Shown piece after piece: positions 1-64,000 of a DNA stretch of 64,000 bases. Source of the stretch: Gammaproteobacteria bacterium. Lineage in GTDB: Bacteria > Bacteroidota > Bacteroidia > Flavobacteriales_D > JABDKJ01. Numbering within the stretch: the stretch's first letter is position 1; every line of letters begins with the position of its first letter. Made by a program: the position numbers and the translations under genes. The notes below the pieces were generated by a model. It saw only the letters and a list, made by a program, of their open reading frames with translations. It did not search any database and was not told the DNA's origin. The stretch is taken from positions 16,988 to 80,987 of the forward strand of contig JBLIMR010000003.1 in the NCBI GenBank assembly GCA_047638815.1. Reading direction: 5' to 3'.

Positions 1-483
1 CTCTTGGCCATTTAAAAATGCAAGCTCCACAAGAAAAGAAAATCCGGCTACTTTCGCACCTTCCATTTGAATTAGTTCTGAAGCTGCCTTGGCTGTTCCT
101 CCCGTTGCTAATAAATCATCATGCACCAATACATTCCATTCTGGTTTGATTGATTCTTTGTGCACTTCGATTTCGGCTGAGCCATACTCCAAATCGTATT
201 TATAAGAAACCGTCTTGTAAGGCAGCTTACCTTTTTTACGCACTGTAATAAAGGGTACCCCCATGGCTATGGCCAAAGGCATTCCAAATAAGAAACCTCT
301 ACTCTCCACGCCAGCAATTGCGTCAATATTTAAATGTGATATCTTTTCTTTAAATTCCTGAACGATGTCGCCACATAGAATTGCATCTTCCAAGACAGGA
401 GTGATGTCTTTGAACATGATTCCCGGCTTAGGGAAATCAGGGACATCCCTTATTGCATCTGCTATTCTTTCGCTAATCGTCAT
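1..483 (-). CDS. apt: Adenine phosphoribosyltransferase (3' end runs off the window)
   Basis: Not in the ORF track. Manual translation from ATG at 483 gives MTISERIADAIRDVPDFPKPGIMFKDITP...GVESRGF...LVHDDLLATGGTA (PRPP-binding motif). Overlaps the upstream gene's stop by 11 nt. Confidence 0.95.
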   Translation of the reverse strand, partial: MTISERIADAIRDVPDFPKPGIMFKDITPVLEDAILCGDIVQEFKEKISHLNIDAIAGVESRGFLFGMPLAIAMGVPFITVRKKGKLPYKTVSYKYDLEYGSAEIEVHKESIKPEWNVLVHDDLLATGGTAKAASELIQMEGAKVAGFSFLVELAFLNGQE

Positions 484-1453
484 TGACTTTTAAATAGGGT
501 GCAATTTTACTGCTTAATTCATCACTTACCAAATGAGAATTTGTGATTTCGCCCACATTTTTGAACGGTCCGTGCATCTCACGATAATTTACAAGTGCAC
601 GTGCTATATCATAGGTGATGTATCTATTAAAAGCCAGCTCTTTATATGTGCATTCGTTGATATTAATCTTTGCAATCGCGGAACTATCAAACCAAACATA
701 TTTGACTAATGAGTCAATGCTTTCCTGATTGTCCTGCAATCCATAAATTTCAGAAAACTGCTCTTTATTGGCAATCCCACCCATGATCTCACGATACTTA
801 ATTATAGACTTTGCATAGTATGATCCAATACCATAAACATGTTTTAATTGAGCTGTATCAGCGGTGTTGATATTGATAGATTCTCGCACCAAAATAGATT
901 TCTTTTTATAAACGATCCTATCCTCCTCTGGAGATACCTGAGTCTCTTTAATTTTGTCTTTTGAAATGTTTTCTATTTTAATATATCGTTCTATCTCAGC
1001 GAGTTTATCATCATCAACTACAAATAACTTTAGCAGATCCTTTTTCTTTTTGAAAACAACTCCCTTGCTCCGATAGTTAAGAATCGCCTGCGCTTGCTTT
1101 TGAGAAAACCCCAACTGTTTCCAGTCCTCGAGACCAGCAATATTGGGGTCAATAATTCTTCGATTCAGGGCCTGCTTTTTATACTCCGAGCTCTTGCTTT
1201 TATCTTTTGAATTCGAGTATTTCTTATTAGGCCATTTTTTCTTTTCCCAGTAATTTTCTTCCAGAGTATCCTGTGTAGCTTTTAATATAGCCAGTTGATT
1301 TTGAACTTCGAAATAATCGTATTCTTGCTTGGCGGATAGATCAAAAATGACCGATCGTCCAAGTAGGATTAAAAGAATTAATGCTATGAGAGCAAGGATA
1401 CCTATTCGTTCACTCTTAGTGAAAATGAACAAATTGGCTAAACCCTGTTTCAT
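473..1453 (-). CDS. ComEA-like helix-hairpin-helix DNA-binding protein
   Basis: N-terminal TM helix and repeated HhH units (IDPNIA..., ININTADTAQLKHVYGIGSYYAKSIIKYR, ININEC...YREMHGPF). Confidence 0.85.
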   Translation of the reverse strand: MKQGLANLFIFTKSERIGILALIALILLILLGRSVIFDLSAKQEYDYFEVQNQLAILKATQDTLEENYWEKKKWPNKKYSNSKDKSKSSEYKKQALNRRIIDPNIAGLEDWKQLGFSQKQAQAILNYRSKGVVFKKKKDLLKLFVVDDDKLAEIERYIKIENISKDKIKETQVSPEEDRIVYKKKSILVRESININTADTAQLKHVYGIGSYYAKSIIKYREIMGGIANKEQFSEIYGLQDNQESIDSLVKYVWFDSSAIAKININECTYKELAFNRYITYDIARALVNYREMHGPFKNVGEITNSHLVSDELSSKIAPYLKVNDD

Positions 1454-1459
1454 TGAAGT

Positions 1460-3130
1460 CTATTTTTTTATCGCGGCTAAATATCTTTTCAACTCCTTCT
1501 TTACCACGGGCATTAAGAAGAATAGACCAACCATGTTTGGAAACACCATTGCGAAAATCATTGCGTCTGAAAATGCCCATATTGAACTCATGTTTGCAGA
1601 AGCACCAATGATGACAAATATTAAAAAGAGCAGCTTGTACACTAAGTCAGACATTTTCCCCCTACCGAATAAAAACATCCATGACTGCAATCCGTAATAT
1701 GACCATGAAATCATCGTTGAAACAGCAAATAGTACTACTGCTATTGTGAGAAATATATCCGAGAAGGGAATGTATTTTTCAAAAGCTTTAGCAGTGATAC
1801 CTGCACCCTCATATAACTCACCATCTATCATGACTTTTTGGTTCACATCCTCATAAACCCTATCTCCCACGGTAACATCAAAAGTACCATCGACTTGTTC
1901 TATTCTATTTGGAATTTCTCCATATGTAAAGGCTCCGGAACCCATTTCCTCAGCGGTCCCAAGGTTAAACATTACAATAACCAATGCCGTCATTGTGCAT
2001 ATAACAACTGTGTCAATGAACGGCTCAAGAAGAGCTACTAATCCTTCAGAGGCAGAATACTTCGTTTTCACAGCAGAATGAGCAATAGAGGCAGAACCAG
2101 CACCCGCTTCATTTGAGAATGCGGCTCTTTTAAATCCAACAAGAAGAACACCTATCAGCCCACCTACTCCAATTGCCGTTGGATTAAAGGCTTCTCTGAA
2201 AATAAGTGAAATTGCGTCATCAATAAGTGAAAAATTACTTAGAATGATATAGAGACAGGCCACAATGTAAAGCACCGCCATAAATGGCACCACCTTTTCC
2301 GTTACTGAAGCGATTCTCTTTATTCCACCAATTATTATGATTCCAACTAGTATGGCTAAAACAAGCCCTATAAAAAATCCAGCACTCGCACTTTCTAAAC
2401 CGATCAGATCTTTTAAAACAATAGTTGCTTGATTAGATTGAGCAGCGTTACCACCACCAAAAGATCCTCCAATACAGAATATTGCAAAGAGTACTGCAGT
2501 GATTTTTCCCAGTACAGCGAAGCCTTTCTCCTTTAGCCCCTTGCTCAAATAATACATCGGTCCTCCGTAGACTGTCCCATCTTCTCCAATATCTCTATAC
2601 TGAACACCAAGGGTACACTCAACAAATTTTGTAGACATCCCGATTAGACCACAGACAATCATCCAGAAAGTTGCGCCAGGACCGCCTAGAGCTATAGCCA
2701 ATGCAACTCCAGCAATATTCCCATTTCCTACTGTCCCAGAAACGGCTGTGGCTAGTGCTTGGAAATGAGTCACCTCCCCATCCTTGCTTTCATCCTTAAT
2801 TGTATCAGGAATATCTCCATCAATAGCCATGTCTGTTTTTTCCAAACCATGACCATCCACATGATCAAACTTTCCTCGAACAACATTGATAGCCGTCCTG
2901 AAATGTCTAATATTTACAAAGCCAAAGTATATCGTGAAAAAGGCAGCACTAGCGACCAAAAGAATAATTACAAATGGGGTACCAGGAGCTATTTCAAAAA
3001 AGATAACACTGCTGAAAAAATCAGAGATTGGCTTGAAAGCTTGGTTGATTTTTTCGTCTAATCCCATTTCTTGGGCGAAGGTGAGTGCAGGAATCAATAG
3101 CGCAATTAAAATAGTCGTAATTCTTTTCAT
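1460..3130 (-). CDS. Alanine/glycine:cation symporter (AGCS family)
   Basis: FQALATAVSGTVGNGNIAGVA, GGPGATFWM, GGPMYY and FSNEAGAGS signatures; many TM helices. Confidence 0.93.
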   Translation of the reverse strand: MKRITTILIALLIPALTFAQEMGLDEKINQAFKPISDFFSSVIFFEIAPGTPFVIILLVASAAFFTIYFGFVNIRHFRTAINVVRGKFDHVDGHGLEKTDMAIDGDIPDTIKDESKDGEVTHFQALATAVSGTVGNGNIAGVALAIALGGPGATFWMIVCGLIGMSTKFVECTLGVQYRDIGEDGTVYGGPMYYLSKGLKEKGFAVLGKITAVLFAIFCIGGSFGGGNAAQSNQATIVLKDLIGLESASAGFFIGLVLAILVGIIIIGGIKRIASVTEKVVPFMAVLYIVACLYIILSNFSLIDDAISLIFREAFNPTAIGVGGLIGVLLVGFKRAAFSNEAGAGSASIAHSAVKTKYSASEGLVALLEPFIDTVVICTMTALVIVMFNLGTAEEMGSGAFTYGEIPNRIEQVDGTFDVTVGDRVYEDVNQKVMIDGELYEGAGITAKAFEKYIPFSDIFLTIAVVLFAVSTMISWSYYGLQSWMFLFGRGKMSDLVYKLLFLIFVIIGASANMSSIWAFSDAMIFAMVFPNMVGLFFLMPVVKKELKRYLAAIKK

Positions 3131-3275
3131 ACTTATTCAGGATGTAGTCCTTTTACTAGGGGTTAGATATTAGTCTTAGCTAAACTTTTTTCAGTCGATC
3201 TGATCTGAATCAGGCACAAGATAGAAAAAAACTTCTATGAACCATAGCTGACGAAATGGAAAATGGACATTGATT

Positions 3276-3310
3276 AATTGGAAATGTAAAATTGAGAATT
3301 GAGAATAATC
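3276..3310. repeat. Degenerate heptamer tandem repeat
   Basis: aattgga-aatgtaa-aattgag-aattgag-aataatc in an intergenic region. Confidence 0.55.
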
Positions 3311-3355
3311 ATCAATCTCCTCTATCAACAGGGAATCCAAATTGGGGCTTGGCTA

Positions 3356-4276
3356 TTAGCTCTCTTTATTAATATGCTCCTTAACTATTTCCAATCCCTC
3401 CTTGAATGTCATTGGATTATAATCGAAATCTTTTTGAGCTTTAGATATGTCGAAGCCCGTTTTTGGTGGTCGCGATGCTTTTTGGTTTAAGGATGCCGTG
3501 GTAATAGGACTGATAAGGTCTTTATTCAAAGCAAATGAATCAGCCACTTGATGGACCAATTCATAAATGCTTGCTGTTTCAGGACCAGAAACATGATAAA
3601 CACCTTGTACATCGTGCTCTATCATTTGGACACATGCTTTTGCCAAGTCCTCCGCCAAAGTTGGTGATCGATATTGGTCATCAACAACGTTTATTTCTTG
3701 ACCAGCTTTTAATGCTTTAACGGCCCATAGTACCAAGTTGGACCTACTCATCTTATGCGTAACCCCATAGATAATGATCGTACGAGCTATGGCCCAATCA
3801 CTCAAAGCACTTGATTGAATTAGTTCTTCCGAGTCAAGTTTTGACTGAGCATATACACTCAATGGATTCACTTTATCTGTCTCAATGTAATTTCCTTTTT
3901 CTCCATCAAAAACAAAATCTGTTGAGAGGTGAATCAACTTGGCCTCCACTTTAACACAAGCTTGAATAAGATTACGAACTCCTTCAACATTCAGCGCATT
4001 ACATGCTTCGACATCATCTTCGCAATGATCAACTTGGGTATAAGCCGCAGTATTAATAACGGCAGTGGGCTTGAACTTTTCAAAAACTAAGCTAACCTGC
4101 TCCGGATCACATATATCCATCTCAGCATATTCGAAATCATAAATGCCTTCAATTCTATTAACTCCCCTTGAAGTAGCTAAGAATAGATGATCGCCACTTT
4201 CTACAAGATGGCTAACAAGTTTTTGACCCAATAATCCATTGGAGCCAGTAATTAGAATTCTATGATTTTTCGACAT
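3356..4276 (-). CDS. rfbD: dTDP-4-dehydrorhamnose reductase family SDR oxidoreductase
   Basis: ILITGSNGLLG, INTAAYTQVD, HLSTDFVFDG, YAQSK and VVDDQYRSPT motifs. Confidence 0.85.
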   Translation of the reverse strand: MSKNHRILITGSNGLLGQKLVSHLVESGDHLFLATSRGVNRIEGIYDFEYAEMDICDPEQVSLVFEKFKPTAVINTAAYTQVDHCEDDVEACNALNVEGVRNLIQACVKVEAKLIHLSTDFVFDGEKGNYIETDKVNPLSVYAQSKLDSEELIQSSALSDWAIARTIIIYGVTHKMSRSNLVLWAVKALKAGQEINVVDDQYRSPTLAEDLAKACVQMIEHDVQGVYHVSGPETASIYELVHQVADSFALNKDLISPITTASLNQKASRPPKTGFDISKAQKDFDYNPMTFKEGLEIVKEHINKES

Positions 4277-4294
4277 TTAAAAGGTTGGAATGAT

Positions 4295-4528
4295 TTACAA
4301 TTCCCAAACGGTGCGTTTCTTATGCTTTGGTTTGAAGTATTCTTTGTTTTTCAAAACGAAAGCCATTCCCAAGTATACTAGTAGCGGAGACCCAAGCGTG
4401 ATAAAAGAAACATAAATGAAAGTCAGACGGATATCACTTGACTTCATATTCATCTTTTTACCCAACCAGGTAAAAACACCATATGCTTCTCTCTCTGAAA
4501 AATCCTTTAGTTTATCTGTAATATTCAT
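4295..4528 (-). CDS. PspC domain-containing small membrane protein
   Basis: AYGVFTWLGKKMNMKSSDIRLTFIYVSFITLGSP matches Bacteroidota PspC-family proteins. Start moved to ATG 4528, 2 nt after the upstream gene's stop. Confidence 0.8.
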   Translation of the reverse strand: MNITDKLKDFSEREAYGVFTWLGKKMNMKSSDIRLTFIYVSFITLGSPLLVYLGMAFVLKNKEYFKPKHKKRTVWEL

Positions 4529-4530
4529 CT

Positions 4531-5808
4531 TTAGCTTTTTAAAAGAGCTACGCCAATCGGGCACGCCAAACATTTCTTAAAAGTACAACATTCGTTTTTT
4601 AATTCCAATAGCCCTTGAGAATCTCCTGCACAATCAGACTTTACGCCCAATTCCTGCCATTTTTTGATGATGTTGTTTGATTCCGATTTCATCTGATTCA
4701 AGAAGGAAAGCGCCCTATTCTTGAGCTCTTCATCCTTCATCAAATCACCATAAGTGAACAAAAGGGGAATGACACTATTGATCAATAGATTGTACCGTAC
4801 CACGGCACCGATGGCTTTCTTTTTTGACTTTGATTCTTTTGTGAAATTGTAATGTGTATCCCAATATCCATCCAAGGATACTTGGAATAGCTTATCAATA
4901 TCCTTTAATTCATCTAAGGATTTAATTTGAGCAAACATTCGAGGTTGACGCCATAAGATCCGAGCTAATTGAGCGACTCGAACATGAGGAAAAGATGCTG
5001 GTCTCAATCCAGAAAACTGCCAAGCCTCTCTTTTCATGCTCTCCAAATTATATTTGTGCTTCAAGAATTCATACTCATCTTTTAGCTTGGCATGGTATTG
5101 ATCTTTGAAATCTTCAGACAATAGACCTGCTTGTCCGATTAGAATAGCTTCTATTTGCACCAAGTTATCTCCATGTTTGGCGATAATCTCCCATGGCGAT
5201 ATTCTTGCCAACTGTTCGAAGGCATTCTTATTGATCTTAGCACCCAAGCTGGTTGCAATAGATTGATAGCACACTTTGTCCCAATCGTTGTTATAATACT
5301 TCAAGGAATCGACAATGGATTGAGATTTTCTTTCCAGCCGTTGAATCAATGCACGATCCATGGCTTGATGGACAATAAGAGAGTCGACATTTGCAATTTG
5401 TGACCCACATGGAATCCATGAAGTGTTTTCATATATCTTATGATATTGATCAATCAATTTCGGATCGATTCTAGATTTCAATTCGAGGGTTGGAAGATTT
5501 TGATTCTTGCTATTGAATATTTCTTTATCATGTTCATAGACCACATGCAAAATAACATTGTCATAAGCCTTATCGTGCTGATGTTTATGGTTGTTCCAAT
5601 CGGATGACTTAATGTGTATTTCAACATTTCCCGCCCACTTGGTACCATCTAATGATATTAAGGAATTATGAAAATCTGGTCCGGACCCGTGATTATGAAT
5701 ACCATATTTTTCAATGTTTAAATCAAGCCCTTCCGTAGTTTTCAGATCACGGTGGTTGAATCTTTTATATTTCCATATGTAATGGAGAAGGTCTTCTTTG
5801 AATCTCAT
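4531..5808 (-). CDS. DUF2851 family protein
   Basis: EDLLHYIW, GPDF, WAGNVEIH, HDKAYDNVILHVV, RPASFP and C-terminal CxxxxCxxC pattern. Confidence 0.88.
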   Translation of the reverse strand: MRFKEDLLHYIWKYKRFNHRDLKTTEGLDLNIEKYGIHNHGSGPDFHNSLISLDGTKWAGNVEIHIKSSDWNNHKHQHDKAYDNVILHVVYEHDKEIFNSKNQNLPTLELKSRIDPKLIDQYHKIYENTSWIPCGSQIANVDSLIVHQAMDRALIQRLERKSQSIVDSLKYYNNDWDKVCYQSIATSLGAKINKNAFEQLARISPWEIIAKHGDNLVQIEAILIGQAGLLSEDFKDQYHAKLKDEYEFLKHKYNLESMKREAWQFSGLRPASFPHVRVAQLARILWRQPRMFAQIKSLDELKDIDKLFQVSLDGYWDTHYNFTKESKSKKKAIGAVVRYNLLINSVIPLLFTYGDLMKDEELKNRALSFLNQMKSESNNIIKKWQELGVKSDCAGDSQGLLELKNECCTFKKCLACPIGVALLKS

Positions 5809-5992
5809 TGTGTGTTAAATGTAGGGAATAATACCAGTCACCATAACATATAAAGGTCCAATCATCATAATAAATGTTTAATTTTAAAGGGTATCTATTG
5901 TAATCATCTCACTGTCCAATATAGTGCAATTGATGATTGATATGGGCTGGATCAAGTAATCAGTCAAAAAGACAATTGAAATTTCTAGATAA

Positions 5993-7501
5993 GTGATTAA
6001 ATGGTTTAACATATTGTTGTTGTGTTTAGTGACTGGGGCATTTGATGCTCAGTTCACTTATTTCAACGAAATTTGTGGAGAATTGAGCGATACCTTAGGT
6101 GATACATTTACCGATGTTGAAATCATTAACGATACAATATATACTTATGGAGCCTATGCTGATCCTAGTGGCCAATATTTGCAATTGAAAAAATATGATC
6201 GTACTGGTGAACTTATTATTTCAAAAGAGTTTGAACTAGACAACAACACGACATATTTTATTGAATTTAAATACTCCTATGTGAAAGATAATAATAGTGA
6301 AAACCTCTACTTCAGTTTTGGTTTAAGCGATAGCATTAGCTCCAGAGGTATTGTTGGCAAGGTCAACGAAGACTTAGATACTCTCTGGACCAAACAATAT
6401 GATCACTATAATCCCCATACGTACTTAAGAGGAAATTTGGATATTGACGATGGAATAATTTTAGTCGGTGAAATAGAATCTGATGGCTCCCAAAGGGGCA
6501 CCATGCTAACGAAAATAGATTATGATGGTATTATTATTTGGGATGAAGTACTGGGACATGCAAATGGGAATATAAATCGCAACGCAAATGTTATTAGAAA
6601 AGGTGGCTATTTGTTTCTTGGAGGATCGGTAAGATCCGATGGCATTTTAGTCGGTCTTTTAACTAAAACTGATTTAAACGGCAATGTGTTATGGGAAAAT
6701 TTTTATGATGACTCGCAAGAACCCATCGAAACCAATTCTAGTTCATATACTGTAGAAATTTTGGATAGTGGAGATGCAATCTCCGTTAATTCTGTAGATA
6801 ATGAATCTGCAGGGCCATCAACATTGGATTGGTACATAAAGGTTATAGTTAATAAAGTGGATTTTGAGAATGATTCCATTTATTGGGAGTAACAATAATT
6901 AGACAACTATGAATCACAGAATGGCGGTGTGATAAAAGTTGTCCCAACGGCTGAAGGTGGCATGATTATTTTGGGTGGTGATCTTAATGGTGATTTAGTA
7001 AGCTGGCTCTTGAAAATAGACGAAGATGGCATCCAAGAATGGCATAAACATTATGGCTATGAAATTGGTTACCAACACTTCAATCAGCCCTTCGATGTAG
7101 AGCAATGTTCCGATGGCGGCTATCTTATTGTTGGAAAATATACCAACTGGAATGAACCAGGTACCCAAGCTAGATCATGGATGGTAAAAACTGATCCCTG
7201 TGGGGATATAGAATGGAATGGTTGTGTGCCAGTGGGTATTGGTGATATTGAGATGATTGATCAGGAGGATGTGAGGTTGTATCCTAATCCTACAGCGGGC
7301 AATTTCACAATACAACTTGCTAACTTGTTTCATAATGGGGAAGTTCAAATATATAATATGATGGGAAGCTTGGTATACCATAAAAGAATCAATGGAGAAA
7401 AAAGTGGTCACGCTTTGAATTTAAATTCAGGTATATATCTCATTAATTTATTGGAAGAAAATCGGGTTGTCTGGTTGGAGAGGTTGGAAATTGTGCGGTA
7501 A
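5993..7501 (+). pseudogene. T9SS type-A CTD secreted protein (propeller-like repeats) interrupted by two in-frame TAA codons
   Basis: ORFs 5993..6892 and 6929..7501 share a frame. The junction reads YWE-TAA-CAA-TAA-LDNYESQNGGVIKVV. Signal peptide in part 1; CTD (LYPNP...YNMMG...SGIYLINL...LEIVR) in part 2. Confidence 0.8.
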
Positions 7502-7535
7502 ATCTATTTTCGTTCTTCACAAAAATTTAATGCTT

Positions 7536-8348
7536 TTACATCAAATCTTTAATCAAAGCGCTTAGCTTTCTCGCTTCCAATCCAGCCGCTTCCGCAAAAT
7601 CATCTGCCTGACTGGCATAAATTATCCCTCTTGAAGAATTAATCAAAATCCCAGCGTCACCATTATCAAGAAGTGTATTCTTCATGACTGATTCCAGATC
7701 ACCACCTTGGGCACCAACGCCCGGAATCAACAGGAAATGATCACCAACTTCTTCTCTAACTTTTTTAAGCTCCTCCCCTCTGGTGGCTCCAGCAACGAAC
7801 ATCAAGTTTTCTGGATTTCCCCATGCTTTTGCTTTGCTAATAACTTCTTGATACAGCTTTTTGTCTCCTCCCAATCCTTGAAAATCTTGTGATCCCTTAT
7901 TCGATGTTAGCACCAAAAGAATAACCCATCTATCTGCAAACTGCAGAAATGGTGCTACTGAATCTTCACCCATATATGGTGCCACAGTAACTCCATGGCA
8001 ATCCATGGCTTCGAAAAAAGCTTTCGCATATCTTGAAGAGGTATTTCCTATGTCTCCACGTTTCGCATCCGCGATAACGAAATGCTTGGGATAATTCTTT
8101 CTAATGTAATCAACTGTTAGCTCAAACTGTTGCCAACCCCAAGAGCCATACGATTCGTAGAAAGCAGTGTTTGGTTTGTATGCCACACAATATTCATGAG
8201 TTGCATCAACTATGGCTTTGTTGAATTCGAAAATCCAGTTTTCTTTTTCCGCAATAGATTTAGGTACTTTATCAATATCTGGATCTAGACCAACACACAG
8301 TACCGTCTTCTTTTCTTGGATTTGTTGGATGAGTTGTTTTCGGGTCAA
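7536..8348 (-). CDS. pyrF: Orotidine-5'-phosphate decarboxylase
   Basis: LCVGLDPD, YKPNTAFYE, DAKRGDIGNT, PGVGAQGG and NSSRGII motifs. Confidence 0.96.
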   Translation of the reverse strand: MTRKQLIQQIQEKKTVLCVGLDPDIDKVPKSIAEKENWIFEFNKAIVDATHEYCVAYKPNTAFYESYGSWGWQQFELTVDYIRKNYPKHFVIADAKRGDIGNTSSRYAKAFFEAMDCHGVTVAPYMGEDSVAPFLQFADRWVILLVLTSNKGSQDFQGLGGDKKLYQEVISKAKAWGNPENLMFVAGATRGEELKKVREEVGDHFLLIPGVGAQGGDLESVMKNTLLDNGDAGILINSSRGIIYASQADDFAEAAGLEARKLSALIKDLM

Positions 8349-8363
8349 AATATATAGTCTTTT

Positions 8364-8467
8364 TGTCGTAAGTCGGTCAGTCGTATGTCCGTTACTCGTG
8401 TGTTGTTGTTTTTAATTTCTGAATTATCTAATCCATTTCCAAATTTTCAAATCGATTAATCTTCAAA
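8364..8467. repeat. Degenerate 7-8 nt tandem repeats in the prfA-pyrF spacer
   Basis: tgtcgta-agtcggtc-agtcgta-tgtccgtt-actcgtg, followed by caaatttt/caaatcga/caaatt units. Confidence 0.5.
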
Positions 8468-9550
8468 TTAACTACGATCCCCTGCTTTTAGTTTTTCTGT
8501 GTTTTCGGCCATTTTTAGCGACTCTATTATTTCATCGATGTCACCATCAATGATATTTCCTAGGTTGTATAAGGTCAGGTTGATTCTGTGATCCGTTACT
8601 CTTCCTTGGGGATAATTGTATGTTCTAATTTTTGCAGATCTATCACCTGAACTTACCATTGACTTTCTATGGATTGCATCCTCTGCCAACTTCTTTTGCA
8701 ACTCCAATTCATAGATTCTTGATCGCAATACTTTCAAGGCCTTGTCGTAGTTTTTCAACTTTGATTTCTGATCTTGACATTGCGCTACAATTCCAGTTGG
8801 AATGTGGGTTAATCGAATGGCTGAATATGTTGTATTCACGGATTGACCTCCGGGTCCTGAAGAGCAAAACTCATCTCTTCTTATATCTGATTTATTTAAC
8901 ACAATGTCAAACTCATCGGCCTCTGGCAATACGATGACCGTAGCCGCTGAAGTATGCACCCGTCCCTGAGTTTCCGTTTGTGGCACACGTTGAACACGGT
9001 GAACTCCGGCCTCAAACTTTAGCTCCCCATATGCTCCAGGTCCATTAACATTGAAAATAACTTCCTTAAATCCACCAGATGTTCCGTCACTCTGGTCCAC
9101 CATTTCCATTTGCCAACCTTTATCAGAAATATATTTAGCATACATCCTCATGAGGTCTCCAGCAAAAAGACTGGCTTCATCTCCGCCCGTCCCAGCACGA
9201 ATTTCCATTACCGCATTCTTGTCATCTTCCGGATCCTTGGGAATGAGCATCATTCTAATCTCCGCATCCATTTTGACCTTAGTTTCCTCAAGTTCTCCCA
9301 ACTCGGACTTGGCCATATCTTTGAATTCAGGGTCGTCCTCTGTACTTATAATTTCTTTGGAGGAATCAATGTTCTCAAGAACATCTCTATACTTTTCATA
9401 CACCTCAACAAAAGCTTCAAGATCTTTATATTCTTTCATCAATTTGGTGTAACGCTTCATGTCCGTAATAATATCCGGATCTACGATTTGTTTTGCAACC
9501 TCTTGATGACGTTCGGCAATGATTGAAAGTTTGGTGAGATAATTACTCAT
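8468..9550 (-). CDS. prfA: Peptide chain release factor 1
   Basis: [23 protein letters not shown] (PxT), GPGGQSVNT and [15 protein letters not shown]. Confidence 0.97.
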
Positions 9551-9554
9551 ATAT

Positions 9555-9631
9555 AAGTGAAAAGGGAAAAGTTAAAAAAGAAAAGTGATCCTTCGACAAG
9601 CTCAGGAACCAAATAGTTAAAAGCTAAAATA
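9555..9631. repeat. Heptamer tandem repeat with an embedded REP-like unit (CCTTCGACAAGCTCAGG, 9590-9606)
   Basis: aagtgaa-aagggaa-aagttaa-aaaagaa-aagtgat, then CCTTCGACAAGCTCAGG, then tagttaa-aagctaa. The 17-mer resembles the CTGAGCTTGTCGAAG intergenic repeat common in Bacteroidota. Confidence 0.6.
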
Positions 9632-9632
9632 G

Positions 9633-10802
9633 CTAACGGTAAATGAATTCACCGTGTTTGGATTTTATGGTCAATTTCTTTTCGGTGCTTTCCTCCACTC
9701 TCCCGACAATCTGTGCATCCACATTATAACTTTTGGAAATGCGAATCACATCTTCTGCAATTTCTTCAGGTATGTACAGTTCCAACCTACTTCCCATATT
9801 GAAAACCTTGTACATTTCTTTCCAATCAGTCTTCGATTCTTCTTGAATGATTTGGAACAATGGCGGTTCATCAAATAGATTGTCTTTTACAATATGAAGG
9901 TTGTCAATAAAGTGCAATATCTTTGTTTGGGCTCCACCACTACAATGTACCATTCCATTAATCTTAGATCGGAATGACTTGAGAATCTCAGCCACAATTG
10001 GCGCATATGTTCTAGTTGGTGAAAGCACAAGCTGCCCCATGTTGACATCAAGACCTTCTACTTCGTCTGTTAACTTTTTAGATCCGCTATAAACCAAATC
10101 TTCAGGCACCAAAGGATCAAAAGTCTCTGGATATTTTTCAGCCAAGTACTTACCAAATACATCATGGCGTGCAGACGTAAGGCCATTACTGCCCATACCT
10201 CCGTTGTATGCATCTTCATAAGTTGCCTGACCATAAGACGCCAATCCAACAATAACATCCCCAGCTTTTATATTGGCGTTGTTAATTATATCAGATCTTT
10301 TTGCCCTTGCAAAGGCAGTAAAACCTACATCTAATGTTCTAACTATATCTCCAACGTCTGCAGTTTCACCTCCAGCGAGCACAATACCCACACCCTGAGA
10401 TCTAAGTTTTTCCAAATATGTTTCAGTCCCCTGAATAAGTTCTTTGATCACAGCGCCTGTAATCAAGTTTTTGTTTCGGCCAATGGTAGACGATAAAACA
10501 ATGTTATCTGTAATACCGACACAGATGAGATCATCAATATTCATAATGATGGCATCCTGAATAATGCCTTTCCATACACTTTCATCACCCGTCTCCTTCC
10601 AATATGCATATGCCAATGAAGGTTTTGTTCCTGCCGTATCTGCGTGCATTACATTACAATACTCTTCATCCCCGCCAACCAAGTCGGGAAGAATTTTACA
10701 GAAGGCTTGAGGAAAGAGCCCCTTGTCTAAGTTTTTAATGGCAGCATGTACATCTTCCTTATCTGCTGAGACTCCTCTTGATTGATATTTTGTATTCATC
10801 AT
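9633..10802 (-). CDS. purM: Phosphoribosylformylglycinamidine cyclo-ligase (AIR synthase, Bacteroidota type)
   Basis: RGVSADKEDVH, GGETADVGD, GMGSNGLTSARHD and EMYKVFNMG; directly upstream of prfA. Confidence 0.9.
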   Translation of the reverse strand: MMNTKYQSRGVSADKEDVHAAIKNLDKGLFPQAFCKILPDLVGGDEEYCNVMHADTAGTKPSLAYAYWKETGDESVWKGIIQDAIIMNIDDLICVGITDNIVLSSTIGRNKNLITGAVIKELIQGTETYLEKLRSQGVGIVLAGGETADVGDIVRTLDVGFTAFARAKRSDIINNANIKAGDVIVGLASYGQATYEDAYNGGMGSNGLTSARHDVFGKYLAEKYPETFDPLVPEDLVYSGSKKLTDEVEGLDVNMGQLVLSPTRTYAPIVAEILKSFRSKINGMVHCSGGAQTKILHFIDNLHIVKDNLFDEPPLFQIIQEESKTDWKEMYKVFNMGSRLELYIPEEIAEDVIRISKSYNVDAQIVGRVEESTEKKLTIKSKHGEFIYR

Positions 10803-10852
10803 TATGGATACAAATATCCGTAAAATGATTGTGAATCGATTATGTATGACAG

Positions 10853-10888
10853 AAAAAAATCCCTTCGTTATTCACGAAGGGATTTCTT
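10853..10888 (-). terminator. Intrinsic terminator after the OmpA-family gene
   Basis: Inverted repeat AATCCCTTCGT-tattc-ACGAAGGGATT with an A7 run on the left (U-tract on the minus strand). Confidence 0.8.
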
Positions 10889-10906
10889 AAATCAGTTTAA
10901 TTGGTA

Positions 10907-12862
10907 TTAATTGGGAACATAGTCCCAACTTAACACTCTAAATACGGTTCGTCTATTTTTTTGATGTCCCGCCTCTTTTTCTTCAGTGGTTGACATTTTT
11001 CGGATCGCAGCATCTGAAACCTTCAATTTCGTTTCACCATAACCACGTGATTTCATTCTTGCTGATGGAATCCCTTTTGAGATCAAATAATCAACACATG
11101 ACTGGGCTCTATTGTCAGACAACTTTTGGTTAGTGTTGTTCTGGCCTCTAGAATCAGTATGGGCAGCAAGCTCAATGATAATTGTTGGATTATCAACCAA
11201 TGTGGTTAATAAGAAGTTAAGTGAATCTTTTGATGCTGGTTTCAAAGCAGCACTTCCAAGGTCATATTGAACTTCAGGAAAATTAATCTCATCCACCTTG
11301 GTACTCTGCAAGAAGTATTCTTTTACAAATGTGGTAGACTCTTCCATTCCAACAGTACTTATGTTATCCTTTGCCACAAGATAATCCACCAATCCAACTT
11401 CTATGGTATAATTCACATCCGGGTTGATGTATCTTTCATCACCATTGTCTGCAAAGTTGAAAGCTCCGTTTCCATCTGCATTAGCTTGAAAAGAAGATCC
11501 GTCAGAACCAACTACTTTTATATAAGCTCCTTCTAGAGGGAATTGCTCTTGTTTATCATAAACATAACCGCTAAACGCGAATACCTTTTTTGGCAATGTA
11601 AAGGAATAGATGTCATCCATTCCTTTTCCTCCTTGTCTATCAGAAGAGAAAAATCCTTTTTCATCGTCTCCATCAAAGATTATTGAAAAATCATTTCCAT
11701 TTGTATTAATAGGGTATCCCATGTTGGTAGCATCTCCCCATTCCATATCTCCTGTTTTAGAAGCTTCGAAAATATCAAGTCCACCCATATTTTCTCTTCC
11801 CATAGAAGAAAAATATAGCTTTCCATTATTTCTTAAGTGCGGGAATAATTCATCTTTAGTCGTGTTAACACCAGGCCCAAGGTTTTTTGGTGTACCCCAG
11901 GTTCCTCCTTCATTAACGGTAATAAAAATATCTTTACCCCCCATTGTCCCTGGAAGATCAGATGCAAAAACCATATATTTACCATCTGCAGAAATTGATG
12001 GATGACCGATAGTTATTTTTTCCTGGTCATCGCCTTTGAAAGGAACTATTTGAGCTGCTCCCCATTTATCACCAGTCTTGGCTACCATATATATGTCACA
12101 TCCATCATCCTCTTCTCTTGGACATCTTGTAAAGTACATTACTTGGCCTTCTTGCGCTAGACAAGATCCCCCCTCATGATTAGGCGTATTAACCGTGGTA
12201 CCTAATCTCACTGGCTCACTCCATTTTCCTTTTTGATCTCTTGTTGCCATGAACAAATCTTCGAAGCTTTCGCCTGTTCTTTTAAATTCTTCTAATCCTG
12301 TTGCCCCTTGTCTTGAAGAAGAAAATATAATCTCTTCCCCATTTCCCACACTCAATAACGGTGCGAAATCATAAAACTCTGTATTTAGCATCATTTCAGG
12401 CGTAACTTCGTACGCTGAAGGTGCCTTTCCTGATGAAATAGCATATTCACAGGAAGTCTTTGCCTTCTTCGCCAACGAAGGATCACCTCCTTTATCGATA
12501 TAAGTATCGAAAGATTCTTGCGCTTCCTTATATCTTCCTTGTCCTTGTAGCGATTTACCAAGGTAATAGTGCGACATAATATCTTTATGTTGCCCTTTTA
12601 TTGCTCTCAAATACCATGTTTCAGCTTGAGCATGATTGTGAAGCATTCTATAAGACTCCCCAACCATATAGATTAACCTTGCCTTTTCATCGGCATTCTT
12701 CTCTAATGCGTATGCTTTTTTGTAAAAATCAATTGCAGTGTAGTACCCTTCATTTTTAAAGTAGTGCTCACCCTTTTCCTTAGGTGTTACGGGGTCTTGG
12801 GCATTCATTTGAATGGCTCCAAGAACAAATAATCCAAATAAAATATGCTTGATCATCTTCAT
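10907..12862 (-). CDS. OmpA-family peptidoglycan-binding protein (TPR + PD40 + OmpA C-terminal domain; PorE-like architecture)
   Basis: Signal peptide, N-terminal TPRs, PD40 repeats (FASDLPGTMGGKDI, FSSDRQGGKGMDDIY) and OmpA motif AHTDSRG...NQKLSDNRA...NRRT. Confidence 0.9.
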   Translation of the reverse strand: MKMIKHILFGLFVLGAIQMNAQDPVTPKEKGEHYFKNEGYYTAIDFYKKAYALEKNADEKARLIYMVGESYRMLHNHAQAETWYLRAIKGQHKDIMSHYYLGKSLQGQGRYKEAQESFDTYIDKGGDPSLAKKAKTSCEYAISSGKAPSAYEVTPEMMLNTEFYDFAPLLSVGNGEEIIFSSSRQGATGLEEFKRTGESFEDLFMATRDQKGKWSEPVRLGTTVNTPNHEGGSCLAQEGQVMYFTRCPREEDDGCDIYMVAKTGDKWGAAQIVPFKGDDQEKITIGHPSISADGKYMVFASDLPGTMGGKDIFITVNEGGTWGTPKNLGPGVNTTKDELFPHLRNNGKLYFSSMGRENMGGLDIFEASKTGDMEWGDATNMGYPINTNGNDFSIIFDGDDEKGFFSSDRQGGKGMDDIYSFTLPKKVFAFSGYVYDKQEQFPLEGAYIKVVGSDGSSFQANADGNGAFNFADNGDERYINPDVNYTIEVGLVDYLVAKDNISTVGMEESTTFVKEYFLQSTKVDEINFPEVQYDLGSAALKPASKDSLNFLLTTLVDNPTIIIELAAHTDSRGQNNTNQKLSDNRAQSCVDYLISKGIPSARMKSRGYGETKLKVSDAAIRKMSTTEEKEAGHQKNRRTVFRVLSWDYVPN

Positions 12863-12975
12863 TTTCTGTCTATTAGATTTTTCAGTTGGCTAATTTAATT
12901 AATTTTTCTTTCCCTCGTTATTTGTGCATTAATATTACTGCACATTATCGTCTTCCTAGTTTTTCACCTAAAAGT

Positions 12976-14745
12976 CTACTCCCTAATTAGATCGTAGCTA
13001 TCGTACCTCAGGATAAACTTATAATTGTTTTCCCAACCGCCATTTGACATTCTGTTAAAATCGAATCCCGTAAGCAAACCGTCAGTAGGCAGTTGATCCA
13101 GGTGTTTTAAAAATACCTTGCCAAAATTATATATCCCGTTGAGATAAAACTGAGTAATATCATAAGCAAGTATTCCGTAGCCATCAGAAACCGGAATCGT
13201 ATTGTAATTTGAGTAGAAATTTTTTAAAAACTCTGTCGTTTCTTCACTTTCATAATTGAAATATTTCGAAGTGCTAATTCTCAGATTCCACTTATTTTTT
13301 TGATCTGCAGAGATATTATCAAACTTTAACCACGGTTCAATTCCGTATAATTCAACTTTAAAATCTTCAATTACCTCATCGCTCAAACGCGTAAAAAAGT
13401 CACTCACAAAAGGTTTATCCGCACTGGGGACAACCACGAGATTGTCTATTTCCATTTGCAATTGATCCACCAAAGCTTGCTGATCATACTTGGACAACTC
13501 GACCACCGTAGGAGACACACCATTATTAAGTGTTCTATATGATTTCAGGAATGCCTTTAACAATTTCTCATCTTTTGGCAACTGACTATCGATGACGATA
13601 ATTTGACTCTGATGTGATCTGGCGTGGGTTACTTTTGCAAGGTGAGCAGCGTGAGATTCGTTTGAAGACTGAACTTTACTGCAATTTGGATTATTTTGTA
13701 TAACTCCTACAGACTTTGTAAGGGGCGACACTATATGAATGCCTTTGGACTTCAAAGCCTTACTTACTCTAGCAAATGAACTTCCATGCAAAGGTCCAAT
13801 AATAACATCCAATTTATCGATTTCTTTTTTTAGTAAAAACTTTTTTATCCCGGACTCTTCCTTGGTGATATCATAGACAAAGAGATTAACATCCATTTCT
13901 TCTTGATTTTCAACAGCCAATTGAACACCTCTATAGAATTCCATCGCTATATCAGTCATTTTATAACTGTTGCCACCAGCACTCGGCACAGAAGTAGTAT
14001 CAATAAGACTAAAAGAAAAAGGCAATAGAAGCCCGATGTTGACTTGCTCAACTGCTTCACCTGTGATTTCGATAGATGTATTGTCTATTTCTTCAACAAC
14101 ACTATTCTTTGGAATACGAATTATAGATCCAACTTTCAATCCCTCATCTAATCCTTCATTGGCTTTCCTAAGTTCATCAGGACTAATACCGTGTTGCTTG
14201 GAAATGCCGTATATGGTTTCCTGCGTTATCACAAGATGTTGATTATTGGTCAACTCCTTTGCTGGCTCCAAGACGACCTCATTCTGGCCATCCACCATAT
14301 CTACTGGAATAAAGATGATATCCCCTTTTACAATACCTGATTCTGCTCCCGGATTTCGAGCAATAAGTTCATTGATGTCGACATTATACAACTTACTTAT
14401 AGAGTAGAGTGTCTCTTTTTTTCTAACCTTATGGGCCAAACCTTCTCCTTTATGAACCGGAGCTGATTTTAAATCCTTCGCCTTAACTTCTGAAAAAGGT
14501 ATAAGTACGGTCTCACCAATAGTTAATCCATCCGCTGCACTAGGATTATTTTCATAGAGCACATTCAAATCCACGGCATATTGCTTGGAAACCCCATATA
14601 AAGTGTGACCTTTCTCAACTATATGAACGTAATATGTTCTACCCCCAACTACTTTTTTCTCCTGGGCAGTCAATGAACTTGTAAGGAACAGTAATCCACA
14701 AAGTAAAAAGTATGGCAGGAAAATTCCTCTTATTTTAATTCTCAT
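12976..14745 (-). CDS. LysM peptidoglycan-binding protein with C-terminal periplasmic-binding-like domain
   Basis: Three LysM repeats (HIVEKGHTLYGVSK, HKVRKKETLYSISK, HLVITQETIYGISK), then IGLLLPF...FYRG...DVIIGP. Start could be 14772 or 14745. Confidence 0.88.
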   Translation of the reverse strand: MRIKIRGIFLPYFLLCGLLFLTSSLTAQEKKVVGGRTYYVHIVEKGHTLYGVSKQYAVDLNVLYENNPSAADGLTIGETVLIPFSEVKAKDLKSAPVHKGEGLAHKVRKKETLYSISKLYNVDINELIARNPGAESGIVKGDIIFIPVDMVDGQNEVVLEPAKELTNNQHLVITQETIYGISKQHGISPDELRKANEGLDEGLKVGSIIRIPKNSVVEEIDNTSIEITGEAVEQVNIGLLLPFSFSLIDTTSVPSAGGNSYKMTDIAMEFYRGVQLAVENQEEMDVNLFVYDITKEESGIKKFLLKKEIDKLDVIIGPLHGSSFARVSKALKSKGIHIVSPLTKSVGVIQNNPNCSKVQSSNESHAAHLAKVTHARSHQSQIIVIDSQLPKDEKLLKAFLKSYRTLNNGVSPTVVELSKYDQQALVDQLQMEIDNLVVVPSADKPFVSDFFTRLSDEVIEDFKVELYGIEPWLKFDNISADQKNKWNLRISTSKYFNYESEETTEFLKNFYSNYNTIPVSDGYGILAYDITQFYLNGIYNFGKVFLKHLDQLPTDGLLTGFDFNRMSNGGWENNYKFILRYDSYDLIRE

Positions 14746-14762
14746 ATTAATAGGCAGCATAT

Positions 14763-16289
14763 TTATTCCCACTCAATTGTTGCTGGCGGCTTTGAGCTGA
14801 TATCATATACCACCCTATTAACCCCCTTAACCTTATTAATAATGGCATTGGAAATTTCTGCAAGCACATCATATGGCATATGAAACCAATCAGCGGTCAT
14901 ACCATCAGTAGAGGTTACGGCTCTCAAAGCAACAGCTTTTTCATAGGTTCTTTCATCTCCCATAACTCCAACAGACTGTACAGGCAAAAGTATTGACCCA
15001 GCCTGCCAAATATCGTTATATAAACCTTTTTCTTTCAACGTGTTAATGTAAATATAATCAACCTCTTGCAAAACGCGTACCTTTTCTGCTGTTATATCAC
15101 CCAATATCCTTATTCCTAAGCCTGGCCCTGGAAACGGGTGCCTTTGTAGAATCTCTTTTTTCAATCCCAAAACTGCTCCAACTTCTCTCACTTCATCCTT
15201 AAACAAAGCTTTAAGGGGCTCAATTACTTTGAGTTTCATATAGTCAGGCAGGCCGCCCACATTATGATGCGATTTGATTGTTGCAGAGGGCCCTTTAACG
15301 GATACTGATTCTATTATATCTGGGTATATTGTGCCTTGAGCTAACCACTTTACATCATCTAATTTTTCACAGGCTTGGTCAAAAACATCAATGAACGTTT
15401 TACCTATAGCCTTTCTTTTTTCCTCTGGATCTGATAAATTTTCTAACGCTTTGTAAAATTTATCTTTAGCCTCTACCCCTTGAACATTAAGCCCCATGTC
15501 CTTATAGCTTTCAAGAACCTCGGTAAATTCGTTTTTACGCAATAGACCATTGTCTACGAATACACAAGTTAGATTTGCGCCAATGGCCTTATGCAAAAGC
15601 ATAGCGGCAACTGATGAATCCACACCACCTGATAGACCCAAAAGGACTTTATCATCACCTACTGTATTTTTTATTTCATCTACTGCTGTCTGAACATAGG
15701 AATCTGGCGTCCAATTTGCTTCAAGATTACAAATCTCAAACAAAAAATTCCCCAGCATAACCTTTCCATGTTCCGAATGATAAACCTCAGGATGAAATTG
15801 AATACCATAAACATCCTTTCCCTTCACTTGATAACCGGCAACACGAACATCTTTTGTACTTGCAATTATGTTAAAGTTTTCGGCAACTTCAGCTATGGAA
15901 TCTGCATGACTCATCCAAACTTGTGAGTTTCCGTCAACATCCTTCATCAGTGGATTATTATCATCAACAAATGAAAGATGCGCCCTGCCATATTCTCTTG
16001 TATTTGAAGGACGAACTTGTCCTCCCATCTGATTGGCGATTTGTTGTGCCCCAAAACACACCCCCAAAACTGGAACGTGTGAATAATTCTCTAATTCGAT
16101 GCTAGGCGCATCATCATCATGAACAGAAAACGGGCTTCCACTAAGAATTACCCCCTTCACATATGATAAATCTTTAGGTACATTATTATAGGGAACAATT
16201 TCACAATAAACATTGTGCTCCCTTATTCTCCTTGCTATTAACTGCGTGTATTGGCTACCAAAATCAAGGATTAAAATCATTTCTTGCAT
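14763..16289 (-). CDS. guaA: GMP synthase (glutamine-hydrolysing)
   Basis: [39 protein letters not shown] and KPPATIEWE. Confidence 0.98.
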
Positions 16290-16294
16290 GCGTG

Positions 16295-16302
16295 CAAATA
16301 TA
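16295..16302 (-). promoter_or_regulatory. Bacteroidota primary-sigma -7 element for guaA
   Basis: TATATTTG on the minus strand, ending 5 nt before the ATG. Confidence 0.6.
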
Positions 16303-16509
16303 TATATTCATTCCATCTCCAAAACCCGAATAATGAACATTATAATATTTATTTCCAACAGGTAATCTTGCTCTTTTATTGTTTCAAAATAAGAAAATAA
16401 CTGTGCTCATTACACGTGCATTTTTAAAAAGCACAATGTTAATGGATACCCAAAATTGATTCTTTAGGTTCAATGCACGATTGTAGCTTTAATGCATCCA
16501 TTAGTACAT

Positions 16510-17616
16510 ATGAACATAGCTACGGCAATTCTTTTCTATTCCTTTGTTGCTTCAACTGCCATTCTAGTCTTTTACTATTTGTTTTTCTTTCTCAGGCTGA
16601 AAAAGAAAAGTCCAGTAGGACAAACAAACAACAGTGGCGGGATTTCAGTTATTATATCATCCAAAAATGATAGTGATAATCTAGAAAAGAACTTACCCTT
16701 TATCTTAGAGCAGAATTATGACAATTTTGAGGTAATAGTTGTCAATGATGGGGCGGACGAACAAACAGACCAAGTGCTTTTTGAGTTAAAACAGAATCAT
16801 CCTAATCTCCATGTCACACACATCACGGATTCTCAGAAAACATATTCCGGAAAAAAGCTTCCATTAACCTTGGGGATTAAGAAGGCAGCAAATACACAAT
16901 TGATACTTACCGATGCTGATTGTTGTCCAAAATCAAAAAATTGGTTGCGATCAATCTCAGACCACTTTAACAAGGACATTGTTATCGGCTATAGTCCATA
17001 CACCAAAGAAAAAGGATTGCTTAATATGCTCATACGTTATGATGCGACTCAGATTGGGCAGCAATATCTGTCCTTTGCTATGGCAGGATTCCCGTACATG
17101 GGTGTTGGCAGAAATTTAGGATACAACAAAGATTTCTTCTTTAAAGTCGGAGGCTTTAGAAACCAATATCATATTCCTGCTGGAGACGATGATCTATTTG
17201 TGAATAAATTTATCACAAAAAACAATTTCTCTGTCGTCACTATAGAGGATTCATTTATGTACTCTGAACCCAGCAAAAACTGGCGTATGTGGTGGAAACA
17301 AAAAAGGAGACACCTTTCTACGGCCAATAACTATAAACTGGAGACTAAAATGCTACTGGGATTCTACCATTTGTCTCAGATCACATTCTATTTGAGCCTT
17401 ATCTTGTTGCTGGTCAATCGCATTGCCCTTCCAATTGTCCTTGGCATCTATTTCGGAAAAACCATCATTCAATTGTTAATTTCTTCTAGTGGCTTCAAAA
17501 AACTTAAGGGATCAGACTTGTTAGCTTTGAGTCCTATATATGAACCTTTGTTGCTCTTGATGAGCATTCTTGTTACATTTTCACTCAGGTTTTCAAATAA
17601 AATTAAATGGAGATAA
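16510..17616 (+). CDS. Membrane-bound glycosyltransferase family 2
   Basis: ISVII...VIVVND, GKK, LTDADC, GDDDL and QKRRH motifs with flanking TM helices. Start 16492 or 16510. Confidence 0.9.
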   Translation: MNIATAILFYSFVASTAILVFYYLFFFLRLKKKSPVGQTNNSGGISVIISSKNDSDNLEKNLPFILEQNYDNFEVIVVNDGADEQTDQVLFELKQNHPNLHVTHITDSQKTYSGKKLPLTLGIKKAANTQLILTDADCCPKSKNWLRSISDHFNKDIVIGYSPYTKEKGLLNMLIRYDATQIGQQYLSFAMAGFPYMGVGRNLGYNKDFFFKVGGFRNQYHIPAGDDDLFVNKFITKNNFSVVTIEDSFMYSEPSKNWRMWWKQKRRHLSTANNYKLETKMLLGFYHLSQITFYLSLILLLVNRIALPIVLGIYFGKTIIQLLISSSGFKKLKGSDLLALSPIYEPLLLLMSILVTFSLRFSNKIKWR

Positions 17617-18215
17617 GTAAAAATCTTTCGGATAAGGCACGTCAGGACTACAAACTGGTTAGGCAGGCCCTCGATGAAAAGAGCCAAACAGCATACGCAA
17701 AATTGATGGAACGGTACCGAGATTCCATATATTTTATGCTTTTGAAAATGGTCAACAATGACGATGATGCGGATGATCTAACGATCGAAGCATTTGGCAA
17801 GGCCTTCAAACGTTTGGAACAGTATACTCCAACATATGCCTTCAGTACTTGGCTGTTTAAGATTGCCTCTAACAACTGTATTGATTTTTTAAGGAAAAAG
17901 AAGAAAACCTTACTTTCCATTGATGCAGAATTTGAGAATTCTGATGGTGATAAGAGCAGCTTTGAATTAGAGGCTGACGACAAGACACCTGATGAAATGT
18001 ACATGCAGAAGCAACGTGTACAACATATGCGTGAAATTGTGACTAAACTAAAGCCTCGATATAGAGAACTCATAGAGCTTCGTTATTTCAAGGAGTTATC
18101 GTACGAAGAAATTTCTCAAGAACTTCAAATTCCACTGGGAACGGTTAAAGCACAACTATTTAGAGCGCGTTCATTTCTATCAGATATGATGGCCAGCTCT
18201 AAGGATATGATCTAA
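17607..18215 (+). CDS. ECF-type RNA polymerase sigma-70 factor
   Basis: Region 2 DADDLTIEAFGKAF...FSTWLFKIASNNCIDF and region 4 LSYEEI...PLGTVKAQLFRAR. Confidence 0.92.
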   Translation: MEISKNLSDKARQDYKLVRQALDEKSQTAYAKLMERYRDSIYFMLLKMVNNDDDADDLTIEAFGKAFKRLEQYTPTYAFSTWLFKIASNNCIDFLRKKKKTLLSIDAEFENSDGDKSSFELEADDKTPDEMYMQKQRVQHMREIVTKLKPRYRELIELRYFKELSYEEISQELQIPLGTVKAQLFRARSFLSDMMASSKDMI

Positions 18216-18280
18216 GTATATAAGCCCAAATCATATTGAATTGCACATGCAATTCATTTCTGAAGCCAATACCACTCTTT

Positions 18281-18907
18281 ATGCAAAACGTGACCATAGA
18301 CATCATTCTTAAATACTTCACGAAACTTACTGAGGATCAAATTCGTCAGTTGTCAGCACTCTACGGCATTTTTGAGGAATGGAATAACCAGATCAATGTC
18401 ATCTCTCGTAAAGATTTCGAATTCTTCTACCTCAAACACGTTCTGCATTCCCTAGGTATAGCTAAATACCATGCTTTTGAGGATGGCATGAATGTTTTAG
18501 ACATTGGTTCGGGGGGTGGCCTGCCAGGTATTCCTCTAGCCATTTTGTTTCCGAAAGTGAATTTCACTTTACTTGATTCTATCAAGAAGAAAATGACGGT
18601 TGCGCGTGAGGTTTCTGACCATATTGGATTAAAAAACACTAAAATAGTTATAGATCGATCCGAAAGCTTTAAGGAACGACATAATATAATAGTGAGTCGA
18701 GCAGTCACACAATTACCAAAATTTGTCGCCCAAAGCAAACATTTACTTGATTGGCAAGATCCGAAATCATGTATTTTATACTTGAAAGGAGGTGATTTTC
18801 AAGAAGAACTGAGTCAATTGAGATATAAATACAATGTCGTGAATTTGACGGAATACTTTGAGGAGGAGTTCTTTGAGACTAAAAAAATAGTGAAGATCTA
18901 TCGCTAA
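18281..18907 (+). CDS. rsmG: 16S rRNA m7G527 methyltransferase
   Basis: WNNQINVISRKD, HVLHSL, DIGSGGGLPGIPL, SRAV and LYLKGG. ATG 18281 preferred over TTG 18236. Confidence 0.94.
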   Translation: MQNVTIDIILKYFTKLTEDQIRQLSALYGIFEEWNNQINVISRKDFEFFYLKHVLHSLGIAKYHAFEDGMNVLDIGSGGGLPGIPLAILFPKVNFTLLDSIKKKMTVAREVSDHIGLKNTKIVIDRSESFKERHNIIVSRAVTQLPKFVAQSKHLLDWQDPKSCILYLKGGDFQEELSQLRYKYNVVNLTEYFEEEFFETKKIVKIYR

Positions 18908-18981
18908 ATTCGTAAGTTTGTCGGGCTTTGCGAAATAGAATTAAAAAAATACAATTTATTTGTCGCTTTTTAATTTTTATC

Positions 18982-18989
18982 TAACTTTG
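18982..18989 (+). promoter_or_regulatory. Primary-sigma -7 element for rpmH
   Basis: TAACTTTG with TTTG about 20 nt upstream (Bacteroidota -33/-7 layout). Confidence 0.65.
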
Positions 18990-19030
18990 CACTCCTTTTG
19001 AAAAAGGACATCAGACAAAATTAAGACGCC

Positions 19031-19192
19031 ATGAGTAAAAGAACATTTCAGCCATCAAATAGAAAAAGAAGAAACAAGCACGGTTTCAGAGAAAGAATGA
19101 GTTCTGCTGACGGTAGAAAAGTGCTTAGTGCACGAAGAAGAAAAGGTAGAAAAAGAGTTAGTGTTTCTAGTGTAAAGCTACACAAGCGTTAA
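19031..19192 (+). CDS. rpmH: 50S ribosomal protein L34
   Basis: Below the ORF-track cutoff. Translates as [53 protein letters not shown]. Confidence 0.97.
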
Positions 19193-19212
19193 TACCTAAA
19201 GATATTTAAATG

Positions 19213-19250
19213 AAAGCCTCATTCCGATTCATCGGGATGAGGCTTTTTTT
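19213..19250. terminator. Terminator between convergent rpmH and acs
   Basis: AAAGCCTCATTCCGAT-tc-ATCGGGATGAGGCTTT followed by a T-run. Confidence 0.85.
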
Positions 19251-21141
19251 ATACCAATGCTTTATCAATAATAGATTGAACAATCTCTGGGTTGAGCAGT
19301 GTAGAGATGTCTCCAAGGTTGTCTTGCTCCTTTGAAGCGATCTTCCTTAGAATTCTTCGCATGATCTTTCCAGATCTGGTTTTCGGTAACCCAGACACAA
19401 ACTGAATTTTGTCCAATTTGGCGATAGGCCCAATACCCTCAGCTATAAGTTCATTAATCTGGCTTTGTAGCTCTGAGTCTCCAACATTACCATCATGTAA
19501 TATAACAAAGCCGTAAAGTGCATTTCCTTTCACATCATGAGGGAAACCGACAATGGCTGATTCAACAACAGCAACATGCTCATTGATAACGTTCTCTATA
19601 GGTGCAGTGCCAAGATTGTGGCCCGAGACAATAACCACATCATCTACACGACCAGTGATTCTATAATTGCCATCTTGATCTCTTAATGCTCCATCACCAG
19701 TGAAATACATTCCTTTAAAAGCTGAGAAATATGTCTTTTTATATCTCTCGTGATCTCCGTATATCGTTCGAGCTATTGATGGCCACGGGAACTTGATCGC
19801 CAATCGACCTTCAGCCCTAACTTCATTTATCACCTCACCATTATCATCCATCAAAACTGGTTGGATTCCAGGCATGGGTAAAGTGGCATAAGTAGGTTTT
19901 TGAGGAGTTTCTCCAGCTAATGAAGAAATTAGAATTCCACCCGTCTCAGTTTGCCACCAAGTGTCAACAATAGGGCAATTGCCCTTGCCGATATTTTCAT
20001 CATACCAATGCCAGGCTTCTTCATTGATTGGCTCTCCAACGGTTCCCAGGACCTTCAGAGACCCCAGTGAGTGTTTGTTTACCAATGAAATGTCAAATTT
20101 TTCCAAGGCACGTATAGCAGTCGGAGCGGTATAAAATTGATTGACCTCGTGCTTATCTACTATCTCCCAGAATCTTCCAGCGTCTGGATAGGTCGGTACT
20201 CCTTCGAACATAATTGTCGTTGCTCCACAGGCCAGCGGACCATAGATAATGTATGAGTGACCCGTAATCCATCCAATGTCCGCAGTACACCAATAAACAT
20301 CTTCTTGATTGTATTGGAAAACATTTTGGAAGGTATAGGCTGTATAAACCATATATCCACCGCATGTATGCACCATACCTTTCGGTTTTCCAGTGCTTCC
20401 TGAAGTATATAGAATAAAGAGTTCGTCCTCTGCATCCATAACCTCTGCAGGGCAATAGATGTTTGCATTTTTCATCTCATCATGCCACCAGACATCACGT
20501 CCTTCCTTCATTATTACATCACTATTTGTTCTTTTAACAACAATAGACTTTTCTATGGAGGGACAATCTATCAAGGCCTTATCTGCAATTTCTTTCAATG
20601 GGGTAATCTTCGTTCCTCGATATCCACCATCTGCAGTGATAAGTACTTTGCAAGAGGCGTCATTAATTCTGCTTGACAATGCGTTGGAGGAAAATCCTGC
20701 GAAAACCACAGAGTGTATTGCCCCAATTCTTGCACATGCCAATACCGCCACCGCCAATTCTGGAATCATTGGCATGTAGATACAAACTCTATCCCCTTTC
20801 TCAACATTATTGTTTTTTAATACATTGGCAAATTGACTTACATGAGAAAACAACTCTTGATATGATATATGCTTGGATTCTTCTTTTGGATTATTAGGCT
20901 CCCAAATTATGGCCGTTTTCAATCCATCTTTCTCAACATGACGATCAAGGCAATTCTCAGTAATATTTAATTTCGCCCCTTGAAACCATTTCACTTCTGC
21001 CTTATTAAAATCCCATGATAGGACATTATCCCACTTTTTGCGCCAAAGAAAATTCTCCGCAATTTCCGACCAAAATTTTTCTGGATCTTCCAAACTCTTT
21101 TTATACACTACTTCGTACTCTTCGTATGAATTAATTTTCAT
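19249..21141 (-). CDS. acs: Acetyl-CoA synthetase (AMP-forming)
   Basis: LYTSGSTGKPKG, WCTADIGWITGHSY, DTWWQTETGG and LPKTRSGKIMRR. Confidence 0.97.
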   Translation of the reverse strand: MKINSYEEYEVVYKKSLEDPEKFWSEIAENFLWRKKWDNVLSWDFNKAEVKWFQGAKLNITENCLDRHVEKDGLKTAIIWEPNNPKEESKHISYQELFSHVSQFANVLKNNNVEKGDRVCIYMPMIPELAVAVLACARIGAIHSVVFAGFSSNALSSRINDASCKVLITADGGYRGTKITPLKEIADKALIDCPSIEKSIVVKRTNSDVIMKEGRDVWWHDEMKNANIYCPAEVMDAEDELFILYTSGSTGKPKGMVHTCGGYMVYTAYTFQNVFQYNQEDVYWCTADIGWITGHSYIIYGPLACGATTIMFEGVPTYPDAGRFWEIVDKHEVNQFYTAPTAIRALEKFDISLVNKHSLGSLKVLGTVGEPINEEAWHWYDENIGKGNCPIVDTWWQTETGGILISSLAGETPQKPTYATLPMPGIQPVLMDDNGEVINEVRAEGRLAIKFPWPSIARTIYGDHERYKKTYFSAFKGMYFTGDGALRDQDGNYRITGRVDDVVIVSGHNLGTAPIENVINEHVAVVESAIVGFPHDVKGNALYGFVILHDGNVGDSELQSQINELIAEGIGPIAKLDKIQFVSGLPKTRSGKIMRRILRKIASKEQDNLGDISTLLNPEIVQSIIDKALV

Positions 21142-21254
21142 CTTGTTGCCATATTATTAGGTTATCACTCGGATAAATATAGAATTATTAAATTAAATCT
21201 TGGTCTGATATATATTCTTAAATTTGGATCCAAATTAAAAATCAACGATCAAAT

Positions 21255-21728
21255 ATGAAGAATACTATTATAACAATACTAGCAATTACGACCGTTTTAG
21301 GCCTTATCTCCTTCAGTCAAGCAGAGGATAAGCCACAAGCTGGAACAGAATTTAAAATAATAACAGCTGTCGAATCTATTGTTCCAATGGGACTTGGAAG
21401 ATCACGTATAATCGAAACTCTGGACGCTATGGATGTGGACATGGCTACAACAGTAAGAACGGACGGTAAAAAATCTAATCAAGGAAATGTTAAAAGGAAA
21501 GGCTTGAAAATCAATAATTTCAAAGAAACCAAAATGGTTAACTTTTATAGTGGTGTTGGAATCAACTTTCAGAATATTGCCTCTAATGATGCAATGATCG
21601 CTTCAAAACTAAATAAAATGGTAGCTGAAGGATGGGAACTTATGACAGTAATTGGTGGAGTTGAAAGTGATTCAGGACAGGGTGATGGAAAGGGAATATT
21701 TATTACGAGATATTATTTCAAGAGATAG
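21255..21728 (+). CDS. Secreted hypothetical protein
   Basis: Signal peptide; VESIVPMGLGRSR...GINFQNIASNDA...GIFITRY resembles a Flavobacteriales protein family of unknown function. Has its own -7 element (TAAATTTG) and terminator. Confidence 0.8.
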   Translation: MKNTIITILAITTVLGLISFSQAEDKPQAGTEFKIITAVESIVPMGLGRSRIIETLDAMDVDMATTVRTDGKKSNQGNVKRKGLKINNFKETKMVNFYSGVGINFQNIASNDAMIASKLNKMVAEGWELMTVIGGVESDSGQGDGKGIFITRYYFKR

Positions 21729-21753
21729 TATTCGCTAAAACTAACATTTTCGT

Positions 21754-21786
21754 AAGACCGGCTGAGTAAACTCAGTCGGTCTTTTT
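21754..21786. terminator. Terminator between convergent genes
   Basis: AAGACCGGCTGAGT-aa-ACTCAGTCGGTCTT followed by Ts. Confidence 0.8.
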
Positions 21787-22708
21787 ATTTTATCATATCT
21801 GCAAATGGAACAATGGTGGCATATCCTCTTTCCATAAAATAAACCATGTCGTTTCTATGTCCAGTAGCCAACATAAAATCACCACCCCAAGCTCCTAAAT
21901 ATTTAAGGACCCCCCCTTTATAATCAGGGTGATCAGCTTGAGCGGAAGGTCTGCCTAAGACTTTTGACATGATGGTATTATGCTCTTCAATCAGTTTCTC
22001 AAAATCACCAATACTTTCCACCTCAACGATCTTTTCGCTAATATCATTGATGCCTGAAATTTCTGCTTGAAAATTTTCATCTTTCGCTTCAAACTTTTTT
22101 ACTTCAGATGCAGAGTCCTGCTTTCTATTGAGGTATATAAAAAAAATATTCTCTTTAAATGGTGGGTCAAAATGTATCTTCTTCGTCACTCGAATGGGTT
22201 TCAACGCGTAAACGATATTATCTCCCGCTCGAGCTACGGCAATATCATAGCCACTTCCCTTTATGGTATTTTCTAACAAAGCATATGCATCCACTTCTGC
22301 CCACAGTGCTACATTATTTATCAGGGTACTGCTTGAGCCCAATCCCCACTCCTCATCAAACTCAAGGTGCGTGTTAAATTCTACACCCTCTAATCCATAA
22401 AAACATCCAGGATTCATTTTTTTAGCGGCCACTAAAAGACTTTCTATAAATTTCGCCCTATCCTGATCTACTGTTCCTGTAATCTCGAACGTTTCTAAAT
22501 CAAAAGTGGCTGAAAACCAAACCTCTTCCTCTTGGTCAAAACTGACCCAAAGAATGTTCCCTTCATCCGTTGGGATTACCCTTAAATATTGACCAACTTT
22601 TGTTGCCAATGCTACCGCTTTAGCTCCAGACAAAACAAGATACTCACCGGTTAATAATAGTTTTCCGTGACTATAAAATTTTGATATCTTTTTATTCTTT
22701 TCACTCAT
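21785..22708 (-). CDS. GYDIA-family GHMP kinase (candidate phosphomevalonate kinase)
   Basis: GKLLLTGEY, WGLGSSST, GSGYDIA and KYLGAWGGDF. Confidence 0.85.
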   Translation of the reverse strand: MSEKNKKISKFYSHGKLLLTGEYLVLSGAKAVALATKVGQYLRVIPTDEGNILWVSFDQEEEVWFSATFDLETFEITGTVDQDRAKFIESLLVAAKKMNPGCFYGLEGVEFNTHLEFDEEWGLGSSSTLINNVALWAEVDAYALLENTIKGSGYDIAVARAGDNIVYALKPIRVTKKIHFDPPFKENIFFIYLNRKQDSASEVKKFEAKDENFQAEISGINDISEKIVEVESIGDFEKLIEEHNTIMSKVLGRPSAQADHPDYKGGVLKYLGAWGGDFMLATGHRNDMVYFMERGYATIVPFADMIK

Positions 22709-22710
22709 AT

Positions 22711-23316
22711 TTATGCTTCAGGTAGATCACCTTTTTTTGTATCCTGATTATTTTCGGGATTTAGGTATTCTTCTACAAAGTTTACTTGATGCTTCTGTTT
22801 TTCGAATTTTTCCGCGTTGAATTTTTCAGAATCTCCTTTTGGAATTGACAAACTTTTCCAATGATTCCCTTTTATCATTTTGCCTAAGAATACTATCTGC
22901 CCAATATGATATGCATAGTGGGCCAATTGTCGATTACAAGCCTCAACAATAGTGTGTCCCTGGTTTCTAATATAGACCAAGTTATCGAAATTATCTTCAT
23001 TGATAGTGGATAGCGCCTCGAACAAACACGTCCATCCCTCATTCCACTTCTCTAATAATTCTGTTTTATCTTTTATGTCAGCTACGAATTCCTCATCTCT
23101 CTTTCTCCAATCTTTTTCTCCATCTTCATTTAAAAAATTTGTCCAACGTGAAAGCAAATTCCCCCAGAGATGTTTGACAATTATTGCAACTGAATTCTCA
23201 TTAGCGTCCGGCACATAAAAAAAATCCTCATCTGATAATTGAGCAAAGGTTTGGTCACCCAACAACTTGTAGTACTGGAAAGATTGATTAATGCTGTTGA
23301 GATAATTTTTGGTCAT
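22711..23316 (-). CDS. DUF1572 / DinB-superfamily protein
   Basis: NSVAIIVKHLWGNLLSRWTNFL...RDEEF...HYAYHIGQIV. Confidence 0.88.
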   Translation of the reverse strand: MTKNYLNSINQSFQYYKLLGDQTFAQLSDEDFFYVPDANENSVAIIVKHLWGNLLSRWTNFLNEDGEKDWRKRDEEFVADIKDKTELLEKWNEGWTCLFEALSTINEDNFDNLVYIRNQGHTIVEACNRQLAHYAYHIGQIVFLGKMIKGNHWKSLSIPKGDSEKFNAEKFEKQKHQVNFVEEYLNPENNQDTKKGDLPEA

Positions 23317-23481
23317 GTATTGCTGAAAGACATTGAAGGATCAAACCTACCAAAAATTAGTGTCATTTTTTATTGCTGAAATAAATTTGAAGTTTCCATT
23401 TATCAGCCACTCTTAAAAGTATAAATCACATAGCAGATCACAAGTCAGGAACAACTGTATTAAGCTGACAGAATCAAATCG

Positions 23482-24618
23482 CTAATTGAGTATTCTAATT
23501 TCGCCTGAATCTTGATTGTTACGATACTTAATGTTATAAATGTATAAACCCATTGGTAAGATTTGATCATTGGAATCGTGGCCCTTCCAAACATTCGCTC
23601 CATTGGAATCTAGTTGTTTTGCATAAACCAATTGACCACTCTTTGCATTATAAACCTCCAGATTAGCATTCTTGTCGAATGTTAATTCAATGGGTATTTC
23701 CCAAAATACACTCTGTGACTGGGATATAATAATGTCACAGTTCCGTTCTCCAACCTCAACAATAGTTGGATTACTCTTGCATCGATTTCCATCCAGTACC
23801 ATAACGTTATAATTTCCTTTTGCAAGAGTATTAAATTCTCTTTCCAGTTGCGGATAATTATCATCTATCATAAAAGAATAATTTTGAGGGAATTCTTCGT
23901 TTCTAATCTTTATGCGACCATTATTTTTATCTGAGCATGATGGAATTACATCTATATCCAGTGTCACAGAATAGCTATCACAAATGACTTTCTCTTTATG
24001 GGCAGTTTCTTCAGATGTGCCCAGGACACCTTCAAGTGGAGCCAAAACATCGGGCTTTACCGTTAACCGAACCAATTCTGAGAGCGCCTCTTTTTTTATC
24101 ATTTCTGAAATATTTGAAGCATCAATATTCGCCTTAGCCGCTGGCTCAAAAACATTTTCATTCATTCTTCCATCGGTCTTGTTTACTACACTCTGAAATG
24201 AATCAACCTTATCGCTTTTCACAATTAATTTTGCTGTTGACTCTATATCTGTTCTTTGATCTTCAAAAACCTCATCTTTGCTTGTGATTTCTGAATTTGA
24301 TTTAGAATCAAACACATTGTCTTTTGATTCTGAAAGATAAATCCAAGATCCAGCCGAAACTAAAATGACAAGTACAGTTAGTCCACTCCAAAATCCTTTG
24401 AATCCAGAACTTTTCAGATGAATACTTTTCAGTTCCCTTTTAATTGATGCTAATTCCTTATTCCTAATCAGTTGATTTGCCGCTTTATGATTTTGCAAAT
24501 ATTGCTCGAAACCATTTTCAACTAAACGTCTTCTTTCAAATTCCATTAAGGCATCCCCAGAAAGTTTTCCGTCTAGAAAATTCTGTATCAATTCATATGT
24601 TCCCAAACCTTTATTCAT
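23482..24618 (-). CDS. Putative anti-sigma factor: cytoplasmic N-domain, TM helix, linker, SprB-like repeat, type-B T9SS CTD-like C-terminus
   Basis: IQNFLDGKLSG...FE N-terminus; one TM (FWSGLTVLVILVSAGSWIYL); PSCSDKNNGRI...FNTLAKGNYNVMVLDGNRC; C-terminal VYNAKSGQLVY...WKGHD...LPMGLYIY. Overlaps the sigma gene by 8 nt. Confidence 0.7.
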   Translation of the reverse strand: MNKGLGTYELIQNFLDGKLSGDALMEFERRRLVENGFEQYLQNHKAANQLIRNKELASIKRELKSIHLKSSGFKGFWSGLTVLVILVSAGSWIYLSESKDNVFDSKSNSEITSKDEVFEDQRTDIESTAKLIVKSDKVDSFQSVVNKTDGRMNENVFEPAAKANIDASNISEMIKKEALSELVRLTVKPDVLAPLEGVLGTSEETAHKEKVICDSYSVTLDIDVIPSCSDKNNGRIKIRNEEFPQNYSFMIDDNYPQLEREFNTLAKGNYNVMVLDGNRCKSNPTIVEVGERNCDIIISQSQSVFWEIPIELTFDKNANLEVYNAKSGQLVYAKQLDSNGANVWKGHDSNDQILPMGLYIYNIKYRNNQDSGEIRILN

Positions 24619-25189
24619 CGAATAAATAATCTTTTAACCCTTTCTTGTCTTTTACTAAAAGAACCAATCGCTGTTTGCATTTATAGTTCTTGGTTTTAGC
24701 GGCATTGGCATTAGAGAATCCCATGCGAAGCGCTATATCTTCCATGGACATTTTATAAAAAACACTATAAGTTAGTAGCTCCTCACATCTCGCGCCCAGC
24801 TCAGCGAGCAGAGAGGATATTTTCATTTCATTTTCTTCTGATATATCAATTTTTTCAGAAACATCAGGCACTTGATAAGGAAGCTCTCCGCTCTCTCGAT
24901 TAACAAGTTTCACTCTGTTAATCCACATGTTTTTAGCTGATGAAAAAATGAAAGCTGTAACACTTTTAGTTGCATCGAATTTATCATCCAATACATAGTT
25001 GTAAAACGACAAAACTGCATCTTGAAAAACATCCTGAGCATCATCATTGTTTCCACTGTTTTTAATAATCCACCCTGTAACTTTTGGCTGAACAGTTTTG
25101 TACAAAAAATTCAATACCTGGTTTGACTCTGCATTTTTTATCAATGCAATAATCTCCTGATCACTATATGTTTTTTGACGCTTGAACAC
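24611..25189 (-). CDS. ECF-type RNA polymerase sigma-70 factor
   Basis: DAQDVFQDA (region 2) and SMEDIALRMGFSNANAAKTKNYKCKQRL (region 4). Confidence 0.92.
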   Translation of the reverse strand: MFKRQKTYSDQEIIALIKNAESNQVLNFLYKTVQPKVTGWIIKNSGNNDDAQDVFQDAVLSFYNYVLDDKFDATKSVTAFIFSSAKNMWINRVKLVNRESGELPYQVPDVSEKIDISEENEMKISSLLAELGARCEELLTYSVFYKMSMEDIALRMGFSNANAAKTKNYKCKQRLVLLVKDKKGLKDYLFDE

Positions 25190-25191
25190 GA

Positions 25192-27774
25192 CTATCTAAT
25201 AACGGTTATCTTTCGGATTACTTCCGTTTCCTTACACCTCAGAATATATTCTCCCATAGGCAATGTCAGACCGTTTCCATCGGTTCCTTGCCAATATTCT
25301 TGGCTAATCAATTCAGTAACTACAATCCCGTTTCTATCATATACAGTGACATTGCCGCAAGAGAGCTTTACTTGATCATCATATCCATCGTTATTAGGAG
25401 TGATAATATTCGATTCTGGTGTGTTGGCCATAAATTCTATCGGCTTACAAATGGTTATCGAGCAATTATCCGTCAAGTTGAAATTCGTCATGCAAACATT
25501 ATATGCATTTGGAAATGAAAATTGATGGGTGGGGTTCTCCTCAATACTAGAGTTACCATCACCAAAATCCCAAGAATATTCTGTCCCAGTTCCACTACTA
25601 ACAAAACTGTAATAGCTTCCAATATTTACATAACTGAAGTCGGCATCGATCTGACAAGCGCACTCATCACAATCACACTGATCTTCTGAAGGAATTGCAC
25701 AAGAGAATAGTAATCCTGACACAAACTGAGACATAACGATTTGACTTACATGACCAGTAAATATCACTGTCCCAGAAAACCAATAATCAGCCAATGGATA
25801 TTCGCTATTTAATGCATTTGTATCTACCGTTAATTCAATGTCATCAATTACGTATGGTTGATTTAGGTATATCGTCTCAAGTGATACAGCATCTCCCCCA
25901 TTAACGGAAAAAAAAGTTTGATTGCCCCACACGGAACTAATATCATCCCAATTAAAAAATCCGTAAACACCTATCGAAATCTCCTTATGTGTGCTATCAA
26001 AATCCATTTGGTATTCACCCTCATCAAGGTATATTCCTGGTGCATTTGGATCGTTATTATCCTCTGTGTAATCGTTACAATCCGATTCTTCCTCCACAAT
26101 AGGCATCGTACATGAGGATAGTAAACCCCACTCCATTTGATTCAGTGTAATATTACTAATATTTCCCGTTAGAGTTACAGTCCCTGTATTCGTTCCTTCC
26201 CAATAGAGGTAATCGCCAGGTATAGCATTGGTGTCTAATTCAATGACTACATCATTGAAAGTATAAGGTGAATTTAGAACAATGGTCTCTAGTGTCACGT
26301 AATCCCCGTTAATATTAATTGAAGCGTAAGGTAAAAGACCACCTTGCGCATCCGCAATCCAATCCGCAAACACGCCATATACCCCTAAGGATACTTCTTG
26401 GTATGTGCCATCATAATTCAAGGTGTAATCATCCCATAGAAGCCAGATTCCAGGTAAACTTGGATCACTATTCCATTCAGTATAATTTATGCAATCGTCA
26501 AGAAATGTAGGCTCTGTACATGAAAACAATAATCCAGATTCAAATTGCGTCATAATAATTTCCTCAATAGCCCCAGTAAAAGAAATAGTAGCCGAGGTCC
26601 AATCAAAAGAAGATTGAGAAAGATATTCATCATTTAAAGAAGTCAAGTCCATATCAATAAAAAGGTCACCCAACAGCATGGGGACATTTTGTTGAATATA
26701 TTTCAATGACAAGGATTGCCCGTTCTCGAACGTGAAAATAGTTTGATTTTGTTGACCACTAGTAGACCAGTTGTCAAATAGTCCGTATACGCCCATTGCC
26801 ACAGTCTGATAAGATCCATCGAATGGGATTACAACATCTGAACCACCATATATCCCAGGAAAATTGGGGTCGTTATTATCCTCAGTGTAATCCTCACAAT
26901 CTATCAGCAATCCTTGTCCCTCAACACATAAAAACTTAATACCTGATTCTACTTGATGGGTAATAATCAAATCTATTTCCCCTTCAAAAATTATCGTTCC
27001 CGAAATCATATTGTCTGGCACATTATAACTTGCCGGGATTGCAGTTGTATCGATCGTAATTGCAACACCCCCTATCATATATGGTTGGTTTTCATAAATC
27101 GTCCCTAGCCCAATCATTTCACTTCCGTTAACGGAGAAGAAACTTTGATCTACTGACATATCAGTCACTTGATCCTCAAACGATATATAATCGAAATAAC
27201 CAATGCTCACTTCTATCTCTTCACCACTAAAAGCGAATCGATAAGCATTGGTAATTATATATCCCGGAAATCCTGGGTCGTCCCCTTCAAATTGATAATC
27301 ATGGCCGGTTATTTCCTCTAGCGAATCAACACATGAAAAAAGCAATCCAGACTCAAACTGAGTCATCGTAATGTTGTTAATTGCACCTGTAAATTTCACT
27401 GTTCCCGAAGTCCAAATTGATGATGCGTTCGGAAGATATTCATCGTTAATAGAGGTTGTATTTAAGGATACATAAACCCCATTAATAAAGGTCAAAAAAT
27501 CGGTTAATTCTGAAACGGCAATTGGCTCACTGCCGTTAACAGAAAAGAATGTTTGATTCGCCTGAGAATCATTAGACCAACCTTCAAAAAATCCATATAT
27601 ACCAAGCTCTACTTCTTGATTGGTTCCATCATAATCTATGGAGAAGTCACCGCCACCATATATACCTGGGTCATTATCGGTCCCCTCTGTTTCATAGTAG
27701 TTGTTACATTCCTTTGCATTAATAGATAAAATACTGATGGCCAACATTGAAATTATGAACGATATTTTTTTCAT
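25192..27774 (-). CDS. Secreted repeat protein: five ~134-aa repeats, PKD domain, type-B T9SS (gliding-motility-associated) CTD
   Basis: Signal peptide; repeats C..Y.E...DP..PGIY...GVYG...FFSVNG...SGT..FTG....QFESGLLFSC; PKD YSWDFGDG...NPTHQF; CTD NIITPNNDGYDD...VYDRNG...WQG...LPMGEY. Confidence 0.88.
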   Translation of the reverse strand: MKKISFIISMLAISILSINAKECNNYYETEGTDNDPGIYGGGDFSIDYDGTNQEVELGIYGFFEGWSNDSQANQTFFSVNGSEPIAVSELTDFLTFINGVYVSLNTTSINDEYLPNASSIWTSGTVKFTGAINNITMTQFESGLLFSCVDSLEEITGHDYQFEGDDPGFPGYIITNAYRFAFSGEEIEVSIGYFDYISFEDQVTDMSVDQSFFSVNGSEMIGLGTIYENQPYMIGGVAITIDTTAIPASYNVPDNMISGTIIFEGEIDLIITHQVESGIKFLCVEGQGLLIDCEDYTEDNNDPNFPGIYGGSDVVIPFDGSYQTVAMGVYGLFDNWSTSGQQNQTIFTFENGQSLSLKYIQQNVPMLLGDLFIDMDLTSLNDEYLSQSSFDWTSATISFTGAIEEIIMTQFESGLLFSCTEPTFLDDCINYTEWNSDPSLPGIWLLWDDYTLNYDGTYQEVSLGVYGVFADWIADAQGGLLPYASININGDYVTLETIVLNSPYTFNDVVIELDTNAIPGDYLYWEGTNTGTVTLTGNISNITLNQMEWGLLSSCTMPIVEEESDCNDYTEDNNDPNAPGIYLDEGEYQMDFDSTHKEISIGVYGFFNWDDISSVWGNQTFFSVNGGDAVSLETIYLNQPYVIDDIELTVDTNALNSEYPLADYWFSGTVIFTGHVSQIVMSQFVSGLLFSCAIPSEDQCDCDECACQIDADFSYVNIGSYYSFVSSGTGTEYSWDFGDGNSSIEENPTHQFSFPNAYNVCMTNFNLTDNCSITICKPIEFMANTPESNIITPNNDGYDDQVKLSCGNVTVYDRNGIVVTELISQEYWQGTDGNGLTLPMGEYILRCKETEVIRKITVIR
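25699..27708 (-). repeat. Five intragenic ~400-bp domain repeats
   Basis: Protein repeats span aa 23-692. DNA 26051-26082 and 26870-26901 match at 29 of 32 positions. Confidence 0.85.
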
Positions 27775-27802
27775 CTCTTTAAAGTTTTAGTTGTTATCAT
27801 AC

Positions 27803-27832
27803 ATACAATTTCATTTTCAAAATGTAACCCCT
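27803..27832 (-). promoter_or_regulatory. Putative ECF promoter, copy 1 (AGGGGTTAC-N15-TTGTAT)
   Basis: Minus strand AGGGGTTAC attttgaaaatgaaa TTGTAT, 28 nt upstream of the repeat-protein ATG; same boxes and spacing as copy 2. Confidence 0.7.
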
Positions 27833-27838
27833 GCTTCA

Positions 27839-28744
27839 TTAAAAAATGGTGTATTGGCATGTTAATTCAAATGCATTGACATTGGTTCTTGTATTATTAA
27901 GATTGGGTGCAAAATATCCCAACTCAAAATTTAGTCTATTGTTTTTCTTAGCCTTTCTGTCTTCGAAATTTTTTGTAAAACCATTCAGCCCAAGAAAAAA
28001 ATGAGTTCCCTCCTTTGCTTCATAAGATGCTCCAAAATTGACTAAAGACTTTAATGCAAATTTCAGCCCCATACCACCACGAATATCATCCTGATCTCGG
28101 TTAAGATCCGCGTATCTCACAAAAGCTAAAGGTCTAATGACCATACTTGCATTTAGCAAGATGTCATGGCTATAGCGTAAGTTATAAATTGGTTCTAATC
28201 TTATAATTTGTTCCAGTGGTTGAACCTCACCTCCATTAAGTTGATTAACAGAAAAACTTAGATATTGAGAATTACTATATAAGTGCAATCCAACACCAAA
28301 ATCTTCAGTCACAGAATTCGCTCCTCCTGTTACAGGATTCGATTTAATGGTAAAGTTGTACAATCCAACATTCAGTCCTGCTGCCAACATCCACTTCTCT
28401 GATATGGCTAGATGACGACTATAAGACAAAAAAGTTCTGTTCCGCCTGATTACATCTCCCTCCCTATCATTGTTAAAGTGAATCCCTAATACATGAAAGT
28501 TTCTATCTCGTTTTAAAATCCGGCTATTGAAAGAAGCGTAAGATGTTTTTACACCTGAAAAAACACCTGAATTTTGCTTAGTGCCCAGTGAGAACTCAAA
28601 ATCGCCTTCTGAACCAGCTTGTGCAGGATTTATCTGTGGGTTGTTAAAAAACTGTCCGAAATGAATTGGCAGCTCATCTATCTGAGAAAAACCAACATGA
28701 GAGCAAATAAATAAAAGAAGGAATAAGGATAGTCGTTTGGCCAT
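27839..28744 (-). CDS. PorP/SprF family T9SS outer-membrane beta-barrel
   Basis: Signal peptide, FGQFFNNPQINPAQAG N-terminal motif, alternating beta strands, C-terminal NAFELTCQY; adjacent to a type-B CTD gene. Confidence 0.85.
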   Translation of the reverse strand: MAKRLSLFLLLFICSHVGFSQIDELPIHFGQFFNNPQINPAQAGSEGDFEFSLGTKQNSGVFSGVKTSYASFNSRILKRDRNFHVLGIHFNNDREGDVIRRNRTFLSYSRHLAISEKWMLAAGLNVGLYNFTIKSNPVTGGANSVTEDFGVGLHLYSNSQYLSFSVNQLNGGEVQPLEQIIRLEPIYNLRYSHDILLNASMVIRPLAFVRYADLNRDQDDIRGGMGLKFALKSLVNFGASYEAKEGTHFFLGLNGFTKNFEDRKAKKNNRLNFELGYFAPNLNNTRTNVNAFELTCQYTIF

Positions 28745-28765
28745 TAACTGTTATTTACGATGTAA

Positions 28766-28795
28766 ATACAATCGAAAAATATAAAAGTAACCCCT
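28766..28795 (-). promoter_or_regulatory. Putative ECF promoter, copy 2 (AGGGGTTAC-N15-TTGTAT)
   Basis: Minus strand AGGGGTTAC ttttatatttttcga TTGTAT, 21 nt upstream of the porP-like ATG. Confidence 0.7.
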
Positions 28796-28837
28796 TTACT
28801 ATGTTTTTTTGTAAAAAATGATCCTCATTGATGGGAT

Positions 28838-30175
28838 CTAATCTTTTTTTGCTTCTCCTCTCAGTATTTTAAAATAATCTTCCACTGCACTAAAACTAAC
28901 AGTGTTTGTCTTGAAATGCTCAATAATTAATAGTTTCTCATTCTCGCTACACTCCAAGGTATTCATAATATTAAGCAAATGCATCTTCATGTGACCTTTT
29001 TGAATACCGGTTGTTACCAAGGACCGAACGGCACCAAAATTTTGTGCCAGGCCAGAACATGCTACAATTTTCATTAATTCATCTGAGTTGGGATTCCCCA
29101 ATAGATCAAAGGAGAATTTCACCATGGGATGTAATTTTGTTAAACCACCAACAGTTCCCATAGCCATCGGCAAATCAATCCAAAATTTAAATATCCCATT
29201 TTCGACAGAACATTTAGTCAAACTTCTATATTGACCGTCTCTAGCGGCATAAGTATGAGCACAAGCCTCAATGGCTCTGAAATCGTTTCCAGTAGCTATA
29301 ACTACCGCATCGACACCATTCATTATGCCTTTATTATGGGTAGTTGCCCTATATGGCTCAACCGTAGCAATTCTGATGGCTCTTTGAAATTTATTCGCAA
29401 AGTCCTCAGCCGATATGTCTGATTTTGGATCAACCAAGTCTACAACTGGACAAGAAACTTCCGCACGAACGATACAATCGGGCGTGAAATTGGATAATAT
29501 GCTCATGACAACTTCAAATCCCTCTTTATCCGAAGCACCAAAAACAGTCGAATTCTCAATCTCATCTTGCAATGTTTGAGCCAGTTGCTCAAGCACTGAG
29601 TTGATGAAATTCGCACCCATTGCATCTTGGGTGTCAAAGGTTGCTTTTAGCTGAAAATATCCATCTTCATCTGCAGATTTATCGATCAGATCCAGCGTTA
29701 AGAAGCCACCACCTCTTCTGACCATATTTTTAGTCAGGTCCTCGGTTTCTTTAAAGAAGGTTGGTTTTACTTGCTCAAAAAACTCCTTAAGCTTCTCTGT
29801 ATCTCCATTATAAATGAAGTGAACGTGTCCAATTTTTATCTTGGAAATCACCTCAGCCTTGAATCCACCACGGGCCAACCAATATGAGGCGGACTTTGCG
29901 GCAGCAGCCACTACAGAACTCTCTTCTATGGCAAAAGGGACACAATAAAGTTTGTCGTTTATCAAGAAATTAGGCGCGACACCATAGGGAGTGAAGAAAT
30001 TACTCACAGTATTCTCTATGAATTCATCATGTTTTTTCTGCACTACCCCATCATGGTGCCAGTAGCTTCGAAGAAAATCAACAACCTTCTCGTTTCCATC
30101 AAAATACGACTGAATCATCCATTCAATCTTACCTTGCTTCGTTAATTTTGAAAATCCCTTGATCGGTTCTACCAT
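28838..30175 (-). CDS. mvaA: Hydroxymethylglutaryl-CoA reductase (class II)
   Basis: IENTV, EESSVVAA, DAMGANFIN, RATTHNKGIMNG and GIQKGHMKMH. Confidence 0.93.
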   Translation of the reverse strand: MVEPIKGFSKLTKQGKIEWMIQSYFDGNEKVVDFLRSYWHHDGVVQKKHDEFIENTVSNFFTPYGVAPNFLINDKLYCVPFAIEESSVVAAAAKSASYWLARGGFKAEVISKIKIGHVHFIYNGDTEKLKEFFEQVKPTFFKETEDLTKNMVRRGGGFLTLDLIDKSADEDGYFQLKATFDTQDAMGANFINSVLEQLAQTLQDEIENSTVFGASDKEGFEVVMSILSNFTPDCIVRAEVSCPVVDLVDPKSDISAEDFANKFQRAIRIATVEPYRATTHNKGIMNGVDAVVIATGNDFRAIEACAHTYAARDGQYRSLTKCSVENGIFKFWIDLPMAMGTVGGLTKLHPMVKFSFDLLGNPNSDELMKIVACSGLAQNFGAVRSLVTTGIQKGHMKMHLLNIMNTLECSENEKLLIIEHFKTNTVSFSAVEDYFKILRGEAKKD

Positions 30176-30195
30176 ATATCATACTGTTGTTATAG

Positions 30196-30203
30196 CAAAG
30201 CTA
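30196..30203 (-). promoter_or_regulatory. Primary-sigma -7 element for HMG-CoA reductase
   Basis: TAGCTTTG on the minus strand, 20 nt before the ATG. Confidence 0.6.
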
Positions 30204-30362
30204 AGTTATAATCTCTTAATTCCATGCACTGATCAGAACGATTGTTTTATAGAAAACTGATAATTACTGTGTGATTTTTAACAAAAATTAAATTCTGAGT
30301 AGCGGCCCAAGAAATTGCTATTCATTCTTTTACGCAAAAGGATTTAAGCGTAAACTTGCAGC

Positions 30363-31664
30363 ATGGGAAATATAGTTGCCATTGTAGGGCGTCCAAACGT
30401 AGGTAAATCGACATTATTCAACCGACTCACAGGAGTTAGAATGGCTATAGTAGATGAGCAAAGTGGGGTTACTAGGGACCGTCATTACGGTCACTCAGAA
30501 TGGAACGGAAAACCGTTTTCAGTAATTGATACTGGCGGCTATGTGGAGGGTTCAGATGACATCTTTGAGGGGCAAATCAACTCTCAGGTGAAAATTGCCC
30601 TTGATGAAGCGGATTATTTCTTCTTTGTTGTAGATGTGAAATCTGGGGTAACAGATCTTGATGAAGGGGTTGCAAAATTGCTTCGTGGCGCAAAAAAACC
30701 CGTTTTTCTTGTGGTAAACAAGGTGGATAATCATGATTTACAGTTTGCAGCTGCAGAGTTTTATAGTCTAGGATTGGGTGACATCTACAATATTTCTTCT
30801 GCAAGTGGCAGTGGAACAGGAGAATTGCTTGATGCGTTGGCTGAAAAAATGCCTGTTGAAGAGGAGTTTCATGATGAGACGCCTAGAATAGCTGTTGTGG
30901 GTAAACCAAATGTGGGTAAATCTTCGCTAATAAATGCGCTGTTAGGTGAAGAGAGAAATATCGTTACAGATATGGCTGGGACTACTCGAGATGCATTGCA
31001 TACGAGATACAATTCCTATGGTCACGATTTTAATTTAGTCGATACAGCAGGCATAAGAAGAAAGACTAAAGTTCATGAGGACATCGAGTTCTACTCAGTC
31101 ATGAGGGCGGTTAGAGCTATTGAAAATTCGGATGTATGTATCCTAATGGTGGATGCACAAGATGGATTTCAAAAACAGGATCTTAATATTTTCTACCTAA
31201 TAGAAAGGAATAAGAAAGGGGTTGTTGTTTTGATAAACAAATGGGATCTATTAGAGAAAGAGACCAATACCATGAAAGAAATGGAAGCCGAGATTAGAGA
31301 AAAGATTGCTCCATTTACAGATGTGCCTATTCTTTTTGTTTCAGCATTGCACAAGCAGAGAATAATGCAATCTGTAGAAACGGCTATGGAAGTTTATAAA
31401 AATAGAACACAACGTATTATGACTTCTGTTCTAAATGAAGTTATGTTGGCAGTTATTGATAAAAACCCACCGCCTTCAAATAAAGGGAAATTCATAAAAA
31501 TAAAATACGTCACTCAGTTGCCAACTCATTCTCCTTCCTTTGCTTTTTACTGTAACTTACCACAGTATATCATGGAGTCTTATAGGAGGTATTTGGAAAA
31601 TCAGTTGAGAGCAAATTTCGAATTACAAGGTGTTCCGATAAGAGTCTTCTTTAGAAAAAAATAA
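30363..31664 (+). CDS. der: Ribosome biogenesis GTPase Der (EngA)
   Basis: Two GTPase domains ([16 protein letters not shown] and [16 protein letters not shown]) plus a C-terminal KH-like domain. Confidence 0.97.
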
Positions 31665-31683
31665 TACCGAAATAAATCTGATT

Positions 31684-33795
31684 ATGAGTCAAGCCAAAAA
31701 AATATTAAAAGACCATTTTGGCTATGATGAATTTCGTCCACTTCAGGGAGAAATAATCAATCGCGTACTTGATAAAAAAGACAGCCTTGTCTTAATGCCT
31801 ACGGGTGGAGGGAAATCAATTTGTTTTCAAATACCCGCACTCATTTTTGAAGGCATCACTCTAGTTATATCTCCACTTATTTCTCTTATGAAAGATCAAG
31901 TGGAAGCCCTAAAAGTCAATGGCATAAAAGCCGAATACCTCAACAGCAGTCAAACATCAGAAGAGGAAAACAGAATCCGAAACTTGGTGGAAACCAGGGA
32001 ATTAAAACTGCTTTACCTATCTCCAGAAAAGCTTTTATCGGAAGGTGGACAGTGGCTAAGCAACATAGAACTTTCAATGGTTGCTGTCGATGAAGCGCAT
32101 TGTGTTTCGATGTGGGGTCATGACTTCAGAAGAGAGTATACGCAACTGCGATCGTTCCGTGAATCTCGCCCTGAAACACCATTTATTGCGTTAACTGCAA
32201 CGGCTGATAAAGCCACCAGAAAGGATATTGTAAAACAACTTGGATTAATAAATTCAGAATTATTTATTTCCTCCTTTGACAGAAAAAATCTAAGCTTAGA
32301 GGTAAGACCTAACATCAAGAAAAAAGATAAAATACAAGAGTACATTCAATTCATTGGTGACAACAATAATGAGTCGGGAATAATTTATTGTCTAAGTAGA
32401 AAAGAGACAGAAAACATCGCTAGCAAACTCAATGAAGTTGGCATCGATGCGATAGTATATCACGCAGGTTTGGATCGTGAAACTCGAGAAAAAAATCAAG
32501 AGCAATTTATCAGAGATGAGTCTTCTGTTGTATGTGCGACTATCGCTTTCGGAATGGGAATCGACAAGTCAAATGTTCGTTGGGTGATTCATAATAATTT
32601 GCCAAAAAACATTGAAGGATTTTATCAAGAAATTGGTAGAGCCGGAAGAGATGGATTACCATCAACCACACTTCTGTACTACAACTTGGGGGATCTTGTT
32701 ATGCTGGGAAGATTTGCTCAAGAAAGCTCTCAATCAGAGATTCTGATGGGGAAATTAAGACGGATGCAGGAGTATTGTGAGTCCAGTACTTGTAGACGAA
32801 GAGTATTATTGTCATATTTCGGAGAGCACTTGGTGGATGATTGTGGCAATTGCGATGTCTGCAAAAACCCACCAACATTTTTTGACGGAAGGGTGATCGG
32901 TCAGAAAGCACTTTCAGCAGTAATCCGAACGAGAGAGAAAGTAGGAACGAATATGCTTATTAATGTTCTTCGAGGTTCTGGCAACAGAGAGTTGATGGAG
33001 AAAAACTATCATGAGATAAAAACTTATGGTGCAGGAAAAGAACATTCTTATAACGATTGGAAATCTTACATTATTCAAATGCTTAACCAAGGCGTTTTTG
33101 AAATCGCATATGATGATGCATTCACTTTAAAAGTTACGAGTATTGGAAAAAGTTTGTTGACCAATGAAGGAAATTTAAGGCTTACGATTCCTGTAGAAAA
33201 AGAAACAAAAGCGGAAAGAAAAAAGGCTGGAAGAAAAACGAAAAAATCGACAGTGTCTGGAGAAGTGCCTGCCGAATTATTCGAGAAACTGAGATCTCTT
33301 CGTGGTCAGATTGCGAAAAAACTGGGCATGCCCGCATACATCATTTTTCACGATTCTACATTGAAAGAAATGTCACAAACATTTCCTACTACAGAGGCTG
33401 AAATGCTAGATATATCTGGAGTTAGCAATGTGAAAGCCAATAAATACGGCCCGGCCTTTCTTGCGGTGATCAAAGAAAATTTGAGTCTTAAACCTAAGCC
33501 AAAGAGCTCGACTCATGATGAGACTTATTCTTTGTATAAAGATAATTTAACCCCTGAAGAAATTGCCGACAAGAAGGGGATAAAAGTGGCCACGGTTTTC
33601 ACGCATTTGATAAAATTGAAGGAAGATGGAAAGGATATTGATCTTACACAATACACTTCAAATGACGTCATTGACAAAGTTAAAAAAGCCAAAGGTTCTT
33701 TGAAGGGTGATTCTGGCTTAAGAGACTATTTTGTCTTCTTGAATGAAGAGGTTCCTTATGATGATATTAAGATTGCGTTGGGGGTTTTGGGTTAA
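31684..33795 (+). CDS. recQ: ATP-dependent DNA helicase RecQ
   Basis: MPTGGGKS, DEAHC, QEIGRAGRDG, Zn motif CRR...CGNCDVC, RQC, HRDC and C-terminal HTH. Confidence 0.96.
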   Translation: MSQAKKILKDHFGYDEFRPLQGEIINRVLDKKDSLVLMPTGGGKSICFQIPALIFEGITLVISPLISLMKDQVEALKVNGIKAEYLNSSQTSEEENRIRNLVETRELKLLYLSPEKLLSEGGQWLSNIELSMVAVDEAHCVSMWGHDFRREYTQLRSFRESRPETPFIALTATADKATRKDIVKQLGLINSELFISSFDRKNLSLEVRPNIKKKDKIQEYIQFIGDNNNESGIIYCLSRKETENIASKLNEVGIDAIVYHAGLDRETREKNQEQFIRDESSVVCATIAFGMGIDKSNVRWVIHNNLPKNIEGFYQEIGRAGRDGLPSTTLLYYNLGDLVMLGRFAQESSQSEILMGKLRRMQEYCESSTCRRRVLLSYFGEHLVDDCGNCDVCKNPPTFFDGRVIGQKALSAVIRTREKVGTNMLINVLRGSGNRELMEKNYHEIKTYGAGKEHSYNDWKSYIIQMLNQGVFEIAYDDAFTLKVTSIGKSLLTNEGNLRLTIPVEKETKAERKKAGRKTKKSTVSGEVPAELFEKLRSLRGQIAKKLGMPAYIIFHDSTLKEMSQTFPTTEAEMLDISGVSNVKANKYGPAFLAVIKENLSLKPKPKSSTHDETYSLYKDNLTPEEIADKKGIKVATVFTHLIKLKEDGKDIDLTQYTSNDVIDKVKKAKGSLKGDSGLRDYFVFLNEEVPYDDIKIALGVLG

Positions 33796-33834
33796 TTGCG
33801 AATTACGAATTACGAATCGGGGAATTACGAATTG
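33794..33834. repeat. Heptamer tandem repeat (AATTACG)
   Basis: aattgcg-aattacg-aattacg-aatcggg-g-aattacg-aattg directly after the recQ stop. Confidence 0.65.
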
Positions 33835-34062
33835 AAAACAAACCTAACTGAGCAATGGATTATGATTGGTCAAGCTAATCTTTCTCTTGGTCTAAATTCC
33901 ATCATAGCATATAACTACCCTCCATTCACATCCTTATTTGGGGTTCGTTTTGGTTTAGGTATTGGTTATGTTGTGAATGGTAAATAGAGGGACGCAGAGT
34001 TCGGGCCTCAATATATTCGAATTGCTCTATAACTGCTATAACTGAGAAAAATGATTAGTGTA

Positions 34063-34506
34063 TTAATCGCAATCCATCTCATTTATGGCTAATCCTGGTC
34101 TATAATAGAAAGGGTCTAAGCGTATGTCAACATCTTGATTTGAACTGTCAATCCTGTGCCAATTTTCTTAACAGACTGGATTCATATCAAATTCTAAAAG
34201 TTCACTCGAGAGATTAAATCCAACTATAACGGAATCCTGATTTGAATAACCTTTATTTATAAACATGATCTTTTCTCCTTCTAAAATTACAAAATCGAAC
34301 TTCACACTCGATCCTATATGAGAAGAGAAAACTATATCATCGGCAATGGACATCTCGACATATTCCTTATTTCCATCATTATTACAAACCATTCTACAAT
34401 ATAATCCAACAGGAGATACTTTGTCTTGATTCTGGCATCCTTCTGTGCAAAGCAGAGAAATTAATATTACAACAAGGAGCCATTTATTCAATGTATACAT
34501 TTTCAT
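34063..34506 (-). pseudogene. Putative lipoprotein, probably interrupted by a premature TAA
   Basis: Lipoprotein-like signal (LLVVILISLLCTEG-C). After TAA 34168-34170 the same frame stays open for 34 codons (ENWHRIDSS...EMDCD) to TAA 34063. It could instead be an intact shorter gene. Confidence 0.45.
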
Positions 34507-34538
34507 TCTCTCCAAAATCCATTTAACATTCAAAGAAA

Positions 34539-37500
34539 CTACTCCCCAATCTCAATCCAAGCAGCGCCATTATAAGAATGATACTCTCCATTGTACATGG
34601 CATCAGCCCCTACTGGTCCCATGTAATATTTGCCCGGAGAAACAGCTCTCACCATGTAGAAAAAATACTTGGTCTTCTCAGTCACATCTGTGTACATATT
34701 GATTCGATCATCACGGATGTCTTGATACTGCGGGTATGACTTTCTCCTAATCCACTTGTACTGCGGTAAATCATCAAGTCGTGGATTTTCTATTTCAAAT
34801 CCTGCGGGTAGAATATCCGAGATAGCAACATTTTGTATTCTAGTACTATTTTGCGCAGAGATTGCAATTCTTACTACGATAAGATCATTTTGTTTGAATT
34901 TATTATTCGTTATCGGTGTGCCAGTTCTAGTGAAGAATGCTTTTCTGACACGCATAAAACTGTCTTCCTCCTTATAGTTTCCTTTTTCATCTATCCCCTC
35001 CGTTTCATAAAAATAAAACAACTCCCCTTCTCCCTCTGCGACAATTTCTATGTCTTTTGAAATTAGTTTATTCTTATCCAAGGTGATCATTTTACCTTTG
35101 AAATCTGCTACGACTTCGCCCCCATTTTTGACCTTTGCTCTAACATTATTCCCATTATTCTTTCTTGCAAATTTCCCCATTGCCAAGAAACCAAATAATC
35201 GTTCTTGCGTATTCAAGTATCGCTTGGAACTCATCTGTTCTGAGACATGTTTTACCATGATCGGTACTTGTGGATTCTCCGGATCAGTGTCCATCAAGAC
35301 ATTGAGAGACAGAGCCTCATCTCGTATGTAGGAATAAAAACTACCTCCTGTAGATTGATTGGAACGTTCACCCTCAAACGATTTTGGCAAGACTTCATAG
35401 AAACTTTTTTCGTCTCCAATTAACTGATATGCCCCTGCTAACAAATATTGGCAATCGAGAGAGAGATCTTTTTTATTGGCCTTATAATAGTTCATCATTG
35501 AGCGATCCGCTTTGTTCGCCAATGCCAAAATGTATGTGGCATATAATGACGACTTTGGAATAATCTTTCTTCTACTATTTCCATTGTAATAATAATCGAC
35601 TCTTTTCTTGTCCTTCATTCTCATTCCAAGATTATCCAGTGACAAAGACAACATCCTTTCATTGACATCATAACCCGCAATTTTTGCTTCCAATAAAAAA
35701 TGTGTTGCGGATACTGAACCCCAGTAATGAGGTCTTCCTGAACCTGGCCAATATGTGTATGCTCCGTCATACAATTGCATTCTTTGCAATTTATTTATGG
35801 CCTGCTTAACATTGTATCTCGCATTCTCCGATCGATCAGAATAGATGCCCATGTCCTTGATAATATCCTCAAAGTAAAGTTGTGGAAATGCTTTTGAGAC
35901 AGTCTGTTCTACACAGCCATGTGGATACCGAACCAAATACTCAATATCCTTGGTGAACTTGACCAGTGGTGAGCTACTTACAATTAGCTTTCGCCCAACA
36001 GTTTTTGGTAAAAAACCTTTTTCATCCAAACTCAATTTCTTAATTGAATTTGCAGCAATTGTCCCAGAACCACTCCTTTTCTGCAATGGTGATCCTGGCC
36101 GCACCGTAATGTCTGTTTCTAAAATAAAAGTCTCTCCCAACGCATTCACTTTCGCAATTATTTTTGACTCTCCCAGTTCTTTTGCTACTGCAATTCTAAA
36201 CACTTTTCTACCCTCAGAATTCGCTTTTAATTCAACAGAATTATTTTCTTCAGGCACCAAACTCAATGGTCCTTCTAACACAATATTAACTTCACCATTA
36301 GTCGCATTTTTTGTAGTATTAGTGATCGTCAAAGGCATGATCAAAGTATCACCTGGACTAAGGAATCTTGGAATTCCCGCTGATAAAATTATAGGATCCG
36401 CAACAATCATGTTTTTCTCCGCTGAACCGAAATTTTTACCCTTATAATTTACGACCATTATTCTAAGTGAACCCGAAAATTGTGGAATGTCAATTTCGTA
36501 TTCTACTTCCCCCTTCCCATTTGTTTCTAGTATTCCACTCCAGAATGAAACCAACTTGAATCGCTTGTTCTTCATAGGGTTTAGACGTTTCTCCAATTCA
36601 GAATCACCATCTCCACCACCAGGCCTTCCCGAATGCAATCCTACCTCCGGAAACAAGTATGGATAGATATCATGAGAAGTCATCTGCAAAGCTCTTTTTT
36701 GATAAAAATAATCAAAGGGGTTTGGTGTTTTGAATCCTGTCACCTGTAAAATTCCTTCATCAACAACTGCCAAACTCACCATACTATTTGGTTTTCCTTT
36801 TACTGTGATTTTCTGTTTGGTTTTAGATCTAGTACTGGCCACCGCATTTATTTCCAGCGGGATATTTCTTCTCTCGTCATTCACTATTATTGGCGCATAA
36901 CCATGTGCCACAGTTAACGGCAAATCACTAATGGCATGTGGTCGAAACAACGTTGCTGATATGTATATATTTGGTAACATATCCTCTGTAATTTTCAACT
37001 CCATCGACAATGATTTTTTATCTGACTCCTTATAGAAATGTTTCACCACTTTGTCTGATTCGATTGTAATAAGTGTCTTCCCGGAGAATGGTAGTGACAT
37101 AATAATATTAGCCTTCTCCCCTACATTGTACTTTTCCTTATCCGTTTTTATATCAATGCTTCCTTCATTATCAACTTTGAATGAAGAGTTATTGGTATTC
37201 CCCCAACCATAGCAATAATATATTTTTGAAACATGATTTGTAACCCCTGGTTTAGAAACTCTAACTTCATATTTTCCAGAAAAGTCAGGTGTAAAAGAAT
37301 ATGTATTTTTGTCACCACTTAAAGTGACCGTTTTTTCTTCTAAGATAACTTCCTTAGGCACTGAATGGTATCTATAATATCTTCCAGACTGCGACAAGAC
37401 ACTTTTGTATTCGTGTCTTATTAATGTAACAGTAGCTTCAACACTATTTGCTGCTTTTTTATCCTGATCCACTGCAATAAGTTTACTTATCACAGGCTTA

Positions 37501-39941
37501 CTAGTCCTGTGGTAGTAACCGTTATGACCTATCCCGTAATAATAATCTTGCGTGTGAATTTTCGAACTGTTATTTCTGTTTACCGGCCTTCCAGTTTCAT
37601 CAAATACAGTGGTATATGTCCTTGCATTAAGCACCCCCATATTTGCATATGCTTCGGGTATTTCAAATGATACATTTGCAGTCCCATTTTCATCCGTTTT
37701 CCCGGTCTCCATCACGTTCTTGAAATAGGTGTAGTTTTGGTTTATCGAAAAATTATAATCGTTGTATTCAGGCACGTAAAAATAAGCCCGTGAAATTTGC
37801 AATTCACTTTCCCAATTTCTATTTGATGCAGGAGTACCAAATAAATTAGCAGCGTTAATTTCCAAGGTCAATTCATCTCCATTGGCAAATTCTTCCTTGT
37901 TCATTTTTGTATCCACTTTTATTCTATCCGGAACAAATTCTTCAACCTTGATATAAGAGTTTTGCAGCACTACATCACTTGCTGTCAACACTGTTAACAT
38001 GTAAGAACCTGTTGCAGCCGATGCACTTAAGTCAAAACTAGCCTCTGCCGAGCCCTCATCATTCAACTTTTTTCTAACACTCCCAACCTCTTTACCATTC
38101 GGAGAGGTCAACTTAAATATGAGTGGAAATGCATCAGGAGTTTCCCATTGATAATCTCTAATGATAGTCGAAACATTGAGTTTTTCTCCAGGTCTGTAGA
38201 TGTCTCTCTCTGGATAAATGTATGTCATCAATCCTGTTGTATTTTGCCAGTGACCTCCAACATCATATCTCGAGGTTGATACTTGGGTTTTGTTAAGCAT
38301 AATGTAGTTATAATCACTCCCCAATCTGGCGGTTATCATAGCCGTTTCATAATTCACTCCAAGTAACTCTTCAATTTTAAAAACAACCTTCCCACTACCA
38401 TCAGTTTTTTGACTTTTCGTAATTTGATTATTCTTTCCTATCAGTGTTAATTCCACCCCAGAAATTGGCGCAGCCGTGTGAATAGAATTAGCAAAAACCG
38501 ATATGGAATTCGGTCCTTTTTTCACGATCAATCCTATATCAGATATCGCGATGGTTTTTTTACTTTGAAGCCAATAATTTTCATTTGATGAAAGAACAAT
38601 TTGATAAAGACCATCGGCATTGGGTATCTTATCCTTAAAGTTAATTCCCAACAACTTATTTGCTCCCTTGGTTGGTAGATTTTTAGTTACTATTTCTTCC
38701 TCATAAACAATATCACCCATACACCCTACCTGATTCTTATCTCCAGAATATGAATCGTACCTATCATGATAATAGTAATCATCATAGTATCCTCTATTGT
38801 TGAAAAACTGCATGATATTGTTCTCATATACCCTATACACCGTCATCTTCACCTTTTTGACATTGATGATATTTACTTCTATATTCCTATTCCCATCTTT
38901 GCTTAGGTATACATTTTTCTTGTCTAAAAAAGCAATGCTCGGATTTAATTCTCCGAATGATGCATCTTCTTCAAAATCATTTTTTAAACTCCCACCGTAT
39001 ATCCCTTTAAGACCTTTTTTCACTTTAACATGATACCCCAATTCTGCATCAAACTGATCCGAAATTATTTTCACTTCTTGCTCAAGAATTTCAACCGTGT
39101 ATTTAACATTAGGCTCCAAAACCAGATGCTTTCTGAGTTCTTCTTCGGAAACTTTTTGTGAGGTGAATATCTTTATATTCCCTTCCAAGCCATTGTGCTC
39201 TCCTTTCAATCCGTTAATATCCATCACAAACGGAGAGTTGAGGTACTTGCTAAACTCCAGATCACTGGCTAAGCTTAAGTTTCCTATTGCCGGTTTTAGC
39301 TCCTTTTTAAAATTAAAATCAATCAAATACTTTTTATCCTCAACCTTTACTTGTGGGAGATATATATTTATGGTTCGGCTGGCCCTTTGCTCTGAAACCA
39401 CAAAGCTCTGTTGCTGATTATCGACAACAATAGCAAGGTTCCCTCCCAGGTCATTTGGATTCACTTGGTGATTGAATCGAAGCATTGCATGCATTCCTGG
39501 AAGCTTAACATTGTTTTGATCGGCACCCCAATATCCCTCAACATCTTCAATGGACAATAAAGGCGTATGAAATTTCTTAGCCCAACTTTTATCAATCTTT
39601 GTACCCTTAAAAAATTGATCGTAATCTTTACCTATCTTGACAGTATAGTGCGTTGCTGGTTTCAATTTTTTAGCTGGAATAAATTGCAAAACATCCTCCG
39701 TACTCCAGTTGAAAGTTCCATTAATGGGTGGATTAAAATTGAGTAGTTCTTCATCGATTCTTACTTTCAATAACGTATCGTTGGCCATACTCCTATCAAA
39801 CTGAAATTCGAAATTGAATAATTCGGGAACCTCTTCATGGAAATTTGTCCCAACTATGTTGACACTTGATTCTTGTTTTTTTTGGCAGGCATTGAGTAAA
39901 AGCAACATACCAGCTAGTATGCTAATAACAATTCTGTTCAT
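34539..39941 (-). CDS. Alpha-2-macroglobulin family lipoprotein
   Basis: Lipobox LLLNA-C; MG domains (ERDIYRPGE, VEEFVPDR, LAVVDEGIL); thioester motif YPHGCVEQ; DILPAGFEIENP and VRAVSPG...AMY C-terminus. Confidence 0.95.
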   Translation of the reverse strand: MNRIVISILAGMLLLLNACQKKQESSVNIVGTNFHEEVPELFNFEFQFDRSMANDTLLKVRIDEELLNFNPPINGTFNWSTEDVLQFIPAKKLKPATHYTVKIGKDYDQFFKGTKIDKSWAKKFHTPLLSIEDVEGYWGADQNNVKLPGMHAMLRFNHQVNPNDLGGNLAIVVDNQQQSFVVSEQRASRTINIYLPQVKVEDKKYLIDFNFKKELKPAIGNLSLASDLEFSKYLNSPFVMDINGLKGEHNGLEGNIKIFTSQKVSEEELRKHLVLEPNVKYTVEILEQEVKIISDQFDAELGYHVKVKKGLKGIYGGSLKNDFEEDASFGELNPSIAFLDKKNVYLSKDGNRNIEVNIINVKKVKMTVYRVYENNIMQFFNNRGYYDDYYYHDRYDSYSGDKNQVGCMGDIVYEEEIVTKNLPTKGANKLLGINFKDKIPNADGLYQIVLSSNENYWLQSKKTIAISDIGLIVKKGPNSISVFANSIHTAAPISGVELTLIGKNNQITKSQKTDGSGKVVFKIEELLGVNYETAMITARLGSDYNYIMLNKTQVSTSRYDVGGHWQNTTGLMTYIYPERDIYRPGEKLNVSTIIRDYQWETPDAFPLIFKLTSPNGKEVGSVRKKLNDEGSAEASFDLSASAATGSYMLTVLTASDVVLQNSYIKVEEFVPDRIKVDTKMNKEEFANGDELTLEINAANLFGTPASNRNWESELQISRAYFYVPEYNDYNFSINQNYTYFKNVMETGKTDENGTANVSFEIPEAYANMGVLNARTYTTVFDETGRPVNRNNSSKIHTQDYYYGIGHNGYYHRTSKPVISKLIAVDQDKKAANSVEATVTLIRHEYKSVLSQSGRYYRYHSVPKEVILEEKTVTLSGDKNTYSFTPDFSGKYEVRVSKPGVTNHVSKIYYCYGWGNTNNSSFKVDNEGSIDIKTDKEKYNVGEKANIIMSLPFSGKTLITIESDKVVKHFYKESDKKSLSMELKITEDMLPNIYISATLFRPHAISDLPLTVAHGYAPIIVNDERRNIPLEINAVASTRSKTKQKITVKGKPNSMVSLAVVDEGILQVTGFKTPNPFDYFYQKRALQMTSHDIYPYLFPEVGLHSGRPGGGDGDSELEKRLNPMKNKRFKLVSFWSGILETNGKGEVEYEIDIPQFSGSLRIMVVNYKGKNFGSAEKNMIVADPIILSAGIPRFLSPGDTLIMPLTITNTTKNATNGEVNIVLEGPLSLVPEENNSVELKANSEGRKVFRIAVAKELGESKIIAKVNALGETFILETDITVRPGSPLQKRSGSGTIAANSIKKLSLDEKGFLPKTVGRKLIVSSSPLVKFTKDIEYLVRYPHGCVEQTVSKAFPQLYFEDIIKDMGIYSDRSENARYNVKQAINKLQRMQLYDGAYTYWPGSGRPHYWGSVSATHFLLEAKIAGYDVNERMLSLSLDNLGMRMKDKKRVDYYYNGNSRRKIIPKSSLYATYILALANKADRSMMNYYKANKKDLSLDCQYLLAGAYQLIGDEKSFYEVLPKSFEGERSNQSTGGSFYSYIRDEALSLNVLMDTDPENPQVPIMVKHVSEQMSSKRYLNTQERLFGFLAMGKFARKNNGNNVRAKVKNGGEVVADFKGKMITLDKNKLISKDIEIVAEGEGELFYFYETEGIDEKGNYKEEDSFMRVRKAFFTRTGTPITNNKFKQNDLIVVRIAISAQNSTRIQNVAISDILPAGFEIENPRLDDLPQYKWIRRKSYPQYQDIRDDRINMYTDVTEKTKYFFYMVRAVSPGKYYMGPVGADAMYNGEYHSYNGAAWIEIGE

Positions 39942-40043
39942 CGGATTTTTGTTAATGGTTAGGAAGGGAAACGTTTAGATTATGAAAGAAAAAATTGCAA
40001 ATTCATTCTATCTTTATCTTCACTATCAAAAAAACGTAATTTA

Positions 40044-40868
40044 TTGGTAAAAAATTGTAACAACACTTATAAATACTCACACTTTAATCTTAGCTATCAA
40101 CAATTTGGCTCCGGGGAGCGGGTAATGTTGTGTTTTCATGGCTATGGGGAATCTGCGGAGAAATATTCTTTTTTGGGTTCTTCTATTGGTACAGATTATA
40201 CTATATATGCTTTTGACTTTTTTCACCATGGTAATTCTGACACTTATAACAAGGACCCTTCTATAACAATGAATGGTGAATTATGGGCCAAATTAATTTC
40301 GAACTTTCTGGACGAGCGTAGTATATCCACCGTTGATCTTCTTGGCTATAGTATGGGTGGTAGATTATCTTTAGCGCTTATTCAATATATACCTGAGCGT
40401 TTACAAAAAATAACGCTCCTAGCTCCCGATGGTATTTATGATTCATTTTGGTTTCAGTTCGCTACACGGAATTTCCTTGGCAAACGATTATTTAGAAATT
40501 TTACTAAAAATCCAAATCCATATCTGAGCATTTTGAATGTTCTGACAAGAATAAAAATATTCCCGACAAAACTTTCTCAGATAGCCAAGATTAATACCAG
40601 TTCGGAAATAAACAGAAAAAAAGTTTTGGCGACATGGATGATCTTAAGCCAAATAAAAATCAGTATTAAAAGGGTTGAAAAGTCAATTGCCGAACATGAT
40701 CTGCACTTGACTATTAGCGTTGGACAATATGACAAAGTGATTTCAGCAAGAAAAATCTCAAATTGGAAGTGGGTCAAGTATAACAACAAGAATTTTATTG
40801 TTGCGAATCAAGGTCATTTGTTTACTGAAGCTGAAGTATTGTCCAGTCTAGAAAAAGTGAATCATTAA
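40044..40868 (+). CDS. Alpha/beta fold hydrolase
   Basis: CFHGYG oxyanion motif, GYSMGG nucleophile elbow, GQYD and GH. Confidence 0.88.
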   Translation: MVKNCNNTYKYSHFNLSYQQFGSGERVMLCFHGYGESAEKYSFLGSSIGTDYTIYAFDFFHHGNSDTYNKDPSITMNGELWAKLISNFLDERSISTVDLLGYSMGGRLSLALIQYIPERLQKITLLAPDGIYDSFWFQFATRNFLGKRLFRNFTKNPNPYLSILNVLTRIKIFPTKLSQIAKINTSSEINRKKVLATWMILSQIKISIKRVEKSIAEHDLHLTISVGQYDKVISARKISNWKWVKYNNKNFIVANQGHLFTEAEVLSSLEKVNH

Positions 40869-40925
40869 TATGGTAGACTTGTAATTTTGCGTCATTAATT
40901 CAGGTCTTATTTCCTTCGTTTTTGA

Positions 40926-40933
40926 TACCTTTG
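40926..40933 (+). promoter_or_regulatory. Primary-sigma -7 element
   Basis: TACCTTTG upstream of the T9SS cargo gene at 40998. Confidence 0.55.
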
Positions 40934-40997
40934 CACTATACCGGTGAAACAACGGAAAAAAAAGACCTATTAAACATTTATAAATCAATAATTTAAC

Positions 40998-42944
40998 ATG
41001 AAAAAAATATTATTTAGCATTGTAGCCCTTGGGTTAGTAATGACGGGTTTTGCCCAACAAAAAGCGAATTTGGAAGCAGCAAGTGTTGCTCCTAATAAAA
41101 TTAACAAAAAAATAGAAACGAATCACTTTGAAAAGGGAGCTGCTATTTTTTCTGATGATTTCTCTAACGGTCTTGGTGCATGGACAGCGGTCGATTCAGA
41201 AGGGTACGGCATCTGGCATTTAGCTACTGCAGCTTCTCCTGAAGGTGAATTTAGTACTAATATTGGACAATTACAGTCAACTACTGCTAGTAACGGCTGG
41301 ATGATCTTTGATTGTGATGGATTCAATACTGATGTAAATCAAACCGGTACAACTGGTATTGCTTCAGACGTACAAGGTTTCCTAACGACTCCTTCAATCG
41401 ATATGACTGATGAGCCTTCTGTAATTCTTGAATTTCAACAGTATTTTAGATACTGCTGTTTCGGAACATCACCTATGTCAGTACAAGTAAGTAGTGATGG
41501 TGGAGGATCATGGACAACTTTTGCATCTAATGATTACTTTATTGAGTCAGCAAACGCTGCTTCTGATAATGCGATGACTACTACTATGGACATTTCTTGT
41601 GCTGCAGGTGGTGAAGCTGACGTTATGGTTAGATTTGCTTATAATGCTGAATTTGACGCTGGATATTCTCACTATTACTGGGGAGTTGATGATGTAAGTA
41701 TTTATGGAAATGCCAATGTAAACGACATGGCTATTGACCTTGTTACAAATGGTGACATTTGGAATAATTACGAGTACAGAGTAACAGCTTTGGAACAAGC
41801 TGTTTCGGCTGCTGATGGAGGACTTCTTATTGGAACATACTTCAACAACTATGGTACTGCTAACCAAACAAATGTTACACTAACGGTTGAGATTCTTGAT
41901 GATGCAGGAACTGTACTTAACACTAATGTATCTGATGCATTTAATTCTTTGACTTTTGCAAACTCTGCAATTTGTCCAGCTTCCACTGATAGTATTTATA
42001 TTGAAACTGGTTGGGAGCCGACAGTTGAAGGAACATATATTATTAGGTCAACTTTAGTTTCTGCGGATGCTACCGATGATGTACCTGCAGATAATATTGT
42101 AGAGAAATCAATTGAATACACTACTGTTCAAATGGGGCATGATGATGCCACTGCATTTGATCTTGAAATGTTACAAAGTACTGCTGCCAATGGTGATTTC
42201 GAAACTGAAGGGTTTGGTAATCATTACCAAATGACTAATGAAGATTCAGAAGCATTTGGTGTAATTGTTTATTTTGGGCCTAACACTACTCCAGGCTTAA
42301 CGATTGAAGCAAGATTGAATACTACAGATGGATTTGTAAGTGTAGATGACGATTATGAATTTATTGATTATGAGATCCAACCAGAAGATGTCCCTACGTC
42401 AATGGCTGATCCGATTGCTACCTACATTGAGTTTGAAGATACCTACGAGCTACTTACAATAGATGATGGGGCTACATACTTTGCTCTTGTTACTATTCAG
42501 GAGTTAGGTGAAGGTGAATTGACAGTATTGGCAAACGCTAACGCAGATTCAGATTTCTCAACAGGAGAAATTGATCTAAGTGGTGGTGGTGATTTCGTTT
42601 GGTTCAACAGACCAGATGTACCTGCCGTTCGTTTGGCATTAGAAGAGCCTCCTCTAGGACTTGAAGAATTAACACTCTCTGATGGGGTTTCCAATTTTGA
42701 GAACTCTCCAAACCCTGCAACAGACATCACTACAATAAGCTATTCTTTAGTTGAAAAACTAGATATCACGATTGAAGTTGTTGATATGAATGGGAAAGTA
42801 GTTCACTCTGCAGTTCAAGGATCTCAAAATACTGGAGATTATAGGTTTGAGCTTAATGTTTCTGAATATTCTGACGGTGTTTATTTTTATTCATTGATAT
42901 CAGGTAATAAGAAAATGACAAGAAAAATGGTTGTCACTAAATAA
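40998..42944 (+). CDS. Acidic secreted protein with T9SS type-A CTD
   Basis: Signal peptide; jelly-roll-like N-domain (IFSDDFSNGL..W...LTTPSID...VSSDGGGSW...WGVDDV); Ig-like middle; CTD NSPNPATD...DMNGK...GVYFYSL...KMVVTK. Confidence 0.88.
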   Translation: MKKILFSIVALGLVMTGFAQQKANLEAASVAPNKINKKIETNHFEKGAAIFSDDFSNGLGAWTAVDSEGYGIWHLATAASPEGEFSTNIGQLQSTTASNGWMIFDCDGFNTDVNQTGTTGIASDVQGFLTTPSIDMTDEPSVILEFQQYFRYCCFGTSPMSVQVSSDGGGSWTTFASNDYFIESANAASDNAMTTTMDISCAAGGEADVMVRFAYNAEFDAGYSHYYWGVDDVSIYGNANVNDMAIDLVTNGDIWNNYEYRVTALEQAVSAADGGLLIGTYFNNYGTANQTNVTLTVEILDDAGTVLNTNVSDAFNSLTFANSAICPASTDSIYIETGWEPTVEGTYIIRSTLVSADATDDVPADNIVEKSIEYTTVQMGHDDATAFDLEMLQSTAANGDFETEGFGNHYQMTNEDSEAFGVIVYFGPNTTPGLTIEARLNTTDGFVSVDDDYEFIDYEIQPEDVPTSMADPIATYIEFEDTYELLTIDDGATYFALVTIQELGEGELTVLANANADSDFSTGEIDLSGGGDFVWFNRPDVPAVRLALEEPPLGLEELTLSDGVSNFENSPNPATDITTISYSLVEKLDITIEVVDMNGKVVHSAVQGSQNTGDYRFELNVSEYSDGVYFYSLISGNKKMTRKMVVTK

Positions 42945-42965
42945 TCATTTTTCTTTAAAGAATAC

Positions 42966-43003
42966 AAAAAAAGCCAGCTCGATGAATCGAGCTGGCTTTT
43001 TTT
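42966..43003. terminator. Bidirectional intrinsic terminator
   Basis: A7-GCCAGCTCGAT-ga-ATCGAGCTGGC-T7 between convergent genes. Confidence 0.9.
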
Positions 43004-43023
43004 ACATCAATATATTTCCAGAA

Positions 43024-43524
43024 TTATCCTAGGACATTCATCGCTGCAACATAATCCGGCTCTTGGACTATTTCAGGTACTTGCTCTGTATAAATAACCG
43101 TATGATTTTCATCTAGAACAACAATCGCCCTGGAGTGCAAACCAGTCATCGGCCCATCGGCAATATCAACATTGTAATCACTTCCGAAAGAACCATTGGT
43201 AAAATCAGAAAGGCACTCAATTTTATCGATCCCTTCTGCTCCACAGAATCTACCCTGTGCAAAAGGTAAATCTTTAGAAATACAAAGCACCTTTGTATTT
43301 GTTAGGTTTGAAGCCTCCTCATTGAATTTCCTTGTCGACATAGCACAAATACCAGTGTCAATACTTGGATAAATATTTAAAATTACTCTTTGACCCGTAT
43401 AATCCTCCAAGGAGCAAAATGAAAGGTCATTTTTTCTTAATTCAAAAGAAGGTGCTTTAGTGCCAACTTCAGGTAGTTTACCAATTGTATTACATGTATT
43501 TCCTTTTAATGTTATTGCAGCCAT
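43024..43524 (-). CDS. tpx: Thiol peroxidase (atypical 2-Cys peroxiredoxin)
   Basis: PSIDTGIC, SKDLPFAQGRFCG and EPDY; TACCTTTG promoter element at 43547-43554. Confidence 0.95.
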   Translation of the reverse strand: MAAITLKGNTCNTIGKLPEVGTKAPSFELRKNDLSFCSLEDYTGQRVILNIYPSIDTGICAMSTRKFNEEASNLTNTKVLCISKDLPFAQGRFCGAEGIDKIECLSDFTNGSFGSDYNVDIADGPMTGLHSRAIVVLDENHTVIYTEQVPEIVQEPDYVAAMNVLG

Positions 43525-43699
43525 ATCTTCTATTTATAATTTTGAGCAAAGGTAAGAGAATGAATTTTGATTAAACATTTTAAATTGTATCATGCCTCCT
43601 ATCCTTTAAGAATACCAAATGAGTGAGCTTAGCAGTCATTATTAATAATCTTACAAATTGAGTGCTTCAATCCCTTCTTGTTTGTTTTATCTTTGTGGG

Positions 43700-44767
43700 A
43701 TGAAAAAATTGGGAGAAATACGATGTATTAGTCCATCCAACATTGCTTTGGTAAAGTATTGGGGTAAACATGCCGTGCAGCTTCCCGCCAATCCTTCAAT
43801 TAGTTTTAGTCTAAAAAATTGTGTGAGCGAGACAGTCGTTACATTGACCGAAACCTCGAATTCAGAATTTATCAAGAAGGGAAATGTAGATTTTGATTTT
43901 AAATTGGATGGGAAGTATAAACCCGAATTTGAAGAAAAGATTCATTCGTTCTTCAAGCGTGTATCCTCATTTATTCCTAATACTTCAAAGTACAAAATTA
44001 CAATTGACTCAAAGAATTCTTTTCCACATTCCAGTGGCATTGCGTCTTCCGCGTCAGCATTTAGCGCATTATCGGGGTGCCTGATCGAATGGGAAAGAAC
44101 TTTAATAGATGGAGAAAAGAATGAAGACTATTACAGGAATTTATCTCAAATGGCGAGGTTAGGATCAGGTAGTGCTGCCAGAAGTATCAATGGTGGGTTT
44201 TCGCTATGGGGCAGCTATAGTCAAGTAAAAGGCTCCTCTGATGAGTACGCTATTTCTATCAACGAGATTAATCCAATTTTTCAAGATCTCCAGGATACCA
44301 TACTTTTGGTGGACAAAGGGGTTAAGAAGGTCTCTTCCACGATCGGTCATGAATTAATGAATAATCACCCTTACGCTAAACAAAGATTTGTTCAAGCAAA
44401 TGCAAACATCACGACTCTATTGGGTATTTTGAAGAATGATAGTTTCAAAGATTTCACGCATTTAGTTGAGGAAGAAGCGCTCTCTTTACACGCCATGATG
44501 CTAACCTCTAACCCTTCATATATACTCTTCAGACCCAACACAATAGCTATTATTGAGAAGGTTCGAGAATTTAGAGATTCGGAAAACATTCCAATATGTT
44601 TCACGTTAGATGCAGGTGCTAATGTCCATTTAATTTACCCTAAAGCGTTTATTAACAAAACACTGGAATTTATTGAAAAAGAATTAGTAGGATTTTGTGA
44701 GAATGGAGCGTACATTTGTGATGAAGTCGGTGATGGACAGAAGATTATAACTGAAATTTATGCTTAA
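43700..44767 (+). CDS. mvaD: Diphosphomevalonate decarboxylase
   Basis: SNIALVKYWGK, GIASSAS, ARLGSGSAARS and FTLDAGANVH. ATG 43700 follows the TATCTTTG element at 43688-43695. Confidence 0.92.
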   Translation: MKKLGEIRCISPSNIALVKYWGKHAVQLPANPSISFSLKNCVSETVVTLTETSNSEFIKKGNVDFDFKLDGKYKPEFEEKIHSFFKRVSSFIPNTSKYKITIDSKNSFPHSSGIASSASAFSALSGCLIEWERTLIDGEKNEDYYRNLSQMARLGSGSAARSINGGFSLWGSYSQVKGSSDEYAISINEINPIFQDLQDTILLVDKGVKKVSSTIGHELMNNHPYAKQRFVQANANITTLLGILKNDSFKDFTHLVEEEALSLHAMMLTSNPSYILFRPNTIAIIEKVREFRDSENIPICFTLDAGANVHLIYPKAFINKTLEFIEKELVGFCENGAYICDEVGDGQKIITEIYA

Positions 44768-45686
44768 GGAAGCACTATACAACGGAAAAATATTACTCTT
44801 TGGAGAATATGGGATCATCCAAGATTCTATGGGACTCTCTATTCCCTATGATATATATAAAGGTTCTCTAAAATTTGACAAATCAAACAAGGAAGCAAAA
44901 TCTTCAACTGAATCTCTTATTAAATTCCGAAATTATCTCAAAAACGACATAGAATTATCAAGCATCCTAGATGTTGATCAATTCTCTATTGATTTGGATA
45001 GTGGAATGTTCTTTGACTCTAGTATTCCGCAAGGATACGGAGTTGGAAGTTCTGGTGCTATCGTAGCAGCCATTTATGATGGTTATGCAATCGATAAAAT
45101 TAAAGCAGATGAAAATCCAAACAACCAAAATCTCATTACTTTAAAGAGAGTTTTCGGGTTGATGGAATCATTTTTTCATGGCAAGAGTTCCGGGTTGGAT
45201 CCATTAATCTGCTACCTCAACCTCCCTATTCTTATTCGGTCAAAAGAAGAAATGAGGACCGTAGGCTTACCTCAGGAAAACAATGGGAAGGGTGCAATAT
45301 TCCTATTAAACACTGGAATAAAAGGCAAAACTCAACCTCTTGTTACCCATTTTATGGAGCGATGCAAAGAAGAGGGATTTAGAAAGATGTTGAAATCTGA
45401 GTTTAAGAAATATAACGATGCTGCCATTGAATCGTTCCTAAATAAAGACTTCTCTCCTCTTCTCTCTAATGTAAAGCAACTTTCGAGGGTGGTTCTGGAT
45501 CATTTCAAACCAATGATACCTAAGGTATTTCAAAAACTGTGGAAAGAGGGATTGGATAGCAATTTATATTACCTCAAACTTTGTGGATCAGGAGGCGGTG
45601 GATTTATCCTTGGATTTACAGAAGATTTTGAAAAAGCTCAAGATCACTTAAAGGATTATGAGCTGAGCAAAATATACATGTTCTAA
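44760..45686 (+). CDS. mvk: Mevalonate kinase
   Basis: KILLFGEY, PQGYGVGSSGA, HGKSSGLD and KLCGSGGGG; overlaps mvaD. Confidence 0.9.
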   Translation: MLKEALYNGKILLFGEYGIIQDSMGLSIPYDIYKGSLKFDKSNKEAKSSTESLIKFRNYLKNDIELSSILDVDQFSIDLDSGMFFDSSIPQGYGVGSSGAIVAAIYDGYAIDKIKADENPNNQNLITLKRVFGLMESFFHGKSSGLDPLICYLNLPILIRSKEEMRTVGLPQENNGKGAIFLLNTGIKGKTQPLVTHFMERCKEEGFRKMLKSEFKKYNDAAIESFLNKDFSPLLSNVKQLSRVVLDHFKPMIPKVFQKLWKEGLDSNLYYLKLCGSGGGGFILGFTEDFEKAQDHLKDYELSKIYMF

Positions 45687-45688
45687 CA

Positions 45689-46579
45689 TTGGCTGCTCAC
45701 TTCTTAAGCCGAAAACTAAGGTTTTCCTTATTTAAAATATATGTCGTTCTATCTCTTGTGAGATGGTACAATGTCTTACTAATCGCTTTTGGGCTTTATT
45801 TATCGGCTCTATACCTCTTCAACATTGGTGAACCTCATTTGGAGGTCCTTAAAGATTATAAATTACATCTTGAAGTAGTGGCTTTATCATTGTTTATAAT
45901 GTCTGGCTATATCATTAATGCCTTTTATGATTTAGAAAAGGATCTTATTAACGATCCGAAAAAAGCAATTTTTGATCGCTTAATCAGTAAGGAAATTAGC
46001 TTCATGGCATATTTCGCATTTAACGGCATTGGCGCTTTTTTAAGTTTGTTTATCTCATGGCCAGTTTTTCTAACCAACGTTTTTTTTAGTTTTGCTCTTT
46101 GGTTCTACTCACATAAAATGCGTAAAAAGGCGATGCTCAGTGAATTTGCAGCTTCGCTACTAACGATACTGCCTTTTATCAGTTTAAGTATCTATTATGA
46201 TTATACCAATCAAACAATTCTTCTTTTTTTTCTGTTTCTGGGCACACTAATTTTCACGCGTGAAGTGATAAAAAAAATGATCGCTTTAAAAGGGGATTTG
46301 ATACTTGGTGATAAATCTATTCCAATAGTTTTCGGCACGAACAAAACCAAAAGGCTAATCATAACTTTATTGATATTCACCAGCCTCCTAGTTGTACCGG
46401 TCTCTATTGTTGTGCAAAGCACAATTGTTCATGGGTTTTTGGCTCTGGTTGTACTATCGATTATCGTAAATTTTTATCTCACTACAAGCAAGGGCGCAAA
46501 CAATTATAGTAAAATGAATATCATCTACAAAGCACTACTTATTCTTGCGCTACTTTGTGTTCCATTCCTATTCGCTTAA
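45689..46579 (+). CDS. UbiA-family prenyltransferase (DGGGP-synthase-like)
   Basis: GYIINAFYDLEKDLIN and REVIK...GD motifs; about 8 TM helices; in an operon with mvaD and mvk. Confidence 0.85.
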   Translation: MAAHFLSRKLRFSLFKIYVVLSLVRWYNVLLIAFGLYLSALYLFNIGEPHLEVLKDYKLHLEVVALSLFIMSGYIINAFYDLEKDLINDPKKAIFDRLISKEISFMAYFAFNGIGAFLSLFISWPVFLTNVFFSFALWFYSHKMRKKAMLSEFAASLLTILPFISLSIYYDYTNQTILLFFLFLGTLIFTREVIKKMIALKGDLILGDKSIPIVFGTNKTKRLIITLLIFTSLLVVPVSIVVQSTIVHGFLALVVLSIIVNFYLTTSKGANNYSKMNIIYKALLILALLCVPFLFA

Positions 46580-46687
46580 GTCAGGTATAAGCATACAATT
46601 ATGTGTCCAATAAAGACAATAATTTAACAACTCAAATCGGATAAAATGATAAATTATTAGGAAATTCACATTCTAATAATTTAAAGA

Positions 46688-49090
46688 GTGAAACACATAC
46701 TTATATTACTTATTTCGTTCTTAATTCCCTACCTAGGAGTCACTCAATCATTCACAATTTCTGGCAATATCACTGATTCATCTTCGGGAGAATCGTTAAT
46801 TGGGGCATCATTATTTGATAAACCATCAGGGTTTGGTACGATATCGAATACCTATGGCTACTATTCTATTACACTTCAAGCCGGAGAACACATTTTGAAA
46901 TTTGACTACCTGGGGTTTGATTTACAAGAAAAAATCATTGATCTGAAAGAAGACTTAACTCTGGATATAAACCTTGTTCCAAGCATCCTTAAAATGAATG
47001 AAGTTGTCATTCGAGGAAACAAAAAAAAGTCTTTAGAAAGCACTCAAATGAGTGCTACGGAAATGGAGGTAAAGCAAATAAAAAAATTACCTGTGTTAAT
47101 GGGTGAAGTTGACATACTAAAAACAATTCAACTACTTCCTGGAATTCAATCTGCAGGTGAGGGAAATGCAGGATTCTATGTTCGTGGTGGTGGTCCAGAT
47201 CAAAACTTGATATTACTTGATGAGGCTGTTGTATACAACGCATCACATTTATTTGGATTCTTTTCCGTTTTTAATGCAGATGCCGTTAAAAACATCGAAT
47301 TAATCAAAGGTGGTATGCCCGCAAAGTATGGTGGCAGATTGGCTTCCGTTTTGGACATAAGTATGAACGAGGGGAACAATAAAAAATTCGCTGGAAATGG
47401 AGGAATAGGAATTATTTCTTCTAGATTGACTCTTGAGGGTCCTATTATTAAAGAGAAGGCCTCCTTCATTGTATCTGGTAGAAGAACATATGTAGATGCA
47501 TTGTTGAGGCCTGTGATCAAAAATAATGATAATCTAGGTGGCACTGGATATTATTTCTATGATCTAAACACGAAACTGAATTATCGATTTTCAGACAAAG
47601 ACAAAATCTATCTTTCGGGATATTTCGGAAGGGACAACTTGGATGTTAGTCTTCCTAATAGTGGTTTGGGTATAAAAATGCCGTGGGGAAATGCCATCAG
47701 CTCTTTAAGATGGAATCATCTTATAAAAAAGAAACTATTCGTAAATACCACAGCTACATTCACTGATTACAATTTCACCTTTGAAGGTTTGCAGGGTGAT
47801 GATTTTAGTTTCAAACTGATCTCCGGAATAAGAGATTGGACCTTTAAAAATGACTGGAGTTATTACCCAAATCCACGACACGAAATAAAATTTGGCGTTG
47901 GATATGTCGATCATAAATACTCCCCTTCCTCTGTTGAAGTATCATCAGGTGATACAGAATTCGATACGGGAGAAAGAGAGGATATTTTCGCGAATGAGGC
48001 TAATGTTTATATACAAGATGATTATAAAATATCTAACAAGTTAAAAGCAAATATTGGGCTCCGAGTTCCTTATTTCATTCACATTGGCCCTTTTAATCGT
48101 TACGTAAAAGAAGGTGGAAATACGGTAGACATTATCACCTATGATGAAGGTGAAAAGATTGTTGATTACATCGGTTTGGAACCAAGAATGTCATTCCGTT
48201 ATAAACTAAATGAATTTTCTTCCCTGAAATCTGCATTCACAAGAAACTTGCAATTCATCCATCTACTAAGCTTCTCCCCTACTGGTCTTCCAACTGATCT
48301 TTGGATCCCAAGTTCTGACAAAGTAAAACCACAAATAGGATTACAATACAACCTAGGATATTTCAGAAATTTTAGGGATGACAATTATGAAACATCCGTG
48401 GAGATTTATTACAAAACCTTAGAAAATCAAATTGAATATCGAGAAGGAGAAAGACCTGAAAATGGTGTAAATAATAATGTAGATAATCAATTAACATTTG
48501 GTGATGGCCTTTCTTATGGTGCAGAATTTTTCGTGAAAAAGAAATATGGAAGATTAACTGGGTGGGTTGGATATACATGGAGTAAGACTACCCGTCAATT
48601 TAAAGAACTAAGTGAAGGGGAAGAATACTCCGCACGATTTGACCGGAGACATGACATGTCCATTGTTGGAAGTTACGATCTCAGCAAAAAATGGGTGTTG
48701 AGCAGTAGCTTTATTTTTGCAACTGGGAACGCTATCACCTTACCTCAATCTTGGTATTTGTTGCCCAATGAAGGAACTCTTGGATATACCTATGGAGCAA
48801 AGAATGAGAGCAGGATGGTGAACTCGCATCGATTGGATTTATCCGCAACATATTCAAAGGGAGATACGCCAGACGAAAACCTTGATACCCAAGATGGGGA
48901 AAAAATAAAAAGAAAGAAGTTTAAGTCTTCATGGACTTTCGCAATTTACAACGCATATGCCAGACAAAATCCTTATTTTATCTACCTCGATCCATTTGGA
49001 CAACCGGGCGATGAAAATTTCGAAATTGTAGCAAAGCAAGTTAGTTTGTTTTCAATTATACCATCCATAACATGGAATTTTAACTTCTAG
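46688..49090 (+). CDS. TonB-dependent outer-membrane receptor
   Basis: Carboxypeptidase-like N-domain, plug (LLPGI...VRGGGPDQNLILLD...KYGGRLASV) and barrel ending in WNFNF. Confidence 0.93.
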   Translation: MKHILILLISFLIPYLGVTQSFTISGNITDSSSGESLIGASLFDKPSGFGTISNTYGYYSITLQAGEHILKFDYLGFDLQEKIIDLKEDLTLDINLVPSILKMNEVVIRGNKKKSLESTQMSATEMEVKQIKKLPVLMGEVDILKTIQLLPGIQSAGEGNAGFYVRGGGPDQNLILLDEAVVYNASHLFGFFSVFNADAVKNIELIKGGMPAKYGGRLASVLDISMNEGNNKKFAGNGGIGIISSRLTLEGPIIKEKASFIVSGRRTYVDALLRPVIKNNDNLGGTGYYFYDLNTKLNYRFSDKDKIYLSGYFGRDNLDVSLPNSGLGIKMPWGNAISSLRWNHLIKKKLFVNTTATFTDYNFTFEGLQGDDFSFKLISGIRDWTFKNDWSYYPNPRHEIKFGVGYVDHKYSPSSVEVSSGDTEFDTGEREDIFANEANVYIQDDYKISNKLKANIGLRVPYFIHIGPFNRYVKEGGNTVDIITYDEGEKIVDYIGLEPRMSFRYKLNEFSSLKSAFTRNLQFIHLLSFSPTGLPTDLWIPSSDKVKPQIGLQYNLGYFRNFRDDNYETSVEIYYKTLENQIEYREGERPENGVNNNVDNQLTFGDGLSYGAEFFVKKKYGRLTGWVGYTWSKTTRQFKELSEGEEYSARFDRRHDMSIVGSYDLSKKWVLSSSFIFATGNAITLPQSWYLLPNEGTLGYTYGAKNESRMVNSHRLDLSATYSKGDTPDENLDTQDGEKIKRKKFKSSWTFAIYNAYARQNPYFIYLDPFGQPGDENFEIVAKQVSLFSIIPSITWNFNF

Positions 49091-49092
49091 AT

Positions 49093-50055
49093 ATGAGTAA
49101 AAAACAAATTATTTCACAAAGTATATTAATTGTTTTTACAAGCTTTTTAGTTTACAGTTGCACCAAAGAAGTAACATTGGAATTCCCGGAGTCAGAACAA
49201 AAAATTGTAGTGGACGGCACCATAGAACCAGGTAGTCCTCCATTTATTTTTCTGACACAATCGAATAGTTTTAATGTCGGTGTTGATCCAAGTACACTTG
49301 GAGAATTATTACTCAATGGGGCTAACGTGATAATAAATGACGGTGCAAGTGATTTTCAATTACAAGAAATTTGTGTTAGCGACCTTGATTCCATCCAACT
49401 ATCGATGTTAAGCGTAAGTATTGGTATCTCAGCGCAACAACTGGCAAATATAAATTACTGCATATACACCAACTTTAGCCTAATAGGAGAAGTTGGAAAG
49501 ACCTACAATTTGACTGTCGAGTATCAAAACACAACACTAACAAGTGCTACTTCTATATTGACTCCGGTAACGATTGACTCGTTATGGTTTCAAAAAAATG
49601 CAAGCGATAGTCTTGGCTTAATCCACGGTATCTTATCAGACCCGCCAGGAGAATACAACGCGTATAGGTGGTTTGCTCAAAGAATCAGCCTAGACACAAT
49701 AACAAATGAACCTGAAGATCCCTTCTTCATTGCTCCATTGGGATCTGCTTTTGACGATCAGTTTTTCGAAGGTCTAACATTTGAATTTTTTGCCGCAAGA
49801 GGGTCTGAATTTAATTCTGATGCTGAAGAAGACAATAATTCTGAAGCCGGTTTATTCAAATCTGGTGATACTGTTGTCGTTAAATTCTGTTCTATTACTG
49901 AAGATTCCTATAGGTTTTATTTCACATTGGAAGATCAAATTCTGAACAATGGATCCCCTTTTGCTACACCAGGAAATATTCCAAGCAACATTAATGGTGG
50001 TCTGGGAATCTGGACAGGATATAGTCCATATATCGACACTTTGATCTTGCCATAA
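49093..50055 (+). CDS. DUF4249 family lipoprotein
   Basis: Lipobox VYS-C, KIVVDGTI and PSNINGGLGIWTG; 2 nt downstream of the TonB receptor. Confidence 0.82.
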   Translation: MSKKQIISQSILIVFTSFLVYSCTKEVTLEFPESEQKIVVDGTIEPGSPPFIFLTQSNSFNVGVDPSTLGELLLNGANVIINDGASDFQLQEICVSDLDSIQLSMLSVSIGISAQQLANINYCIYTNFSLIGEVGKTYNLTVEYQNTTLTSATSILTPVTIDSLWFQKNASDSLGLIHGILSDPPGEYNAYRWFAQRISLDTITNEPEDPFFIAPLGSAFDDQFFEGLTFEFFAARGSEFNSDAEEDNNSEAGLFKSGDTVVVKFCSITEDSYRFYFTLEDQILNNGSPFATPGNIPSNINGGLGIWTGYSPYIDTLILP

Positions 50056-50167
50056 ATTAAATCTGACGGAGTGAATTCAAAGTTTAAATTGTATTCTTAT
50101 AGTATTTGAATCTTCTTAATGGTATTTTTCCTTTAAAAGAATTTATAACTTTGTAAAAAATTAAACT

Positions 50168-51118
50168 ATGAGTGAAACACCTGAGCACGTTAAGTGCCTT
50201 ATCATTGGATCAGGTCCAGCTGGATTTACAGCAGCAATATATGCGTCAAGAGCAAATTTAAATCCTGTTATGTATCACGGAATGCAACCTGGTGGTCAGC
50301 TAACTACGACCACAGAAGTAGATAACTTTCCTGGATATCCTGATGGTGTAAGTGGACCAGAAATGATGGTTCAGCTTGAGAAACAAGCGGTTAGGTTTGG
50401 AACTAGTGTTCGTCACGGTCTTGTTACTAAAGTAGATTTCACAGGCCCTATTCATAAGGCTTGGGTAGACAATGACAAAGAAATTCATGCAGAGACAGTG
50501 ATTATATCCACTGGTGCAACTGCAAGGTACTTAGGTTTAGAGTCTGAACAACACTATTTGCAAAATGGTGGTGGCGTCTCCGCATGTGCAGTGTGTGATG
50601 GTTTTTTCTACAAAGGGCAGGATGTATTAATTGTCGGAGCAGGTGATTCTGCTTGTGAAGAAGCTTCTTACCTCTCTAACATATGTACAAAAGTGACTAT
50701 GCTGGTTAGAAAAGATGTCTTCAGGGCTTCAAAGATCATGGCAAAAAGAGTTGAAAGCATTGACAATATTGAAATCCTATTCAATACGGAACTGGATGAA
50801 GTATTGGGAGATGGCAATGTTGTAACTGGTGCTAAAATCCGAAACAATAAAACAGATGAAGTATCTGAATTAGCAGTTACAGGTGCATTTATTGCCATCG
50901 GTCATGACCCAAATACTGGAATCTTCAAAGAATACGTTGATACTTATGACACTGGTTACATCAAAAAGACACCAGATACCGCCAAGACAAATGTGCCTGG
51001 AGTATTTGTCTCGGGTGATGCTGCAGATAAAGAATATAAGCAAGCAATTACTGCCGCTGGAACTGGCTGTATGGCCGCTTTGGATGCTGAACGTTATCTT
51101 GCAGCCTTGGCTGACTAA
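50168..51118 (+). CDS. trxB: Thioredoxin-disulfide reductase
   Basis: IIGSGPAG, GGQL, SACAVCDG and QAITAAGTG; TAACTTTG promoter element at 50146-50153. Confidence 0.96.
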   Translation: MSETPEHVKCLIIGSGPAGFTAAIYASRANLNPVMYHGMQPGGQLTTTTEVDNFPGYPDGVSGPEMMVQLEKQAVRFGTSVRHGLVTKVDFTGPIHKAWVDNDKEIHAETVIISTGATARYLGLESEQHYLQNGGGVSACAVCDGFFYKGQDVLIVGAGDSACEEASYLSNICTKVTMLVRKDVFRASKIMAKRVESIDNIEILFNTELDEVLGDGNVVTGAKIRNNKTDEVSELAVTGAFIAIGHDPNTGIFKEYVDTYDTGYIKKTPDTAKTNVPGVFVSGDAADKEYKQAITAAGTGCMAALDAERYLAALAD

Positions 51119-51207
51119 ATCTATTTAAGATAAAATATAAACTCCCTAATCGTTAATTCGTTTAGGAAGTTTTCTTTTTTTAACTTTGGGGTTAAACGCG
51201 AAATATT

Positions 51208-52644
51208 ATGAGAAACTTTATTGCCTGCTTACTACTAATTGCATCAACACTTGCAGTTAACGCGCAAAACCTTGTCAGTTCTGAATTGCTCTCAACTACA
51301 TCTGCGGCCTTTTTACCTTTTATACCAGGTATCTCAACTGATTATGATGTTCATTATTATAAGGTGATATACAATACTGTTGATGTCAATGGTGACCCTA
51401 CTGTTGCTTCTGGAGCCCTCGCTGTTCCATTTACCGAAGACTGTACAGGTTTCCCGATTGCCATTTACCAGCATGGTACAACATTGAATAAAGAAGATGT
51501 TCCTTCCAGAGAAAATTCAGAATCTGATATAGTGAAAGTTTTAGCATCAAATGGATACTATGCTGTAGCTCCGGATTATATTGGCATGGGTGACAATCCA
51601 GGATTGCATCCATATGTACACGCAGAAAGTGAAGCAACTGCAGGTAGAGATCTCATTAGAGCAGCTAGAGAATTAATCACAGAACTTGACAATAATTCAT
51701 TGACAATTGATTATATTGAAAACGGAGAAGTGTTTATCACCGGTTATTCTCAAGGTGGTCATGCAGCAATGGCTTTACATAAACATATCGAAGACAATGA
51801 CCTCCTTGATGAGTTTAACTTAATTGGCTCCGCACCTGCATCAGGACCATACAATATGTCAGGGGCTCAGAGCGAAGTTATTCTATCAAACGAACCTTAT
51901 TCAAATCCCGGTTATCTAGTCTATTTGATGGCCGCTTATGAGTTAGCCTACGGAAATATTTATGATACGTATTCTGACATTCTTAATTCACCCTATGACG
52001 AAACTGTTGTTCCTTTTTTTAATGGGAACAACACAACCTTATCTATGGCACAACTAAACCCTCAATTACCAAATCAAATCGCTGATTTAATGCCTGCTGG
52101 ATATTTAGATGCATTCACAAATGATCCCGTACATCCATTGAGAGTTGCGTTGGAAGACAATAATAATTTCGACTGGGCCCCTCAAATTCCTGTTAGGATA
52201 TACTATTGTACTGGAGATGAACAAGTTAATTTCCAAAACTCAATAGATGCTATTGATGCAATGACAACAGCTGGAGCTACAGATGTTCAAGGTTTCAATG
52301 GAGGTCCATTTAATCATACTCTCTGCGTAATTCCTTCTCTTTCAGGGGCACTAAATTGGTTTAATTCAGCAAAGACAGGATGCGATGTAGTTGGTATTGA
52401 TGAACATGAAATAGCTGTAAACGTCTCACCAAATCCTTTTTCAGACTATCTTGAAATAAATGTAAACATTAGTATTGATTACTTGACAATACACTCAATC
52501 GATGGTAAAGTTGTTTTGGAAAAAACATACTCCAACATCAATACTATGAAGTTGGATCTTAAAAGTTTTAAGTCTGGCACTTATGTGATGTCGTTATATG
52601 CAAAAGAAAATCTAGTTGCTTCGAAATCTATCATCAAAAGATAA
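51208..52644 (+). CDS. Secreted lipase-like alpha/beta hydrolase with T9SS type-A CTD
   Basis: Signal peptide; YQHGT, APDYIG, GYSQGG, D-EQV and NH catalytic pattern; CTD VSPNPF...SIDGK...SGTY. Confidence 0.87.
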   Translation: MRNFIACLLLIASTLAVNAQNLVSSELLSTTSAAFLPFIPGISTDYDVHYYKVIYNTVDVNGDPTVASGALAVPFTEDCTGFPIAIYQHGTTLNKEDVPSRENSESDIVKVLASNGYYAVAPDYIGMGDNPGLHPYVHAESEATAGRDLIRAARELITELDNNSLTIDYIENGEVFITGYSQGGHAAMALHKHIEDNDLLDEFNLIGSAPASGPYNMSGAQSEVILSNEPYSNPGYLVYLMAAYELAYGNIYDTYSDILNSPYDETVVPFFNGNNTTLSMAQLNPQLPNQIADLMPAGYLDAFTNDPVHPLRVALEDNNNFDWAPQIPVRIYYCTGDEQVNFQNSIDAIDAMTTAGATDVQGFNGGPFNHTLCVIPSLSGALNWFNSAKTGCDVVGIDEHEIAVNVSPNPFSDYLEINVNISIDYLTIHSIDGKVVLEKTYSNINTMKLDLKSFKSGTYVMSLYAKENLVASKSIIKR

Positions 52645-52649
52645 TATAG

Positions 52650-53610
52650 TTAAGCGGACATTTTTGTTGCTAGTGGATCAATTAAATTCTTTGTCTCTGG
52701 AATTTTAAACCCTGCCACTAACACATCATCGATTTGTTCTTCACTTTCTTTCCAAAGATTGAACTCGTATTGCAGTAAATATTTCTGATCTTCAATATGT
52801 AATTCATTGGCAGATTTCAATAGTTCTCTAAAACGTTTACTTTGATATTTTTTTCCATTAGATCTCTACTTTTCTCCTCAACAATTAGATTTTTTTCCTG
52901 AATCTCTTTCTTTATATTTTCTTCTCGCACTAAAATTTTTCTAATGAAAAAAAACATAATTGTAAATGCTGCAATTAAAAAAACACCCACATAAATAATC
53001 TCCCTATAAACCTCTGCTTTTGCCCTTCTAATAAAACTATCAAATTCTTGATCAGCTTGAACGATTGCCACTGTTTGACCCAGTCGATTCTTTATAGGCG
53101 CGAATGCCGAAAGCCACTTTCCATTGACTGTGTTGTACGGTCCAAGCGTTCCTCCAATTGCATAATTACTTACACTAACATCATGCAAATCATCCAAAGT
53201 ATGCCTGAAGCAGGTCCCTATTGAAGAAGAAACTCCATACTCAAATTGTTTCCAGTCTTTTAAAACGAGAGTATAAATATCCGTTGTAAGGTCGTTTGCA
53301 ATTTTAGTTTTTTCTAATAATCTGTGAATTTTATAATACTCAATGTCTTCCTCAATATGTTTAATACCATCTTTCTCAGAATATTTATTAAAAAGGCTAG
53401 TGTGCAAATCTCCATCAATTTGCAAGGCCAAAGTTTTAGAAATTGCCTCCAGTTTTTCGATCTCTGCCTGCTTTATTCCTGACAAGTTAGATTGGTAAGT
53501 ATACACGACAAAAATACAACTGTTAGCAACAGAAAGTTGAACAACAACAGAATTATCCGTGTTGACAAATTGAGTACAGCCTGTTTGATACTTACTAATT
53601 TTTCAGACAT
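52650..53610 (-). pseudogene. Decayed membrane sensor with SpoIIE/PP2C phosphatase domain
   Basis: ATG 53610 and TM1 are frameshifted relative to ORF 52817..53506 (periplasmic sensor, TM2, coiled coil). Another frame then gives NGKKYQSKRFRELL...WKESEEQIDDVLVAGFKI, the last part of a SpoIIE domain. The domain core is missing. Confidence 0.8.
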
Positions 53611-53848
53611 CTGTATGTGTTGATTTTGGTGACATATACATCTAAACGTCAAAAAATGTCAGTAGTTACCCAATCCATTTCAGAATTAGGCAGAATAAAA
53701 GTGTAAAAAATGGTATCAAATGGAATTCATCAAAATTGTCCTTAGGCTTACAAAATCATAGGATAATGCGCTGTTATACTGACGCATAACTTTATTGTCA
53801 TGGGCACGTATAACAATAATATTAGGGTACGGACAAAGCGCAAATTTA

Positions 53849-54796
53849 TGAGCAATATAAAACACTTTATTCTCTTCCTTTTAACTTGGACCGCAGGCAC
53901 AAGTTACACCCAGATAACTGGTCACTTAGAACAAGCCAAAGATCATGAGGTCAATTATGAATATGAAGAAGCTCTGGTAATATATAGCTTGTTGTTAGAG
54001 GAGCGTCCAAAACGATTTGGACATTTATCTTTTAAGAGCATTAGTCTTTTTATATCTTGATCAACCGGACGATGCCCGCATAGATTTTAATCATGTAGTA
54101 AATTCAAATCCGATGAAAATTGACGGGCTACTCGGTATGAGTAAATTTTACAATTATGTGCAAAATTTGGATTCCGCTGTTTACTTTACAAATGTGGCGA
54201 TGATGATGTCCGAAACTTTCGAAGATCAAAAAAACTCCTTGGTTTCAAGAGGCGAAATATATCTCAACAATGGACAATTTAAAATGGCTGAATCTTCCTT
54301 TCTAAAGGCATACGAAATGGATCAAAATGACTATACCATTTTAGAAAAAGTAACATTGACTCTTCATGGGCAAGGTAAAGATGAAGAAGCATTTCGATAC
54401 CTTGATATGATTACAGACGAAAATGAAATCAACGGAAAGTCCTTGACCAAAATGGCCGATTTGACGAATAAAATATCAATGTATGGTGAGGCGAATTTAT
54501 ACCTTTAGCAAGCCCTCAATCTGGATCCATCCAACCCTGAAGCCAAATGTAATCTTGCTTTTACCTACATGCAGTTGGGTAGCTATAAAAAAGGATTAAC
54601 CTATGCCAACGAATCCATTGAGGCGAATCCCCTTAATAGTTATACTTACAGGGTCAGAGGCGAAATATTAGGACGTCTAGGAAAGAATTCAAAAGCTTGT
54701 CAAGATTTTAATAGATCAAGTTCCTTGGGTTATGTTCTTGAATATGGCAATGATCTTTATGAATTGATAGAAAAATATTGCCAACCGAAAGAGTAG
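53849..54796 (+). pseudogene. Tetratricopeptide-repeat protein broken by a frameshift and an in-frame TAG
   Basis: Signal peptide and first TPR in ORF 53800..54060; frameshift at ccAAAAcg (~54008-54013); TAG 54506-54508 followed in frame by QALNLDPSNPEAKCNLA into ORF 54569..54796. Confidence 0.8.
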
Positions 54797-54823
54797 TAAA
54801 TTCTATATAATTTCGAAGTTCAA

Positions 54824-55783
54824 CTAACTTCCAAGAACTTCCTTCACAATATTTCTTACTACACCTGATTTACCCATTGTATAATAATGCAAGACTGGAA
54901 CTCCTTTGCTTATTAATTCATTTGCCTGTTCAACACCCCATTCCTCACTAACTTTTTGAATATCTTCCTTACTAGAACATTTGATGATTTTTCTTGATAG
55001 TTTGTCAGGTATATCTACATGAAATGTTTTAGGAATTGAGTTTAATTGCGACTTAAAACTTAAAGGTTTTAACCCTGGAATAATAGGGACTGTTATTCCT
55101 GCTTCTCTACATTTATCTGAAAAATCGAAAAACTTTTGATTATCAAAAAACATTTGAGTAACGATGTAGTCAGCACCTAGTTCCACCTTTCTTTTTAAAT
55201 AATAAATATCAGACTCCATATTCGGAGATTCTGAATGTTTTTCGGGGTATCCGGCAACACCGATACAGAAATCTGTTGAATGAACTTCGCTTTGTTCTTC
55301 ATCAAGGTATTGACCTTTATTGAGCTTATTGACTTGTTCAATTAATCCAGAAGCATATTTATGACCATTCACTTGAGGGATGAAATTTTTGTCGCTGCGC
55401 CTAGCGTCTCCCCTCAGAGCAACGATATTATTAATGCCCAAATAATTCAAATCAATGAGGGCATTTTCTGTTTCCTCTTTGTTGAAACCACCACAGATAA
55501 TATGGGGAACAACATCGATATTATATTTATGTCCAATAGCTGCACAAATACCAACCGTCCCAGGTCTTTTCCGAACCGAGTGCTCCTCTAACAAACCGTT
55601 CGGCAACTTCTTGTAAACGGATTCTTCTCTATGGTATGTCACATTGATAAAAGCTGGATCGCACTCGATTAACTCATCAATAGATCCATATAATTCTTCA
55701 ATGTTTTGTCCTTTCAGTGGTGGCAGTATTTCGAAAGAAAAAAGTGTCTTTTTCGTTTTCTTTATGTGTTCGGTAATCTTCAT
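54824..55783 (-). CDS. metF: 5,10-methylenetetrahydrofolate reductase
   Basis: SFEILPP, ALRGD, AGYPEKH, VTQMFFD and HYYTM. Confidence 0.95.
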   Translation of the reverse strand: MKITEHIKKTKKTLFSFEILPPLKGQNIEELYGSIDELIECDPAFINVTYHREESVYKKLPNGLLEEHSVRKRPGTVGICAAIGHKYNIDVVPHIICGGFNKEETENALIDLNYLGINNIVALRGDARRSDKNFIPQVNGHKYASGLIEQVNKLNKGQYLDEEQSEVHSTDFCIGVAGYPEKHSESPNMESDIYYLKRKVELGADYIVTQMFFDNQKFFDFSDKCREAGITVPIIPGLKPLSFKSQLNSIPKTFHVDIPDKLSRKIIKCSSKEDIQKVSEEWGVEQANELISKGVPVLHYYTMGKSGVVRNIVKEVLGS

Positions 55784-55813
55784 ATATTCTATTCTCTAAA
55801 TATTATTTTTCTA

Positions 55814-58800
55814 CTAATAAGCCAAATTTGGATCAAGCCATTTCTCCATTTCATCCAAGTCTATTCCTTTTCGTTTCGCATAATTTTGGACTTGGTCTTT
55901 TTGAATTTTCCCTACCCCAAAGTATTTCGATTCTGGATGTGAATAATACATCCCACAAATAGAAGAAGCCGGCATCATCATCATGCTTTCAGTAAGCCGG
56001 ATATTCAACTTTGATTCCACCTCTAAAATCTCAAACAATTTTGTTTTTTCGGTATGATCAGGACAAGCAGGGTATCCATGTGCCGGTCTTATTCCTTGAT
56101 ATTTTTCCAAAATAAAATCATTGGACGATAAATCTTCATCGGCCGCATAGCCCCAGAAGTTCAATCTTACCTCATGATGAAGATGTTCAGCAAACGCTTC
56201 CGCTAATCTATCAGCTACCGCTTTAATAAGAATGTTTTCATAATCATCCAAGTTGTTCGCTGCAATATATTTATCTAGCTCACTTCCAATACTCACCGCG
56301 AAACCTCCGATATAATCTGGATGTTCTCCTTGTGGTGCAATCAAGTCCGCCAATGAATGGTTGTCTCCACTTTTTTTAGTCTGTTGTCTTAATGCATAAA
56401 ATCTCGCCTTCTCTTTTATTCTTTTGTCAGACTCATAAAGTATGATCGTATCATCCTCTATTACCTCCGCAGGGTAAAATCCTACAACACCTTGAGCATC
56501 TAAAATGGACTCATCAATTATTTTATCAATGAGGTCGTTTGCGGCCTTAAATAATTTGGAAGCTTCTTCGCCATACTTTTCATCTTGAAGTATTTCAGGA
56601 TATTTCCCTTTTAGCATCCAAGTGGAGAAAAACGGTGTCCAATCGATGTACTTCCTAAGCGTAGCTATCGAATAATCACGGAAATATTTATTGCCAATAA
56701 AACTTGGTTTCGTAGGTATATAATTCTTCCAATCTATCTTTTGTTTGTTTGTTCTTGCCTCATCATAAGTCACATATTCGGCACGTTCATTTCTTCTTTC
56801 ATGGCGTTCTCTCGCCAATTGATAATCCGCCTTAGTTTTTAGCAGTAATTCCTTTGTTCTGTCTTCGTTTAATATGTCGTTCACCAACGGTACAGCAAGA
56901 GATGCATTTTGTACATGTAAAACCAATCCGGAATAATGAGGGTCAATCTTAACTGCAGTATGAACCTTAGATGTTGTTGCCCCTCCGATAAGAATTGGGA
57001 TATCCAATTTTCTTCTCGTCATCTCTTTGGCAAAATCTATCATTTCATCAAGAGAAGGTGTTATCAATCCACTCAATCCAATGGCATCCACATTGAGTTC
57101 AATGGCTTTTTTAAGAATCTTATCTGCTGGCACCATTACACCCAAATCGACTATCTCATAATTGTTGCATGCCAAAACAACCGCAACGATATTTTTACCG
57201 ATATCATGTACATCACCCTTCACAGTTGCCAACAATATTTTCCCCTTATAGTGCGCTGAAGAATCTCCCTTTTCTGCATTGATGAACGGCATCAGATATG
57301 CCACCGCTTGTTTCATCACTCTAGCAGATTTAACCACTTGTGGTAGAAACATTTTTCCTGCACCAAACAATTCACCGACCACATTCATACCGTCCATTAA
57401 AGGTCCTTCAATAACACTTATTGCACGATCACTTTCAGCTCTCAGTTCCTCCGTATCCTCTTCGATGAATTTTGTAATTCCTTTGACCAAAGATCTTATA
57501 ACTCTCTTTTCAACTGACCATTCACGCCACTCTTCCACTTCTTCTTCCTTACTTTCTTTTGGACCCACGCTTTTAGCAAAATCTAAAAGATTCTCTGTCG
57601 CATCCCTATTTCTATTGAGCAAAACATCCTCAATTTTCTCCATTAAAACAGGATCAACCTCATCATATATCTCGAGTAAAGAAGGATTAACGATGGCCAT
57701 GTCCATACCCGCTTTTTTAGCGTGATATAAAAAGGAAGCATGCATGGCCTCTCTAACAACATTATTTCCCCTGAAGGAAAAAGACACATTACTCAATCCT
57801 CCTGAAATATGTGCCTTTGGGAGATTCTCCTTAATCCAACTGGTGGCTTCAAAGAAGTCAACTGCATTCAGAATGTGCTCATCCATTCCTGTTGCAACCG
57901 GAAAAATGTTAGGGTCAAGAATAATATCTTCAGGAGGGAATTTAACTTTATTGACAAGAATGTCATATGATTTTTGACAGATCTCAATTCGCCTGTTCAG
58001 AGTATCTGCTTGACCTTCTTCATCAAATGCCATAACAACAACTGCAGCACCATATTTTCTTATGAGGCTCGCTTTTTCAATAAAATCCGCTTCTCCTTCT
58101 TTTAAACTTATAGAATTTACAATTGATTTTCCTTGAACTCTTTTCAATCCTGCTTCCAATATATCCCATCTAGAAGAATCAATCATTATAGGCACTTTTG
58201 CTATATCCGGTTCAGAAGCAATAAGATTCAAAAATTTCACCATCGCCTCCTTGCCATCCAGCATGCCATCATCCATGTTGATGTCAATAATGTTGGCTCC
58301 ACCATCCACTTGCTCTTGCGCTATTTGCAGTGCCTCATCATATTTATTATCCGAAATTAGTCTAAGGAACTTTCTGGACCCAGCGACATTAGTTCGCTCA
58401 CCTATATTTATAAAATTAGTATTCGGTAGAACATTCAAAGTCTCCAATCCAGAAAGTGTCAAAATTTGATCTTGTTTCTTTATCACTCGCGGTGTAAAAC
58501 CGCTTGCAACATTTGCTATTTCCTTAATATGCTCTGGCGTTGTGCCGCAACATCCACCAAGAATATTTATGAAACCTTCTTTTAAAAACCCTTCCATGAC
58601 TTGCGCCATATATTTTGGTGATTGATCATATTCACCAAATTCATTAGGCAATCCAGCATTGGGATGTGCAGAAGTGAAGAAAGATGATTTCTCCGATAAG
58701 ATTTTCATGTACGGTCGTAACTCTTCTGCTCCAAGTGCGCAATTAAGTCCTATACTAAGCAATGGAACATGTGACAAACTATTTAGAAATGCTTCAGTCG

Positions 58801-59473
58801 TTTGTCCTGAAAGTGTTCTGCCACTTGCATCTGTAATCGTCCCCGAAACCATGATCGGAATTTCTTGATCGCTTCCTTCTAGATAGTCTTGTATTGCAAA
58901 TAATGCAGCTTTTGCGTTCAATGTATCAAAGACGGTCTCTACTAATAATATGTCCACTCCTCCTTCCACCAAAGCTCTGGTCTGATCAAAATAAGCTTCT
59001 CGAAGGGTATCAAAATCGATTGCGCGAAATCCCGGATCGTTTACATCAGGCGACATGGAAGCCGTCCTATTCGTTGGCCCTATAGATCCTGCAACATATC
59101 TCGATTTTCCAGGATCTCTGGCTTCCATTTCATCCGCAACCTCTCTCGCAATCTTAGCACCATAATAATTAAGATCATAGACGCTATCCAACATATCATA
59201 GTCCGCCATAGAAATAGCATTACTTGAAAAGGTGTTGGTCTCGACAATGTCCGCCCCAGCCTCAAAATATGCTCTGTGAATATCCTTAATGATGTCTGGC
59301 TGAGTAATAGACAACATATCGTTATTCCCTTTTACAAGACTTGGATGATTAGCATACTGCTCTCCTCTAAAATCCTTTTCCTCGAGTTTATGACGCTGAA
59401 TCATAGTACCCATAGCACCATCTAAAACTAAGACTCTCCTTGTTAAATCGGCTTTAATATCCCTTTTTCTCAT
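55814..59473 (-). CDS. metH: Cobalamin-dependent methionine synthase (single full-length gene)
   Basis: [28 protein letters not shown] (B12-binding) and [12 protein letters not shown]. Start set to ATG 59473, because the ORF-track start lies inside the riboswitch. Confidence 0.96.
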
Positions 59474-59561
59474 GTACAAACGTTCTTTTGCACTCTCAAG
59501 AAAGAAATAGGATAAAGATTTGACCCGATATACATCGGCAGGAAAAGAGTTTTCCCTTGAT

Positions 59562-59666
59562 CTCATCTTTCTGAACACACTTCGTTCAGCAGGATTTAGC
59601 ACCTTTTCCAATGTGGACGGTTGCTTAGGTTTCATAGGGCCTGTCCCTCAACCTTTCTTGATAAGT
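59562..59666 (-). ncRNA. SAM-I (S-box) riboswitch upstream of metH-metF
   Basis: Minus strand ACTTATCAAGAAAGGTTGAGGGACAGGCCCTATGAAACCTAAGCAACC...AAGGTGCTAAATCC...AAAGATGAG: P1 CTTATC/GATGAG, kink-turn P2 and GCAACC/GGTGC P3 core. Confidence 0.93.
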
Positions 59667-59810
59667 GAGTCAAAGGTGATTAAAGATAAATTGATATCCA
59701 AAAGATATTTCATTTAATCAATTAGATTAGGGATTCTCGGGTGTATTGAACCTATCAAAAAAAGCAAAGAAAAAATTATCAACATATTTGTGAAATATTC
59801 AATATTATGG

Positions 59811-59818
59811 TAGCTTTG
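59811..59818 (+). promoter_or_regulatory. Primary-sigma -7 element for atpDC
   Basis: TAGCTTTG with TTTG about 20 nt upstream. Confidence 0.65.
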
Positions 59819-59856
59819 CAGCCGAAAATTTAGATGAATAAATTAATAAAAATTGA

Positions 59857-61362
<1,506 letters not shown>

Positions 61363-61374
61363 TAAAAATTATTT

Positions 61375-61403
61375 AAGGGCTCCAATTTCGGAGCCCTTCT
61401 TTT
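61375..61403 (+). terminator. Hairpin between atpD and atpC (partial terminator or RNA-stability element)
   Basis: AAGGGCTCC-aatttc-GGAGCCCTT followed by CTTTT. Confidence 0.6.
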
Positions 61404-61416
61404 ATACCCTAGAGAC

Positions 61417-61647
61417 TTGAGATTAGAAATCATATCACCAGACGAAGAAATTTTCACAGGAGAAGTTAGCTCGATAGTTGTCCCGGCAATTGATGGCAGT
61501 TTAGGTATCCTTGATAATCATGCACCGTTAATCACTACGCTGAAAGAAGGAGACATCGAACTTAAAGGTGATTCTGATCAGGTGATATCTATTAAAGGTG
61601 GCGTTCTTGAAGTACTAAGGAATAAGGTGGTTATTCTAGCGGAGTAG
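61417..61647 (+). CDS. atpC: F1Fo ATP synthase subunit epsilon (N-terminal domain only)
   Basis: LEIISPD...VVPAIDGSLGILDNHAPLIT...GGVLEV; TTG start. Confidence 0.93.
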   Translation: MRLEIISPDEEIFTGEVSSIVVPAIDGSLGILDNHAPLITTLKEGDIELKGDSDQVISIKGGVLEVLRNKVVILAE

Positions 61648-61699
61648 TTTTCTTATTTAAAAAATTCAACCGATTAGCTGAAAAATCACTTTTCACTCT

Positions 61700-62026
61700 T
61701 CACTTTAAACTTGGATTGTTCCGATGTCTATCTTGATCCCGACTCGTTTTCTTTTCAAAATTCTTTTCAATGGCAGATTTCAAGTCAATACCTGTTTGAT
61801 TCGCAATACATGTAATCACGAACATAACATCTGCCAATTCATCGCCTAGATCCTTATTTTTATCAGAATTTTTCTCAGATTGCTCCCCATATCTTCTCGA
61901 CATAATTCTTGCCACCTCCCCTACTTCTTCCGTGAGAATGGCCATATTTGTTAGCTCATCGAAATAACGAACACCATATTCCTTTATCCATCGATCTACA
62001 CTTTCTTGATATGATTTAATATCCAT
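61700..62026 (-). CDS. MazG-like nucleotide pyrophosphohydrolase
   Basis: RYFDELTNMAILTEEVGEVAR...DELAD (ExxE motifs). Confidence 0.9.
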   Translation of the reverse strand: MDIKSYQESVDRWIKEYGVRYFDELTNMAILTEEVGEVARIMSRRYGEQSEKNSDKNKDLGDELADVMFVITCIANQTGIDLKSAIEKNFEKKTSRDQDRHRNNPSLK

Positions 62027-62478
62027 TATTCTTTGTTCTTTGTATCTATTGAAATTGTCACAGGCCCGTCATTGATTAACGCGACTTTCATGTCCGCTCC
62101 AAATTTACCAGCACCTGCCTTCTTACCAAGGGCTTCTGAAATTTGCACTATAAAATCTTCATACATAGGAATTGCCTTTTCGGGTTTGGCTGCAGCAATG
62201 AAAGATGGTCTATTGCCTTTTTTAACACGTGCAAAGAGCGTGAATTGAGAAATAACTAATACCTCCCCATCAATGTCAAGAACGCTCTTATTCATCATCC
62301 CATTTGAATCAGAGAATACTCTCAGGTTTATGATTTTATTGATCAACCAATCGGCATCTTCTTTCTCATCATTATCGGCAACACCCAAAAGCACCAAAAA
62401 GCCATTTTCTATTTTCGATATTATCTCGCCATCAACTTTTACTGATGCTTCAGAAACTCTTTGTAATACTGCTTTCAT
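62026..62478 (-). CDS. dtd: D-aminoacyl-tRNA deacylase
   Basis: QRV, SQFTL, KGNRPSF and FGADM...NDGPVT. Confidence 0.96.
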   Translation of the reverse strand: MKAVLQRVSEASVKVDGEIISKIENGFLVLLGVADNDEKEDADWLINKIINLRVFSDSNGMMNKSVLDIDGEVLVISQFTLFARVKKGNRPSFIAAAKPEKAIPMYEDFIVQISEALGKKAGAGKFGADMKVALINDGPVTISIDTKNKE

Positions 62479-63426
62479 TTACTTCAAGTGATCTGGTTTT
62501 CTAAATTGATTTTCTTCTTCGCAATCCTGAAATATTGAAACATAGCTTTTATATCTGCTAGCTGCTAATTCGCCTTCTTCCAATGCCATTTTCACAGCAC
62601 ACTTCGGCTCATTTATGTGTTTGCAATTGTAAAATTTACAAGCATCTAGTCGCTGCTTCATCTCTGGAAAATATAAAGCCACCTCCTCTTTATCCAAATC
62701 GATAATACCAAAGGCTTTAACTCCTGGTGAATCTATTATGTATCCTCCAAAATCTAAAGGAAACATCTCCGCGAATGTCGTTGTGTGTTTTCCTGTTTTG
62801 AAACTTTCCGACACTTCACTTGTTTTAAGCGCTAGATCAGGAAGTAATCTATTTATTATTGTTGACTTCCCCACTCCAGACTGCCCGATAAAAAATGATT
62901 TCTTATCCTTTAATGTTTTTTCAAAGTCGGACATATCACTAGTCAGTGCATCCAATCTTATCGTGTCATAACCGATTTTTGCATATGTCTTTGAAAGCTC
63001 TTCGTATAATGCATCTTCCTTTTCTCCATAAAGATCAACTTTATTAAAAATGAGCATTGGTTTGATGCCATAAACTTCAGCGTTTAGCAATACCCGATCA
63101 ATAAATTCAGTTGGGGTAAAAGGGCTTGACAATGTCACCACCAATACCAATAAATCAATGTTGGCAGCTAAGACATGGGACTCTTTTGATAGATTAATTG
63201 ACTTTCTCTTAATATGATTTCTTCTCGGTCTGATTTGAGAAATAACATTACCGGCATCTTGCACTTCTACCAAAACTGTATCCCCGACAGCTACTGGGTT
63301 AGTGCTTCTATTACCCTCCAATCGAAATTTCCCCTTGAGTCCAGCCTCGATGATTTCACCGTCCTCCATGATTAAACGGTATCTGCTCCCCGTGGATTTA
63401 ACAACCGTTCCTTCCTGTTCTTGCAT
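62479..63426 (-). CDS. rsgA: Small ribosomal subunit biogenesis GTPase RsgA
   Basis: NKVD, GQSGVGKS, GKHTTT, DSPG and CKFYNCKHINEPKC. Start moved to ATG 63426. Confidence 0.95.
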   Translation of the reverse strand: MQEQEGTVVKSTGSRYRLIMEDGEIIEAGLKGKFRLEGNRSTNPVAVGDTVLVEVQDAGNVISQIRPRRNHIKRKSINLSKESHVLAANIDLLVLVVTLSSPFTPTEFIDRVLLNAEVYGIKPMLIFNKVDLYGEKEDALYEELSKTYAKIGYDTIRLDALTSDMSDFEKTLKDKKSFFIGQSGVGKSTIINRLLPDLALKTSEVSESFKTGKHTTTFAEMFPLDFGGYIIDSPGVKAFGIIDLDKEEVALYFPEMKQRLDACKFYNCKHINEPKCAVKMALEEGELAASRYKSYVSIFQDCEEENQFRKPDHLK

Positions 63427-63576
63427 AATACTAAAGTAGTATATTTCTTTATAATTATCGCAGTTGCATGTGACAGTGAACACAAGTTATCTCGCACATG
63501 TAATTTTCCCCAAATCCTGTCGTTAAAAATTCTTCAAACAGCAATTGAACTCTACAATTATTATTAATTTTACAAT

Positions 63577-64000
63577 ATGCGAAAAAGCACTATTGAAGTA
63601 AAAAATATCACGAAGTTATATGGTAGTCAACGTGCCCTTAGTGATGTCAGCTTTTCCATCAGCAATGGAGAAATAGTTGGTTTTCTTGGCCCAAACGGAG
63701 CGGGAAAGTCAACCATGATGAAAATACTAACCACTTACATCAAACCTACTTATGGTGATGCGTTCGTATCCGGCCATAATGTGCTTGAGGATGAACAATC
63801 CATTAAAAAAATCGTAGGCTACCTTCCGGAGCACAACCCATTGTATGTTGACATGTATGTGAAGGAGTACTTGGGATTTGTTGCAGGTCTATACAAGCTT
63901 CCTAAGAAAACTGAACGTGTAAAAGAAATGATCGATATGGTCGGCTTAGAAGTTGAACAACACAAAAAGATTGGCGCCTTATCCAAAGGGTATCGTCAAC
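63577..64000 (+). CDS. gldA: Gliding-motility ABC transporter ATP-binding subunit (3' end runs off the window)
   Basis: Not in the ORF track. Translates as MRKSTIEVKNITKLYGSQRAL...GFLGPNGAGKSTMMKILTTY...GYLPEHNPLY...LSKGYRQ. Confidence 0.82.
   Translation, partial: MRKSTIEVKNITKLYGSQRALSDVSFSISNGEIVGFLGPNGAGKSTMMKILTTYIKPTYGDAFVSGHNVLEDEQSIKKIVGYLPEHNPLYVDMYVKEYLGFVAGLYKLPKKTERVKEMIDMVGLEVEQHKKIGALSKGYRQ

What the first reader, a model, noticed from the sequence alone, without database searches (positions are those of the whole stretch)
23482..28795. Four-gene cassette linking type-B T9SS secretion to an ECF sigma/anti-sigma pair
Seen: four co-oriented genes (PorP/SprF barrel, repeat protein with type-B CTD, ECF sigma, TM anti-sigma-like protein). 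The last three are packed with a 2-nt gap and an 8-nt overlap, and the same promoter-like motif precedes genes 1 and 2. Established: type-B CTD cargo such as SprB needs a cognate, usually adjacent, PorP/SprF protein, and ECF sigmas are usually co-transcribed with their anti-sigma and autoregulate. Inference: this is a self-contained trans-envelope signalling unit built on a PorP barrel rather than a TonB receptor, controlling display of its own surface protein. I do not know of a characterised example.
Basis: partly seen in the sequence, partly recalled or inferred. Interest (0 to 1): 0.85.

Follow-up and report, generated by a model that had tools for sequence, protein, structure and literature searches.

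The report
Anti-sigma factor carrying a T9SS secretion signal
A small gene cassette found in scattered Bacteroidota pairs a surface-protein export unit with its own genetic switch, and the switch's membrane sensor ends in the same kind of export tag as the cargo, which suggests that the secretion machine itself controls the switch.

Summary
On the minus strand lie a PorP/SprF barrel gene (27839-28744), an 860-aa cargo with PKD and a type-B-like CTD (25192-27774), an ECF sigma (24611-25189) and a 378-aa single-pass protein (23482-24618). The 2-nt gap, the 8-nt overlap and the shared motif GGGGTTAC-N14-ATTGTAT before genes 1 and 2 are all present. These two sites are the only exact copies in the 3.29-Mb genome.

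The cassette is a conserved module. It was seen in 22 further loci from Flavobacteriales, Cytophagales, Saprospiraceae and other Bacteroidota MAGs. A PorP gene is present in 18 of the 18 loci (window included) that reach far enough to show one. The motif recurs before PorP, cargo and, where sigma is transcribed divergently, before sigma itself, which indicates autoregulation.

The fourth protein consists of an anti-sigma domain, a TM helix, a disordered tether of constrained length (87-122 aa), one SprB repeat and a CHU_C-type T9SS CTD. The anti-sigma domain has a predicted sigma complex score of 0.85 against a best control of 0.00.

Best reading: a sigma/anti-sigma switch whose sensor is a tethered T9SS substrate mimic. 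Engagement by the T9SS and its dedicated PorP carrier would release sigma. That step is inferred, not shown. Six literature searches found no described example. The closest concepts are PorA-PorXY-SigP and FecA-FecR.

The parts
28820..28838 (-). Hairpin followed by a T-run at the end of the upstream HMG-CoA reductase gene. It is terminator-like and sets the cassette apart as its own transcription unit.
   Evidence: One search lists the stem-loop on the + strand; one search shows the minus-strand sequence with its T-run; one search identifies the upstream gene as PF00368.
28766..28794 (-). ECF-type promoter motif 1 (GGGGTTAC-N14-ATTGTAT). It ends 21 nt before the PorP start codon.
27839..28744 (-). 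PorP/SprF-family outer-membrane barrel (301 aa, with a signal peptide). This divergent subfamily travels with the module and is the presumed dedicated carrier.
   Evidence: above both cut-offs. In one search it scores 47-223 bits against module PorPs of other orders, but only 1 of its own-genome paralogs is hit, at 29.8 bits. One search finds 10-11 PorP genes in the genome, and this one scores lowest against Pfam among the 10 clear matches.
27803..27831 (-). ECF-type promoter motif 2, in the 64-nt PorP-cargo spacer. It ends 28 nt before the cargo start codon.
25687..27714 (-). Cargo passenger region: five tandem repeats of about 135 aa (residues 21-696) with no Pfam family. They are not shared with the cargos of other module loci.
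   Evidence: self-matches at 21-160, 161-286, 292-421, 427-558, 565-696; other cargos match only residues ~650-860.
25195..25668 (-). Cargo anchor unit: a PKD domain plus a type-B-like C-terminal domain (residues ~703-860). This is the only part shared by the cargos of all module loci.
   Evidence: PKD above cut-off; CHU_C 22.1 and TIGR04131 23.5, both below cut-off.
24611..25189 (-). ECF sigma factor (192 aa, GTG start aligned with the Met of its relatives), 2 nt after the cargo stop codon.
24403..24618 (-). Anti-sigma N-terminal domain (residues 1-72), helical and cytoplasmic.
   Evidence: this domain follows the sigma gene in 52 of 60 non-module loci as well; zf-HC2 in 16 of 48 at E<=1; NF052375 antisigma in 6 of 22; complex score 0.85, best control 0.00; pLDDT ~90.
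24331..24387 (-). Single transmembrane helix (residues 78-96).
   Evidence: hydropathy window; continuous helix 37-97.
24004..24324 (-). Disordered periplasmic tether (residues ~99-205). Its sequence is unconserved but its length is constrained.
   Evidence: pLDDT <50 over 99-205; no consensus residues in this stretch; 87-122 aa, median 110, in 39 distinct members.
23734..23997 (-). One divergent SprB-type repeat (residues ~208-295) with four conserved cysteines.
   Evidence: this stretch matches up to 39 repeats in giant proteins; those proteins are PF13573 SprB-repeat proteins; C213 and C280 invariant, C228 and C294 at 90% or more.
23485..23733 (-). CHU_C-type T9SS C-terminal sorting domain of the anti-sigma factor (residues 296-378).
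   Evidence: 35.2 bits against cut-off 27; 22 of 22 family members; beta-sandwich, pLDDT >90; PorU, GhpA and the RgpB CTD are among the top structural matches.

Best explanation
The cassette is a self-regulating surface-display module with four parts. PorP* is a dedicated PorP/SprF-type carrier. The cargo has a variable passenger fused to a conserved PKD+CTD anchor. The sigma is an ECF sigma. The anti-sigma factor has an unusual periplasmic end: a minimal T9SS type-B-like secretion unit (one SprB repeat plus a CHU_C domain) hung on a ~110-residue disordered tether from the inner membrane.

Shown or strongly supported: the sigma and the N-domain of the TM protein form a cognate sigma/anti-sigma pair. 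The sigma's likely promoter (GGGTTAC, about 16 nt, TGTA) sits before PorP*, the cargo and, directly or by read-through, sigma itself. The regulon is therefore the cassette, and it autoregulates.

Inferred: at rest the anti-sigma holds sigma at the membrane. Its tethered CTD reaches the outer membrane and is recognised like a cargo CTD by the SprA translocon and/or PorP*. Because it is anchored, the motor-driven extraction step of the T9SS pulls on it, or simply sequesters it. This would expose the anti-sigma to regulated proteolysis and free sigma. Transcription of carrier and cargo would then be tied to a working T9SS with free carrier.

The direction of the response (engagement activates rather than silences) is my best guess, not a result.
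For: 1) Synteny. In loci fetched with the sigma or the anti-sigma, the 19 best sigma loci (L030-L048) gave 17 with a downstream protein of the architecture ASD-TM-linker-SprB repeat-CTD, 1 cut by its contig end after the SprB repeat (L041) and 1 whose contig ends after sigma (L044). L054 has the architecture too. A PorP gene is present in 18 of 18 loci (window included) that extend far enough, and a CTD-bearing cargo in 20 of 20.

2) Each part belongs to a module-specific subfamily. P0001 scores 47-223 bits against module PorPs from other orders but hits only 1 own-genome paralog, at 29.8 bits.

3) Promoter. A template made only from the window's two sites (20 shared positions) finds, at <=4 mismatches, 20 hits in 13 of 22 module loci (237 kb). 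It finds 0 in the reversed control and 1 in 60 non-module loci (731 kb), and that one lies before a module remnant. Of the 20 hits, 17 lie 9-76 nt upstream of a PorP, CTD-protein or sigma start on the same strand, 1 overlaps an over-extended PorP ORF start, and 2 lie elsewhere. In divergent loci the motif sits directly before sigma in 5 of 7 (L040, L043, L044, L047, L048).

4) Anti-sigma identity. The N-domain HMM hits the gene after sigma in 52 of 60 non-module loci whose C-termini differ. zf-HC2 matches 16 of 48 at E<=1, best 7.9e-5. NF052375 'anti-sigma factor' matches 6 of 22. Complex prediction gave 0.85 in three runs, with the best of 3 controls at 0.00. That mark was reached by 58 of 80 solved complexes and 2 of 110 mismatched pairs. 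The runs agree in >=86% of contacts and the partner pLDDT is >=85. The contacts fall on both sigma region 2 (residues 22-64) and region 4 (116-189). My own alignments were used, so the calibration counts hold only roughly, and because sigma/anti-sigma complexes are solved the pass may reflect likeness.

5) CTD identity. CHU_C matches 22 of 22 members. The fold is a beta-sandwich with pLDDT >90, and T9SS proteins are among the top structural hits. Free homologs of the SprB-repeat+CTD unit are small signal-peptide proteins lying next to PorP-like genes.

6) Tether. Its length is 87-122 aa in 39 distinct members with no sequence conservation, as expected for a spacer that must span a fixed distance.

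7) The genome has an SprA translocon (2589.6 bits), 10-11 PorP genes and about 30 CHU_C proteins.

8) Precedents. One carrier can serve several type-B CTDs (PMC12618676, abstract and sections 10 and 12 read). A T9SS CTD can act as a periplasmic regulator of an ECF cascade (PorA-PorY; PMC12152298, abstract and section 2.8 read). Motor-driven removal of an anti-sigma's periplasmic domain triggers its cleavage (FecR; PMC12036975, abstract read).
Against: The anti-sigma CTD is divergent. TIGR04131 (type B) hits 3 of 22 members and TIGR04183 (type A) hits 2 of 22. For P0004 itself the only NCBIfam hit is type A, at 17.2 bits and below cut-off.

The two CTDs of the cassette are not clearly each other's nearest relatives. 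The anti-sigma-CTD HMM ranks the cassette cargo first in the genome, but only by 22.1 against 20.5 bits. The cargo-CTD HMM ranks the anti-sigma fourth. Same-locus CTD pairs score only slightly above cross-locus pairs (57.6 against 50.5; the own cargo ranks first in 4 of 16; permutation 0.0022, inflated by kinship).

A canonical T9SS substrate has a cleavable signal peptide and leaves the inner membrane; this protein is anchored. Other anti-sigmas of the same ECF group carry unrelated sensor domains, so the C-terminal domain could be just another sensor.

No expression data exist. All module-bearing genomes found are MAGs, so nothing has been tested in culture.
Confidence: 0.55

Rival explanations
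1. Outside-in cell-surface signalling. PorP*, with its displayed cargo, acts as the receptor. An external cue such as a ligand, a surface or load on the adhesin-like cargo changes PorP*. The anti-sigma CTD, bound to PorP* from the periplasmic side, relays this inward, as FecA does to FecR.
For: The conserved four-gene linkage and autoregulated promoter fit this equally well. The tether is long enough to reach the outer membrane. The cargo has adhesin-like repeats and a PKD domain. In the same ECF group, one anti-sigma carries a TonB_C domain, another module that contacts the outer membrane.
Against: PorP* is a bare ~300-aa barrel with no extra periplasmic signalling domain comparable to the N-terminal extension of TonB-dependent transducers; Pfam finds only PF11751, spanning residues 27-298. 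According to the T9SS model described in PMC12635249 (introduction read), carriers meet the substrate after it has moved through the SprA channel, not from the periplasm. The cargo passengers differ completely between loci, so a common external ligand is unlikely.
Confidence: 0.2
2. An ordinary ECF sigma/anti-sigma pair whose periplasmic Ig-like domains sense an unrelated envelope or chemical signal. It regulates the neighbouring PorP-cargo operon, but its C-terminal domain is never handled by the T9SS.
For: Anti-sigmas of this ECF group carry many different C-terminal sensors: trypsin-like peptidase in 3 of 10 scanned, TonB_C in 1 of 10 and no family in 6 of 10. The CTD is divergent and weakly typed. 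FlgD_ig, a generic beta-sandwich, also matches 16 of 22 members.
Against: CHU_C matches 22 of 22 members. The SprB repeat followed by a CTD is the exact C-terminal arrangement of type-B cargo, and free homologs are secreted-type proteins lying beside PorP genes. The domain co-occurs with a dedicated PorP subfamily in 18 of 18 readable loci across several orders. This rival does not explain the constrained tether length.
Confidence: 0.17
3. A shed dual-use protein. The anti-sigma is cleaved constitutively in its tether, and the released SprB-repeat+CTD fragment is simply a second small cargo of PorP*. There is no regulatory coupling, so the fusion only secures co-expression.
For: Free proteins with the same two domains exist. 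One carrier can serve several CTDs (PMC12618676, sections 10 and 12 read).
Against: The fusion is preserved as one open frame in 39 distinct members from several orders, with a conserved anti-sigma domain. Constitutive cleavage would make the anti-sigma pointless as a regulator. No conserved cleavage motif is visible in the tether.
Confidence: 0.05

Closest known systems
PorA - PorY/PorX - SigP control of T9SS genes in Porphyromonas gingivalis (PMC7712824, passages read; PMC12152298, abstract and section 2.8 read)
   Same: A T9SS C-terminal sorting domain doubles as a periplasmic regulatory signal that ends at an ECF sigma factor. In that system an inner-membrane-tethered version of the CTD protein still signals.
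   Different: In P. gingivalis the CTD protein is a free cargo, bound to A-LPS and PorV. It acts as a ligand of a histidine kinase, and the response regulator PorX stabilises SigP; no anti-sigma is involved. It controls the T9SS machinery genes. Here the CTD is covalently part of the anti-sigma factor, a dedicated PorP carrier is encoded alongside, and the regulon appears to be only the cassette.
TonB-dependent cell-surface signalling (FecA-FecR-FecI type; PMC12036975, abstract read)
   Same: An ECF sigma is held by a single-pass anti-sigma whose periplasmic C-terminal domain contacts an outer-membrane barrel encoded in the same autoregulated unit. In Fec, an envelope motor removes that domain and starts a cleavage cascade.
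   Different: The cassette has no TonB-dependent transducer, no FecR domain and no FecI-type sigma above cut-off. The barrel is PorP/SprF and the motor would be the T9SS energy chain. The anti-sigma's sensor is a secretion signal domain.
Type-B CTD cargo with cognate PorP/SprF carrier, such as SprB-SprF or Fjoh_3952-Fjoh_3951 (PMC12618676, abstract and sections 10 and 12 read; PMC12635249, introduction read)
   Same: A PorP/SprF-family gene lies next to a cargo that ends in a CHU_C/type-B-like CTD. The carrier subfamily is specific to its CTDs. The genome has SprA and about ten such carriers.
   Different: The gene order is carrier then cargo, whereas the three other carrier-cargo pairs I compared in this genome run cargo then carrier. 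No regulator with a CTD is described in those papers. By inspection, P0001 has no SprF-type C-tail with twin cysteines: it has a single Cys six residues from the end.
FlgM / sigma-28 secretion checkpoint of flagella (recalled, no call)
   Same: The logic is the same: an anti-sigma factor that is itself a substrate of the secretion machine, so that gene expression reports secretion competence.
   Different: FlgM is soluble and is exported whole through a type III system. Here the anti-sigma is membrane-anchored and only its periplasmic end could be engaged, by a type IX system.

Membership tests
PorP/SprF family (PF11751, TIGR03519) | Profile match above the curated cut-offs over the whole barrel | tested here: met
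   PF11751 scores 101.4 against 22.3 over residues 27-298; TIGR03519 scores 98.1 against 90.55.
PorP/SprF family (PF11751, TIGR03519) | Encoded next to a type-B CTD cargo | tested here: met
   The adjacent 860-aa protein ends in a CHU_C/TIGR04131-like domain. The same pairing is seen in all readable module loci.
PorP/SprF family (PF11751, TIGR03519) | SprF-type periplasmic C-tail with twin cysteines, the link to the gliding track (PMC12635249) | tested here: not met
   By inspection, P0001 ends at the last strand and has one Cys. Module PorPs of other loci end without a Cys pair. This concerns the SprF subtype only, not the family.
T9SS type-B sorting domain (PF13585 CHU_C / TIGR04131): anti-sigma P0004 | C-terminal profile match above cut-off | tested here: inconclusive
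   CHU_C scores 35.2 against 27 and so is met, and it matches 22 of 22 family members at E<=0.01. TIGR04131 gives no hit for P0004 and hits 3 of 22 members. TIGR04183 (type A) scores 17.2 against 23 for P0004 and hits 2 of 22.
T9SS type-B sorting domain (PF13585 CHU_C / TIGR04131): anti-sigma P0004 | Cleavable N-terminal Sec signal peptide, so that the protein is free in the periplasm | tested here: not met
   Residues 1-72 form a folded helical cytoplasmic domain, followed by a TM helix at 78-96. The protein is a signal-anchored membrane protein, so it is not an ordinary T9SS cargo.
T9SS type-B sorting domain (PF13585 CHU_C / TIGR04131): anti-sigma P0004 | Secretion or anchoring depends on the T9SS and a cognate PorP/SprF carrier; the five motifs A-E are present | not testable with these tools
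   This needs experiment. The motif figure of PMC12618676 is not held as text.
T9SS type-B sorting domain: cargo P0002 | C-terminal profile match above cut-off, plus a signal peptide | tested here: inconclusive
   CHU_C scores 22.1 against 27 and TIGR04131 23.5 against 35, both below cut-off. An N-terminal hydrophobic signal-like segment is visible. The CTD is shared with the cargos of all module loci.
ECF (group 4) sigma-70 factors | Regions 2 and 4 only, about 190 aa, profile above cut-off | tested here: met
   TIGR02937 scores 55.2 against 42.9. Sigma70_r2 scores 27.1 against 24. Sigma70_r4_2 scores 18.4, below its cut-off. The protein is 192 aa.
ECF (group 4) sigma-70 factors | Co-transcribed anti-sigma and an autoregulated promoter | tested here: met
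   The genes overlap by 8 nt. The motif lies upstream of the operon, and upstream of sigma itself in 5 of 7 divergent loci. This is comparative inference; no transcript data exist.
Class I anti-sigma domain (zf-HC2, PF13490) | Profile match, and binding between sigma regions 2 and 4 | tested here: inconclusive
   P0004 itself has no Pfam hit. Of the homologous N-domains, 16 of 48 match zf-HC2 at E<=1, best 7.9e-5. NF052375 matches 6 of 22. The PDB chain 3hug_B (RslA by my recollection; the entry title reads 'probable conserved membrane protein') matches at E 0.57. The predicted complex scores 0.85 against a best control of 0.00, with contacts on both sigma domains.
Class I anti-sigma domain (zf-HC2, PF13490) | Zinc-binding His/Cys motif (ZAS subtype; motif recalled) | tested here: not met
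   There is no Cys in residues 1-72 of P0004 and no conserved Cys or His pair in alignment A1 or A3. It is therefore not a zinc-binding anti-sigma.
FecIR-type TonB-dependent cell-surface signalling | FecR domain on the anti-sigma, a TonB-dependent transducer with an N-terminal signalling extension, and a FecI-type sigma | tested here: not met
   Pfam finds no FecR domain and the cassette has no TonB-dependent receptor. FecI models score 18-19 bits against cut-offs of 185-260. The cassette may work like this system but is not a member.
PorXY-SigP cascade | Histidine kinase PorY, response regulator PorX and a SigP-type orphan ECF sigma | tested here: not met
   The cassette and its immediate flanks contain no kinase or response regulator. 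The sigma has an adjacent anti-sigma.

The most novel reading that the evidence does not exclude
[quoted passage not shown] Its CTD enters the SprA translocon and is gripped by the dedicated PorP* carrier. The proton-motive-force-driven extraction step then pulls on the ~110-residue tether, and the resulting tension or unmasking triggers intramembrane proteolysis and sigma release. This would be a mechanical secretion checkpoint, combining FlgM-like logic with FecR-like force. It would be the first case of a T9SS directly gating transcription through an anti-sigma factor that it handles as cargo.
Probability: 0.3. Interest if true: 0.88.

Novelty: new variant of a known kind. Interest (0 to 1): 0.76.

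Why it matters
How Bacteroidota match the production of T9SS cargo to the capacity of the secretion machine is largely open. The one studied circuit, PorA-PorXY-SigP, is indirect and known from a single pathogen. This module offers a compact, four-gene, apparently self-contained circuit in which the regulatory protein physically carries the secretion signal. It makes three questions directly testable with a promoter reporter. Does a T9SS carrier or translocon recognise a CTD that cannot be released from the inner membrane? Can the T9SS motor transmit force to an inner-membrane protein? Do PorP-type carriers have a signalling role? The module would add a new sensor class to ECF anti-sigma factors. 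As an orthogonal sigma/promoter pair tied to surface display, it could also serve as a tool in Flavobacterium or Cytophaga engineering. The family is annotated publicly only as 'gliding motility-associated C-terminal domain-containing protein' or 'hypothetical protein', so its regulatory half is currently invisible in databases.

Tried and rejected
- Word-indexed protein searches gave little. P0004 alone found 1 relative. The family profile A1 found 5 at E<=1e-10 because only 8000 candidates were scored. Family size therefore rests on the exhaustive HMMER search, which found at least 21 full-length clusters among the best 150 of 3274 hits, and on an ESM Atlas lead of 14 clusters of 50 or more members at score >=0.9.
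- The search for related loci with the anti-sigma alignment A1 failed because no stretch was conserved enough. I used the sigma alignment A2 instead.
- An iterated PWM trained on the module loci was circular and noisy at its threshold. I replaced it with the fixed two-site template test.
- Three near-matches to the motif elsewhere in the genome (C6, C1, C19) have no plausible downstream gene and fall within the reversed-control rate. I rejected them as targets.
- The sigma-70 consensus scan found nothing above the shuffles: 21 sites against a mean of 23.6.
- A whole-model Foldseek search gave only generic tandem-Ig matches with low TM-scores.
- CTD-to-CTD closeness within the cassette was weak or inconclusive.
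- Expression: no RNA holder was listed for this stretch.
The supplementary tables of the ECF reclassification (PMC7826278) may already list this ECF group and the Pfam architecture of its anti-sigma; its main text holds no 'CHU_C' or 'gliding'.
- An early note of mine called PorA a type-B CTD protein. The papers say it is A-LPS/PorV-bound, and that P. gingivalis has one other type-B protein. This is corrected here.

Full report
WHAT IS THERE.
- Gene 1 (27839-28744, P0001, 301 aa) is a PorP/SprF-family barrel, above both curated cut-offs (PF11751 101.4 against 22.3; TIGR03519 98.1 against 90.55).
- Gene 2 (25192-27774, P0002, 860 aa) starts with a signal-like hydrophobic segment. It has five tandem repeats of about 135 aa with no Pfam family, then a PKD domain above cut-off, then a C-terminal CHU_C/TIGR04131 match below both cut-offs (22.1 against 27; 23.5 against 35).
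- Gene 3 (24611-25189, P0003, 192 aa, GTG start) is an ECF sigma (TIGR02937 55.2 against 42.9). Its GTG aligns with the Met of its relatives.
- Gene 4 (23482-24618, P0004, 378 aa) matches CHU_C above cut-off at its C-terminus (35.2 against 27).

The 2-nt gap and the 8-nt overlap are as described. The motif GGGGTTAC-N14-ATTGTAT lies at 28766-28794 and 27803-27831 on the minus strand, ending 21 and 28 nt before the start codons of genes 1 and 2. These are the only matches in the window at up to 2 mismatches (0.12 expected). A slightly shorter exact pattern has no other match in the 3.29-Mb, 136-contig genome and none in the reversed control.

The flanks are housekeeping genes: HMG-CoA reductase, a DinB-like DUF1572 protein, an EngA-type GTPase, RecQ and acetyl-CoA synthetase. 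The upstream gene ends in a hairpin with a T-run just before motif 1. The cassette therefore looks like a discrete transcription unit.

THE CASSETTE IS A CONSERVED MODULE. An exhaustive HMMER search with P0004 found 3274 proteins at E<=0.001. Most of them match only residues ~220-290 or the CTD, but at least 21 clusters (at 50% identity) among the best 150 are full-length relatives of 369-393 aa. Their alignment (A1, 22 sequences) conserves the first ~70 residues, a hydrophobic helix, four cysteines in the 208-295 region and the CTD. Nothing is conserved in between.

Searching 401 genomes of the same order found full-length relatives in six genomes of two other families. Their loci carry sigma immediately upstream and, where the contig reaches far enough, cargo and PorP in the same order as here. 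The module sigmas are much better conserved (44-58% identity, alignment A2), so I used them to scan one genome per species of GTDB. There, 277 of 599 candidate stretches were confirmed and the best 80 were kept.

With HMMs for the three parts of P0004, for sigma and for PorP, the results were as follows.
- The 19 best sigma loci (L030-L048) comprise 17 with a downstream protein of the same full architecture (362-398 aa), 1 cut by the contig end after the SprB-type repeat (L041) and 1 whose contig ends after sigma (L044). L054, lower in the list, also has the architecture.
- Counting the window and removing duplicates, that gives 23 module loci.
- A PorP gene is present in 18 of the 18 loci that extend far enough. 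L054's was confirmed by Pfam at 54.7 bits. The other five begin too close to sigma or cargo to tell.
- A neighbouring protein sharing the cargo's PKD+CTD end is present in 20 of the 20 loci that can be read.

The record titles name MAGs of Flavobacteriales, Vicingaceae, Saprospiraceae, Cyclobacteriaceae, Cytophagaceae, Cytophagales, Ohtaekwangia and a 'Bacteroidales' bin. No cultured strain was among them.

Two arrangements exist. In the Flavobacteriales, Vicingaceae and Saprospiraceae loci the order is PorP, then cargo (1 to 3 copies), then sigma, then anti-sigma, all in tandem. In the Cytophagales-type loci the PorP-cargo unit is transcribed divergently from sigma/anti-sigma.

EACH PART IS A MODULE-SPECIFIC SUBFAMILY. 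The genome has 10-11 PorP genes, about 30 CHU_C-bearing ORFs and an SprA translocon (2589.6 bits). P0001 is the weakest Pfam scorer among the ten clear PorPs. By phmmer it hits only one of its own-genome paralogs (29.8 bits), yet it scores 47-223 bits against module PorPs from other orders. The cargos share only their last ~160-200 residues (PKD+CTD), and the passengers are unrelated. In the three other PorP-cargo pairs of this genome that I compared by coordinates, the cargo precedes PorP; here PorP comes first.

THE PROMOTER. By eye, the motif recurs before PorP and cargo genes in the tandem loci and before sigma in the divergent loci. For an unbiased count I built a template from the window's two sites only (20 of 29 positions shared) and scanned by mismatch.
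- At <=4 mismatches there are 20 hits in 13 of 22 module loci (237 kb). There are none in the same sequences reversed, and 1 in 60 non-module sigma loci (731 kb). That one lies directly before the truncated sigma of a decayed module (L057).
- Of the 20 hits, 17 lie 9-76 nt upstream of the start of a PorP, a CTD protein or sigma on the same strand. One overlaps a probably over-extended PorP ORF start (L035). Two, both in L038, lie elsewhere.
- At <=5 mismatches the background rises (17 hits in the non-module loci). Even so, the hits sit immediately before sigma in 5 of 7 divergent loci: L040, L043, L044, L047 and L048.

The groups were defined by protein architecture and not by the motif, but the loci are kin, so these counts are not independent events. 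The geometry is that of ECF promoters (recalled general knowledge): a -35-like GGTTAC followed by a T-run, about 16 nt, then TGTA. The regulon predicted from the motif is the cassette alone. The three near-matches elsewhere in the genome have no gene behind them and fall within the reversed-control rate.

THE FOURTH PROTEIN IS AN ANTI-SIGMA FACTOR. The N-domain HMM hits the gene right after sigma not only in module loci but in 52 of 60 non-module loci of the wider sigma group. There the rest of the protein is different (180-908 aa). Of ten such proteins scanned, three carry a trypsin-like peptidase domain, one a TonB_C domain and six no Pfam family. A domain that stays with the sigma while the sensor part changes is what an anti-sigma domain does.

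Profile evidence is weak but consistent:
- zf-HC2 matches 16 of 48 N-domains at E<=1, best 7.9e-5.
- NCBIfam 'anti-sigma factor' NF052375 matches 6 of 22.
- The PDB chain 3hug_B matches at E 0.57.

There is no Cys/His zinc motif. Complex prediction on sigma (alignment A4) with residues 1-72 (alignment A3) gave 0.85 in three runs against 0.00 for the best of three controls. That mark was reached by 58 of 80 solved complexes and 2 of 110 mismatched pairs. The runs agree in at least 86% of contacts, and the partner pLDDT is at least 85. The contacts fall on both sigma region 2 (22-64) and region 4 (116-189). The alignments were my own, so the calibration holds only roughly. Since sigma/anti-sigma complexes are solved, the pass shows likeness to that class rather than proof of binding.

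ITS PERIPLASMIC END IS A T9SS SECRETION UNIT ON A TETHER. AlphaFold2 with A1 gives helices over residues 7-97 (the hydrophobic stretch is 78-96), a disordered stretch over 99-205 (pLDDT below 50) and two confident beta domains over 215-378 (pLDDT mostly above 90). The first beta domain is the unit that matches up to 39 times in giant proteins, and those proteins are SprB-repeat proteins (PF13573, 7-12 repeats in the three scanned). The second is CHU_C in 22 of 22 family members.

Typing by NCBIfam is poor: TIGR04131 hits 3 of 22 and TIGR04183 hits 2 of 22. Structural neighbours include PorU, the RgpB CTD and the T9SS-secreted GhpA, among generic Ig tandems. Small proteins made only of a signal peptide, this repeat and this CTD exist, and in three genomes they lie just before a PorP-like gene.

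The tether is 87-122 residues (median 110) in 39 distinct members, although no residue in it is conserved. At about 0.35 nm per residue (my arithmetic) that is up to ~38 nm. By my recollection of typical periplasmic widths, that is enough to reach the outer membrane.

HOW IT MOST LIKELY WORKS. Three things are shown or strongly supported: a cognate ECF sigma/anti-sigma pair, a cassette-specific promoter with autoregulation, and a dedicated PorP subfamily and CTD subfamily travelling together.

The rest is inferred. The current T9SS model says that a type-B substrate passes through SprA, binds its own docked carrier, stays bound, and the pair is ejected by the motor-driven energy chain (PMC12635249, introduction read). 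One carrier can serve several CTDs (PMC12618676, sections 10 and 12 read). The anti-sigma's CTD can therefore be expected to be recognised like the cargo's. Because it is anchored in the inner membrane, engagement would either hold it under tension or sequester it. I propose that this opens the anti-sigma to regulated proteolysis and frees sigma, so that carrier and cargo are made when the T9SS works and carrier is free.

The FecR cascade gives a precedent for a motor removing an anti-sigma's periplasmic domain (PMC12036975, abstract read). PorA gives a precedent for a CTD acting as a periplasmic regulator, even when tethered to the inner membrane (PMC12152298, abstract and section 2.8 read). 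The sign of the response, and whether PorP* or SprA is the first contact, are open.

EVIDENCE AGAINST, AND RIVALS. Nothing here shows contact between the anti-sigma CTD and any T9SS part. The two CTDs of the cassette are not clearly nearest relatives. Same-locus pairs are only slightly more alike than cross-locus pairs: 57.6 against 50.5, with the own cargo ranking first in 4 of 16 and a permutation value of 0.0022 that kinship inflates. The protein breaks one defining rule of T9SS cargo, which is a cleavable signal peptide.

The rivals are as follows.
It is weakened by the bare barrel and by the unrelated passengers.
- An ordinary ECF pair with a generic Ig-like sensor. It is weakened by the 22 of 22 CHU_C matches, the SprB-repeat+CTD arrangement, the strict PorP linkage and the tether length.
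- A constitutively shed second cargo.

KNOWN OR NEW. Six full-text searches combined anti-sigma or ECF terms with T9SS, type-B CTD, SprF-like, CHU_C/TIGR04131 and cell-surface signalling terms. They returned no paper describing an anti-sigma factor with a T9SS sorting domain or an ECF pair embedded in a PorP-cargo unit. I read passages of PMC7826278, PMC8999054, PMC9723704 and PMC7712824. The library lacks most subscription journals, and supplements were closed. The one public name found for a family member refers to the CTD only, and Atlas clusters are labelled 'hypothetical protein'. I therefore rate this a new variant of known kinds (ECF cell-surface signalling, and CTD-based regulation of T9SS), and not a categorically new system.

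VERDICT. The mechanistic core, a T9SS-engaged anti-sigma, is plausible, testable and unproven. Interest is 0.76.

Noticed in passing
window 25687-27714 (-): The cargo passenger consists of five tandem repeats of about 135 aa, each with conserved Cys and aromatic positions. It has no Pfam or NCBIfam family and no counterpart in the cargos of other module loci.
   Followed up: partly
L089:7542-8654, L076:7480-8649, L064:7571-8638, L051:3542-5437: In the wider ECF group, the same anti-sigma N-domain is fused to a trypsin-like peptidase domain (3 of 10 scanned). In one case it is fused to a TonB_C domain, another anti-sigma that could plug into an outer-membrane energy system.
   Followed up: partly
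L023:10486-11526 and L057:6876-7399 (same contig of G027, about 30 kb apart): This is a decayed module. A sigma lacking its first ~60 residues is still preceded by the motif. The anti-sigma lacks its first ~46 residues and lies about 30 kb away in the same contig. Genes whose products read like glycosyltransferases lie just upstream of it. PorP and cargo are gone.
   Followed up: partly
L047:2379-4766 (-): In one Cytophagales MAG the motif also precedes a 774-aa SprB-repeat protein with a type-A sorting domain (Por_Secre_tail, 45.1 bits). The regulon can therefore include a type-A cargo.
   Followed up: partly
L005:1267-2906, L006:584-2238, L012:584-2202: Small proteins (235-247 aa) made of a signal peptide and a CTD like the anti-sigma's lie just before ~304-aa PorP-like genes. 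One of them (L005) also matches the SprB-type repeat. They may represent the free ancestor of the anti-sigma's sensor unit.
   Followed up: partly
genome G000, e.g. C1:220840-222029, C7:47669-48936, C2:29030-30162: In three other PorP-cargo pairs of this genome the cargo gene precedes PorP. In the cassette, and in the other module loci where both genes are readable, PorP precedes the cargo.
   Followed up: no
window 7301-7438 (+) (G000:C3:24288-24425): A weak CHU_C-like match (21.5 bits, below cut-off) lies in a 190-200-aa ORF elsewhere in the window.
   Followed up: no
L037:947-7001: One Flavobacteriales MAG has an expanded module with two PorP genes and three cargo genes ahead of a single sigma/anti-sigma pair.
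   Followed up: no
window 23400-28900: Near-identical DNA is held by runs labelled ice, seawater and sediment metagenomes, and no RNA run was listed. Nine of the runs may be the source sample.
   Followed up: no

What the first reader, a model, noticed from the sequence alone, without database searches (positions are those of the whole stretch)
23482..24618. Inner-membrane anti-sigma-like protein ending in a T9SS type-B sorting-like domain
Seen: a ~70-aa N-domain (IQNFLDGKLSG..FE), one uncleaved TM helix, a ~120-aa polar linker, one SprB-like Cys-pair repeat, and a C-terminus (VYNAKSGQLVY..WKGHDSNDQILPMGLY) resembling the neighbouring cargo's CTD (VYDRNGIVV..WQGTDGNGLTLPMGEY). A secretion-signal-like domain on a membrane-tethered protein is unusual. 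Inference: the linker spans the periplasm so the CTD mimic can dock on PorP or the translocon. Binding, competition with cargo or pulling could then trigger proteolysis and sigma release, making it a sensor of secretion capacity. Its CTD lacks the clear TPNxDG motif that the cargo has.
Basis: partly seen in the sequence, partly recalled or inferred. Interest (0 to 1): 0.8.

Follow-up and report, generated by a model that had tools for sequence, protein, structure and literature searches.

The report
Anti-sigma factor carrying a secretion-tag mimic
A membrane-bound inhibitor of a sigma factor ends in a diverged copy of the type IX secretion tag carried by the surface protein that this sigma factor appears to switch on, so the cell may gauge that protein's export route before making more of it.

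Summary
ORF 23482-24618 (-) encodes 378 aa: a helical N-domain, one TM helix, a 109-aa disordered linker, one SprB-type Ig domain with four Cys, and a C-terminal domain matching Pfam CHU_C above cut-off (35.2 vs 27 bits) but lacking the profile's first 17 positions, where the cargo has TPNNDG.

It belongs to a conserved family. All 23 aligned members match CHU_C. The gene always follows, and usually overlaps, an ECF sigma gene. Of 22 loci with at least 3 kb upstream, 22 hold a PorP/SprF-like gene and 20 hold a cargo with a related tail.

A motif, GGTTAC-N16-TGTA, sits just upstream of the cargo gene and of the first gene of the sigma unit. It occurs 35 times in 359 kb of family loci against 2 times in 533 kb of control loci. 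The sigma therefore most likely drives the cargo.

A complex model docks the tail on the cognate PorP-like barrel (0.78; best control 0.05), on loops inferred to be extracellular. These are the loops T9SS carriers present inside the translocon.

The best reading is a trans-envelope anti-sigma factor that reports the carrier or secretion state. Binding, processing and the direction of signalling are untested. My searches found no paper describing it. Closest known are the Dma anti-sigma factors and PorA-PorY signalling. This scan has noted analogous proteins on other DNA.

The parts
28767..28792 (-). ECF-type promoter-like motif GGTTAC-N16-TGTA, 22 nt upstream of the PorP/SprF-like gene
   Evidence: One of only 5 exact hits in the 3.29-Mb genome. 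The same motif is found upstream of porP in L038 and L039.
27839..28744 (-). PorP/SprF-family outer-membrane carrier, 301 aa, with a signal peptide and a 14-strand barrel
   Evidence: PF11751 scores 101.4 bits and TIGR03519 scores 98.1 bits, both above cut-off. The AF2 model has 14 strands. It is the lowest-scoring of the 10 clear PorP paralogues in the genome.
27804..27829 (-). Second copy of the promoter-like motif, 29 nt upstream of the cargo gene
   Evidence: A motif lies upstream of the cargo gene in every one of the 8 first loci that has a cargo.
25192..27774 (-). Cargo, 860 aa: signal peptide, five internal repeats of unknown family, a PKD domain, and a diverged type-B CTD containing ITPNNDG
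   Evidence: PKD_4 scores 32.5 bits. CHU_C scores 22.1 bits and TIGR04131 scores 23.5 bits, both below cut-off. The genome-wide CHU_C scan gives 26.5 bits, or 27 with neighbouring matches.
24611..25189 (-). ECF sigma factor, 192 aa
   Evidence: TIGR02937 scores 55.2 bits against a cut-off of 42.9, and Sigma70_r2 scores 27.1 bits. Homologues with an invariant AKTK[NH]YKCK motif occur in all module loci.
24400..24618 (-). Target aa 1-73: cytoplasmic three-helix N-domain, the presumed sigma-binding module
   Evidence: Conserved in 23 homologues. The same domain on proteins with other architectures follows the sigma homologue in 43 of 48 non-module loci. The nearest named Atlas clusters are DUF4880, zf-HC2 and RseA_N at 0.82-0.86, which are leads only.
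24331..24396 (-). Target aa 75-96: single transmembrane helix, N-in
   Evidence: This is the only hydrophobic 19-mer, and the positive-inside count is 4 against 2. It is continuous with helix 37-96 in the AF2 model.
24004..24330 (-). Target aa 97-205: disordered polar linker
   Evidence: pLDDT is below 50. Length is 85-134 aa, median 108, in 52 members, with no sequence conservation.
23734..24003 (-). Target aa 206-295: SprB-repeat-type Ig domain with four Cys
   Evidence: It matches the repeats of giant SprB-repeat proteins. pLDDT block means are 90 or more from about aa 211.
23485..23733 (-). Target aa 296-378: diverged type-B CTD (CHU_C) with 'II.P.Q...WEIPL' in place of TPNGDG.ND. This is the predicted contact surface for the PorP-like barrel.
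   Evidence: CHU_C matches 23 of 23 members. The modelled interface residues run from 297 to 378 only.

Best explanation
The 378-aa protein is the membrane anti-sigma factor of the ECF sigma encoded just upstream of it. Together with the PorP/SprF-like carrier and its type-B-CTD cargo it forms a self-contained four-gene module.

The cytoplasmic N-domain holds the sigma. One TM helix and a roughly 110-aa disordered spacer carry an Ig domain and a diverged copy of the cargo's sorting domain across the periplasm. The sigma recognises GGTTAC-N16-TGTA promoters in front of the cargo gene and in front of its own transcription unit.

The CTD mimic docks on the loops of the cognate PorP-like carrier. 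By analogy with PorV, these loops are presented inside the SprA translocon and can be reached from the periplasm. Cargo synthesis is thereby coupled to the state of that carrier or secretion route. Engagement most likely leads to loss of the anti-sigma factor and release of the sigma.

Shown: the architecture, the conserved module, and the position and specificity of the motif. Supported only by a model: CTD-carrier docking. Inferred: sigma binding, the trigger, and the direction of the signal.
For: Architecture.

Family: 23 of 23 aligned members match CHU_C, and the 50 complete members of 52 match my own profile of this tail.

Sigma pairing: the start codon overlaps the sigma stop by 8 nt. 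Of 80 loci found with the sigma alignment, 32 have sigma followed by an N-Ig-CTD protein. In 43 of the other 48, an N-domain protein of another architecture follows the sigma.

Module: of the 22 family loci with at least 3 kb upstream, 22 have a PorP-like gene and 20 have a cargo with a related CTD. Eleven loci are co-directional and 15 divergent, and the flanking genes differ.

Promoter motif:
- 14 exact hits in the first 8 loci, all just upstream of module genes.
- 35 exact hits in 359,359 b of the 32 family loci, 29 of them next to a module gene. My composition estimate of the chance expectation is about 0.8.
- 2 hits in 532,662 b of the 48 other loci.
- In the window's own genome 5 hits. 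Two are in this operon and the other three lie inside genes.

Docking: the ipSAE score is 0.78 (runs 0.80, 0.78, 0.77) against a best of 3 controls of 0.05. The runs agree in at least 88% of contacts and the partner's pLDDT is at least 83. In the tool's calibration this mark was reached by 58 of 80 solved complexes and 2 of 110 mismatched pairs, and the tool says these counts hold only roughly with my own alignments. No homologue of either chain has a solved structure by sequence.

The contacted PorP residues (58-65, 95-99, 133-139, 176-179, 285-289) fall in alternate loops of the 14-strand model. These are extracellular if the C-terminus is periplasmic. T9SS substrates bind the extracellular loops of their carrier inside the SprA pore, entering from the periplasmic end (PMC10994853, abstract and passages).

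CTD tree: 30 of 31 anti-sigma CTDs form one group (support 0.88). Anti-sigma plus module-cargo CTDs (65 of 67) separate from 27 canonical CTDs of the same genome (support 0.987).

The genome has SprA, 10 clear PorP paralogues and about 30 CHU_C proteins.

Precedents: Dma1 is an anti-sigma factor with an N-terminal sigma-binding region, a TM helix, a long disordered region crossing the periplasm and an outer-membrane domain (PMC10927553, passages). The PorA CTD acts as a periplasmic ligand of PorY (PMC12152298, abstract).
Against: - Sigma binding by the N-domain was not tested. No anti-sigma Pfam family matched at E<=1. The PDB profile search returned only irrelevant weak hits. Atlas scores of 0.82-0.86 are below that tool's own bar.
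- The tail does not match TIGR04131 and lacks the first 17 positions of CHU_C. Every stronger CHU_C match in this genome (27 of 27) starts at profile position 2-5. In SprB all five conserved CTD motifs were needed for secretion (PMC12618676, section 10). The tail may therefore not be handled as a normal signal.
- The docking is a model, and the face of the barrel is my inference from the strand order.
- Interface residues are barely more conserved than the rest of the tail: 0.59 against 0.51.
- The tail is no closer to its own locus's cargo CTD (19-28% identity overall) than to other loci's, so there is no sign of locus-specific co-evolution.
- 13 of 32 family loci have no exact motif next to a module gene. 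In the three divergent loci among the first eight (L040-L042) no motif lies upstream of porP.
- One genome (G027) keeps only an N-terminally truncated copy, far from a sigma remnant.
Confidence: 0.55

Rival explanations
1. The tail senses cargo rather than the carrier. The CTD-like domain stays in the periplasm and binds unsecreted cargo, or a factor that handles its CTD. The sigma then responds to a periplasmic backlog of cargo, as the PorA CTD does through PorY.
For: The tail and the module's cargo CTDs are sister groups. The PorA CTD is reported to bind the sensor kinase PorY in the periplasm (PMC12152298, abstract). The altered first motif fits a domain that is no longer exported.
Against: The model places the tail confidently on the carrier. 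A spacer of 85-134 aa kept across 52 members is not needed for a sensor that stays close to the inner membrane.
Confidence: 0.15
2. The protein is a secreted anti-sigma factor. Its C-terminal half is a genuine T9SS substrate, cut from the anchor and exported, so that working secretion removes the inhibitor. This is FlgM-like logic.
For: The Ig-plus-CTD unit resembles the C-terminal end of giant SprB-repeat cargo. Two hits cover aa 228-372 and 226-373 at the very end of proteins of 1992 and 3192 aa. The tail docks in the canonical carrier position in the model. Dma1 is found as C-terminal fragments in outer-membrane vesicles (PMC10927553, passages).
Against: There is no conserved cleavage motif after the TM helix. 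The first CTD motif is replaced throughout the family, and all five motifs were required for SprB secretion.
Confidence: 0.15
3. The C-terminal domains are an ordinary Ig-like sensor with no mechanical link to T9SS. They recognise some envelope or external cue, and the pair merely regulates its neighbours.
For: 17 of 23 members also match FlgD_ig. Foldseek hits are generic Ig/FN3 tandems. The same N-domain is combined with many other periplasmic parts.
Against: 23 of 23 members match CHU_C. The tail groups with the module's cargo CTDs. A PorP-like gene is present in 22 of 22 assessable loci. The docking model passes its controls.
Confidence: 0.1
4. The protein is not an anti-sigma factor. The hydrophobic segment is a signal peptide, or the true start is internal, and the protein is a small conventional T9SS cargo.
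For: G027 carries a copy without the N-domain.
Against: The N-domain is conserved in 23 homologues and starts at the sigma stop. The only alternative start codons before the TM helix are at codons 5, 10, 25 and 41. The positive-inside count and the continuous helix 37-96 argue for an anchor.
Confidence: 0.03

Closest known systems
[quoted passage not shown]
   Same: Both have an N-terminal sigma-binding region in the cytoplasm, one inner-membrane helix, a long intrinsically disordered region across the periplasm, and a C-terminal part that belongs at the outer membrane. Both are in Bacteroidota. Proteolysis is the proposed trigger.
   Different: Dma proteins end in their own 8-strand outer-membrane barrel. 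This protein ends in a soluble Ig domain plus a T9SS type-B sorting-like domain. It would reach the outer membrane only through a separate PorP/SprF-like barrel and the T9SS. Its regulon appears to be one T9SS cargo rather than vesiculation genes. Sequence relatedness to Dma or Das proteins was not tested, because no Dma sequence was in hand.
Type-B CTD cargo with a cognate PorP/SprF-like carrier (SprB-SprF, Fjoh_3952-Fjoh_3951, PG1035-PorP; PMC12618676 abstract and sections 10 and 12; PMC9143113 abstract)
   Same: A C-terminal CHU_C-type beta-sandwich is preceded by an SprB-type repeat. A cognate PorP/SprF-like gene is adjacent. In the model the tail docks on the carrier's loops.
   Different: There is no cleavable signal peptide; instead there is a cytoplasmic domain and a membrane anchor. 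TIGR04131 is not matched. The first conserved motif region is replaced by 'P.Q...WEIP' in the whole family.
PorA-PorY-PorX-SigP signalling in Porphyromonas gingivalis (PMC12152298 abstract; PMC7712824 abstract and passages)
   Same: A T9SS CTD serves as a signalling element that links secretion to an ECF sigma.
   Different: PorA is a free secreted protein whose CTD binds a histidine kinase. Here the CTD-like domain is fused directly to the anti-sigma factor, and the output appears to be one cargo operon rather than T9SS components.
Cell-surface signalling trios (FecA-FecR-FecI; Bacteroides SusC-like transducer / anti-sigma / ECF sigma). Recalled, not read here.
   Same: An inner-membrane anti-sigma factor contacts an outer-membrane barrel, and an energised machine may supply the trigger.
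   Different: There is no FecR domain, no TonB-dependent transducer and no N-terminal signalling extension. The barrel is a T9SS carrier.
FlgM / sigma-28 flagellar checkpoint. Recalled, not read here.
   Same: An anti-sigma factor carries the export signal of the secretion system whose late substrates its sigma controls.
   Different: FlgM is soluble and is exported whole by a type III system. This protein is membrane-anchored, and its export is unproven.

Membership tests
T9SS type-B C-terminal sorting domain (PF13585 CHU_C / TIGR04131) | Match to PF13585 above the gathering score | tested here: met
   35.2 bits against 27, E 1.3e-8. 23 of 23 family members match at E<=0.01.
T9SS type-B C-terminal sorting domain (PF13585 CHU_C / TIGR04131) | Match to NCBIfam TIGR04131 above cut-off | tested here: not met
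   No hit at E<=1. The only CTD hit is type A TIGR04183, at 17.2 bits against a cut-off of 23.
T9SS type-B C-terminal sorting domain (PF13585 CHU_C / TIGR04131) | Conserved N-terminal motif of the domain (TPNGDG.ND, profile positions about 1-17) | tested here: not met
   The match starts at profile position 18. The family consensus there is II.P.Q...WEIPL. All 27 stronger CHU_C matches in the genome start at position 2-5. That this region equals 'motif A' of PMC12618676 is my inference, because the figure was not visible.
T9SS type-B C-terminal sorting domain (PF13585 CHU_C / TIGR04131) | Domain at the extreme C-terminus, with an adjacent PorP/SprF-like gene | tested here: met
   The domain ends at residue 378 of 378. 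A PorP-like gene is present in 22 of 22 assessable family loci.
T9SS type-B C-terminal sorting domain (PF13585 CHU_C / TIGR04131) | Cleavable Sec signal peptide at the N-terminus of the protein | tested here: not met
   A conserved 73-aa domain precedes the only hydrophobic segment.
T9SS type-B C-terminal sorting domain (PF13585 CHU_C / TIGR04131) | T9SS-dependent export | not testable with these tools
   This needs fractionation in wild-type cells and T9SS mutants.
ECF anti-sigma factor (single-pass, class I-like) | Gene directly downstream of an ECF sigma gene and co-transcribed with it | tested here: met
   8-nt overlap. An N-domain protein follows the sigma in 75 of 80 loci.
ECF anti-sigma factor (single-pass, class I-like) | Match to a known anti-sigma domain family (zf-HC2, RskA, FecR/DUF4880, RseA_N) | tested here: not met
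   No such Pfam or NCBIfam hit at E<=1. The PDB profile search gave nothing relevant. Atlas neighbours DUF4880 (0.86), zf-HC2 (0.86) and RseA_N (0.82) are leads only.
ECF anti-sigma factor (single-pass, class I-like) | Short cytoplasmic helical domain followed by one N-in TM helix | tested here: met
ECF anti-sigma factor (single-pass, class I-like) | Binds and inhibits its sigma | not tested
Dma (dual membrane-spanning anti-sigma) family | C-terminal outer-membrane beta-barrel on the same polypeptide | tested here: not met
   The C-terminal 170 aa model as two beta-sandwich domains, not a barrel. The barrel is a separate gene product.
Dma (dual membrane-spanning anti-sigma) family | N-terminal anti-sigma region, TM helix and a long disordered periplasmic region | tested here: met
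FecR-type cell-surface signalling | FecR domain and a TonB-dependent transducer partner | tested here: not met
   No FecR or DUF4880 hit was found, and the partner barrel is PorP_SprF.

The most novel reading that the evidence does not exclude
The anti-sigma factor is a force-sensing decoy substrate. Its tethered tail enters the SprA pore from the periplasm and is gripped by the loops of the cognate PorP-like carrier. The proton-motive-force-driven step that normally drags carrier and cargo out of the translocon then pulls on the 85-134-aa tether instead. This pull triggers cleavage or extraction of the anchor and releases the sigma. Cargo would then be made only when the translocon, a free carrier and the motor are all working. 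That would be a T9SS counterpart of the FlgM checkpoint, in a protein that briefly spans the whole cell envelope.
Probability: 0.25. Interest if true: 0.9.

Novelty: new variant of a known kind. Interest (0 to 1): 0.72.

Why it matters
How Bacteroidota match the synthesis of individual T9SS cargo to the capacity of their dedicated carriers is unknown. Only the PorXY-SigP-PorA circuit of P. gingivalis has been studied.

This module offers a compact four-gene system that can be tested genetically. In it the sensor appears to be a copy of the secretion signal itself, wired straight to a sigma factor. It occurs in at least two cultured strains, Chryseosolibacter histidini PWU4 and Xanthocytophaga flavus NT2B1 (record titles).

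If the tail does engage the carrier, three things would follow:
- It would be a second, mechanistically different class of envelope-spanning anti-sigma factor beside the Dma family.
- It would show how a type-B CTD is recognised when it cannot be released.
- It would give a natural reporter of T9SS activity.

Tried and rejected
- The search for related loci with the full-length alignment A1 failed because no stretch was conserved enough. I used the genome search instead, and later search for related loci with the sigma alignment.
- The word-indexed protein search found only one homologue. The exhaustive search was needed to find the family.
- The full-length protein is rare. Among 61 relatives, only G000, G027 (N-truncated) and G047 (two contig-end copies) gave matches beyond the SprB repeat and tail domains alone. 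In the class, 7 of 401 genomes matched at E<=1e-25.
- Foldseek on the whole model gave only generic Ig/FN3 tandems, among them PorU, GhpA fragments and the RgpB CTD, with TM scores of 0.22 or less relative to the query. This was not informative.
- The PDB profile search with the N-domain gave nothing relevant.
- I looked for cognate tail-cargo similarity in a pairwise identity matrix and found no clear bias.
- Interface conservation against the rest of the tail was 0.59 against 0.51, which does not discriminate.
- I checked the three other genomic motif hits. All lie inside coding regions, so I treat them as chance.
- Expression: no RNA holder was listed among 22 runs.
- Literature: searches for an anti-sigma factor with a type-B CTD returned no paper that describes one. 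From the listings I opened PMC7712824 and PMC9723704 (passages), and neither mentions such a protein.
- The signal-peptide reading was rejected; see the rival explanations.
- Not done: a complex of the N-domain with the sigma, of the cargo CTD with PorP, or of swapped pairs, because the complex cap is 1.
Full report
**1. What is there**

On the minus strand lie four tightly packed genes.
- 27839-28744 encodes a 301-aa PorP/SprF-family outer-membrane protein. PF11751 scores 101.4 bits and TIGR03519 scores 98.1 bits, both over cut-off.
- 25192-27774 encodes an 860-aa secreted protein with a PKD domain and a weak type-B CTD. CHU_C scores 22.1 bits and TIGR04131 scores 23.5 bits, both under cut-off.
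- 24611-25189 encodes a 192-aa ECF sigma factor. TIGR02937 scores 55.2 bits.
- 23482-24618 is the finding, 378 aa. Its ATG overlaps the sigma stop by 8 nt.

The 378-aa protein has these parts:
- A helical N-domain.
- One hydrophobic segment at aa 75-96, with more K/R on the N side.
- A stretch at aa 98-205 that AF2 cannot order, with pLDDT below 50.
- Two confident beta domains at aa 210-378.

The last domain matches Pfam CHU_C above the gathering score (35.2 against 27 bits), but only from profile position 18 onward. It does not match TIGR04131. The preceding domain has four Cys and matches the repeats of giant proteins. Three of those that I scanned are built of Pfam SprB repeats.

**2. It is a family, and the gene order is conserved**

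The exhaustive search returned about 22 full-length homologues of 360-393 aa. In their alignment the following are conserved, while the linker is not:
- the N-domain (TY.LIE.YLN..LS...E.R...D..F..YVE.HK.AN);
- the TM helix;
- the four Cys;
- the tail.

Where canonical tails have TPNGDG.ND, this family has II.P.Q...WEIPL. All 23 aligned members match CHU_C, and 17 also match FlgD_ig.

The protein is rare. It was found in 7 of 401 genomes sampled from the class at E<=1e-25. It was not found in the other 7 genomes of its own family at full length.

I fetched the surroundings. The same four genes occur in the window and in loci from five other genomes, in two arrangements. One arrangement is porP-cargo-sigma-anti in a single direction. 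The other has sigma-anti diverging from porP-cargo. The flanking genes are unrelated between genomes.

A scan of one genome per species, using the sigma alignment, gave 80 loci.
- In 32 of them the sigma is followed by an N-Ig-CTD protein.
- Of the 22 with at least 3 kb upstream, 22 have a PorP-like gene and 20 have a cargo with a related tail. Eleven loci are co-directional and 15 divergent.
- Six of these 32 loci are the same DNA as loci fetched earlier, so the two sets are not independent.
- In 43 of the remaining 48 loci the sigma is followed by a protein with the same N-domain but a different periplasmic part. I had seen the same in three loci earlier.

The N-domain is thus the constant partner of this sigma clade, which is the behaviour of an anti-sigma domain. 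No known anti-sigma family matched, however. The Atlas neighbours DUF4880, zf-HC2 and RseA_N score 0.82-0.86 and are only leads.

By their record titles, the module loci come from Flavobacteriales, Cytophagales, 'Sphingobacteriales' MAGs and one Saprospiraceae MAG. They include Chryseosolibacter histidini PWU4 and Xanthocytophaga flavus NT2B1.

**3. What the sigma controls**

Aligning the upstream regions by eye showed GGTTAC, 16 bases, then TGTA.
- In the first eight loci there are 14 exact copies, all just upstream of a module gene and correctly oriented. Every cargo gene has one. So does the first gene of the unit that contains the sigma, which is porP in co-directional loci and the sigma gene in divergent loci.
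- In the window the two copies are at 28767-28792 and 27804-27829.
- The whole 3.29-Mb genome holds only five exact copies, against 12 for the reversed control pattern. The other three lie inside coding regions.
- Across the 32 family loci there are 35 exact copies in 359,359 bases, 29 of them next to a module gene. From base composition I estimate about 0.8 by chance. In the 48 other loci there are 2 copies in 532,662 bases, and one of those sits beside a sigma remnant of a decayed module.
- Thirteen family loci, mostly the more distant Cytophagales ones, have no exact copy next to a module gene.

The geometry (a -35-like element, a 16-nt spacer, a -10-like element, then 11-55 nt to the start codon) fits an ECF promoter. 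I conclude, by inference, that the sigma is autoregulated and that its main target is the cargo gene.

**4. Where the tail may go**

The genome has the T9SS translocon SprA, ten clear PorP/SprF paralogues and about 30 CHU_C proteins. The module's PorP is the most divergent of the ten.

In a tree of 94 distinct tails, 30 of 31 anti-sigma tails form one group (support 0.88). Together with the module's cargo tails (65 of 67) they separate from the genome's 27 canonical tails (support 0.987). The domain is short, the tree is unrooted and the supports are FastTree local values. Taken at face value, the tail is a relative of this module's cargo signal.

The one complex job was given the mature PorP-like protein and aa 206-378, each with its alignment.
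- The score was 0.78 (three runs: 0.80, 0.78, 0.77). The best of 3 controls was 0.05.
- The runs agree in at least 88% of contacts, and the partner's pLDDT is at least 83.
- In the tool's calibration the mark was reached by 58 of 80 solved complexes and 2 of 110 mismatched pairs. The tool says these counts hold only roughly with my own alignments.
- Only the tail (297-378) touches the barrel. The contacts include the segment that replaces TPNGDG.
- No homologue of either chain has a solved structure by sequence, so memory of a like complex is unlikely.

In the 14-strand model of the barrel, the contacted residues lie in the loops between strands 1-2, 3-4, 5-6, 7-8 and 13-14. With the C-terminus in the periplasm, as is usual for outer-membrane barrels (my inference), these are the extracellular loops.

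That is exactly how T9SS substrates are held. They enter the SprA pore from the periplasmic end and bind the extracellular loops of the carrier that protrude into the pore. The energy-requiring step then pulls carrier and substrate away. Type-B substrates are expected to use the same cycle with other carriers (PMC10994853, abstract and passages).

The linker is 85-134 aa (median 108) in 52 distinct members and 63-84% polar or small residues. At about 0.36 nm per residue (general knowledge) it could stretch to roughly 30-48 nm. I judge this enough to reach the outer membrane. I did not look up the width of the periplasm.

**5. Mechanism**

I commit to a trans-envelope anti-sigma factor. Its cargo-signal mimic engages the cognate carrier, so that the sigma, and with it cargo synthesis, reports the state of that carrier or secretion route.

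I think it more likely that engagement inactivates the anti-sigma factor, with competition from cargo giving negative feedback. The direction of the signal, any proteolysis, and whether the C-terminal half is ever released are all untested.

The bolder version, a pulling force from the T9SS motor as the trigger, is given as the novel case. The rivals are a cargo-sensing tail, a genuinely secreted anti-sigma factor, a generic Ig sensor, and a mis-called signal peptide. Each is listed with its evidence.

**6. Comparison with what is known**

The nearest described systems are these.
- The Dma anti-sigma factors of Bacteroides have the same layout of sigma-binding N-terminus, TM helix and long disordered periplasmic region, but end in their own outer-membrane barrel (PMC10927553).
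- Type-B CTD and PorP/SprF carrier pairs (PMC12618676).
- The PorA CTD acting as a periplasmic ligand of PorY upstream of SigP (PMC12152298, abstract).

The protein fails defining features of each:
- It has no barrel of its own.
- It has no signal peptide, no TIGR04131 match and no first CTD motif.
- It has no FecR domain.

It may work like these systems but is not a member of any of them.

My searches found no paper describing an anti-sigma factor that ends in a type-B CTD. This scan's own notes report analogous proteins in other genomes, from Bacteroidales, Elusimicrobiota and Goldbacteria. I did not check those claims, and no look-alike of this sequence was on file.

I rate the finding a new variant of a known kind, with interest 0.72.

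Noticed in passing
L043 (G027:C2) 9486-10526 and L100: One genome keeps only an N-terminally truncated copy of 346 aa. It has no N-domain and no adjacent sigma, but it still matches CHU_C at 34.5 bits. A 145-aa sigma remnant with the promoter motif lies about 30 kb away on the same contig. This looks like a decaying or rearranged module.
   Followed up: partly
L044 and L045 (G047), L056: The module can be multiplied. One genome has two copies on separate short contigs. Another locus (L056) has two PorP-like genes and four cargo-like genes ahead of a single sigma/anti-sigma pair.
   Followed up: no
window 25192-27774: The cargo contains five internal repeats of roughly 140-150 aa (...NDP..PGIYGG...FFSVNG...SGLLFSC) that matched no Pfam or NCBIfam family. 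Cargo proteins in other loci differ widely in size (196-848 aa) and share mainly the tail.
   Followed up: partly
L041 and L042, cargo genes: In one lineage the cargo tails have themselves lost the TPNGDG motif (VVVVGNQTES, TVILGKGGKK). The motif is therefore not strictly needed within this PorP subfamily.
   Followed up: no
window 7301-7438 (within ORF 6929-7501, +): A 190-aa ORF gives a weak, sub-threshold CHU_C-like match of 21.5 bits, at profile positions 17-66, in the genome-wide scan.
   Followed up: no
L040-L042 and nine of the twelve other divergent loci (all except L067, L068, L072): In divergent modules the exact motif precedes the sigma gene and the cargo gene but usually not the PorP-like gene. 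The carrier may therefore be expressed independently of the sigma in those genomes.
   Followed up: partly
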